DNA of 63,405 nucleotides, counting the filler, from Octopus bimaculoides (Eukaryota): the NCBI RefSeq assembly GCF_001194135.2. It is 3 parts of 2 records of this genome, joined end to end, with 100 filler letters (N's around TTAATTAATTAA, not from the genome) between each part and the next. Parts side by side here need not be neighbours in the genome. Positions count along the whole stretch, not along the records: positions 46,802 to 63,405 come from NC_068981.1; 2 more parts are not named here. The stretch is one strand, 5' to 3'. The notes under the pieces are model-generated. The model saw only the letters and a program-made list of their open reading frames with translations. It searched no databases and was not told the DNA's origin. Position numbers and translations under genes: made by a program. The first letter of the stretch is position 1. Each line of letters begins with the position of its first letter. This document shows positions 1 to 63,405 of this stretch, piece by piece.

Positions 1-119
1 ATATATATATATATATATATATAAAAGAGGTGAGAACTGAAATCCTTCAAAGGGATGTCAAACATCCGAGTCCGCCAGTACAGTCCAAGTAAAGAATATA
101 TGAATTTATGAATTAAAGA

Positions 120-870
120 TTGTCTACATCTACAATTTTTTCCTTTCCTTATACTAAGGTCAATATAGCTCATAGGATGAGCTCCTGGATCTTAAGAACC
201 TTCGGGTCCAGAGAGCACGGTGTCATCATTCCACTTTTCTCCTCCTTTGTAGAGCTACACCTCGAATACTGCTGCCCCGTGTGGTTGTGGTCTCCCCATA
301 CAAAACAAAACATCTTGAAAATTGAATCACCCCAGAAGGCATTCTCTAAACGAATTAAGGGCATAACTGATCTCGATTACTGGGACCACCTTAAAGCCTT
401 GAAACTCTACTCTCTCCATCGCTACAACGAGCGGTACATCATTTGCATGATGTGGAGAGTATACCGCCAGCTTTGCCCAAATGACCTGAACATTAGCTTC
501 GATGTTCATTCAAGGCTGGGACCATGGGCCATACGTCCCCTGCCCAATTCAGGATCACAACATATAGGTACACTGTGACACAATTTCTTTTCTTCAACAT
601 CCCCTGCCTTGTTTAACATTGTCCCAAAACTGATCAAAAAGGAAAAGTATCCTATCACCTTTAAACGGAGTCTGGACAAATTTCTTCAAGGAATACCAGA
701 TAAGCCACCTATACCTGGACACAATTCACTCAACAAGAACTCACTACTTGAATGGACCGTGATACCACAAAACTTGACTTAAAAAGGATTTAGATAATCC
801 TATCAGGTGGTGCTATTAAGTTAGACCAATATTTGGTCAAAACATATCTAAGTTTATCTTAGTTTATATA
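120..870 (+). mobile_element. 3' end of a CR1/L2/jockey-group LINE (C-terminal RT-downstream region), 5'-truncated, one nonsense codon
   Basis: ORF 120-578 has the typical LINE ORF2 C-terminal motifs (LEYCCPVW..SPH, LKLYSL..R..RY). The same frame continues past TGA 576-578 as HNFFSSTSPALFNIVPKLIK..FKRSLDKFLQGIPDKPPIPG..NKNSLLEW to TAA 780-782, followed by a short repeated tail (ctaagtttatcttagtttat). Confidence 0.85.
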
Positions 871-872
871 TA

Positions 873-1150
873 TTCAGGAGTTCTTTTTCTTACCAGAATG
901 ATCAGAGTGAGTTTTTCAAGCTGCTGTACCATTGTAGTCACCATTAGTCTCATCCAACTCTTTCTGAATCCTCTGCACAGTCCTCAGATTGACACTCAAA
1001 CACTCTGAAATGTTCGTATTGGTGCTTCTGGCATGAATGTGAAGCAGTACAGCGTGTTGTTTCCAAATTCCTAGCAGAGTGCATTGTGTCATGGTGCTGT
1101 TTGTTGCACAGATGATGCCCAACTGACCCTTTCATACTGTGTAGTCGACA
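873..1150 (-). mobile_element. Tc1/mariner-superfamily transposase N-terminal (HTH) fragment, degenerate
   Basis: Minus-strand peptide MTQCTLLGIWKQHAVLL..NISECLSVNLRTVQRIQKELDETNGDY.GTAA*KTHSDHSGKK(RTPE) resembles the paired-like HTH of Tc1/mariner transposases; stop and frameshift present. Confidence 0.75.
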
Positions 1151-1467
1151 GAATCAAAACAAACAATGCACATGCACAATATTACAAGTATAAAATGGTA
1201 ACAACTTAACCATTACACCCTGTATATATATATATATGTATACACATTAGGAATAAATAAATCAAATAATATAATATTTCTACTCCTGATAAAAATCGCA
1301 TTTCCAGCAGAGCTATTTTGATAATATACATGTAGTTGTCATGAAAAAGTATAAATGTGACTTATTTTTTATCTATACATGCAAATATTTGTGTGTATAT
1401 ATATATACTTTTATATATATATATTGATAAAAAAAGTGTAGGTGGCATACGAGTGGATATATTTATA

Positions 1468-2257
1468 AAACAAGAAGTTTGAAAACGCTAATATATAAAA
1501 AATGAATTTTAATTTAAAATTTTGTCAGAGATATTTTTAACATGTTTCGGTTCTTGTAAAAACGAACCTTATCAAAAATACATATTTAAAAAAATGAAAT
1601 TAAATGAAGAGTTCATAATTGTTCCTTACTGGTGTCAATAGTCCACGTGGGGGCATTTTTTGTTGGTTGTAGTAGTAGTAGTGACCTCTGTCCGTGTCAG
1701 TAGCAGTAGTTAATTGGTTGTAGTGGTAGGGGTGGAAGCAGCAGCAGTAGTAGTGACCGTTATAACAGTAGCAGCAGTAGTAGTGATAGTAGTAGCAGTG
1801 ATTGTTAGTAGTGACCTTAATAGTAGTAGTAGTAGTGACCGTAATAATTAATATATGATTTTAATGTTACTGGCTCAGGGTGTTTAAACTTGGCCCGAAT
1901 GTTCTAATAAAATGCTACTACTGCTACAACGGTCACTACTACTGCTGCTGCTTGTGCTGGTTTCACCCCTACCACTACAACCAATTAACTACTGCTACTG
2001 ACACGGACAGAGGTCACTGCCATTTACCATTACCAACACGGTCACTACTACTACTACAACCAACAAAAAATGGCCCCACGTGAACTATTGACACCAGTAA
2101 GGAACAATTATGAACTCTTCATTTAATTTCATTTTTTTAAATATGTATTTTTGATAAGGTTCATTTTTACAAGAACCAAAACATGTTTAAAATATCTCTG
2201 ACAAAATTTTAAATTAAAATTCATTTTTTATATATTGGCGTTTTCAAATTTCTTTTT
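1468..2257. repeat. Foldback inverted repeat (~350-390 bp arms) with (GTA)n/(TAC)n-rich inner parts
   Basis: 1468-1850 is the reverse complement of ~1905-2257, e.g. gaagagttcataattgttccttactggtgtcaatagt vs actattgacaccagtaaggaacaattatgaactcttc. Confidence 0.9.
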
Positions 2258-2899
2258 TATATATACATATATATATATANNNNNNNNNNNNNNNNNNNNN
2301 NNNNNNNNNNNNNNNNNNNNNNNNNNNNNNNNNNNNNNNNNNNNNNNNNNNNNNNNNNNNNNNNNNNNNNNNNNNNNNNNNNNNNNNNNNNNNNNNNNNN
2401 NNNNNNNNNNNNNNNNNNNNNNNNNNNNNNNNNNNNNNNNNNNNNNNNNNNNNNNNNNNNNNNNNNNNNNNNNNNNNNNNNNNNNNNNNNNNNNNNNNNN
2501 NNNNNNNNNNNNNNNNNNNNNNNNNNNNNNNNNNNNNNNNNNNNNNNNNNNNNNNNNNNNNNNNNNNNNNNNNNNNNNNNNNNNNNNNNNNNNNNNNNNN
2601 NNNNNNNNNNNNNNNNNNNNNNNNNNNNNNNNNNNNNNNNNNNNNNNNNNNNNNNNNNNNNNNNNNNNNNNNNNNNNNNNNNNNNNNNNNNNNNNNNNNN
2701 NNNNNNNNNNNNNNNNNNNNNNNNNNNNNNNNNNNNNNNNNNNNNNNNNNNNNNNNNNNNNNNNNNNNNNNNNNNNNNNNNNNNNNNNNNNNNNNNNNNN
2801 NNNNNNNNNNNNNNNNNNNNNNNNNNNNNNNNNNNNNNNNNNNNNNNNNNNNNNNNNNNNATATATATCGAACTCAGATACACACACATGCAAATGAAC

Positions 2900-3355
2900 C
2901 CACACATAACTCATACACACACACAACACACACCCAGGTATACATACATGGACACACACGCAAATGAGCCCAAACATAACTCACATACACACACAACAAA
3001 CATTAACACATACTACGCATATACACGCATACACACACACACATACGAAATAACCCACGTGCGATCCACAGAGCAAACCGCACGTATATACACACACACT
3101 TACATATATATACACATACACACACGCACACAAGAAATACAGGCACACACTGCTAGAAAATCACACCCACACAACACACACGCACACATACTTAAAAACT
3201 GCCTGCCCACTTTCTACTGACCATTGTCCACAACCACTCCCAAATTATTCCTGCTACTAATTCCTTCTACAATGTCACACGACAAACACACACACACATA
3301 CATACGTACACACACGTTCTGTTATTACACACACACGGACCCACGCGCACTCAAA
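2900..3355. repeat. Degenerate (CA)n-rich low-complexity tract
   Basis: Interrupted CA/CATA repeats; the ORFs here are repeat translations. Confidence 0.85.
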
Positions 3356-3356
3356 C

Positions 3357-3625
3357 ATACTTACCTCCCTCTTGTACTCTCCTGTCTTAGAAAGAACTTT
3401 TCCTCCACCCCTTCCTCTTCCGGTCTTTCCACAATGTAACCTCGCGGACATCTGTGGCGATTTTTTCTTCCTCCGTTTTTCCCTTCTTTGGACTTTCCTT
3501 GTTTCCGACGAAGAGCTCCGCTCGAAACGTCATATTCTCTCTCTTTCCTTTCCCGAGCGTCTAGTAACACAATCTGTATCACGTCCTCACGTTGTTTCTT
3601 GTTGTTTTTTTTGTCTTTTTCCTTT
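3357..3625 (+). mobile_element. Penelope-like terminal remnant with degenerate hammerhead motif
   Basis: CCGACGA-A-GAGC-TCC-GCTC-GAAACGTC at 3505-3531, followed by ttcccgagcgt..taacacaatct, a layout shared with 43204-43342. Confidence 0.55.
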
Positions 3626-3630
3626 TTTGA

Positions 3631-3677
<47 letters not shown>

Positions 3678-3681
<4 letters not shown>

Positions 3682-3844
3682 TGTGTTCATGTCCCTATAA
3701 CTTAGCAGTTCAGCAAAAAGAGAGATAGAGTAAGTACTAGGCTTTAAAAAAGAAATACTGGGGCCGTTTCATTTGACTAAACATTCTTGAAAGCAGTGCC
3801 CCGACATAGCTGCAGTATAATGACTGAAACAAAAATAAAAGATA
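3678..3844 (+). mobile_element. SINE family C (internal-microsatellite SINE), 3' half
   Basis: ggtgtgtt..taacttagcagttcagcaaaagagagatagagtaagtact..atgactgaaac..aaaag tail, matching the full copies at 31818 and 60418. Confidence 0.85.
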
Positions 3845-3886
3845 TGGATGTGTGTGTGTGTGTACAGAGGAGAATTTGTTTTGGCA

Positions 3887-3996
3887 TTTGAAAATGCACC
3901 TGAATCTCAAAACGTAGTTGTTTTTAAATTTTGTAATAAATCTATTATAAAATTTTAAAACGACCACACGTTTTGAGATTCAGGTGCATTTTCAAA
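3887..3996. repeat. 110-bp hairpin / MITE-like element
   Basis: Perfect 29-bp inverted repeat (3887-3915 / 3968-3996) plus an inner ~22-bp imperfect stem around a 4-nt loop. Confidence 0.85.
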
Positions 3997-4440
3997 CCCC
4001 AACACAAATTCTCCAACATTTCTGCTTTCCACACGCACAAACACACAGATGCACGCATGCATGCATGCATGCGCATGCAAGCACACACACAAGCACACCT
4101 ACACATACACACACTAACACATACACACAACAACACACATGCACAGGCAAGCAGGTAGGCAGACAAGTGGACTGGCAGAAAGACAGACAGACAGACAGAG
4201 ACATATATAGATATGTATATATGAATGTAAGCATGGTTGAGAGGTTAAAATGCTTACTGTGCAACAATGTGGTCCCATGTTTGATCAAACTGCATAGCAT
4301 AGGAAGCAAATGCATTTTCCGTAGCTCAGAACAAATCAAATCTTGTAAATGAATATTGGTTGATGGAAACTGTACCTTTAATTCAAAAGTCAAGTCTTGT
4401 GACACTTTTGTAACAATTATTCTGAGTATGATGATATTCT

Positions 4441-4651
4441 TTTGTACTCTAGGCACAAGCCCTGACATTTTTGAGGAGGGAGCCAGTCAATTAGATTGAC
4501 CCCAGTACGCAACTGGTACTTAATTTCTCAGCCCCGAAAAGATGAAATGCGAAGTGAGCCTCGGCGCAATTTGAACTCAGGATGTAAAGACAGTTGAAAT
4601 GCCGTAAGCATTTTGCCTGGCATGCTAACGTTTCTGCCAGATTGCCACCTT
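4441..4651 (-). mobile_element. SINE family B (tRNA-like head plus conserved central domain)
   Basis: Reverse strand reads aaggtggcaatctggcagaaacgttagc..gagttcaaatt (A/B-box-like), then ..aagtaccagtt..; near-identical to copies at 45949-46510. Confidence 0.85.
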
Positions 4652-4771
4652 TCTGAACATAATGATAGGTGTACACATATGTAGGGAATGTTCAACCACA
4701 ATGTATGCTAATTCAAAGAGTATGTAAACCAGTTGATCAGTACATACAAGCACACACATATACACACACAC

Positions 4772-4828
<57 letters not shown>

Positions 4829-5587
4829 AATACACACATACATGCATACATACAGACATACATGCATGGATACATACATACATACACACATACATACATA
4901 CATACATACAACTAAGTGAGCAAATGAAATGAAAGAATGTAACACAGTTGGAATTATATTTAATAGCATGTTAACTCACCTTTACATTGTGTGTGTGTGT
5001 GTGTAGATGTTTGTTTTTATGTCAAATTATAATAAAAACAATTTAACATTAAACTGAAATATTACTGAATAGTTTTAGCAAAGTACATATACATTATATT
5101 TTTACAAGATGAGGCGTGAGAACTAGCCTTCATTGGTTTTGTATTTTATCTGAATTCTTTCTCTCATATCTCAAATATTTTAATTTTTTTCTTTTTAATA
5201 CTGCAATTACTGAGAGTTTTTTCAGCATCTCTGGCAACTTTTATGTACATTGCAACATGTTAATTCTTTTGTACGCAGTTATGGTTTTCATTAAGAAGTT
5301 TCCAAGCATAGTTTTCTGAAGGCTTTATCTCTGTTGATTTGTTTCTGTTGGTTGGCTTCACAACTATATCCAAGTTTGTTTCAGTTCATATCTTCTTTTA
5401 GAAATTGTCATATTAACATTGTTCAAAAAACCTGGTAATACTTCCCAAATGACCAGAGGTACTACAATTTACTCAACTGGAATAAACAGAAAAGTTGGCC
5501 ACAACCATACAGGCTCCACACAATGGGGCTGAACTAAAAACCACATGACTGGGAAATTCATAAATATTCATATATATATATATATAT

Positions 5588-5745
5588 ATGCAATATCGAG
5601 AATAACCAGCCAAAATTGCAAGGATAATCTGGATCTCGACTGAAGAAAGAAAACTCCGAATGAGCTGTCTGTGTTTTCCTTGTATCATCTATCTGGATGT
5701 TTTGTCCCTTTCTTGTATCACCTAACTGTCTGATATTCTTTTACT
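5588..5745 (+). mobile_element. Interspersed repeat, probable Penelope-like terminus (second copy at 33311-33530)
   Basis: gcaatatcgagaataaccagcc..gataatctggatc..aaaactccgaatga..ctatctggatgttttgtccc recurs at ~33356-33500. Confidence 0.5.
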
Positions 5746-5945
5746 TGTTTCAGTCATTTGGCTGTGGCCATGCTGTAGCACTGTTTTAAAGGGTTTTAAT
5801 AAAAAAAAAATTGACCCCAGTATGTTGTAAGACTAGTACTTACTCTAGCGGTTTCTTTTTCTGAGCTGCTAAGTTATGGAGATATAAATACACCACCATC
5901 AGTCATCAAGTGATGGCAGGGGTATGAACACAGACACAAACACAT
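5746..5945 (-). mobile_element. SINE family C, 3' half
   Basis: ttacttgtttcagtcatttggctgtggccatgctg..acttactc..gctaagttat..aaacacaccacc is the reverse complement of the family C tail. Confidence 0.85.
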
Positions 5946-5959
5946 AAATACATACATAC

Positions 5960-6017
<58 letters not shown>

Positions 6018-6465
6018 GTGGGGTAGAACACAAATGGAGTTTAAAATTCACAACAGCTGTTTCAGCAGCAATTTATTGATGAATACTTTGACTAGACTCA
6101 AATGATTCTAAACAAACAAATACTTTGGCAGGTAGAGAATTTAAGTTGACCAGCTCCCCAAGATGCATGACAACATCAAGTATGTATATATATATATATA
6201 TATATATATACCCTTTAATTTTCTCTGTCATTTATAAGTTGGATCTATATATTTATATATATATATGAATATCTATATATTTATATTTATACTTAAAAGT
6301 TCATCATCTGAAAATCTTCAGTGCTTGCTTTCTTCCTGTTTCTTTGTATACATATATATCTATTTTGTATATCAAGCTGAAGCTGTTATATTTAATTTGT
6401 TTATGTGCATAATTGTCTCTATACATGCATATATATATACACACACATTATATCACACACAGATC

Positions 6466-6505
<40 letters not shown>

Positions 6506-6539
6506 CAAATATACAAACAAACTGAGCAAGTGAAATTGA

Positions 6540-8165
6540 AGTCAGCCAAATGGAGACACAACTGAGCAACCAGCTATTCGAATTGATAGAAGATACGAAA
6601 ATAGGGACAGTTCCTGGCCCATTAGCAATCACTGCTGAGATGCTTAAATTATCTGGTGGAGTGGGATATGGCCTTTTCACCTGTATAGTTAATCAGGTTG
6701 CCCACAAGAGAGTTATACACAACGATTGCTGAAGCAGCATTATAGTCAGCTGCTACAAAGGGAAAAGTTAAGCCTTAGACAGACATAATTACAGAGACAT
6801 CGAATTGCTGGACCAGACAATGAAAGTCATAGAAAGGGTCATAAATCAGTTAATAATGAAGAGAGTTAGTGTGAATGAGGTGCAGTTTGGATTTGTGTCA
6901 GGTAGAAGTACGATTGATGCTATATTCCTGGCTAGGCAACTGCAAAAGTATTTAGCCAAAAATAAACTTGGCTTTTGTCGACATGAAGAAAGCCTCTGAC
7001 AGGGTCCCCCACTCCCTTATCTCATAGTAAATATGGAAGCTACAGTTAGATGAGTGGTTAGTGAGAGCTGTACAAGCCATGTACAGAAATGCTACAAGTA
7101 AGGTGGAGGTTGGCAATGAGTATAGCAATGTATTCAGTGTACAGGTAGGAGCTCAGCAAGGATCAGTTCTCAATCCTCTCATGTTTATCTTAGTCCTCCA
7201 TGTCTTAACAAAGGAATTCAAGATTGGCTGCATCCTGGGAGCTCCTCTATACTGATGATTTTGTTTTTATAGCTGAATCACTACCTGATCTAGAGAAGAA
7301 ATTTCAGGCATGGAAACAAGGTCTGGAATCTTGGGATCTTAGAGTTAATTTAGCAAAAACCAAAATCCTATTAAGTAAGAAAACAGATTAATCACAAGTC
7401 CCTTCAGGGAGATGGCCCTGCTCAATATGTAAGAAGGGTGGTGGTAGAAACTACATATGTTGTACCTAGTGCAAGCTTTGGACACATAAGAGGTGTAACA
7501 GTATCAGAGGAAGGTTAACAGGAAAATAGTCATTGTGTATAACAAATGTGCAGGTTCAATAAGCACTAAAAATACACTGTCTCCTTCAAATGCTCAGGGG
7601 ATGGGGTCATTAGAAGTAGTAGATAGCTTCTGTTACCTAGGCGACCAAGTTAATAGTGGAGGAAGAATTTCTGAAAGTGTAGTTGCTAGAATAAGAATGG
7701 GCTGGGCAAAGATCAGAGAGCTTCTACTTTTGTTGGTAACTAAGGACCTCTCCCTCAGAGTGAAAGGCAGAGTGTATGGAGCCTGTGTATGTACAGCTAT
7801 GCTACATGACAATGAAACGTGAGCTTTGACTACAGAGGTCTTGCAAAGGCTTGAAAGAAATGAAGCTAGCATGCTCCACTGGATAGGTAATATCAGTGTG
7901 CACACATGTCAGAGTGTAAATGATTTAAGAGGAACACTGGGTATAAGAGGCATCAGATGTTGTATGCAAGAGAGAAGACTGCACTGGTTTGGTCATGTGA
8001 TGCATATGGATGAGGACAGCTGCATAAAGAAGTGCCAAGTTCTAATTGTGAAGGGAACCTGTGGATGGAGTAGACTCAGGAAGATGTGGGATGAAGTGTG
8101 ATCTTCGGACACTGAGTCTCACAAGGGACAAGAGCTGTGGTGATTTGCTGTACTTGAGAAGATAT
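6540..8165 (+). mobile_element. RTE-clade LINE: degenerate reverse transcriptase plus C-terminal region
   Basis: Fragments read YKGK..ALDRHNYRDIELLDQTMKVIERVI..QFGFVSGRSTIDAIFLARQLQ; QQGSVLNPLMF; (L)YTDD; FCYLGDQVNSGG; RVKGRVYGACVCTAML; RRLHWFGHVMHMDEDSCIKKC. Many stops and frameshifts. Confidence 0.92.
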
Positions 8166-11100
8166 GTAAAGCTAAGTATAATTGCTGTCATCCATGCATA
8201 CAGGCTTGTCATTTACAGAAGATGCTGGTGCTACATAAAATGCACTTGTGCTGGTGCTGTGTAAATATACCTTGCACACACACACATATTCATACATACG
8301 TATGTGTGGGTATGATTGTGTATGGGTATAAGTGTGTGTGTATTCATGTGCTTCAATGTGTAGCATACATGGTTAAGTTTTACTAGCCCTTTCACTTCAA
8401 TTCTAGTTGCTTTGTTCTCAATGAATCTCCAAACAATCAGGTAATTATCTCACATTTATTTTATAACAAGATTTTGGTTATATGAGATTACAATAAAACA
8501 TAGACATCTATCAAGTTTCTTGTGAAATAGAAACTGAGATGCTTCTACAAGTATACAATAAATGGGTATATAACATTATCAACACAGAAATAGTAACAAA
8601 TAACTGTTTCATTATTCATAGAAGTATTCCATTTTGAATTGGAGCCAAATTGTCAAAAGCCAAAAGTGGGTCAATGGTTTCTAAACATCTACTTTCACAG
8701 CTCACTTTTCCTTACACCAATTTTTATTGATATGAGGGTTAACCTATTGACTTTAAAGAGAACTGATTGGCGTAGGCATTTTAGTTAATAATCTAAAGTG
8801 CAAATAATTGATTCATACAAGTGTTTCACCATTCTAAAACAGTGTAGTTGATTAGAATAAGACTGATCTTAGAATTAAACAATGAATTAATTTTCCTCAT
8901 TATTATTTAGATTCATATATTATGAGGTGAATTGGTGCAGATGATAGAATGACAGTTTGAAGGTTTTTATGTAGTCAGTGTTTGGTATCTTACTTCCAAG
9001 CCTTGCAGAACAATCTTTTCCATATCAATAAAAAGAAATGTACCAATAATTTTGGAGTGGATTGAAAGGATTGTACTTCTCCCATACAAATTTAATCTGA
9101 TACCTGATTAAAAGAAAAGAAAAGAAAAAAGAAAAAAATCATGTTAATTTATTTTGATTATGCAAGGGATTTCGAACAACAACTTATTTCGGAATTATGA
9201 TTAATGAGTTAAGCATACAATAGGGGAGTAGCAAACTGAATTTACAAATATTTTTTATTGCTTATTGAAATTTGTTTGTTTTCCTTATTTATATTACTAC
9301 TTTTCTTATAATGAGTTGAAAATATAGAATTTCCTTTCCCCATTAATTTTTAAATTTATGAATGAGTAGAAAAAAAATCAATCTTAGAATTAAGAATCTA
9401 TAGTCATGATCATTGATTACATGGTGGATAAGTACTTCAGCATAAAAATACTTTTTTTCTGTCTCTTAAGTTCATGTTGCACATTTAACAGCTCACCCTA
9501 ACTTATTTTCCAGAAATTATTGAATGTCCTCTGCTACTATCCACATTTCACTTCATTACAATTGGTTATCACACTTCCAATATGCACATCATATGTAGTC
9601 TATCCTTCACAACTTCTTTCACCACAGAGCACCAGAAACAATATGATGTCATTGATTATAATTTTTTTAATTACTAATTAAGTTATCTAATTGACTCAGT
9701 TAGTGACAACCTTCATTGAACCAGCATAACACTCAATGTTCTTTGATCTTTGACTGCACATTACTAATTTTGTAGTTAATCAGATGCTCTAAAGATATTA
9801 ATTTATTGCAAGTATGTCCAAGATTTCTCCAGTCACAGCTTGTGATACTTATAAAATAGTTAATAGAAGATGTAAGGAGCCACGGCAAACTTTATCACCA
9901 TATTGTGTCAAAGGAAAATACTAGAATAGTTTTTGATTTTTTTCTAAGCAATGCCGGAGACTTGAGCTTAGTCTTGAAAGCTGACAAACATTCTTTGATT
10001 GTAGCAAGTACTTGCAACTTAAAGTAGTGAATTGTACTTATATACAAAGTGGTTTATTGACCATACCAGAGAGACAACACCAGGGAATGAGATATGAACC
10101 ATCAACCTGTAAACTGACATACAATCAACACAAGTTTCAACTTTCAACTATATGAACTTCATTGTTTATTCTTTTATACATACAATTCAGAATAGTAAAT
10201 CTCATTTTTGTTTAAAAAAACCAAATACTATTAGTTTTTGCAATGCTTTCTTCAAGAAATTAGCAGTTTGGACATGCAAAACCTAAAGGCAAGAAAGTAA
10301 AATAACAACATTTATTTGAGATACTGAATGATAAATTCAGTTCAGATTTACAATTCTCTTAATCTGATCTTAGAAGATAATCTAATTGGATCTAATAATT
10401 TAATAGACTGCCATTGAAGGGATTCAGATATCTTCTGGGCTCAGTTCCAGTTGACATCTCTTATTGTTTTGAGAGAGAATATTTTTAAAACAACTGCAAA
10501 ATAATATGATTAAAAAAAATACTCAGCTTTCCTATTTTTAACATTTGACACACAACTAAAATGTCAGTATAGAAAACATCCATCAGGGCTCAATAATACA
10601 AATGAAATTTCCTTGCAGTTAAAATGCTGTATGAATATTCAACGATTTTTTTAACCATGAAATTATATGAATAAAAATTGTTGTTTTCATTGTTGGGACA
10701 GCAAGACTGAAATATCTGCTGATATTAAATGAATAAAGAGAGTAATTTGGAATGAGCCAACAATATTTTAAAAACTAAATCTAGAAAACTTGTATCTTAT
10801 CTATATTCAATAATTTTTGTCTGAAAAACCTCCCAAATAGTCTAATGGTGTTCATTTATCAATATTCTCAAATGCATTTCCAAATTGATAGTTCTACTTT
10901 TATTATTATGAAAATTATATTTATAGAAATATTCACATTAGATAAATTGATTATAAAAATAGAAGAGGAAGCAGTTGTTAAAAATATTGGTATGTGCTGG
11001 AAGTTTTTTATTTTATTTTATTTCTTTCCTAGAACAAACATGGAAATGAATGGAATAGAAAATAGATTGTAGTTTCATAAAATGATTATAAAACGGTGAT

Positions 11101-11942
11101 TAAACAGAAAATAAAAATAGGAACACATATTTTTAGTAGATTAAAATATATGACAATGTGCATATTTCCCAATTCGTTAATGCTCTCTGCTATATGCTGT
11201 TGCTAAGTAGCCCTAGTTATATGTGCTCACACAAACTTTATGATACAGAGCAACCCACACACATGCTATGCTTACAGGATGTCCAATGCATTGATATGTG
11301 TTGTTTCAAATTGCTTGATTGTTTCTATAACAGTTGCCATTTAGTTACCATTATTGTTATTGCTCAGTTATAAGGAAGCCTGATCAAGTAGATCTTGGAT
11401 CAAAGGCATTCCAGCTGTGCTCAGCCTGTTACTTCTTATCTGGTGATTACATTGTCCAATGTATCCTTTCTATTTTAAAATAGCTGAATGTAATTTGAAA
11501 AGCAAATGGCTGCTATTTCTAACAAATTTTATATATGTTGTTGTTTAGCTTCATATCAGCCTTGATTAAAAATATTCCAACTGTTACCATCCTGTCTTTT
11601 TTTTTTTAATGTGCTAGAAATCCGAGACCACATAATTTAACATCCTTTTTTAAAGATGGTTAGGTGTGATTTGTGAGCAATTTGGTTGCTATTTCTAGCA
11701 AGTCTAAGGCAAATGGAGTGGCAACATAATAGCTCACTTGTTGGCTTATATAGATGTATTTAAACATGGTAATTTTGTCCTAAAATTTATTTAAAGACAG
11801 TAAAGTATTTGAAGAAAGAGAGTTTGAGACAGGATATGAACTATACCATAGAATACTGAAACCAACAAAGGAATCTTTATGGGATTACCCAGCTTATAAA
11901 AAATAGCAGCTAAATCTTCCTCAAACCATACCCTGTGTTATG

Positions 11943-12309
11943 TGTTGGCACTCCATCGCTTACGATGTCGAGGGTTCCAGTTGATCCAATCAACGGAACA
12001 ACCTGCTCGTGAAATTAATGTGCAAGTGGCTGAGCACTCCACAGACACATGTACGCTTAACGTAGTTTTCAGGGATATTCAGCGTGACACAGTGTGACAA
12101 GGCTGACCCTTTGAATTACAGGCACAACAGAAACAGGAAGTAAGAGTGAGAGAAAGTTGTGGTGAAAGAGTACAGCAGGGTTCGCCACCATCCCCTGCCG
12201 GAGCCTCGTGGAGCTTTAGGTGTTTTCGCTCAATAAACACTCACAACACCCGGTCTGGGAATCGAAACCGCGAGTCCGCTGCCCTAACCACCGGACCATT
12301 GCGCCTCCA
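11943..12309 (-). mobile_element. SINE family A (OK-like tRNA-derived SINE), full length
   Basis: Minus strand starts ggaggcgcaatggtccggtggttagggcagcggactcgcggtttcgattccc (A and B boxes) and ends ..gatggagtgccaac; matches copies at 20879 and 36604. Confidence 0.9.
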
Positions 12310-13018
12310 CAAAACCATACCTTACTGTATTAAAAATGGACATTGAATAATGCAGTCCTGCATAGGCTGTTTGAAGAGATGTAACAGTCATAGCTGGAAT
12401 GACATTGGCCATTGATTTTCTCAATCATGATAGTCCAGTCACTAAACGGCAACATATTCTTTTTTATGCTTGTTCAAATACATAAGACCTTAGTTAGTAA
12501 AGACTGGTCATGCACTTGCACATGTATATACAGATCTGAGCAAGATTTTTTGAGGAAAACTGGCACTTTCATATGCCTCCAAGTCTTCTTTATACACAAT
12601 ACTGATGTTTATTCAAGAGACTAATACAATTGGACTAATGCAATTTGGATATAATACAGTGTTGTTGAAGTTGTTCTATCAGAATGCAGAGCTAGATCAG
12701 ATATAGCATGGTATCATTTCTGATTCTCTAAGCGTTCTGCAAATCAGTTACTCTGGATTAGTACTAATTTTATGAACTCTGAAAGGAAAGGATAAAAGGC
12801 AAAGTAACCTCAGTAAGATTTGAACACAGAACACAAAAGATTGAAACAAATATTGTAAGGGCATTAATAGCTGTCAGTTCACAACCCTTTATCCTTGTAG
12901 AAGAATTCTTTTCTCATTGAAGAATTTCAATCACCACAGTGCATGGCTCATTAATCAATATTATAATGAATTTCTGGGATTTCTACTCAATATAAATTTT
13001 TCAGTAAAAATGAAAATA

Positions 13019-25714: not shown

Positions 25715-26520
25715 TAGATGAGATGCAGTTTGATTTGGAACCTGAAAGAGGGATTATAGTGCAATCTTCCTAACGAAGCCACAACAGGAGAAATATTTGG
25801 TTAAGAATAAACTAGTATTCCCAGCTTCCATGAATTTGGAGAATGCTTTTGATAGGGTACTACATTCAGTAATCCGGTGGTCACCAAGAAAACTAGGTGT
25901 AGATGTATGGCTTGTGAGGGTTGAATAAGCTATGTGCAAAGCAGCAGTTAGTAAAGTGTGTCAACAATGATTTCAGTGATAAACTTGGCATGAATGTTAG
26001 GAGTCTGTCAAAGATCAGTTTTTAATCCCTCTTATTTGTTACAGTCCTACAGGCCAACACAGAAGTGTTTAAGACTGGCTGTCCTGTCCATAGGAAATCT
26101 TATATGTTGATGATCTAGTTCTCATAGCTGAATCTATAGGGAAATTAAAGAGTAAATTTTAGGCATGGAAGTTAAATCTAGAATTGAGAGGCTTGAAGGT
26201 AAACTTGATAAAGTCTAAGATCTGAACAAGTAAAGAAGACAGAACTTTGGTATCTTCCGGAAAATGACCTCACTCGATATGCAGAAAAGGAGTAGGTATA
26301 AACTCCTTACACTGTACCTAATGTATGCTATTGACACATGAGAGGTATCACATGAGAGGTATCACTGATAGGCTAACAGAAGGAATAAGCTTCATATGTG
26401 GCAGATGTACTGAAACAGTATGTACAATGAGCACATCAGAAATAGACTCTTGTAAATGCACAGATGGCTCACTAGTAGTAGTCAGTAGATTTGCAGGGGA
26501 GGTGATTGTTCTGGAAGTAT
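25715..26520 (+). mobile_element. Highly degenerate RTE LINE RT fragment
   Basis: Aligns by eye to 6880-7620 (gatgcagtttg, gctatttgatagggtac, tatatgttgatgatctagttctcatagctgaatc = YVDDLVLIAES). Confidence 0.8.
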
Positions 26521-27849
26521 TGTAACTAAGGTATGAACAGGCTGGAAAATGTTCAAATATGTGCAAAGAAATATATGACTATCAATTAAAAAAAAAAAAA
26601 AAAAAAATTCAGATGAATGTAATGTGTTTATCTGATAAATAATTATTCTGCAAAGACTAGTCTAAGGTTATCCATGACTAGCTAGAAGAAAGAGACAGAG
26701 ATGACCATAAGAGGAACTTTACCGTAACTACTGGGCAGGTAAGAGAGAGATTACCTACCTCTGGTTGGCTAAACTCTTTGGTTAAAATTTCTGATTGGCT
26801 AACATATAATATGTAACAAAAGAAGGAAACCAATATGCCAACAGGTGAATGAAGTTGCTGCTCATATTTCTGGTGTATTCTGATCTCATCAAGGAAGCAT
26901 AAACTTTGTAATACTATCCAAAGCAGTGATAGGAGAATTACTGATTAAATGCACAAACTTGTTTACCGGTGGAGTAGAAAAACAGAATTGTTTAGAAGAA
27001 ATTATTTAGTGATGCCTTAGTTAATTTCACCCAGTGAATGAGTATCTAATTTTATCTAGTGTATGTGAGTGAGTGTGTATGCATGTTAAGAAAAAAACCC
27101 ACTAATTTTTAAACAAGCAGCAACAATCAGAACTTGATTCTAGTAAGAAAACAAATATTTTAGAATTGGTTCTTAATAAAATATATTGAAATTGCAGACA
27201 AATATTTAAATTAGTTGAGGGGCGTATACAGAGAGGATCAATATCTGATAAGCAAGTAATTATATATTGATAAATCACTTAATTGATTTAAGTTTGACAG
27301 TGAATTTAAATTCAATGATATTTGCATTTGGTGTTTTTTAAATGTCTGTCCAATTTTATTTTCAGTTTTACACATTGACAATAAGACTGATTTGATGATC
27401 TAAGTATGAAACAAAAATACAAAAAAAAAAGAAAAAAATTGTGAAGCATTCCAGAATTATATTACTAGCTTAATTTACTTGTCTTTAATCTCTAAAACAG
27501 ATGGTTGTAATGACTAATAAAATTTTCAACAGTCATCATCATAATGTATATTCTCAATAATTCTTTAAAATGTTCTCTCTTTAACTATATTTATTTTGTG
27601 GGGAAAATAATTCGAGCCCAAAGAAGTTGATAATGGTCAGAGCTGGCAAAAAACAAAGTAAAACAATTTTTTTTTTCTTCTAAGCTAGTATTTCTCCTGC
27701 TTCAGTGCAGTGTTTGCATTCAAGAATATTGACATGAACAAGATGGTGTTCTAATCAAGGTTCCAGTCCATCTGACAGTGAAAGCCTATCATAGTTATCT
27801 GTGTATAGAAGGCTCCATTATCCCACAAGAAAGAAGGGAGTAATGACAG

Positions 27850-28352
27850 TAATGACAGATAGATTTTGAACTCAAAATGCTAAGACTTGGAACAGAGGCT
27901 ACAAAGCAGTTCATCTAATGTTTTAACAATTCTGTCCATCTGCTAATCCACTGTCTTGGCTGTGCTTAGTACATTATTTATTACTCCTGAAAGATTGAAA
28001 GATAAAGTTGACATCAATAGGTTTTGAACTCTAAGTGTAGAGAGTTCAGATAAATACCACTATCACATGCCATTCTCTCCAATGCTTTGATGATTCTGCA
28101 ATTCACTACCTTGCTAAATAATGATAATAATAATAATAATGTTTTCTACTATTGGCACCTGGCCTGAAATTTGGTGGGAGGGGGATAGTCGATTATTTCA
28201 ACACCAGTACTCAGCTGGTACTTATTTTATTGACCCCAAAAGGATGAAAAGCAAAGGCGGAATTTGAAATAATAATAATGATAATGATAATTCTTTCTAC
28301 TGTAGGCACAAGGCCTGAAATTTTGAGGGATCTAGTCAATTACATTGACCCC
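27850..28352 (-). mobile_element. Array of 3-4 degenerate SINE family B copies joined by (AAT)n
   Basis: Repeated ttttgaactc..aat, ctactattggcac..gcctgaaattt and ggtacttattttattgacccc blocks. Confidence 0.75.
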
Positions 28353-28399
28353 AGAAGAAGAAGAAGAAGAAGAAGAAGAAGAAGAAGAAGAAGAAGAAG
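28353..28399. repeat. (GAA)n microsatellite
   Basis: About 15 uninterrupted units. Confidence 0.95.
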
Positions 28400-29101
28400 G
28401 AAGATCTGTGTGGTGTGAAGAGAGGCAAGTTCTTTGAAGGGGACCTTACTCAAAATGTCAGAACTTCTCATAACACAAAAAAAAAAAATTATCTTATTTC
28501 ACAAAATGTATTTACTTGGTCATTTGCTTTGTAAACCAAATCTCTTACATTAATCCTTAAATGAATCCATGTCTTATTTTGACAGCTTGTATTCTGGTCA
28601 CTATAAATTACCATATCAGAACAATACTCATCTTCCATTCTCTTTATATGCCTACATCATTCAAATCCCCTTGCCTGCCATAATTCTGAGTGATTCTCTA
28701 CAGATTATAATTTTGCTGATCACATTTTGAGATTGATAAAGTATTTTATGTTACTAAGGTTATTGTCAGATATGAGATAAATTGCACAAATTGCTTTTTG
28801 TTTTGTTTTGGGTTTGTTTGTTTTTTTCTGTTATTAAGAATAAAAGAGCTCTGAAACTGATTAGAGAAATTTCTTTTTCTCTTTTCAGTTCATGAGTCAA
28901 AAGTTTTTATCTCATCACTGACACAGCCAAATATTTTTTGGAAATGGAATTGACATTTTTCGACCTTGGTCTACGTAGATACATTTCATTACAAATTATG
29001 AAATGCAGACAATTCCAAAGAGATTCAAAAGTTTCTATATAGTACATCTGTGATGAAAGTATGAGTGTATGAAAGATGAAAGTACGAAAGATGATATAGC
29101 C

Positions 29102-29144
<43 letters not shown>

Positions 29145-29145
<1 letters not shown>

Positions 29146-30625
29146 CATCATCATCATCATCATTTAACATCCATTTCCTATGCATACATGGGTAGGACAG
29201 TTGACAAGAGCTAACCAGGTAGAAAATCTACCCAAGGCTATTGTGCCTGTTTTGACAGGGATTTTATGACTGGATACCCTTCCTAACACCAATCACTCTG
29301 CAGAGTGGACTCAGTGCTTTTTATGTGGCACAAGCACAGGTGAAATTAGTTTGACAAGATTTTTACAGCTGGATGCCCTTCCAAATGCCAACCATATTAC
29401 AGTATGGACTGAATGCTTTTAACATGGCACCAGCACTGGCAGGGTAACCAAGCAACTCACAAGACAAGGTATTATGAGAGGGGCAGGACATTTGTGTCAG
29501 AGGATGAAAGTTAGAGTGTGACAAAGATACAGTGAGACAGAAGCAGGTGTCTTGCCACAACAGAGAGGGCTTTAGAAGAGATGATTCAGTAACTTTTAGA
29601 GTGTAACAGAGAAAGAAAAGCCGAACAGGTGACTTGCTTTAGAGGAGGTACATAGTTACTCAGTGAAAGAGGGAGAAAGTGAGAGAAAAAGAGGAGATAG
29701 AGTGTGAGAGGGGAACAGAAAGTGGCCAGAAACAAGTGTGCTGATGTAAAGGTGATACTTGGTTACCTAGTCAGAGGAAAAACAAGAGGAGAAAGAGGTT
29801 GACCAAGGGAAAAAGAGTGACCAAGGGAAAGAGAGTGACCAAGGGAAAGAGAGTGACTAAAGGAAAGAGAGTGACCAAGGGAAAGAGAGAGAAAGAGAGA
29901 GAGTAGGAAACAGTAAAAGTGTAAGAGAAAGCAGAAGAGAGATGTCTTATTTTGACAGCCTATATTCTGGTCAAGTAACAAGAATATGAGCAGAGAACCT
30001 GGGTAGAAAAATAGGGAGTGGGTGTGGATGGTGGGTGGGTGGTGAGTATCGATACAGTGAGCATAGCAGTGAGGGCAAGAAAGGAGAGTGGAAAACAATC
30101 ATAATGTATGAGGAGGAAATGTGAGGAAGAGAAAGATGCAATTAGGAGAGAAGTTGTAGTTTGATTTCTTAGAGTAGAGTGGGTGCAAAGTGTGTTGTTA
30201 CATGTGGGTGGGACACAACTCTTTTAGCACTCTGTTTCATGTATGGGTCTTCCCTAAGACCTCATATCACCAATCATCTTGGTCTGCTGTCATTTCCTCT
30301 GTGAGCCCCAACATCCTAAGATCAGTCTTCACCACTTCATCCCATGTCTTCTTGGGTCTCCCGCTTCCACAGGCACCATCCACTTTCAGTGTCAGGCACT
30401 TCTGTATAAAGATGTCTTCACTCATACACATCACATGTCCAAACCAACACAGTCTCCTCTCCTGCATACCACATTTAATCCCTCCTATGCCTAACTTTTC
30501 TCTCAACACAGTTGTGCTTTGTCAGCCATGCACACTGATGTTGCAGATCCAACAGAGTATACTACCTTCATTCTTCTCCAGCCAACACATGTCCTCTGCA
30601 GTCAAAGCCCATATATGAATTAGAA
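29145..30625 (-). mobile_element. RTE LINE 3' portion with long 3' UTR and (GAT)n tail
   Basis: Minus-strand ORF 30267-30509 LREKLGIGGIKCGMQERRLCWFGHVMCMSEDIFIQKCLTLKVDGACGSGRPKKTWDEVVKTDLRMLGL; family E tail at 29145-29460. Continuity of the middle section is inferred. Confidence 0.75.
29799..29888. repeat. 18-bp minisatellite, 5 copies (gtgaccaagggaaagaga)
   Basis: Units at 29799, 29817, 29835, 29853 and 29871. Confidence 0.9.
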
Positions 30626-30947
30626 GCCACTTGTGGTATATAGACAAAATTGAACACACATGCACAAGGTGTGAGTGTTGTTAGTTCGTGGGTTAGCAGT
30701 AGATGGTTCTCAAATCATTTAGCATATAGTCAAAGATGGCGATATGGCTTGCAGCAGGCCTTGTATGCAACATTGAAAATTCACAACAATGATGAAACAT
30801 CAATTTGTCATTCCGAGAAGGGACATGATGTGAGTTGTTTGCTTGTCTATGACTTACTTTCAGGTGTTTTTAACACCAGGCACCTTGTGAATATATTCTT
30901 TTATACCTAAAGCACAACTGACACCTTTTGTATGTGTGTTCGATTTT

Positions 30948-30981
<34 letters not shown>

Positions 30982-31025
30982 NNNNNNNNNNNNNNNNNNN
31001 NNNNNNNNNNNNNNNNNNNNNNNNN

Positions 31026-31037
31026 TTAATTAATTAA
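31026..31037. other. Artificial scaffold linker TTAATTAATTAA inside a 100-bp gap
   Basis: 12-bp palindrome with 44 N on each side; identical construct at 46746-46757. Confidence 0.92.
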
Positions 31038-31817
31038 NNNNNNNNNNNNNNNNNNNNNNNNNNNNNNNNNNNNNNNNNNNNCTCTCTCTCTCTCTCTCTC
31101 TCTCTCTCAACATAACTGCCTCCCCTGTCCATCTTTATCTACCTTTTCCTCTCAGCTAACTTTTTAACTATGTATTAAGTATTCCTTCCCCAACCCACCG
31201 CACGTCGTAACACTTCTCTCTCCCTCTTTTCTCTCGTCGTCTTTTTCTCTCGTTTTTTGCTTCTACCTTCAGCTGACCACGTGACCACTGGTCTAAATGT
31301 ATTAAGATATATTAATAACCTTTCACTACTTCTTCCTCTCTTCTTTCTTCATTCCTCCCTCTCTCTCCCTCACACACTCTTACTCCACCTCTCACTCGCT
31401 CCGCCTCCACCTCTCTAACTAACTAATGTATAACGAGCAAACGAACAAGCAGATTATTAAATAGATACATGCATGTATGTGTATGTGTGTGAGTGTGCGC
31501 GTGAGCATACGTGTCCAAGTTTGTGACTGTGTGTGCACGCGCCTACGTTTATATTTACTGGTGGTGTAAACCGCTGTTCAGTTGGGAAATCAACGGGATA
31601 AGATTAATGATAAAAGACCAGACTAAAATAAGTACTAACATTGATAGTATAAACTAAAATCCTCTTGAAGACGGTGCTACTGCATGGCCACGGATCAACG
31701 ACTAAAACATCAGTTTGATTATTTTGTCGAAATTTTGAATATCATTAGTCCAAGCTCTCGACCATTTGATGTCAAAACTATGTTCAGAAGAGACACACAA
31801 AGTAATTATCACTATGG

Positions 31818-32226
31818 TCGCAGGTGAGGCTGTGTGGTAAGAAGCTTGCTTCCCAACCACATGGTTCAGGGTTCAGTCCCACTACGTGGCATCTTGAGCA
31901 AGTGTTTTTTACAATAGCTTAGCACCGACCAACGATTTACGGGAAACTGAAAGAAGCTCATCGTATATATGTATGTGTGTGTGTGTGTGTGTGTCTTTGC
32001 GTCTGTGTGTCTTTGCGTCTGTGTTTCCTCTCACTACAGCTTGACAATCGGTGCAGGTGTGTTTACGTTCTTATAACTTAGCGGTTCGGCATAAGAGACC
32101 GATAGAATAAGTACCAGGCTTTAAAAAACAGTGTACTGCGATCGACACATTCGGTTAAAAATTCTTGAAGGTGGTGCCCCAGCATGACCGCAGTTTAATT
32201 ACTGAAACAAGTAAAAGGTAAAAGAT
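31818..32226 (+). mobile_element. SINE family C, full length
   Basis: tcgcaggtgaggctgtgtggtaagaagcttgcttcccaaccacatggttcagggttcagtccc head, internal (TG)n, tail ..ctgaaacaagtaaaaggtaaaaga. Confidence 0.9.
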
Positions 32227-32552
32227 AGTTACAAAAGTAGCTGTTACTTACCACTCGACTTGAACGTTCCATCTGCAAGAAAGAGCAGTCAATCTCCCTC
32301 AGATAATAACATCCTACTGTTATAATCAAAACGAAACAAACAAACGAACTCGTTGGATGATTTACTTCTAGGTACACTATGTATAACAGTAAAATTGGAT
32401 GGGCACGGCTGGAATGTCTTTTGCCATAGGTTTGCTTGACCAGGGTTAAGTTGGTTGCTTAAATAACAATAATTTTAGGATGTCTGCAACTATCTTTGTC
32501 TTATGAGAACACATCAGAAACAATACATTTAATAAACAGCTAAATCTGTCTG

Positions 32553-32589
<37 letters not shown>

Positions 32590-32692
32590 TTATCTATCTA
32601 TCTGTCTGTCTGTCTGACTGTCTGTCATCAATCAATGTATTATCTGTCTGTCTATTATCTGTCATACATACATACATACATACATACATACA

Positions 32693-33655
32693 TGGATGTT
32701 TTGTCCCTTTCTTGTATCACCTAACTGTCTGGATGTTTTGCGTCCTTGTCCCATTCTGTATTATTTATACATATACATACATATATACGTACATACATAC
32801 AGAAGTTTATCGTTTAAGTATATATGAGCATGTCTAGATATGTAAGAATATTATAAGAAGGTATACATAAAACAAATCTGCACGTNNNNNNNNNNNNNNN
32901 NNNNNNNNNNNNNNNNNNNNNNNNNNNNNNNNNNNNNNNNNNNNNNNNNNNNNNNNNNNNNNNNNNNNNNNNNNNNNNNNNNNNNNNNNNNNNNNNNNNN
33001 NNNNNNNNNNNNNNNNNNNNNNNNNNNNNNNNNNNNNNNNNNNNNNNNNNNNNNNNNNNNNNNNNNNNNNNNNNNNNNNNNNNNNNNNNNNNNNNNNNNN
33101 NNNNNNNNNNNNNNNNNNNNNNNNNNNNNNNNNNNNNNNNNNNNNNNNNNNCCTGAGCCTGTGAAATCTTGTATTCCTGCTGTAAGGCCTTATTTCTACA
33201 CACGCCAGCTGAATTTGATTTGTCCTTAATTGAAAGAAATCTGTTGTTATGTCCTGTTTTTTTATTTGTATTGTATTTGAATAACATTGTTCGTTTTTTT
33301 TCTTCCAATCTAATGCTCTTAGCTTAGTTTTTCCTTGGGCTGGCGGCTAGATTGGAGCAATATCGAGAATAACCAGCCGAAATTGCAAGGATAATCTGGA
33401 TCTTTACTGAGGAAAGAAAACTCCGAATGACCTGTCCTTGTTTCCTTGTATCGTCTATCTGGATGTTTTGTCCCTTTCTTGTATCACCTAACTGCCTGGT
33501 TGTTTTGCGTCCTTGTCCCATTCTGTATTATTTATACATATACATACATATATACGTACATACATACAGAAGTTTATCGTTTAAGTATATATGAGCATGT
33601 CTAGATATGTAAGAATATTATAAGAAGGTATACATAAAACAAATCTGCACGTATA
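32693..33655 (+). repeat. ~190-bp direct duplication (offset 767 bp) flanking an N gap
   Basis: 32693-32885 matches 33460-33652 with two substitutions. Confidence 0.9.
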
Positions 33656-34118
33656 CATACAAATCTTCACTTATACATACATACATACATACATATAAAA
33701 ATACCCTCTCTTTCATGTTGAAAGTCCAATGAAGGAGCTTTGGATCTAGGTTAGAAACCGGCTCTTTCTCTGTCGGCAAGAAATCTTGAAATAAAACTGA
33801 ATGATGACATACATACATACATACGTACGCACACACACACACACATACATACATTCATACATACATACATCATCGATGGCAATAATGTAAATCCAGAACT
33901 AGTTAAAGAATAACAACAGTGATGTTACAGAATCGGTCAAGAACAAAATAAAATCGTTATTGTAAACCAAACACGAAGATTGCCAATGAATAAAATGTAA
34001 GACTTTTCATTTGTAATTTGTTCAAACATTTTTACTCACCACGAACGAAGATTAACTAGCTATAGAATACATTAGTTTTCTTTTTTTTTTTCTTTATTTG
34101 AATTCGACTCCTTTCTCT

Positions 34119-34155
<37 letters not shown>

Positions 34156-34639
34156 TCACTCACTCACTCACTTACTCCAAAGAGCTCAACATAACAAGGA
34201 ATGGTTGTGAAATTGTATAGTATAGCTAATCAAGGAGATAAATTTGCCAATAGTGCGCAATAACAATATGGCGATATCAACAAAAGGAAGCCCATAGTTA
34301 ATGGTTTTCTTTATTACTTAATGTTTCGATTTAAAATAACTGCAAATCGTAGGAATGTTTTCTAGAATTCTGTGTTAATGAAAGAAAACTATTAAAAACC
34401 TATTCTGCTATGTACAGCTATATTGCATGGAATTCTTTCATTGTCAAAACAGATTACATTGCACGTTTAATATTTTTGCAGTTTATTTATGTATTTAGCA
34501 GAGAGCGACAAATGAATGAGGTAGCTCACTGGACTATGAGGACATTGCTTGAAGACGTCGCCCTTATATAACCTAGGTTCGTCAAGTAAAGGCCTGTTCC
34601 TCACCAAACAGAAGACAATGTTTAGTCCTCGTTCTCCGT

Positions 34640-35095
34640 ATGAGGCATAGGGCCGGTTTCTTGGGTTTTGCGACGTATATGTTCCTCCTTAGACGGAACG
34701 CCAGTTTGTCGCAGGATTACTCGTTTTTACTGGCTGCGTGGACTGGAGTAATGTGAAATAGAATGTTTTGCTCAAGAGCACAACGCAACTCCCGCTGCAG
34801 GGATCGAAACCACAATCTTACGTTCATGAATCCAACACGCTAACCACTAAGCCATGTGCCGCCACAGAGAACACAATGCAAGATATTAATTAAATCCTAC
34901 AAACTAATGACGCACGTTACGGTGATACAAGTGATGTGAAGGTGCTTGGCCTAGTGGTTAGATTGTTGGCTGATGACCATTAAGTCGTAGGTTCAGTTCC
35001 CGGTTCGGTTGGTGCGTTGTGTCTTTGAGCAAGGCACTTCAATTCATGTTGATCCAGTCTACTAATCTGTAAGAGATAGCAGCCGACTTACTGGC
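34640..35095. mobile_element. Divergent pair of SINE family D copies (34640-34865 minus, 34935-35095 plus)
   Basis: Same head/core as 13019-13521, in opposite orientations. Confidence 0.8.
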
Positions 35096-35639
35096 GCGTA
35101 CTTTTCTCACTTCAGCTGACACATTCTGGATCTGGGTGTTCTAATAAATCAATGGTAAGGGACTGAGGGGTGTTTGTGGTTGCAGGTGACTTTATAGGCA
35201 TTTTAAGCAATTAACGAAAGCAGGGTGCATGTTACCAAAACACGGGTTTACGAGTGACGATTGGCTGCATATGAGAGATCAGTACTTTCACAAAAGAGCT
35301 AGTACTGTGAATCACAACTGGGTCAATGGATGGAATATAGGATTTGAAAGCTAAACATCTTGATTTTTCTTATTACATAGCATAATACTTGCACCATTGT
35401 ACGACTCGGCAACTCTTCAATTAGAAAAAAAACCTGTACGTAGTTTACTGTCGCTTCGAATAAACACAGTTCTAGATTCAATACAGCTATGAACTACACA
35501 GATGTACGCAAAGCCTCAAAATAATTCAGGCAGAATTGATTCAGTTGCCAGATTTTAACAGTTACAGACTAATCATATGAGAAAAGGCATTGCTGAACGT
35601 TAAGAAGTTTAAGAAGTTTTTTTCGCAATAAGTGAGATC

Positions 35640-36135
35640 CCGAAGGCAGCGAGTTGGTAGAGTCGTTCGCATGCTCTGAATTCAAATTCACTCTGAATTC
35701 AAATTCCGCCGAGGTCAACTTGGCCTTTTATCTTTTTAGGGTTGATAAAATAAGTACCGGTTGAGTACCGGGGGTTGATATAATCGATTTTCCCCCTCCC
35801 CCGAACTTGCTAGTCTTTTGCCAAAAGTTGTAACCAATACATAGTTGGCACTCCGTCGGTTACGACGACGAGGGTTCCTGTTGATCCGATCGACGGAACA
35901 GCCTGCTCGTGAAATTAACGTGCAAGTGGCTGAGTACTCCACAGATACGTGTACCCTTAGCGTATTTCTCAGGGAGATTCAGCGTGACACAGAGTGTGAC
36001 AAGGCTGGCCCTTTGAAATACAGGCACAACAGAGAACGTGTCGATAAGATAAATACCAGTTGGACAATAACGTCGATGTAATCGACTTACTCCGTCACCG
36101 AAATTGCTGGCCTTGTACCAAAATTTGAAACCAAT
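35640..36135. mobile_element. SINE B (+, 35640-35835), SINE A 3' fragment (-, 35844-36030), SINE B 3' part (+, 36035-36135)
   Basis: Motif matches to families A and B. Confidence 0.8.
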
Positions 36136-36603
36136 AAGTGAGATCCTGGTTTTGATCTCGCTGCAGAGAGTCTTGGATAATTATCTTCTCTTGTAGTCTT
36201 GAGTCAACACATGCTGTGTGTAAGTCCAATATAAGAGCCCCAGCTCAGTCATGAGATTATATTCGACAATTAAAAAAAAATATTTTGATATCAATAGAAT
36301 ATTTAACCACTGATATCATTAAATGAAGTTCTGTCCAAACCGATACAAGATCCATCAAATCAGTCGTGGAAATCACAGGGTACGAGATTAAAATTTTCAT
36401 ATCAGCAGGAAAACAAGTAATCGTCAATGAAATTTTCTTCGACTACGAATTAATTGGATGCTAATATTTTTAATGTAATGTTGGACAATTAGTAGAATAA
36501 TTTTATTCTGATAGCGCTACTGACTGACCAATTATCTGAGATAAAAGAAAAAAAAATAATGCAGTGACAATAGTAGAAACAATTTATAACGGTAAGTTAT
36601 ATA

Positions 36604-36978
36604 GTTGGCACTCCGTCGCTTACGTCGAGGGTTCCAGTTGATCCGATCAACGGAACAGCCTGCTTGTGAAATTAACGTGCAAGTGGCTGAGCACTCCACA
36701 GATACGTGTACCCTTAATGTAGTCCTCGGGGATATTCAGCGTGACACAGTGTGACAAGGCTGACCCTTTGAATTACAGGCACAACAGAAGCAGGAAGTAA
36801 GAGAGAAAGTTGTGGTGAAAGAGTACAGGAGGGTTCACCACCATCCTCTGCCTGAGCATCGTGGATCTTTTGGTGTTTTCGCTCAATAAACACACACAAC
36901 GCCCGGTCTGGGAATCGAAACCGCGATCCTTTGACCGCGAGTCCGCTGCCCTAACCACTGGGCCATTGCGCCTCCACA
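36604..36978 (-). mobile_element. SINE family A (OK-like), full length, young
   Basis: Head ggaggcgcaatggcccagtggttagggcagcggactcgcggtcaaaggatcgcggtttcgattccc with CpGs retained. Confidence 0.92.
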
Positions 36979-37074
36979 TAACAGTAAGTACTCTGTAGTA
37001 TAATTGATAACATAGTCCTTTAGAAAGCGAGAGATGTGTAGTTCAAGGATCGACATCAGGTCTATTGCACTTTC

Positions 37075-37560
37075 TACCCAAATCAGTTTCAAATTTTGGC
37101 ACAAGACCAGCAATGTCGTGGGAGGGATTTAGTCGATTACACGGACTCCTATATTCAAGTGGTACTTATTTTATCGACCGCGATTACATCGACCCAGTAC
37201 TCAACTGGTACTTATTTTATCGACCCCGAAAGGCTGATAGGCAAAATTTACCTCGGCAGAATTTGGACTCAGAACACAAAGACAGATGAAATACCTATTT
37301 CGTTATTGCCCACAAGGGGCTAAACATAGAGGGAACAAACAAGAACAGACGAACGGATTAAGTCGATTACATCGACCCCAGTGCGTAACTGGTACTTAAT
37401 TTATCGACCCCGAAAGGATGAAAGGCAAAGTCGACCTCGGCGGAATTTGAACTCAGAACGTAACGGCAGACAAAATACCGCTAAGCATTTTGCCCGGCGT
37501 GCTAACGATTCTGCCAACTCAACCGTTAAGCATTTTGCTTACTTTCAATCCCAAATTAAT
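37075..37560 (-). mobile_element. SINE B with a younger SINE B (37296-37521) nested in its tRNA-like region
   Basis: Host reads gacagatgaaatacc|insert|gttaagcattttg. Confidence 0.8.
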
Positions 37561-38341
37561 ACTGACCAATGGGACCAGTGAATATTTCACGGAATTTATG
37601 GTAAACTTATTGGGTTATTTCTGAAAATTTTATCCAAAAAACCTGGAAGCGTAGCTTGTGTTGTGCCTGTATCAAAATATAATCTCTCATCTGCTACTCA
37701 TTGAAATGTGAAAGAAATTGGAATACGGTGATCACTTAATGCACTTTATATATACACTTTATATACTTAATGCAAAATTTTATGGACTTAATATACAACA
37801 CTCTCCCTCTTTCTCGCTCACTCTTCGCCTTACCCTCTTCTCTCTCCTTTTTCTTTCGCTTTTCGCCTTTCCCTTCAACTAATCACATGAAAGCGTTACA
37901 GACGGGATAAGTAACGGAAGAAACAAAACTTAGTTCAAAAAAAGAAAATTACATAATTCACTCACTACCACCCCTTNNNNNNNNNNNNNNNNNNNNNNNN
38001 NNNNNNNNNNNNNNNNNNNNNNNNNNNNNNNNNNNNNNNNNNNNNNNNNNNNNNNNNNNNNNNNNNNNNNNNNNNNNNNNNNNNNNNNNNNNNNNNNNNN
38101 NNNNNNNNNNNNNNNNNNNNNNNNNNNNNNNNNNNNNNNNNNNNNNNNNNNNNNNNNNNNNNNNNNNNNNNNNNNNNNNNNNNNNNNNNNNNNNNNNNNN
38201 NNNNNNNNNNNNNNNNNNNNNNNNNNNNNNNNNNNNNNNNNNNNNNNNNNNNNNNNNNNNNNNNNNNNNNNNNNNNNNNNNNNNNNNNNNNNNNNNNNNN
38301 NNNNNNNNNNNNNNNNNNNNNNNNNNNNNNNNNNNNNNNNN

Positions 38342-38439
38342 GGTTAAGAGTGCGGGCTACTAACCTCAAGATTCCGAGTTCGATTCCAGGCAGTCACCTG
38401 AATAATAACAATAATAACAATAATAATAATAATAATAAT

Positions 38440-38470
<31 letters not shown>

Positions 38471-38650
38471 TCGAAAAATACCTAAGGAACGAGAACCCAG
38501 GTTTGAAATTTCCCCAAGTCGCCTGATGAAGGCTGAAGGGTGTATCAGCCGAAACATTGTGTTAACAACAAACAAGATGAAGACAAATATCCATCAAATG
38601 TAAATAAGGTAAATAATGTAAATAATTCCTCATCTCTTAAATATAGAACT
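38342..38650 (+). mobile_element. tRNA-headed SINE-like element carrying a hammerhead motif
   Basis: ggttaagagtgcgggctactaacctcaagattccgaGTTCGATTCC (tRNA-like, B box), then (AAT)n(AAC)n, then CTGATGA-A-GGCTGA-agggtgta-TCAGCC-GAAAC-att-gtgtt at 38523-38563. The 5' end lies in the N gap. Confidence 0.7.
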
Positions 38651-39054
38651 GAACAATTGAAGAGTTAAATAGCTATAAATCAATGATGAATACCGTAATC
38701 TATTGAATTGTGAGACAACACTACTGACTCCGTCTGGTATGGTAGTGGAATCAGCTTGAAAGAAACCAGCCATCTTCAACCTAGATAATTCAACTGTAAT
38801 CACTACCAAATCTACACAGTAATTGCTACTAAATCTCTTACCAATTTACCTGTGTTACCTCTTCTTTATTCGTTGATACATTGGTTCTACACTGCAGTAA
38901 TCTATTTGCAGCTAAATACACTATTCTACTTGAGTGAAATGGCTTTTGACTACGGACACGGCATTGAAACGCTGAGAAGCCATCCGTTCGTGACCCTTCA
39001 GTCGGTTGCTCGATATTGCTTCGACTGGGTTGCCGTGAGGTGCTATATCTTTAA

Positions 39055-39460
39055 TCTTTCGTCTTTTACTTATTTCATATATTAGCCTGTGGCCATGCTG
39101 GAGTACCGCCTTGAAGGGTTTAGTCGGACAGATGGACCTAAATACTTATTTTCTTGGAAATCTAGTACTTCCATTCTTGGTCTCCTGGCTGACCCGCTAT
39201 GACAGGAGATATAAACAAACCAGCACCGGTTATCAACTGGCAGTGGGGGACGAACACAAATACAAAGACACACAGACGTCATAAATAAATACAAGCACAC
39301 ACATATGTATATATATGGTAAGTAGCTTGCTTACCAGCCACATGGTTCCGGGTTCAGTTCCACTGCGTGGCACCTTGGGCAAGTGTCTTCTACTATAACC
39401 TCGGGCCGACCAAAGTCTTGTGAGTGGATTTGGTAGACGAGAACTGAAAGAAGTCCGCCG

Positions 39461-39511
<51 letters not shown>

Positions 39512-40125
39512 NNNNNNNNNNNNNNNNNNNNNNNNNNNNNNNNNNNNNNNNNNNNNNNNNNNNNNNNNNNNNNNNNNNNNNNNNNNNNNNNNNNNNNNNN
39601 NNNNNNNNNNNNNNNNNNNNNNNNNNNNNNNNNNNNNNNNNNNNNNNNNNNNNNNNNNNNNNNNNNNNNNNNNNNNNNNNNNNNNNNNNNNNNNNNNNNN
39701 NNNNNNNNNNNNNNNNNNNNTATATACTTCGGGCTTCCGCACAATTTCTGTCTACTTAATTCACTCGCAAAGTATTGAGCGGCCTTGGGCTATAGTAGAA
39801 GACATAAGCCCAAAGGCGGCGAGCTGGCAGAGTCGTTAGCACGCCGGGCGAAATGCTTAGCGGTATTTTCGCCTGCCGTTACGTTCTGAGTTCAAATTCC
39901 GCCGATGTCGACTTTGCCTTACATCCTTTCGGGGTCGATAAATTAAGTACCAATTATGCACTGGGGTCGATGCAATCGACTTAATCACTTTGTCTGTCCT
40001 TGTTTGTCCCCTCTATACTTAGCCCTTTGTGGGCAATAAAGAAATAAGAAGACATAAGCCCAAATTACCGCGCAGTGGAACTGAACACGAAACCATTTGG
40101 TTTAAAAGCGAGCATCTTTATCACA
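39055..40125. mobile_element. SINE C cluster (39055-39300 minus, 39318-39480 plus, 39730-40125 minus) with a SINE B (+, ~39813-40046) inserted in the last copy
   Basis: 18-bp TSD agaagacataagcccaaa at 39797-39814 and 40047-40064. Confidence 0.88.
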
Positions 40126-40399
40126 TACCAATGTACAAATTTTGTTTTTAGACATACAACTGTGAGTGCAGCAATACCCAAAATTGCTTTTACATAAGAA
40201 AACGATAGTTTACATTTTTTAAGACATTACGATATCATTATTTCGAAATTTTATTAGTCGTAAGAAATAGTGAGGTCACCTTCAAAAGTCTTACTTAAAA
40301 CAACGACTGTAGAAGAATCACTTTCTGTGGCCTGCCTCATTAATCAAAATTAATGTAGCAGATCTTCAACAATGCAGCAACGTACTTTCTAGTCGTTGT

Positions 40400-41033
40400 C
40401 TGTTTTGTTACTAGAATAGATACCGACTTACAGACACACACACGTGTGTGTGTATATGCATACATGTATAAATATATGTATTTATATATACATATATATA
40501 TGTGTGTATGTAGGTAAATATGTATATTTGTGTATGTATATATGCATATGTATATATGTACATATAAGTTTGTATATATGTATATATGTATAGCTATATG
40601 CATATATATGCATTTATATGTGCATATATATATGTATATATACGCATATATATGTATACATATAGGTATATATATATGTGTATATATATGCATATATATA
40701 TATGCATATACATATAACATATGCTTGTGCGCATACGTGTATATATATATATGCATATATGTATATCTATCTATATATATATATGCATCTATATATATGT
40801 ATATTTATGCATATATATGTTATATGTATATACATATAACATATGCATGTGCACATACGTGTATATATATATGCATATATGTATATCTATATATATATAT
40901 ATATGCATATATATATATGTATAATTATATATATATATATGTATATTTATGCATATATATGTATATATATATACATATATATGTATATATATGCATATAT
41001 ATGAATACATATGTATATATATGCATATATATG

Positions 41034-41072
<39 letters not shown>

Positions 41073-41230
41073 GCATATATATGTATATTTATATGCATAT
41101 ATGTGTTTATATATATATGCATATATACATATGTATATATACATATGTATATTTATGCATCTATGTAGATATTAGATATATATGCACATATATATATACA
41201 TATATATGCATATATATGTGCATATATATG

Positions 41231-41314
<84 letters not shown>

Positions 41315-41430
41315 TATATATGCATATATATGTATGAATATATATGTGTATATATATGCGTGTGTATATATGCACATAAATATGTATGTATGTATATATG
41401 TATGTATGTATGTATGTATTATGTATGTGT
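40400..41430. repeat. ~1-kb complex (TA)n/(TATG)n/GCATATAT low-complexity tract with internal ~118-bp duplication
   Basis: catataacatatgc..catacgtgtatatatat occurs at ~40711 and ~40833. Confidence 0.9.
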
Positions 41431-41779
41431 ACATACACCGACACGCACACAAATACATAGTGACGCAATCAAACAGAGAGAAGACTAGACAACGCAAACC
41501 ATTAGAAATGAATGGTGCATCGACTTGGACGCTCAGCTCACAAGAAATAGCAGTCGCATCTCTTTCAAGTCATACTCATCTAACTGAAAAGAGGAAAAGA
41601 TGCATTCAACAATGAGTGCACATGACATACAAAAAGACGATTTTGGTTGAATCTGGAACGCGTTGACCATATGTCTGTTTGGCTGGGACTTAGCCCGGGG
41701 TTAAACAAAAACAACTACAATAACAAGAAATGTTAAGAAGGCAAGAATAAAGTAGATAATATAAGAACAACGTTATTAG

Positions 41780-42500
41780 TGTCTTCTAATTATGGCACAA
41801 AGCCAGCGCTTTTGTGGGTGTAGTTGATGATCGAAACCATGGATTCCAATACTAGGCTAGTACTTTGCTTTATCGAACCCACATAGGTGACAGGCAAAGT
41901 TTACCTCAGCGAGATTTGAACTCAGAATGCAAAGAATCGGAGCAAATGCCGAGAAGCATTTTGTCCGACACTCAATCGATTCTATCAGCTCAACCTCCTT
42001 TAAAACCTTATAATTTTTTTTCTGAATTAGGTTCAGAAGGTTAGGAAACACGAGTAAAAGAAGTGGTTAGTTTGATACCATCGACCTCAACACTTTATTG
42101 GTACTTTATTTTATTGACCCCTAAAGAATGAAAGGCAACAGAAAAAGATGTCCTCAGAACGTCAAGAATTGGCAGGAGTCAAAAGACGGTGGCGAGCTGG
42201 CAGAATCGTTAGCACACCGGGCGAAATGCATAGCGGTATTTCGTCTGCCGCTACGTTCCGAGTTCAAATTCCGACGAGATCGACTTAGCCTTTCATCCTT
42301 TCAGGGTCGATTAAATAAGTACCAGTTACGTACTGGGGTCGATGTAATCGACTTAACCCATTTGTCTGTCCTTGTTTGTCCCATCTATGTTTAGCCCCTT
42401 GTGGGCAATAAAGAAATAAGAACGTCAAGAATCGGAACAAATATCACGAATCATTTTCTTAAGATACTTTCACAATTCAACGAATTGTCTTTCTGCCAAA
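41780..42500. mobile_element. Two minus-strand SINE B copies, the second interrupted by a young plus-strand SINE B (~42188-42418)
   Basis: 17-bp TSD agaacgtcaagaat(t/c)gg at 42156-42172 and 42419-42435. Confidence 0.85.
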
Positions 42501-42609
42501 TTGGCAAAGGCAATAATAGTTGGTGCCGAGATGAGAGATACTGTCATTCGAACCGCTCCGTGGCCATCCTACTACTACTAGCTATCGTTGATTGATTAAA
42601 GTTATAATC

Positions 42610-42940
42610 TGGCACTGGCAACACCGTCGGTCACGACGAAAGGGTCCCAGTTAATCCGATCAACGGAACAGCCTGCTCATGAAATTAATGTGAAAGTGGA
42701 TGAGCACTCCACAGATACGCGTACCCTTAAAGTAGTTCTTTGGGAGTTTCAGTGTGACATAGAACTTGACAGGAGTGGCCCTTTGAAATACAGGTACGAC
42801 TCATTTTTGCTGGCTAAGTATACTGGAGCAACGTGAAATAAAGTGTCTTGCTCAAGGGCACAACGCGCTGCAGGGAATCGAACTTACGACCTTATGATCG
42901 TGAGCCGAATACCCTAACCCACTAAACCACGCGCCTTCAA
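42610..42940 (-). mobile_element. SINE with a family D-type head/core and a family A-type 3' tail
   Basis: 42800-42940 aligns to the family D head/core; 42615-42795 aligns to the family A tail. Confidence 0.75.
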
Positions 42941-43203
42941 TAAATTTATATAGCATGGCGGTAAATGATGGAATAATCCTTTGTACTATAGTCCGTTCGA
43001 ACAGACAGCCATGTCGAAGTGCCTACGAACATGACTTGTTAGTACAACTACTGCGTTGATCTCTTAGAACTAGCGTTTTTGCTTGTTTATATATATATAT
43101 ATNNNNNNNNNNNNNNNNNNNNNNNNNNNNNNNNNNNNNNNNNNNNNNNNNNNNNNNNNNNNNNNNNNNNNNNNNNNNNNNNNNNNNNNNNNNNNNNNNN
43201 NNA

Positions 43204-43342
43204 CAGACGAAGACAGGTGGTGTAGAAAACAAATAGATGTATTAGTATAACACTCGGGAATTGAAAAAGTCTTTAACGTTTCGAGCCTACGCTCTTCCAC
43301 AGAAAGGAACACAGAAAGAAACAAGGAGAGTAAAAAATGTGT
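43204..43342 (-). mobile_element. Penelope-like terminal remnant with hammerhead-like motif (43271-43306)
   Basis: Minus strand cttt-CTGTGGA-A-GAGC-GTAG-GCTC-GAAACGTT-aaag. Confidence 0.6.
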
Positions 43343-43373
43343 GTAGTGGTCAGCGATCTAGGGACCTTTGCTA

Positions 43374-43850
43374 GATTCGAACTCATTGCATAAAGATCCG
43401 ATACAAATATCATGAAACATTTTGTAGGATACTTTAAGAACCTTTCTAAACCACCGCCCTTGACTGGTACTTTATTTTATCGAGTCTGGAAGGATGAAAG
43501 GTCAAATTGAGTTCGGCTTGATTCGAACTGATGACATAAAGATCCGATACAAATATCACAATAAATTTTGTGCGACGCTCCACCGTCCTTCTTCTGATCC
43601 ATCACCCTAGATCAGCACTTTATTTTATCGAACCCGGAAGGACGAAAAACAAAATTGATTTCGGCAGGATTCGCGCTCATAGCGCAAAGATCCTATACAA
43701 ATACCACAAAATATTTTGTACGAAGCTCTAACAAACCTTGCAACCCTCCACCCCAGACCAGTACTTTATATAATCGGCCCTAGAGGGACGAAAAGAAAAA
43801 GCTGATTTCGGAAGGATTCGAACCTTGCGGCATGAACCGTGTATTATCCT
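43374..43850 (-). repeat. Tandem array of ~147-bp SINE-B-derived units
   Basis: GATTCG anchors at 43374, 43520, 43668 and 43815. Confidence 0.85.
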
Positions 43851-44179
43851 GTCAAAGATTTTTATCCACCTCTGTAACGATTGATCCAATTCACCAGCGT
43901 AATATATTATGCAATATGACGCTACTAAACAATCTATTATTACTAGATTGTTAGGTACTGCGTCTTAGTATATTTGATATTTTCGTGCATGTCAAGCAGC
44001 AGAATTATAACAATCCATTTGGCTTAGTCAGTGATCCAAACAGCTTGTGTAGGATTCGGAGAATTTGATTTATAACAATAATAAATTATAACATATGTAC
44101 AAGACTGTAAATGTCGTGCTGGAAGACATTTGCAGACACAGTCGCTTAAATGTAACCAGAATTTGATTGATACTGTTAT

Positions 44180-46701
44180 TTTATCGATCGCGAGGGAAGA
44201 AAGACAAAGTCAGTCTCAGCAAAATCTGAGGTAACATAAAAAGACTTAAGTAACTAAATAACCCCTAACAACGGAATAAGGCCAGAAATTTGGGAATCCG
44301 AGACAGTCGATTAATACAATTTCGGAACATGGGGTAAGTTAGTTACATTGACTCCAGTGCTTGACTGGTACGTATTTTATCGATCCCGATAGGATGAAAG
44401 GCAAGGTCGACCTCGGCGGAATTTGAACACAAAGCATAAAAAAAGGCAAAATGCTGCTAAGCATTCTGCCCGGTGTGTGAACGATTCTGCTAGCTCGCTT
44501 CCTAGATCTTGCATTAAGTGCTTATATCTTTATTGCCCACAAGGGGCTAAACACAGAGGGGACAAACAAGGACAGAGAAAGGGATTAAGTCGATTACATC
44601 GACCCAGGGCGTAACTGGTACTTAATTTATCGACCCCGAAAGGATGAAAAGCAAAGTTGACCTCGGCGGAATTTGAAATCAGAACGTAACGGCAGACGAA
44701 ATACCGCTAAACATTTTGCCCAGCGTGCTAACGATTCTGCCAGCTCGTCACCTTACGATAAATGAATGCTGTTATCAATAGTTGTTGTTGTTGTTGTTTA
44801 GCTTCTAGGTCAAACCTGTATGAATAGACTTTTGCTCAAAGGCGTTCAAGTTACAACCGTTCCTTCCCTTTTATAGATTCAAAAATGTATGATGTGAAGA
44901 AGATATATGGCTGCTATTTCTGACATGCGAAGTAACCACGTTGAATATCCCTTATTAACTCTTTTAGTAACTATGGTGGTGGTGGCGGCGATCGATATTT
45001 TGATCGATCCAAGAGAAAATTATCCAGTGATTTTTCAAACTGCTGAAATTATGTCGGTCTCTCGGTCGCAACGCCTGACAGAAGTGACACCATTTTCCGG
45101 TGACGAGTCGTAATTTGAACTCAGAGAGCACAGGGCCGGGACGGATAATAGAAAGTATCCTATCCGATACTCTAACAATTCCGCCAATCCACCGACCTGC
45201 GCTGATACTTGTTTGTTTTTTAAATCGGCCCGAAAAGACGAAAGACAAAATTGACATCGGCCAGATTTGAACTCAGAACATAGATATTCAGAACAAATAC
45301 TGAGTAACGTTCTATTATGAAACACTCAAATGTCTCAGCTAATTAGCAACTGCAGTTATTAATGGGTTCAAATTTTGGCTCATGGCCGGCAATTTTCAAG
45401 GGGTGGAGGAAGCTGATTACATTGACCCAGTACGTGACTGGTACTTATTTTATCAATCACGAAAGGATGAAGACAAAGTCAGCCCCGGCGGAATTTGAAA
45501 TCAGAACATTAAGTCGGAAGAAAGGCCATTAAACATTTTATACAGTGTGCTAATGGTTCTGCCAGCTCGTCGCTTTAACCGCTTCGATACTTAATGGTAG
45601 CCATTTTGTTATTCATTGTTTTTCGTCATTAATGTACCTCCGAAAGTCATAAACATCACAACATATCATGATCTCCTTCTTATAAATCTGACATGTTATA
45701 GCAAATAAAGATGTTTAAAATTATTTGAAAAAGGTAAGGAAGATAGCTGACTGAGTCGTTAGCGTGCCGGACAAAACACATTTCATCCATCTTTATGCTC
45801 TGAGTTCAAATTCCGCCGTGGTCGATTTTGCCTTTCATCTTTTCATAGTCGATAAAATAAGTACCAGTTGAAGATTGGGGTGTTGGTGTAATTGACTTAC
45901 TCTGCCCCGAATTTACTGGCCTTGACTCAAAATTTGAAACCAAATATTCTTTTCTATTCTAGGCACTAGGCCCGGAATTTTTGGGGAGGGGGACCAGTCG
46001 ATTAGATCCACCCAGTGCGTAACTGGTATTTAATTTATCGACCTCCGAAAAGATGAAAGGCAAAGCCGACCTCGGTGGAATTTGAACTCATAACATAAAA
46101 TCAGGCGAAATACCGCTAAGCATTTCGCCCTGCGAGCTAACGTTTCTGCCAACTCAGCGCCTTATTTGAAACCAATTTTTTTTTCTACTCTAGGTACAAG
46201 GCTCGAAACCTTTGAGGAGGGGGCCAGTCGATTAGATCGACCTCAGTACGTAACTGGTACTTAATTTATCGACTCCAAAAGGATGGAAGGCAAAGTCGAC
46301 CTCGGCGATTCTTTTCTACTCTAGGCAAAAAGCCCGAAATTTTGAGGGAGGGGGCCAGTCGATTAGATCGACCCTAGTACACAACTCGTACTTAATTTAT
46401 CGGCTCCGAATGGAAGAAAGGCAAAGTCGACCTCGGCGGAATTTTAACTCAGAACGTAAAGACAGACGAAATACCGCGGCGTGCTAACGATTATGCCAGC
46501 TCGCCGCCATATTTGAAACCAAATATTAAAAAATGTAAGGCGGTGAACTGGCAGAATCGTTAGCACGCCGGACAGATTGCTTAGAGTCATTTTTTCCGGC
46601 ACAGTACGTTCTGAGTTCAAATTCCACCAAGGTGTATTTGACTTTCATCCTTTCGGTGTTAATAAAATAAATTAATATTTGAACATTGGGGTTGACGTAA
46701 T
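44180..46701. mobile_element. Dense SINE family B cluster (about 10 copies, both strands)
   Basis: Repeated atttatcgaccccgaaaggatgaaaggcaaagtcgacctcggcggaatttgaactcagaac blocks; young copy at 44525-44755; plus-strand copies at 45733-45943 and 46537-46701. Confidence 0.88.
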
Positions 46702-46745
46702 NNNNNNNNNNNNNNNNNNNNNNNNNNNNNNNNNNNNNNNNNNNN

Positions 46746-46757
46746 TTAATTAATTAA
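46746..46757. other. Artificial scaffold linker TTAATTAATTAA inside a 100-bp gap
   Basis: 44 N + 12 bp + 44 N, same as 31026. Confidence 0.92.
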
Positions 46758-46824
46758 NNNNNNNNNNNNNNNNNNNNNNNNNNNNNNNNNNNNNNNNNNN
46801 NTATATATATATATATATATATAT

Positions 46825-46887
<63 letters not shown>

Positions 46888-47659
46888 TATGTGTGTGTGC
46901 ACATACACACATACACATGTATACATGAATATATATAGGCATACACACATGGTACATGTGTGTGTATGTGTGAACATATGTATGTAGAGTCTGTGTATAA
47001 GTATGTGAGACACATCACTAGATAGACTGTGTATGCTTATTAACTCTGTATATGCATTCACCTTTTCATATGTTTGTTTTCCAGGAAACTTCACATGACC
47101 TGCTGTCAGCCTTTTGTTATTTTAGCTCATATACTCTTTGTAATGTCATCTAGATGTGTACAAATTTCTATGAAAGCCACTTAATATATATACATACACT
47201 GATATAGCTTCTATTATCATACACTTCTAGTTGTTGTCTATACAGAGAATTCTAATGATTCTAATGTTCTGATATAGTGATGTAACTAATTTGCAAGGAA
47301 TTTCATTCAAATTTTATCATTGTTGTCAACCACCACTACTGTCTGTTACTCTTCTTATGTTTCACCCACTGTCCACCTTCCAGGCCCTATACTTTCATAG
47401 GCCCTACTTCATAGAATCTGTCTGCCCCTAGAACATCAACTTTTCTGGAATTCCCTTGATGGTCACATTCTCCCTTTTTAAAGCTGATTTACAAAATATG
47501 CTAGCCAAACATAAGTTGCATTCATTTCACAAGTCTGAAGACTAGATGCACGACCCTTCCTGCAGACTAAGCCATGAAATGACCATAACCACCACCTAAA
47601 CCACCACCATCACCTAAACCACCACCATCACCTAAACCACCACCACCACCACCACCACC

Positions 47660-47689
<30 letters not shown>

Positions 47690-47700
<11 letters not shown>

Positions 47701-49602
47701 TCCATTCTACTATAAGCACAAGGCCTGAAATTTGTGAGCATTGGGGTCAGTGGATTAAATTGATTCCAGGGCTTAACTTGTACTTTATTTTATTGACCCC
47801 AAAAGGATGAAAGGCAGTGTTGATCTCGGTGGAATTTGAACTCAGAATGTAAAGAGCCAGAAGAAATTCTTATTTCTTTACTGCCCACAAGGGGCTATAC
47901 ACAGAGGGGACAAACAAGGACAGACAAAGGGATCAAGTCGATTATGTCGACCCCAGTGCGTAACTGGTACTTATTTAATCGACCCTGAAAGGATGAAAGG
48001 CAAAGTCGACCTCGGCGGAATTTGAACTCAGAACGTAACAGCAGACAAAATACCGTTAAGCATTTACCCCAGCGTGCTAACGTTTCTACCAGTTCACCAG
48101 CCAGAAGAAATTCTATTAAGCATTTTGTCTGACATATTAACAATTCTGCCAGCTCACCACCTTAATGATAATAATAATAATCCTTAGTTTGACACAAGGC
48201 CATCAATTTTGTGGGGGAGTCGATCCCAGTGCTCAACAAGTACCTATTTTACTGGTCCCACAAAAGGATAAAAGACAATATCGACCTCAACAGAATTTGA
48301 ACTCAGAACATTAAGACAGATGAAATGCTGCTAAGCATTTAGCTAATGCTTCTGCCAGTGCACTGCCTTAATAATAACAATAATAGTAATAATGATTTCA
48401 AATTTTGGCACAAAGACAACTATTTCGGTAAGTCGATTGCATCAACTCCTGTGTTCAACTGATGCTTATTTTATCAACCCTGAAAGGATGAAAGGCAAGG
48501 TTTTAATAATAATAATCACCATAATAACAATCCTTTCTTCTTCTACAGGCACCAAGGCCTGAAATTTAGGGGAGGGGACTAGTCGATTATATCATCCTGA
48601 GCACTTAACTAGTACTTTATCATCCCTAAAGGATGAAAAGCAAAGTTGAATTTAGTGGAATTTGAACTCAGTATGTAAATAGAGCAAATATTGCAGAGCA
48701 CTTTTTCTCTCGATACTCTAATAATCCTGCCAGCTAGCCACCCTTAACTGTTTCTGATATAGATGAGACACCATAAGTTTGGAATGACAGGGATAGTCAA
48801 TTATATTATATTCAGTACTTGACTTGTACTTTATTGTATTGACTCTGGAATGCAAAGTGGGCTTTGGTGAGATTAGAACTTTGAACATAAAGTGATGGAA
48901 TGAAAACTGAAAAGCATTTTGCTTGATTCTCTAACAGTTCTGCCACTCCATTGCTCTAACAATAATCACCATTTTGACCAGACTATTAGATGTTGTTACA
49001 CACCACTGGTCACAATGCGTTACCTTGCATTGTTGTAGCTTTTGAATGATGCCATACCACTGGCTAGGCAGGCATGCAAGCAGAGCAGTCTGTTACAAGG
49101 TTACTCATTTACAACTGACTGAACTGAAGCAATGTGAAATTAAGTGTTTTGCTCAAAAACGCAATGCACCACCAGTCCCGGAATCAAAACCATAATTTTA
49201 CAATTGTGAGTGCAACATGCCTTCACATAATAATAGTAATGATAATAATAATAATGATAATAATACCCTTATCAGACAGGTAGTCATGATGGGTATAATG
49301 GGCTTTGTATATTTTACTCGTGTCACTTAGATGGCATGTACTGCTCTCTCACTCAATAATAATAATAATTATCATTATTATTATTGTTGTTTCCGATATA
49401 AGTAAATACTAGCAGTTTTGGAGGCAGGGATTTAGCTGATACCATTGACCCTAGTGCTTGATTGGTACTATATTTTACTGATCTTAAAAAGATGAAAAAC
49501 AAAATTAACCCCAGTAGGATTTAAACTCAGAATGTTAGAAGATGGAACAAATACCACAAGGCATTTCCTCCTACACACTTATGATTTTGCCATCTCATTT
49601 CC

Positions 49603-49605
<3 letters not shown>
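47690..49605 (-). mobile_element. Head-to-tail SINE array (mostly family B) separated by (AAT)n; young copy nested at 47871-48098
   Basis: 16-bp TSD agccagaagaaattct at 47855-47870 and 48099-48114; units begin near 47700, 48180, 48390, 48530, 48760 and 49390. Confidence 0.85.
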
Positions 49606-49634
<29 letters not shown>

Positions 49635-49821
49635 TTTCTTTTATAAGACATGGCCATCAGATTTTACAATTGCATTGTACCTCACCTGTTTGTATCTTTA
49701 GATGTAAAAACCTGTTCTTTGAATTCTCTGGCTGAGGCTTTGGTGCAGCTTGTATAAATTAAAGCAAAGGTAAAGCATGATGATAAAAATAAAAATAATA
49801 ATAATAGTAATTGACATGTAG

Positions 49822-49898
49822 CTAATATAGTGTTTTCTTTCTCTTTCAGGTAAGTTCTTATTTCTAGAAAAGGTATCAACTTTAGAAAACAAAAAGGT
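49822..49898 (+). other. Candidate recursive splice site with cryptic exon
   Basis: CTAAT (49822-49826), 15 consecutive pyrimidines (49833-49847), CAG|GTAAGT (49847-49855), downstream donors AAG|GTATCA (49873) and AAG|GTAAAA (49897). Confidence 0.45.
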
Positions 49899-50694
49899 AA
49901 AAATTATTTTGTTTTATAACTTTCTAGTCTAACATTCTTTTACATAAGCTCACAGTCTTTTTTTTCTCTTTCACATACATACACACACATATATATGCCC
50001 ATCCATGATTCACTATCTTCAAATAACTTTCTAGCCCTCTTCTTATCTGTTTCCATTTTTCTTGAATTTTTTTTTTTTTTTTTTTTTTTTGCAGTAGTAA
50101 CTAATCCACTAGAAACTCATGTTGTTTCCTTAAATAACCAGTTGCTTAGAAATGTTGCTTAAAGGTGTATGGCTTATCTAGTCAACAGATATATGTTAGT
50201 ACTCGGTTGTTGACATTGAAGATGTTACTACTAACAGTTTGCTAGAGAATTATTAACGATGCCAAATCGGTAAGAGGTTTCAGTAACATTTAGATGCTGA
50301 GAAATATTAGCATCACTTAGTAAACAGTTTGACCCTTTTGATACCAAACTATCTGAAACTGCTCTTGGTTCTATAATACAAATTCCTTGAATTAAAATCT
50401 TCCATCAAAATTTCATGTTAATTTATATTCCAAACGTTGTCGTCATCATTTAATGTTCTCCTCACCTGCTGGCATGGGTTGGACAGTTTGACAGGAGCTG
50501 GCCAAGCAGGAGCCTTTGCCATGCTTCTGTATTTGCTTTGGCATGGTTTTTATGGCTGGATGCCCTACCTAACACCAACCACTCCGAAGAGTGGGCTGAA
50601 TGCTTTTTACATGGCACTCACACAGACAATGTCAGTGCTAAATGCCATATTAATAATAATAGTTGGCAGCGTATTCCAATATAAATATATAATT

Positions 50695-50899
50695 TATTTT
50701 TTACTTGTTTTAGTCATTGGATTAAGGCCATGCTGGAATACCACCTTGATGGCTTTAGTCACAAGGATGTAGCAAATCAACATCAGTTGTCAAGTAGTAA
50801 GGGCACAAACACACACACAAATGTACATGTGCATATATATATGTAGACACACACACACACATATATGTGCATGTGCACATACATACATACACACATACA

Positions 50900-50966
<67 letters not shown>

Positions 50967-51212
50967 TTTTGCTTGTTTCAGTCATATGACTGAGACCATA
51001 CTGGAGCAACACCTTCAAAGGTTTTTAGTCAAAGAAATTAGCCCAGGACTTATTCTATCAGTGTTTTTTTGCCAAACTGCTAAGTTACAGGGACTTAAAC
51101 ACATCAACATTGGTTGTCAAGTGATAGCAGGGAGACAAACACAGACACAAAGACACACGCACACACAAATATATACATACATATATGTGTGTGTGTGTGT
51201 GTGTGTGTGCTT

Positions 51213-51244
<32 letters not shown>

Positions 51245-52509
51245 GGCTTCTTTTCAGTTCCCATCTACCAAATCCACTCACAAGGCTTTAATCAGCTTGA
51301 GGCTATAGTAGAAGATACTTGCCCAAGGTGCCATGCAGTGGGACTAGGCAAATTGAAAATTAGAATTAACAAATAACAAAACAACAAACGTCAAAAGGAT
51401 GTACACATGGAAAATATAGCTTGACACTCATTATAAGATGGAAAAAAGAGTGAGTGAATAACATTTCGCACATAGCTCATTGTCAGAAAGGGAAGATCTG
51501 GAGAAGGAAAAAAAAGTCCAAGAAAAGCATATGTGTAATTACATGGCTCACACACACACACACATACATACATACATACATACATACAATGGTTTGCTAT
51601 ACAGTCTCCATCCACCAAATTCACTCGCAAGGTATTAGTTGGCTCAGAGCTACAATAGAGGAAACTTTCCCAAGGTGTCATGCAATTGGAGGGACTGAGC
51701 CCAAAACCACATGGTTACAAAGCAAACACTTGAACTATGCACCCATTCTTTGTGTCTATATATGATAACAAAAGGATTAAAGAATCATAAAGCAATAGAA
51801 TTTGAAAATATTGTCTACAAGACAGCCATAATATTTAGAATTAAGTTCAAAATAAAGAGTATTAATAGCAGATTACAAAACAAAGAAATTAATTGACAAG
51901 ATTTCATGGTTTACATGTATGGCTTTATAAATAAATTTAGTCTGAGAATACTTTAGTTTCAATATATTTTCTGATTACAAATTGTAGTCTTATGGATGTA
52001 ACTAAATGAAAGGAGGAATAAAGAGATAGGATAAAGAATAAGTTAGAAGAAGAAAAGGAAAAGTAGAAAATCATAGTGAAATTTATCTTGAAGAATGCAA
52101 TGTTTTCCAACCTGGATGCTGGAACATATTGGTGTGCTGCCAACAGTTTCCAAACTTACAATAAAATTGTCTTATTTACATCTCTAACATTGGTTAAAGT
52201 TCTTAGTGGATAATTTCACAAAATGGAATAAATAACACAAAGTTGTTGTTATAAAAATACATAAAATATGATGTCGCTAACAAAGATTTGGTTATGTTAT
52301 ATTTAGCTGGTTTCTCTCTGATTGTCTTTAGTACCAGGTGGTTCATTGCCAGCATTTACATGATTCTCATTTTACATTTTTTTTTAAATAAACAGATCAG
52401 CAAGATGAATTCTAAGGTTTCATTGGTGAAAAACAAAAATTGTCTGATAACTGAGTGGGCCAAAAACCATTCCTAGAGAAAAAATCCATATACATGAGCA
52501 ATCGTTTTA

Positions 52510-52569
<60 letters not shown>

Positions 52570-53085
52570 CACACATACATACATACATACATTCATACGT
52601 CTGTTCACTTGGTGACAGAATGTGCAAAAAAGTATCCAATCCGGCAAGAGATAAATATCATTGAATGTATTCATAAAATGGTATACATATATCATTTAAC
52701 TTTTATTTCTTTCAGTCATTAGACTGTGGCCATGCTGGGGCACTGCCTTGAAGAATTTTAGTCGAATGACTCAACCTCAGTAATTATTTTTTTAAACCTG
52801 ATGCTTATTCTATCGATCTTTTTTGCAAGACTACTAATTTATGGGGATGTAAGCATACCAACACCACTTGTAAAGTGATGGTGGGGGATAAACAGACACG
52901 CACACACTCACATACATATATATACATACACATGATGGGCTTCTTTCAGTTTCTGTCTACCAAATCCACTCACAAGGCTTTTGTTGGCCCAAGGCTATAG
53001 TAGAGTATCATGCAGTGGCATTGAACCAGGGATCATATTGTTGGGAAGCAACAAACTTCTCACCACACAGCCACACTTACATTTA
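50695..53085 (-). mobile_element. Three SINE family C copies (50695-51352, 51590-51745, 52705-53085)
   Basis: Reverse-complement matches to the family C head (..ccaaatccactcacaaggct..cccaaggtgccatgcagtgggact) and tail. Confidence 0.85.
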
Positions 53086-53094
53086 TATCCCCAC

Positions 53095-53136
<42 letters not shown>

Positions 53137-53543
53137 GCTGCATTTTGTTACATTTTTAGTAGGTATGCAGTACATTTTATCATGATACTGTAATATATTC
53201 TGCATTAATCTTATCATTTGATTTGGCAGATATTTCAATCAAAAAGTAAATATACACTAATAACTTTTAAAAGAAATAATTATTCTATGTATTTTCCCAG
53301 TTGATATGATGTTGATGCTTTCTCAAAGACCTTCATTAATTATTAATATAATTTAACTTAATGAGTTAATCATGTGGGTTAAGTTACTGAATTACTCTTT
53401 CAACAGCTAACCACAGCTAATTAGAGAGCTACTTCATTTAACTAATTCTATAAAGTTGTCAAATTTTCTTCAACAAATCTATTACAATCGTTAAAATACA
53501 CACTACATATAAATAGTCCCAATACTATGGAAGTGTTGTGTTT

Positions 53544-53694
53544 CTGAAAGTCTTGCCATAGTGTAGAATTCTGTTACCACTATTATAATATAGACTTCAA
53601 TATTATAATAGTAGTAACAGAATTCTGTAATATAGAAGGCTATAAGAAAATGTGTTTTGTGTTACCAAATTCTACGTTATGGCAAGATTTTCAG
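53544..53694. repeat. Nested inverted repeats: 27-bp outer TIR-like pair and a 27-bp inner hairpin
   Basis: Inner arms 53565-53591 / 53600-53626 (1 mismatch, 8-nt loop); outer 53544-53570 / 53668-53694 (24 of 27 match). Confidence 0.85.
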
Positions 53695-54138
53695 CAATGC
53701 TTCTGTAACTCAAACTCAGTACTAGATACTATGACTATGTGCTAACAATGATGGGATGATCACGGCTAGGATACAATCTATTGATGAATTGGTGATGTCT
53801 CCTATTCAAATAAGTCAACGAGTAAGCTTCTATGTAGTCCTTAGGCCTGCTAAAAATAGCAGCTAAATGTTCAAGTTTTGCAGTAACATCTCAAAAAGAG
53901 GAAAGGTACATTAAATAATGTAGTCATAGATACACAGTACCTAACTAAAAAGAAACTTATAAAATAAAGAAAAAGATGAGATGTTTACACTCAGGAAACC
54001 ATTGATTATAGTACTGTACAACCAGAACTGACGGGGTAAACAACAATAACAATCAACATTAACACGAAAGGGATGTAAAACAGAATGAGAGAGAGAGAGA
54101 AACAGACAGACAGAGAGTGTGTGTATGTGTGTGTGTGT

Positions 54139-54170
<32 letters not shown>

Positions 54171-54897
54171 TACAATCATTCTTACAATCCAGTTTCCAGT
54201 TCAACTAAACAATTAAGTCCCATGGAAATTTCACATTTTATAGATATTCTTATTCTATTTTGATACAAATATCTATATATCTTCATTTGTAACATTATTT
54301 TCTTATGTTAAAGATCTTGATTACGTCTTCGATTTCATTCCATACAAAAGGTTGTTTAAAGCATAACATTTGAACTTATTTCATTATATTAAAGATTTCA
54401 CTTATGTCTTCAAATGTGCAATATTCTTAACTTATTCTATTACATTAAAAATTTCAGTTATGTCCTTGATTTCGTTCCATAGTTAAGGTTGCTTAACACT
54501 TTGCTTACAATTGAGTGTCACCAATGAAGGTTTTTTTTTTCAATGAAGCCTCATGTTACTATGGTTCAAACTACATTATCCGAATTTTAAGAAATGTACA
54601 AGATATGTTTCTTTGTCTTTCTCAAACTGTTTTCAATTTGAATCAGTAGAAGCCAAGATATCATCATTTAACATCCATTTTCCATGATGGCATGGGTTGG
54701 GTAGCTTGACAGGAGCTAGGACCAGGTAAACAAAATGTCTTTCATAAGTAAAACAATGCTTTATTGTAACACAATTGTAATATATTACTGGAATGTAGCA
54801 TAATTTCCATAAAATTAAGAAAAAATTCCCCAAAAACTCTATCCACAATTATATTCTGTGGAAAAAAATCATAAATAAATGAAAACATTCATAAACA

Positions 54898-55555
54898 GCA
54901 TGGCTGTGTGGTAAGAAGTTTGCTTCCCAACTACATGGTTCTGGGTTCAGTCCCACTGCATGGCACTTTGGGCAAGTGTCTTCTATTATAGCCGCAGACC
55001 AACCAAAACGTGAGTGAATTTTGGTAGATGGAAACTGAAAGAAGCTCATCATGTGTATGTGTGTGGATGTGTGTTTGTCCCCTACCACCACTTGACAACT
55101 GGTGTTGGTGTGTTTACATCCCTGTACCTTAGTGATTCAACAAAGAAGACTGATAAAATAAGTATCAGACTTCATCATCATCCTTTGACTAACCTATGGT
55201 TGGTCAGAACTCCATTGACCATCCCTTTATTCACTGCATGGTCCTGCATTGCTGTGTTCAGATCTCTAATATCTAACCCTGAGTCCCAAGATATAGAATC
55301 TGGAAATGTCAGTTTCCTGAAGAAAACACTTCCAGAGGGATACCATAGGAGCAGGAATGAGATAACCGCTTTCTTTGCTCAATGACAGTGGTCAGCAAAT
55401 TGTAGCTATTTCTGATTTAGCTTGAGGGATATTGGTATCAGATTTCTGTATCAGACTTTAAAATAAGTACTGGGGTCAATACATCCAACTATAATTCTTC
55501 AAGGTGGTGCTCCAGCATGGCCACAGTCTAATGACTGAAACAAGTAAGATAAAAG
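54898..55555 (+). mobile_element. SINE family C interrupted by a ~275-bp minus-strand retroposon
   Basis: 11-bp TSD gtatcagactt at 55162-55172 and 55448-55458; the insert begins catcatcatc. Confidence 0.82.
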
Positions 55556-56982
55556 ATAATGGACATTTTAATACTTTTTAACATGTGTATTATCGGTGAC
55601 TCCCATGGTACAGAAGAAATATAATACTCCTTCTGTGCTGCAGGAATGACCAGTAGTAGCCATACTATAAATCAATGTGGTAGTTTATATAGTGTGCTAG
55701 AACATATGTACAGTAATGCCTTGCTATATAAATTAATTTCTTCCTGGAGACTGCTCATAAAGTGAAAACTCATAAGGCAGAGCAATAACTTCCCATAGTA
55801 GCAATATTATAAATTGCAATTCATTCCCAGAAAAGTATTTTACCTATAAAATTTATAATACTCATAATTAAATGGCAATAAAACAACAGCAGAATGTCAA
55901 GAATATTTTATGTAAAGTAAAAAGAATGTCAAGATCATTTATAATAAAAAATATTATTATAATAATTTTCTGAATTACTTTCACTCGCACTAGACTTGCG
56001 CACACCATCATTTGAAGATATGATCACTGATTCACAAGCACTCATAGACAGACTTGTAAATTTCTTTTTAAAAAAACAAGTCAAGAAGTGTTTACTTAGA
56101 AGTAACTTTTTTTTCACTCTTAATAAATTTCTCGGTAACACACAGAAGTATTTGTTATGGTAATAGAAAGTTTTGCATTTCACTCACAAAATGGCTGTTT
56201 AACCTTTTTATATTTATTATAGAATAAAACTCGTAAACCCAGGGTCTCATAAAGTGGGTCCTTGTAAAGCGAGATATTAGTGTATATGGTTAAAAATAAA
56301 AATAATTAAAAAACACTTGTAACAAAATTAGACCACTGGTACACAAGAAAATATGTCCACTAAATGGGTTTGGCAGGCAAAGTGTTAAAGCATAATATTT
56401 GAACTGACATCATGACAAGCAGAATAATTTTGTAGACTGTTTTGTTCATTCCTTTTCTTTATGTTACATAGAACCAAGACCAGAATTTTATAGAGAAGAA
56501 ATAAGAAAATATATTAATATCATTAGGAAGGGCATCCAGCCATAAAAACCATGCCAAATCAGACTGGAATCTGGTGACTGATTTTTAAAATTATAATTCC
56601 ATGAAAATAGTAACAAGCAATGTGAATGTATAGAAATGGTTACAAACAGAAATGAAACTGAAGTTACTTCAAGTCAATGATCTTGATTTTAGTATTTACA
56701 TGACATTTGTTTCAAATGTCCAAATTTTTGTTAATTATTCTTCAAGTGAACAAACATGGACAAAACATTTGTTACCATTTGATACTATTTGTTACCATTC
56801 CATCAGTACATTAACGTTGAATTTTATAGAAATTTAGTGAGGCATATGTGGTATGTATGGAGTTTTTTTGTTTTTTTTTTACTAATATGCATATATTGGA
56901 TGTATGTGGGTGTATGGAGGTGAATCTATCTATCTAATACTGCATGTATTAGATTTATGTTTGTGTACTTATATAAAGAATA

Positions 56983-57298
56983 AAGACCTCCTTCGGAAAT
57001 GAATGACCATAGGACTGCACCTAGAAAATTCCCCTCCAAAGCACAAGTCTGGGCAAGGTTGTTTATGAAATACCAGCTGTCGCCCATGCATACCAGCCTC
57101 CCCTCTCCATGCCACTGATGTTATCCAAGGGAAAAGCAAATGCAAATACAACTTGACATTAGTGACATCGCAACTCATTTCTATAGCTGAGTGAACTGGA
57201 GCAGCATGAAATAAAGTGGAGCAATGTGAAATAAAGTGTCTTGCTCAAGAACACAACACACAATCCAACACTCTAACCACTGAGTCATGTACCTTCAC
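56983..57298 (-). mobile_element. SINE, same family as 14755-15068
   Basis: End-to-end similarity; short internal duplication gagca..tgaaataaagtg. Confidence 0.85.
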
Positions 57299-57481
57299 TG
57301 TACTTATATACATATAATTAGACTACCCGTGACCCATTGGGTTACTGGGGATGTCTAAGTTTCCAGCAATGGAGTTTTGTTTTGTGGGTTTTTTTTTTTC
57401 TTTTCTATGTTATTTTGCATGCTTTCAACAAATGTGACATCGAAATCACATGTAAATGGCTCCTTTCCCCAGAAAAGAAAT

Positions 57482-57594
57482 GATTTGGCTGCTATTTCTT
57501 GCATGCTCTGCTACCATGTAACAGGTATTTCAGGTCCTTTATCACAAATAGCTGTTACATGGTAACAGGGCGTGCTAGAGATAGCAGCCAAATC
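57482..57594. repeat. Hairpin of ~43-bp arms built from a repeat terminus
   Basis: 57482-57524 vs 57552-57594, 38 of 43 match. Confidence 0.85.
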
Positions 57595-58205
57595 TTTGGA
57601 GGTGAGATATGTTGAATGCACTCGAAAGAAACCAATGGAAAAAATCTTTTTCACAACGAGGTTATGAATGGGACTTTTACAAAATATTTACTGTATTTTT
57701 AAAGTCATTTTCACTTAAAAATATTTTGCCCATCATGATGTTTCTAATGGAAAGGATAGTGTTTCTTCCCTTTCAGGATTAAGTTACTGAACATCTCAAT
57801 AATTATTGGTCCAATTTATGCGAAACTTGTTTTATTCCATTAGTATTCATATATCAGGGGCATTTTACTTGCAAAGTATTTTCCCATTATGTGCTAGTTT
57901 GACTGTGTAACATTGCAAGCAAGCAAGATTGAACTTCACTTTTAATGTATTATAGATAGATACGCATATATATGCATGTATGTTCATTTGTTCATGTTTA
58001 GGTCCATTTTCCATGCTAGTATGGATTATATANNNNNNNNNNNNNNNNNNNNNNNNNNNNNNNNNNNNNNNNNNNNNNNNNNNNNNNNNNNNNNNNNNNN
58101 NNNNNNNNNNNNNNNNNNNNNNNNNNNNNNNNNNNNNNNNNNNNNNNNNNNNNNNNNNNNNNNNNNNNNNNNNNNNNNNNNNNNNNNNNNNNNNNNNNNN
58201 NNNNN

Positions 58206-58238
<33 letters not shown>

Positions 58239-59529
58239 CATACACACACAGACACAGAGTTATATGTGCATATATGTATAGATATGCATGTACACACATA
58301 TAACATATACATGTATACATATGTAATGATGTGTGTGTGTGGCACAGGTGGGGTATGTGAGTATATATGCTTGTGTAAAGTACATTATGCAAGGAAAGAG
58401 CATACTGAATATGAAGTGTACCAGCCTAATTTCACATATTTCCACATAACTGACCTCCCAAGTATGGGGACAGCCTAAAACTGTGGATTATAATGAAGTG
58501 GATGGTGTTGGGATGAGGTTTGCTATGTTGGGGTGGATAGTGATGGGGTGAGAAGTGAAATTATCATCAGCTAACAGGAAAAATAACTTCTATGACAATT
58601 CATATCCACTGTCACTCAGAACATTTTTTGTATACAGCACACACGTTGTGCATCACCATGCCATCACCATGCATGTGTACTTACTATCTGACCTTCACAC
58701 TCTTATGTTCTTAAACTTATACACAGATATATGCCACTACAAACAGGCACTCACTAACATATACTCTTTCTATCTCCCTCTCTTTCTGTCTTTCTTGTGT
58801 GTATATGTGTGAGATTTTACACACACACACACACAGCTGTAAATACATGCATACATTGATCAGACTACGAGATTGTTCTAATAAAATTGTCTCCTATAGC
58901 CAAAGACTAATGACTAAAGCAAGTAAAAAATAAAAGATAAAAGGGAATGGACATTTTAACATTTTTTTAATATGTGTATCACTGGTGACCAGGCACAAAA
59001 AGGTCATGCATGTGTGTGTGTGTGTGTGTGTGCGTATGCACACACGCACATACACACACACACACACACAGCCAATGAATGAATATATATATATATATAT
59101 ATATATANNNNNNNNNNNNNNNNNNNNNNNNNNNNNNNNNNNNNNNNNNNNNNNNNNNNNNNNNNNNNNNNNNNNNNNNNNNNNNNNNNNNNNNNNNNNN
59201 NNNNNNNNNNNNNNNNNNNNNNNNNNNNNNNNNNNNNNNNNNNTATATAATGATTATTTAAAACAATCTGATCCAGCACCATGCGATTTAAAGTTTCATA
59301 AACTTCTCATAGGTATTTAGCTCATCGTGCTCAGACAACTAAATGCAGAGATGGAGAAAATCCAATATAGCTACTGGAAACTGGGCTGGTTTTTGGTCAA
59401 GGTGGGTCAAATGGTGTTGTTGAAATAGTATTGAAATATCACCACCATCAAATTAGAGATCACAATCTGAATATTTCATTAACCACGTGGCAGGACAGGA
59501 AGTTGATAGCATCTTGCTATCTGGATAGT

Positions 59530-60070
59530 GTGTGTGAAAAAATTAAGCAGCATTAATTGCTTGTGTGTGTGTGTCTGGTGTATGAATGTATATATGTGGA
59601 TGTTTGTAGTGCAGCATGTTTATCTGCTATGTGTGTCTGGGTGCCTGTACATGCAAGCTGGCACATGGGTATGTACTGGTGACATCAGCTCAATGGTGTG
59701 CATGTACGTGTCATTAGGATGTGTGGGTGTGGATGCTTATCAGTTATGTATGTGTGTTTGAGTGCACATATACATCAGTGTATTTATCAATTGTGTGCAT
59801 CAGCTGTGTGAGCATGTACGTGCATATGTACATGTACATCAGTTGTCTGCTGTATCCATGTTTGTGTGTGTGTGTGTATGTGAATGAATGTCTGGTGTAT
59901 GTGAATATGCACATTTCTGTATTTATGTGTGTATGTATGAATGTGTGCATGTTTATCTGCATGAGTGGGTGTGTGTGCCTTTACATGTGGTGTGTGAGTG
60001 TGTATGCATACCTCTGATATTTGTGTGTGTATGAGCACAACCAGTGTATGCTCTAATATGTGCATACAGG
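59530..60070. repeat. Degenerate (GT)n-rich low-complexity tract
   Basis: Direct reading; Cys/Val/Met-rich ORFs here are repeat translations. Confidence 0.8.
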
Positions 60071-60417
60071 ATTAGTGGGTGAGAATATACTGGTGCATTG
60101 TGCTTATATATTTATACATTTTCATGGAAACATAAAAATTTGCAACAGGAAGAACATCCAATCATAGGAAATCTACTCCACCAGGTTTCTTCTGACCCAT
60201 ACGAGCATAGAAAAGTGGATGTTAAGATAATTATGATGATAGTGAGGTGTGTGTGGCTTGGCTCTCCATTGCTTATGATCACAAGTGTTCCAGTTGATTC
60301 AAAAACAAAACAGCCCACTTGTGAAATTAATGTGTAAGCAGCTGAGCTCCTCACAGATATGTGTACCCTTAACATAACTGCTATGAAGACTAGACACTGA
60401 TTGTGGGGAATATACTC

Positions 60418-60820
60418 TTTTACTCTTTTACTTGTTTCAGTCATTTGACTGCGGCCATGCTAGAGCACCACCTTTAGTCAAGCAAATCGACCCCAGGACT
60501 TATTCTTTGGAAGCCTAGTACTTTTTCTATCGGTCTTTTTTGCCGAACCGCTAAGTTACGGGGACGTAAACACACCAGCATCGTTTGTCAAACGATGTTG
60601 GGGGGACAAACACAGACACACAAACACACACACACACATATATATATACATATATACGACAGGCTTCTTTCAGTTTCCGTCTACCAAATCCACTCACAAG
60701 GCTTTGGTCGGCCCGAGGCTATAGAAGAAGACACTTGCCCAAGGTGCCATGCAGTGGGAATGAACCTGGAACCATGTGGTTGGTAAGCAAGCTACTTACC
60801 ACACAGCCACTCCTGCGCCT
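60418..60820 (-). mobile_element. SINE family C, full length, young
   Basis: Complete head to tail with CpGs retained. Confidence 0.92.
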
Positions 60821-60959
60821 ATGTTGAGTAAAATCATAATTAACTGATCCTCGTGTGTTTTCTTTTACCCAAAGCCAGGAACATTTCAGCATCTCCTCAT
60901 ATAAGTGCCTGAAATCACCACACTTCCCTGAACAGGATGCCAGTCTGTTGCTGGCTTCA

Positions 60960-61160
60960 TGCCCAACAATTTTAAGGAGAGGGGACAAGTTGATTGCATC
61001 AGCTCAAGTACTTGACTGGTAATGCTTTTTACCAACCCCAAAGGGATTAAAGGCAAAGTTGACATTGGTGGGATTTGAACTCAGAACATAAAGAACCAAA
61101 AGAAATGCCACTTAGCATTTTGCCCAATGTGCTAATAATTCTGCCAGTTTGCCGCCCTTC
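60960..61160 (-). mobile_element. SINE family B, diverged
   Basis: aaaggcaaagttgacattggtgggatttgaactcagaac..ctgccagtttgccgcc. Confidence 0.8.
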
Positions 61161-61636
61161 TGATATGTTTGTAAATGTGTGTATGTATTTGTCTGTGACT
61201 GTGTGTGTGTGTTGTGAATCGTATGGTATCAGCTAAAAGCTTTCACTGCCATTTAACAGTAAACAAAGATCATTACCACAATGACTATCAGTTGAATCGT
61301 CTCATATTGCTAATTGTTTCTCAAGCTACTCTACTTTGGATAAGAAAAAAAATAAATATTTTTAAATGTGTGTGTGTGTGTGTAAAAACGAAAATAATCT
61401 TTGTGGCTTCTTACAATATATCTGTTGAAATGCCGGTCTAATATGAGTGAATGTATTGTGCAGGGAAGAATATATAAATATTAGCTTATAGTACTTTTAG
61501 TATAATAAATAAAGTGTATAAGAGCAAGGCATATATGTATGTTATGAATGTGCACAAGTTAAATGTATATAAATGGCATATATTTCCATTTATTGCTTGT
61601 ATGCATGTGTGTATGTATATGTCATGTGTGTGTAAG

Positions 61637-61667
<31 letters not shown>

Positions 61668-61703
61668 TGAGTTAGTTTTAGTGAAGCATTGTGAGGTATA
61701 CCT

Positions 61704-62160
61704 TTAAAGAATGTAGTTGTGTAAGGCCAGAACAATGCGAGAATGTACAAAGTAAACTACAAAAGGAAAAGAAAACAGAACAAAGTTGCAGTTTTACCTT
61801 GTATCTCTATATTTCAGGGTAAAGACCCCTTCTTCAGAACATTCAGAAAAGTGGTTCTTAACCTCTTCCAGCTACCGTTTTTCGAAATGTCCTGAAGAAG
61901 GGGTCTTCACCCTGAAATATAGAAATACGAGGTAAAACTGCAACTTTATTTTGTTTTCTGTTTCTTGTGTAGTTTACTTTTGCACCTTCTCACATTGTTC
62001 CAGCCTTACACAACAATATTCTTTAATATATTTCGTTTTGGGATTTGGTTTGCAAGATTTTTTATGTGATTTCGTGTGTTGAAGCATATTCTGTTGTGTC
62101 TGGGGAGAGTCATTTTCTTATTGTGCCTTAAAATTTAACACACTCACTGGTAAAATTTCC
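61704..62160. mobile_element. Inverted Penelope-like termini (arms 61704-61843 / 61886-62026), each with a hammerhead motif
   Basis: Right arm atgtc-CTGAAGA-AGGG-gtcttca-CCCT-GAAA-TAT-A-gaaat; reverse-complement copy in the left arm. Confidence 0.7.
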
Positions 62161-63017
62161 ACATATATATATATATATATATANNNNNNNNNNNNNNNNN
62201 NNNNNNNNNNNNNNNNNNNNNNNNNNNNNNNNNNNNNNNNNNNNNNNNNNNNNNNNNNNNNNNNNNNNNNNNNNNNNNNNNNNNATATATGATACAGAAA
62301 TAATTTATTCTCAAATGCATGATAATGCTAATACAATAGCGTTCATGCTTTTGTATTAGCATTAGCATTGTATATACAACATAATAATATTGTTTATAAA
62401 CAATCCCTCATAGTACCCCATGATAAAATTTCCTCTGTATTAACATCATAGGTTTTATTAGCATCTTGCCCCTTTAACTGATAATTAACATCTTGATTTT
62501 GGGTCTTCTCCCAGCCTCCTTTATAGACAGTTACTTTATACCTGATTTACTACTCCTAAAATTTTGACAATATTTATGACTATACTTAGCCATGGGCTGT
62601 CAACTCACTCTTGCCCTCCATTCTAAGCAGACACAGTCCTCTAGTCTTAGATTTAGTAGTTGATAAAAAAGACTAATAAATTAAAAATGAACCACAATCC
62701 TTTACAAGCTATAACCCCAACAAGCTTCATGCATTTCTTGGAAGTGTAGTATATTCTTAGCTACAATAGCAACAACATGGATTTCTTCCATCTTCTTGCT
62801 CTGTTAGAGTGTTTGAGTAAAATTATATTAAAGTGTCCGACTGATTAAAATTCTGTTTCTTTATTTGTGCAGCTGATGATAGCCCTGCATTTAAATTGAT
62901 GTAATAATTGCATTGTTCAATTAAATGGAGCCGCTTGAAATGGTCGTACTGCATCACTTCTTGATATCCTGTTGCTTATTTTGATACACACACACACACA
63001 CACATATATATATATTA

Positions 63018-63405
63018 GTTAGCGACTTTGGGATCAAGGTAAACTGGGTGCCCAGAATTAGACCGGCTTGGAGGAGAAGGGTGTGGAAGCTTAAAGACCC
63101 TGCAAATGGACAGAGACTTAGAGACAAGTTACTTGAAGCATTTAACGAAATAGAAGGGGATATAGCATCATACAACGTGGAAGACAATTGGAGATTTCTG
63201 CGGGACAACCTGTTGAAAGCCACCGACCAGATTTGTGGGTGGTGTAAGGTCCCCTCCCGACCCAGAGTAACGTGGTGGTGGAACAAGGAGGTAGACAGGG
63301 CTATTAGACAAAAGAAACAGGCTTGGAAGGACTGGAAGAACGGTGGTAGCAGGAAATTGTACCAATGTGCCAGAAGGGAGGCTAGGCGACAGGTTTATTT
63401 AGCCA
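63018..63405 (+). CDS. RTE LINE ORF fragment (region between endonuclease and RT), uninterrupted, runs off the window
   Basis: Open frame VSDFGIKVNWVPRIRPAWRRRVWKLKDPANGQRLRDKLLEAFNEIEGDIASYNVEDNWRFLRDNLLKATDQICGWCKVPSRPRVTWWWNKEVDRAIRQKKQAWKDWKNGGSRKLYQCARREARRQVYLA, with the RTE-typical W..L and WWWN..V..A...KK.AW motifs. Missed by the ORF track because it has no stop inside the window. Confidence 0.9.

What the first reader, a model, noticed from the sequence alone, without database searches (positions are those of the whole stretch)
49822..49898. Textbook recursive-splice (ratchet) site with a 47-nt cryptic exon
Seen: branch-like CTAAT 24 nt upstream, 15 uninterrupted pyrimidines, then CAG immediately followed by a perfect donor GTAAGT; downstream donors at 49873 and 49897 define 23- or 47-nt exons (the latter open as KFLFLEKVSTLENKK). 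Established: Drosophila ratchet points have this AG|GT architecture with a short cryptic exon, and vertebrate RS-exons behave similarly in very long introns. Inference: recursive splicing in a long cephalopod intron; I know of no such description but cannot search. By my rough estimate the 9-mer alone is not unexpected in this much AT-rich DNA; the combination with tract and branch point is what stands out.
Basis: partly seen in the sequence, partly recalled or inferred. Interest (0 to 1): 0.7.

Follow-up and report, generated by a model that had tools for sequence, protein, structure and literature searches.

The report
Recursive-splice look-alike motif, use unproven
A short stretch that reads exactly like a fly-type recursive splice site really is in the sequence and is rare for this DNA, but nothing I could reach shows that it lies in a transcribed intron, so it is most likely an unused look-alike and only an RNA-seq check could promote it.

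Summary
These are CTAAT (49822-49826), 15 uninterrupted pyrimidines (49833-49847), CAG|GTAAGT (49847-49855), and donors at 49873 and 49897 that bound 23- and 47-nt segments.

The 8-mer AGGTAAGT alone is not unusual. The full tract+AG+GTAAGT combination is rare in this piece: about 2e-5 to 2e-2 expected, depending on strictness. At the scale of a 2.7-Gb genome (size assumed) that still means a few to about 1,000 chance sites.

All sequence-level criteria of Drosophila ratchet points are met: TT at -5/-6, branch A at -25, a roughly 50-nt out-of-frame cryptic exon, and a weaker downstream donor. The branch motif and the downstream donors add little, because they occur by chance at 5-55% of positions.

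The defining functional criteria could not be tested: sense-strand long intron, junction, lariat or saw-tooth reads, and conservation. The reachable databases hold no annotated genome matching this DNA.

The piece is a patchwork of SINE copies, microsatellites and a LINE fragment. There is no detectable exon and no strand skew. Retroelements run 14:1 on the + strand, which argues weakly against + strand transcription.

Estimated odds: chance look-alike about 0.55, genuine recursive splice site about 0.3.

The parts
49822..49826 (+). Branch-point-like CTAAT (A at 49825, position -25 from the AG|G boundary)
   Evidence: It falls inside the -36 to -21 window reported for fly ratchet-point lariats (10.1101/006163). 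CTAAY occurs in such a window at 4.7% of random positions and YTNAY at 40%. A second candidate, TTGAC at 49811-49815, has its A at -36.
49833..49847 (+). Polypyrimidine tract, 15/15 pyrimidines, with T at -5 and -6
   Evidence: It is one of only two AG sites in the piece, both strands counted, with a 15/15 tract.
49848..49849 (+). Acceptor AG (in CAG), immediately abutting a donor
49850..49855 (+). Donor GTAAGT. With the preceding CAG it is a 9/9 match to MAG|GTRAGT, the only 9/9 among about 2,000 GT sites on both strands
49850..49896 (+). Putative 47-nt cryptic (RS) exon, ending before donor AAG|GTAAAA at 49897 (7/9). A 23-nt alternative ends before AAG|GTATCA at 49873 (6/9)
   Evidence: 47 and 23 are not multiples of 3, and two of the three frames carry stops.
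49429..49636 (+). Nearest upstream repeat: a SINE-like copy with an (AAT)n tail. The site itself is not in any repeat found within the piece
49777..49811 (+). AAT/A-rich run directly upstream of the branch region

Best explanation
This is a fortuitous juxtaposition of a strong acceptor (branch-like CTAAT, Y15, CAG) and a consensus donor (GTAAGT). It sits in a roughly 430-nt unique interval of repeat-dense, AT-rich non-coding DNA, and it is not selected for or used as a splice site.

Shown: the motif exists, it is locally rare, and no exon, gene or transcript evidence surrounds it.

Inferred: in a multi-gigabase genome a handful to hundreds of equally good or nearly as good motifs arise without function, and most of them lie outside sense-strand introns.

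If the + strand were transcribed through this site, U2AF/U2 and U1 would be expected to recognise it. The 'unused' reading therefore depends on the site not lying in a + strand intron.
For: The core 8-mer is expected by chance: 0.60 per source, and 43 of 100 shuffles have at least one.

The accessory features are common by chance: a downstream donor at 16-55% of positions, and a branch motif at 5-40%.

Genome-scale expectation is about 2-4 perfect sites and about 700-1,200 near-perfect sites (>=12/15 Y) from Markov models. Observed tract frequencies raise this roughly 10-fold.

No coding exon was detectable anywhere in the 16.6-kb piece. There were no Pfam domains. About 4,500 aa of + strand open segments had no homologues. 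The ORFs over the site had none either.

The piece is SINE, LINE and microsatellite mosaic. Retroelements are 14 on + and 1 on - (plus the LINE fragment). Poly(A)-signal hexamers number 37 on + and 23 on -, and TA and GC skews are about 0. None of this is what a + strand sense intron would be expected to show.

Human base rate: 10.6 million intronic AGGT loci, 1.67 million passing a splice-site model, and 3,022 with read support (preprint 10.64898/2026.09.10.750672).
Against: Taken at full strictness the motif is far rarer than chance in this piece, at 2e-5 to 4e-4.

It meets every sequence criterion of fly ratchet points, including TT at -5/-6, which 99.5% of them have, and a roughly 50-nt out-of-frame cryptic exon with a weaker donor.

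The 'chance' verdict rests on base rates and weak strand hints, not on direct evidence of non-use. The genome size (2.7 Gb) and the expected TE-orientation bias come from my own knowledge of other genomes and were not measured for this organism.
Confidence: 0.55

Rival explanations
1. This is a genuine intronic recursive splice site (ratchet point) with a cryptic RS-exon.

Proposed mechanism: the 47-nt (or 23-nt) segment is first defined as an exon by U2AF/U2 at the Y15-CAG acceptor and U1 at the downstream donor. The upstream exon is spliced to 49850. This regenerates a strong donor (exon end + GTAAGT) that out-competes the weaker GTAAAA/GTATCA donors. The cryptic exon and the rest of the intron are then removed in a second step, leaving no trace in the mRNA.
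For: Perfect Y15-CAG|GTAAGT. TT at -5/-6 and a branch A at -25, as in fly ratchet points. The cryptic exon is 47 nt, out of frame and carries stops, matching 'short (~50 nt), poorly conserved, generally out of frame' (PMC8605326). The regenerated donor scores 9/9 in the genomic CAG context (only its GTAAGT half is fixed; the three exon-side bases would come from the upstream exon), against 7/9 and 6/9 for the downstream donors. The strict motif is expected only 2e-5 to 4e-4 times per piece. The site is not part of any repeat seen in the piece.
Against: There is no evidence that the site is transcribed, lies in an intron, or is on the sense strand. TE orientation and poly(A)-hexamer counts lean the other way. 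Conservation was not testable. In large vertebrate genomes only a tiny share of motif-bearing sites are used. No recursive splicing has been reported in cephalopods or molluscs in the searchable literature, so its prevalence there is unknown.
Confidence: 0.3
2. This is the edge of an ordinarily expressed exon. It could be the acceptor of a short alternative, poison or non-coding exon starting at 49850 (an expressed RS-exon or plain cassette). It could instead be the donor of a short non-coding or UTR exon ending at 49849.
For: Strong acceptor and donor signals. Frame 3 stays open through the 47-mer. Expressed RS-exons exist in flies and mammals (PMC8605326).
Against: All + frames upstream of 49849 close within 6-11 codons, so no coding exon longer than 33 nt can end here. 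Two of the three frames downstream hit stops within 6 codons. No protein homologue exists for any open segment of the + strand. The sequence is AT-rich, intron-like DNA.
Confidence: 0.08
3. The motif belongs to an unrecognised interspersed repeat whose consensus happens to carry Y-tract-CAG-GTAAGT. It would then be present in many copies and say nothing about this locus.
For: The piece is almost wholly repeats. The site lies between a SINE tail (49636) and a T28 run (50063-50090), directly after an AAT-rich run like the SINE tails.
Against: blastn at word size 7 finds no second copy of 49813-49900 within the 16.6 kb, although other families recur 2-8 times. ORFs over the site have no homologue among 1.84 billion representative proteins or in the indexed search. 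An exact 24-mer scan of metagenome contigs gave 0 hits.
Confidence: 0.07

Closest known systems
Drosophila intronic ratchet points (zero-nucleotide recursive splice sites with cryptic RS-exons; Hatton 1998, Burnette 2005, Duff 2015, Joseph 2018/2021)
   Same: Juxtaposed acceptor and donor with consensus (Y)n-CAG|GTAAGT. TT at -5/-6. Branch A within -36 to -21. A short (~50 nt) out-of-frame downstream segment ending in a weaker donor.
   Different: Fly sites are defined by location in long introns (11-133 kb), junction and lariat reads, saw-tooth coverage and deep conservation. None of these is available here. The fly genome is about 20 times smaller (my own knowledge), so a motif match there carries far more weight.
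Vertebrate RS-exons in long neuronal genes (Sibley 2015; Blazquez 2018; Boehm 2018, as summarised in PMC8605326)
   Same: An exon-definition step followed by competition between the regenerated donor and the RS-exon donor. Cryptic exons carry stops or frameshifts.
   Different: Only nine fully suppressed sites in long introns were considered definitive in mammals. Those are supported by RNA evidence and conservation, which this site lacks.
Unused intronic or intergenic AGGT pseudo-sites (human candidate sets in 10.64898/2026.09.10.750672)
   Same: AG|GT with a plausible acceptor and donor but no evidence of use. Of 10.6 million intronic AGGT loci, 1.67 million pass a splice model and 3,022 have read support.
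   Different: This site is at the extreme top of motif quality (15/15 tract, 9/9 donor). It is therefore a much better candidate than a typical AGGT.

Membership tests
Intronic ratchet point / recursive splice site | [quoted passage not shown] | tested here: met
   TTTTCTTTCTCTTTCAG|GTAAGT at 49833-49855. It is the only 9/9 donor in the piece.
Intronic ratchet point / recursive splice site | TT at positions -5 and -6 (99.5% of fly ratchet points) | tested here: met
   T at 49845 and at 49844. The criterion is from 10.1101/006163.
Intronic ratchet point / recursive splice site | Branch point 21-36 nt upstream of the acceptor, shown by lariat reads | tested here: inconclusive
   The A of CTAAT is at -25. 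Such motifs occur by chance at 5-40% of positions. Lariat reads are not available.
Intronic ratchet point / recursive splice site | Short cryptic RS-exon (~50 nt, usually out of frame) ending in a donor weaker than the regenerated one | tested here: met
   A 47-nt segment to GTAAAA (7/9) or a 23-nt segment to GTATCA (6/9), against 9/9 at the ratchet donor in its genomic CAG context. Both lengths shift the frame. The criterion is from PMC8605326. The chance rate of such a donor is 16-55%.
Intronic ratchet point / recursive splice site | Lies inside a long intron, on the sense strand of an expressed gene | not testable with these tools
   No annotation or gene was found. Weak indirect hints point against + strand transcription.
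Intronic ratchet point / recursive splice site | Exon-to-ratchet junction reads and saw-tooth coverage in total or nascent RNA | not testable with these tools
   No RNA-seq is reachable.
Intronic ratchet point / recursive splice site | Conservation peak on the AG|GT core relative to the flanking intron | not testable with these tools
   No orthologous sequence was retrievable.
Boundary of a constitutive coding exon | Open reading frame running into or out of the splice junction, with protein homology | tested here: not met
   The + frames close 6-11 codons upstream. Two of the three frames stop within 6 codons downstream. There are no homologues.
Interspersed repeat copy (SINE/LINE/MITE) | Other copies of the same sequence | tested here: inconclusive
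   There are none within the piece and none in the protein or metagenome collections. The source genome itself could not be searched.

The most novel reading that the evidence does not exclude
The site is a working recursive splice site in a long gene of a cephalopod, or at least of a non-insect, non-vertebrate animal. It would be the first documented in Lophotrochozoa. That would imply that ratchet-type removal of long introns, with the same (Y)n-CAG|GTAAGT plus cryptic-exon architecture, is ancestral to bilaterians or evolved again in another lineage with long genes.
Probability: 0.3. Interest if true: 0.5.

Novelty: not a real feature. Interest (0 to 1): 0.25.

Why it matters
Recursive splicing is documented in insects and vertebrates. 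I found no report for cephalopods or molluscs in the searchable literature.

A validated site would extend the mechanism to a third major animal lineage, one with very large genomes and long genes. It would also give a concrete locus to test.

A single motif match does not do that. Its value is as a cheap, precise target: one coordinate, 49849|49850, to look up in existing annotation and total RNA-seq.

The more general point is that the 8-mer and the accessory signals are uninformative in AT-rich DNA. Only the full tract-plus-donor combination is rare. Even that needs a genome-wide count of sense versus antisense occurrences before any single instance can be believed.

Tried and rejected
- **Concatenated + strand query.** About 4,500 aa of + strand open segments plus the LINE fragment, joined as one protein query to find host-gene exons: 1,361 word candidates, none significant. 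This was probably limited by the word index and by the near absence of proteins from this organism in the database.
- **LINE-like fragment alone.** Five unnamed hits on ENA/Logan contigs under 1.3 kb. A literature search for the run accessions gave nothing useful.
- **Exact look-ups.** Three ORFs around the site were looked up to recover the source contig. None is on record.
- **Homologues of the minus-strand ORFs over the site.** None in the indexed search and none in the exhaustive search.
- **Exact 24-mer scan of metagenome contigs.** 0 hits.
- **Rfam, ARAGORN and Pfam.** Rfam gave only sub-threshold miRNA-model hits on TG/TA microsatellites and hairpins. ARAGORN found no tRNA genes. Pfam found no domains. 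None gave a strand marker such as an intronic snoRNA.
- **Literature search for SINE core sequences**, to verify the organism: 0 papers.
- **Strand asymmetry as a proxy for transcription.** TA and GC skews are about 0. This is uninformative without a baseline for this genome.
- **Rejected readings.** The end of a coding exon. A copy of one of the repeat families present in the piece.

Full report
**The observation**

- CTAAT is at 49822-49826. Its second A, at 49825, lies 24 nt before the G of the acceptor AG (position -25).
- Fifteen uninterrupted pyrimidines, TTTTCTTTCTCTTTC, span 49833-49847.
- CAG at 49847-49849 abuts GTAAGT at 49850-49855.
- AAG|GTATCA at 49873 and AAG|GTAAAA at 49897 bound segments of 23 and 47 nt.
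- Frame 3 of the 47-mer reads KFLFLEKVSTLENKK. Frames 1 and 2 contain stops.
- T is present at -5 and -6.
- An AG at 49829-49830 lies only 4-5 nt after the branch A. From general knowledge of 3' splice-site choice, not tested here, that is too close to compete.

**Chance**

The 8-mer AGGTAAGT alone is unremarkable. It occurs once against 0.60 expected, and 43 of 100 shuffles have at least one.

The combination is different.
- Y10-N-CAGGTAAGT with up to 2 mismatches is seen once against 0.02 expected.
- Counting both strands, 54 AG dinucleotides are preceded by at least 12/15 pyrimidines and two by 15/15. The finding is the only one of them followed by GT at all.
- GTAAGT has a frequency of 2.2e-4.
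- Markov models of order 1-4, trained with the site masked, put the perfect motif at 3-7e-10 per position. That is about 2e-5 per piece. Scaled to an assumed 2.7-Gb genome (size from my own knowledge of octopus genomes), it is about 2-4 sites.
- Relaxing the tract to >=12/15 gives about 700-1,200 sites per genome.
- One further 15/15 tract was observed in the piece, which suggests that real tracts are roughly 10-fold commoner than the models predict.

The accessory features carry little weight.
- A >=7/9 donor lies 20-100 nt downstream of 16% of positions, and a >=6/9 donor of 55%.
- YTNAY falls in the branch window at 40% of positions and CTAAY at 4.7%.

The motif is therefore locally significant. 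At genome scale, however, a handful of perfect look-alikes and hundreds of good ones are expected without any function.

**Surroundings**

The piece is AT-rich (27-43% GC). It contains three assembly gaps flanked by TA microsatellites and many TA, CA, GATA and AAT microsatellites. Most of the rest is interspersed repeats.
- A roughly 200-nt SINE-like family with (AAT)n tails has eight copies, all on the + strand. Seven are packed into 47735-49645 and one lies at 60987-61176.
- A roughly 420-nt SINE-like family with an internal CA/TA microsatellite has five + copies and one - copy.
- There are two smaller repeat families.
- A LINE-like open frame at 62985-63404 runs into the piece's edge. Its only relatives are five unnamed ORFs on short ENA/Logan contigs.

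The finding lies in a roughly 430-nt interval between a SINE tail (49636) and a T28 run (50063-50090), directly after an AAT-rich run (49777-49811). Its core, 49813-49900, has no second copy in the piece.

No tRNA gene was found. No Rfam family reached threshold; the hits are microsatellite or hairpin artefacts. No Pfam domain was found.

**Gene context, strand and conservation**

These decide the interpretation, and none could be obtained.
- About 4,500 aa of + strand open segments gave no protein homologue.
- ORFs around and over the site are not on record and have no homologues.
- An exact 24-mer scan of metagenome contigs found nothing.
- The reachable collections evidently do not include an annotated genome for this DNA.

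The indirect hints lean weakly away from + strand transcription.
- SINE and LINE copies are 14 on + and 1 on - (plus the LINE fragment). In other animals intronic retroelements tend to be antisense to the host gene. That is my own knowledge and was not measured here. The seven clustered copies may also not be independent events.
- AATAAA/ATTAAA hexamers number 37 on + and 23 on -.
- TA and GC skews are -0.006 and +0.011, each within about one standard error of zero.

One alternative can be excluded. All three + frames close 6-11 codons upstream of 49849, so the site is not the end of a normal coding exon.

**Comparison with the known family**

Duff et al. (preprint 10.1101/006163) define fly ratchet points by the following:
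- AG|GT with a prominent pyrimidine tract;
- TT at -5/-6 in 196 of 197 sites;
- branch points at -36 to -21;
- introns of 11-133 kb;
- junction reads, saw-tooth coverage and lariats;
- conservation.

Joseph et al. [quoted passage not shown]

The site meets every sequence-level criterion. The context and RNA-level criteria were not testable.

Base rates differ widely between lineages. There are more than 500 intronic ratchet points in the small fly genome. In mammals only nine fully suppressed sites in long introns are regarded as definitive. A 2026 preprint reports 3,022 read-supported sites among 10.6 million intronic AGGT loci, of which 1.67 million pass a splice-site model.

I found no paper on recursive splicing in octopus or cephalopods. 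The one paper containing both terms concerns microexons.

**Weighing**

This paragraph is inference. Suppose this genome had fly-like densities of strongly consensus ratchet points. A perfect motif would then almost certainly be real. With vertebrate-like densities, real perfect sites would be outnumbered by the roughly 10-70 expected chance sites.

Averaging over that uncertainty, and discounting slightly for the strand hints, gives these estimates:
- about 0.3 that this is a used recursive splice site;
- about 0.55 that it is an unused look-alike;
- about 0.08 that it is the edge of an expressed alternative or non-coding exon;
- about 0.07 that it is part of an unrecognised repeat.

If the + strand is transcribed through the site, use by the spliceosome is likely, because acceptor, branch, donor and exon-definition signals are all strong.

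**Verdict**

The interpretation cannot be decided with these tools. My best guess is a chance motif, so I file it as not (yet) a real feature. It has low to moderate interest and a cheap decisive test: look up the annotation, search total RNA-seq for junction reads to 49850, and check cross-species conservation.

Noticed in passing
window 47735-49645, plus 60987-61176: Seven copies of a roughly 200-nt SINE-like element lie head-to-tail in the same (+) orientation within 1.9 kb, and an eighth lies 11 kb away. The consensus includes ...GGTGGAATTTGAACTCAGAAC... and each copy ends in an (AAT)n tail. This looks like either tandem amplification or repeated insertion into each other's AAT tails.
   Followed up: partly
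window 50684-50747 (partial copy), 50967-51343, 51550-51759, 52687-53074, 60407-60830 (+); 54901-55556 (-): A second SINE-like family of about 420 nt carries an internal CA/TA microsatellite. Conserved blocks include TTTCAGTCATTTGACTGCGGCCATGCTGG and CCAAATCCACTCACAAGGC. Its 5' block itself contains a pyrimidine-rich ...TTGTTTCAG acceptor look-alike.
   Followed up: partly
whole piece 46802-63405: Retroelement copies are 14 on the + strand and 1 on the - strand, and AATAAA/ATTAAA hexamers are 37 against 23. This strong orientation bias could reflect a - strand host gene, local duplication, or insertion preference.
   Followed up: partly
window 62985-63404 (+), open to the piece's edge: A LINE-like ORF fragment (...VTWWWNKEVDRAIRQKKQAWKDW...) has no Pfam domain. 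Its only relatives are five unnamed ORFs (42-68% identity) on ENA/Logan contigs shorter than 1.3 kb, presumably host DNA in sequencing runs.
   Followed up: partly
window 61749-61855 / 61874-61980; 57490-57586; 53550-53641: There is a long near-perfect palindrome (107-nt arms, 88% complementary, 18-nt spacer). Two shorter hairpins hit plant or animal miRNA models below threshold on both strands. All are MITE-like foldback elements.
   Followed up: no
window 58033-58205, 59108-59243, 62184-62284: Three runs of N (173, 136 and 101 nt) are each flanked by TA microsatellite. These are assembly gaps at simple repeats, and they generate spurious long 'repeats' and ORFs with X in the tool outputs.
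   Followed up: yes
window 46870-46985, 50800-50965, 51130-51240, 52510-52600, 59000-59075: The Rfam hits to mir-297, mir-466, mir-3149 and others, with E-values down to 1e-9 but far below gathering scores, all sit on (TG)n/(TA)n/(CA)n microsatellites. They are artefacts, not miRNA genes.
   Followed up: yes
window 50063-50090: An uninterrupted run of 28 T lies 210 nt downstream of the site. It may be the poly(A) tail of a - strand retroposon whose body lies to the right.
   Followed up: no
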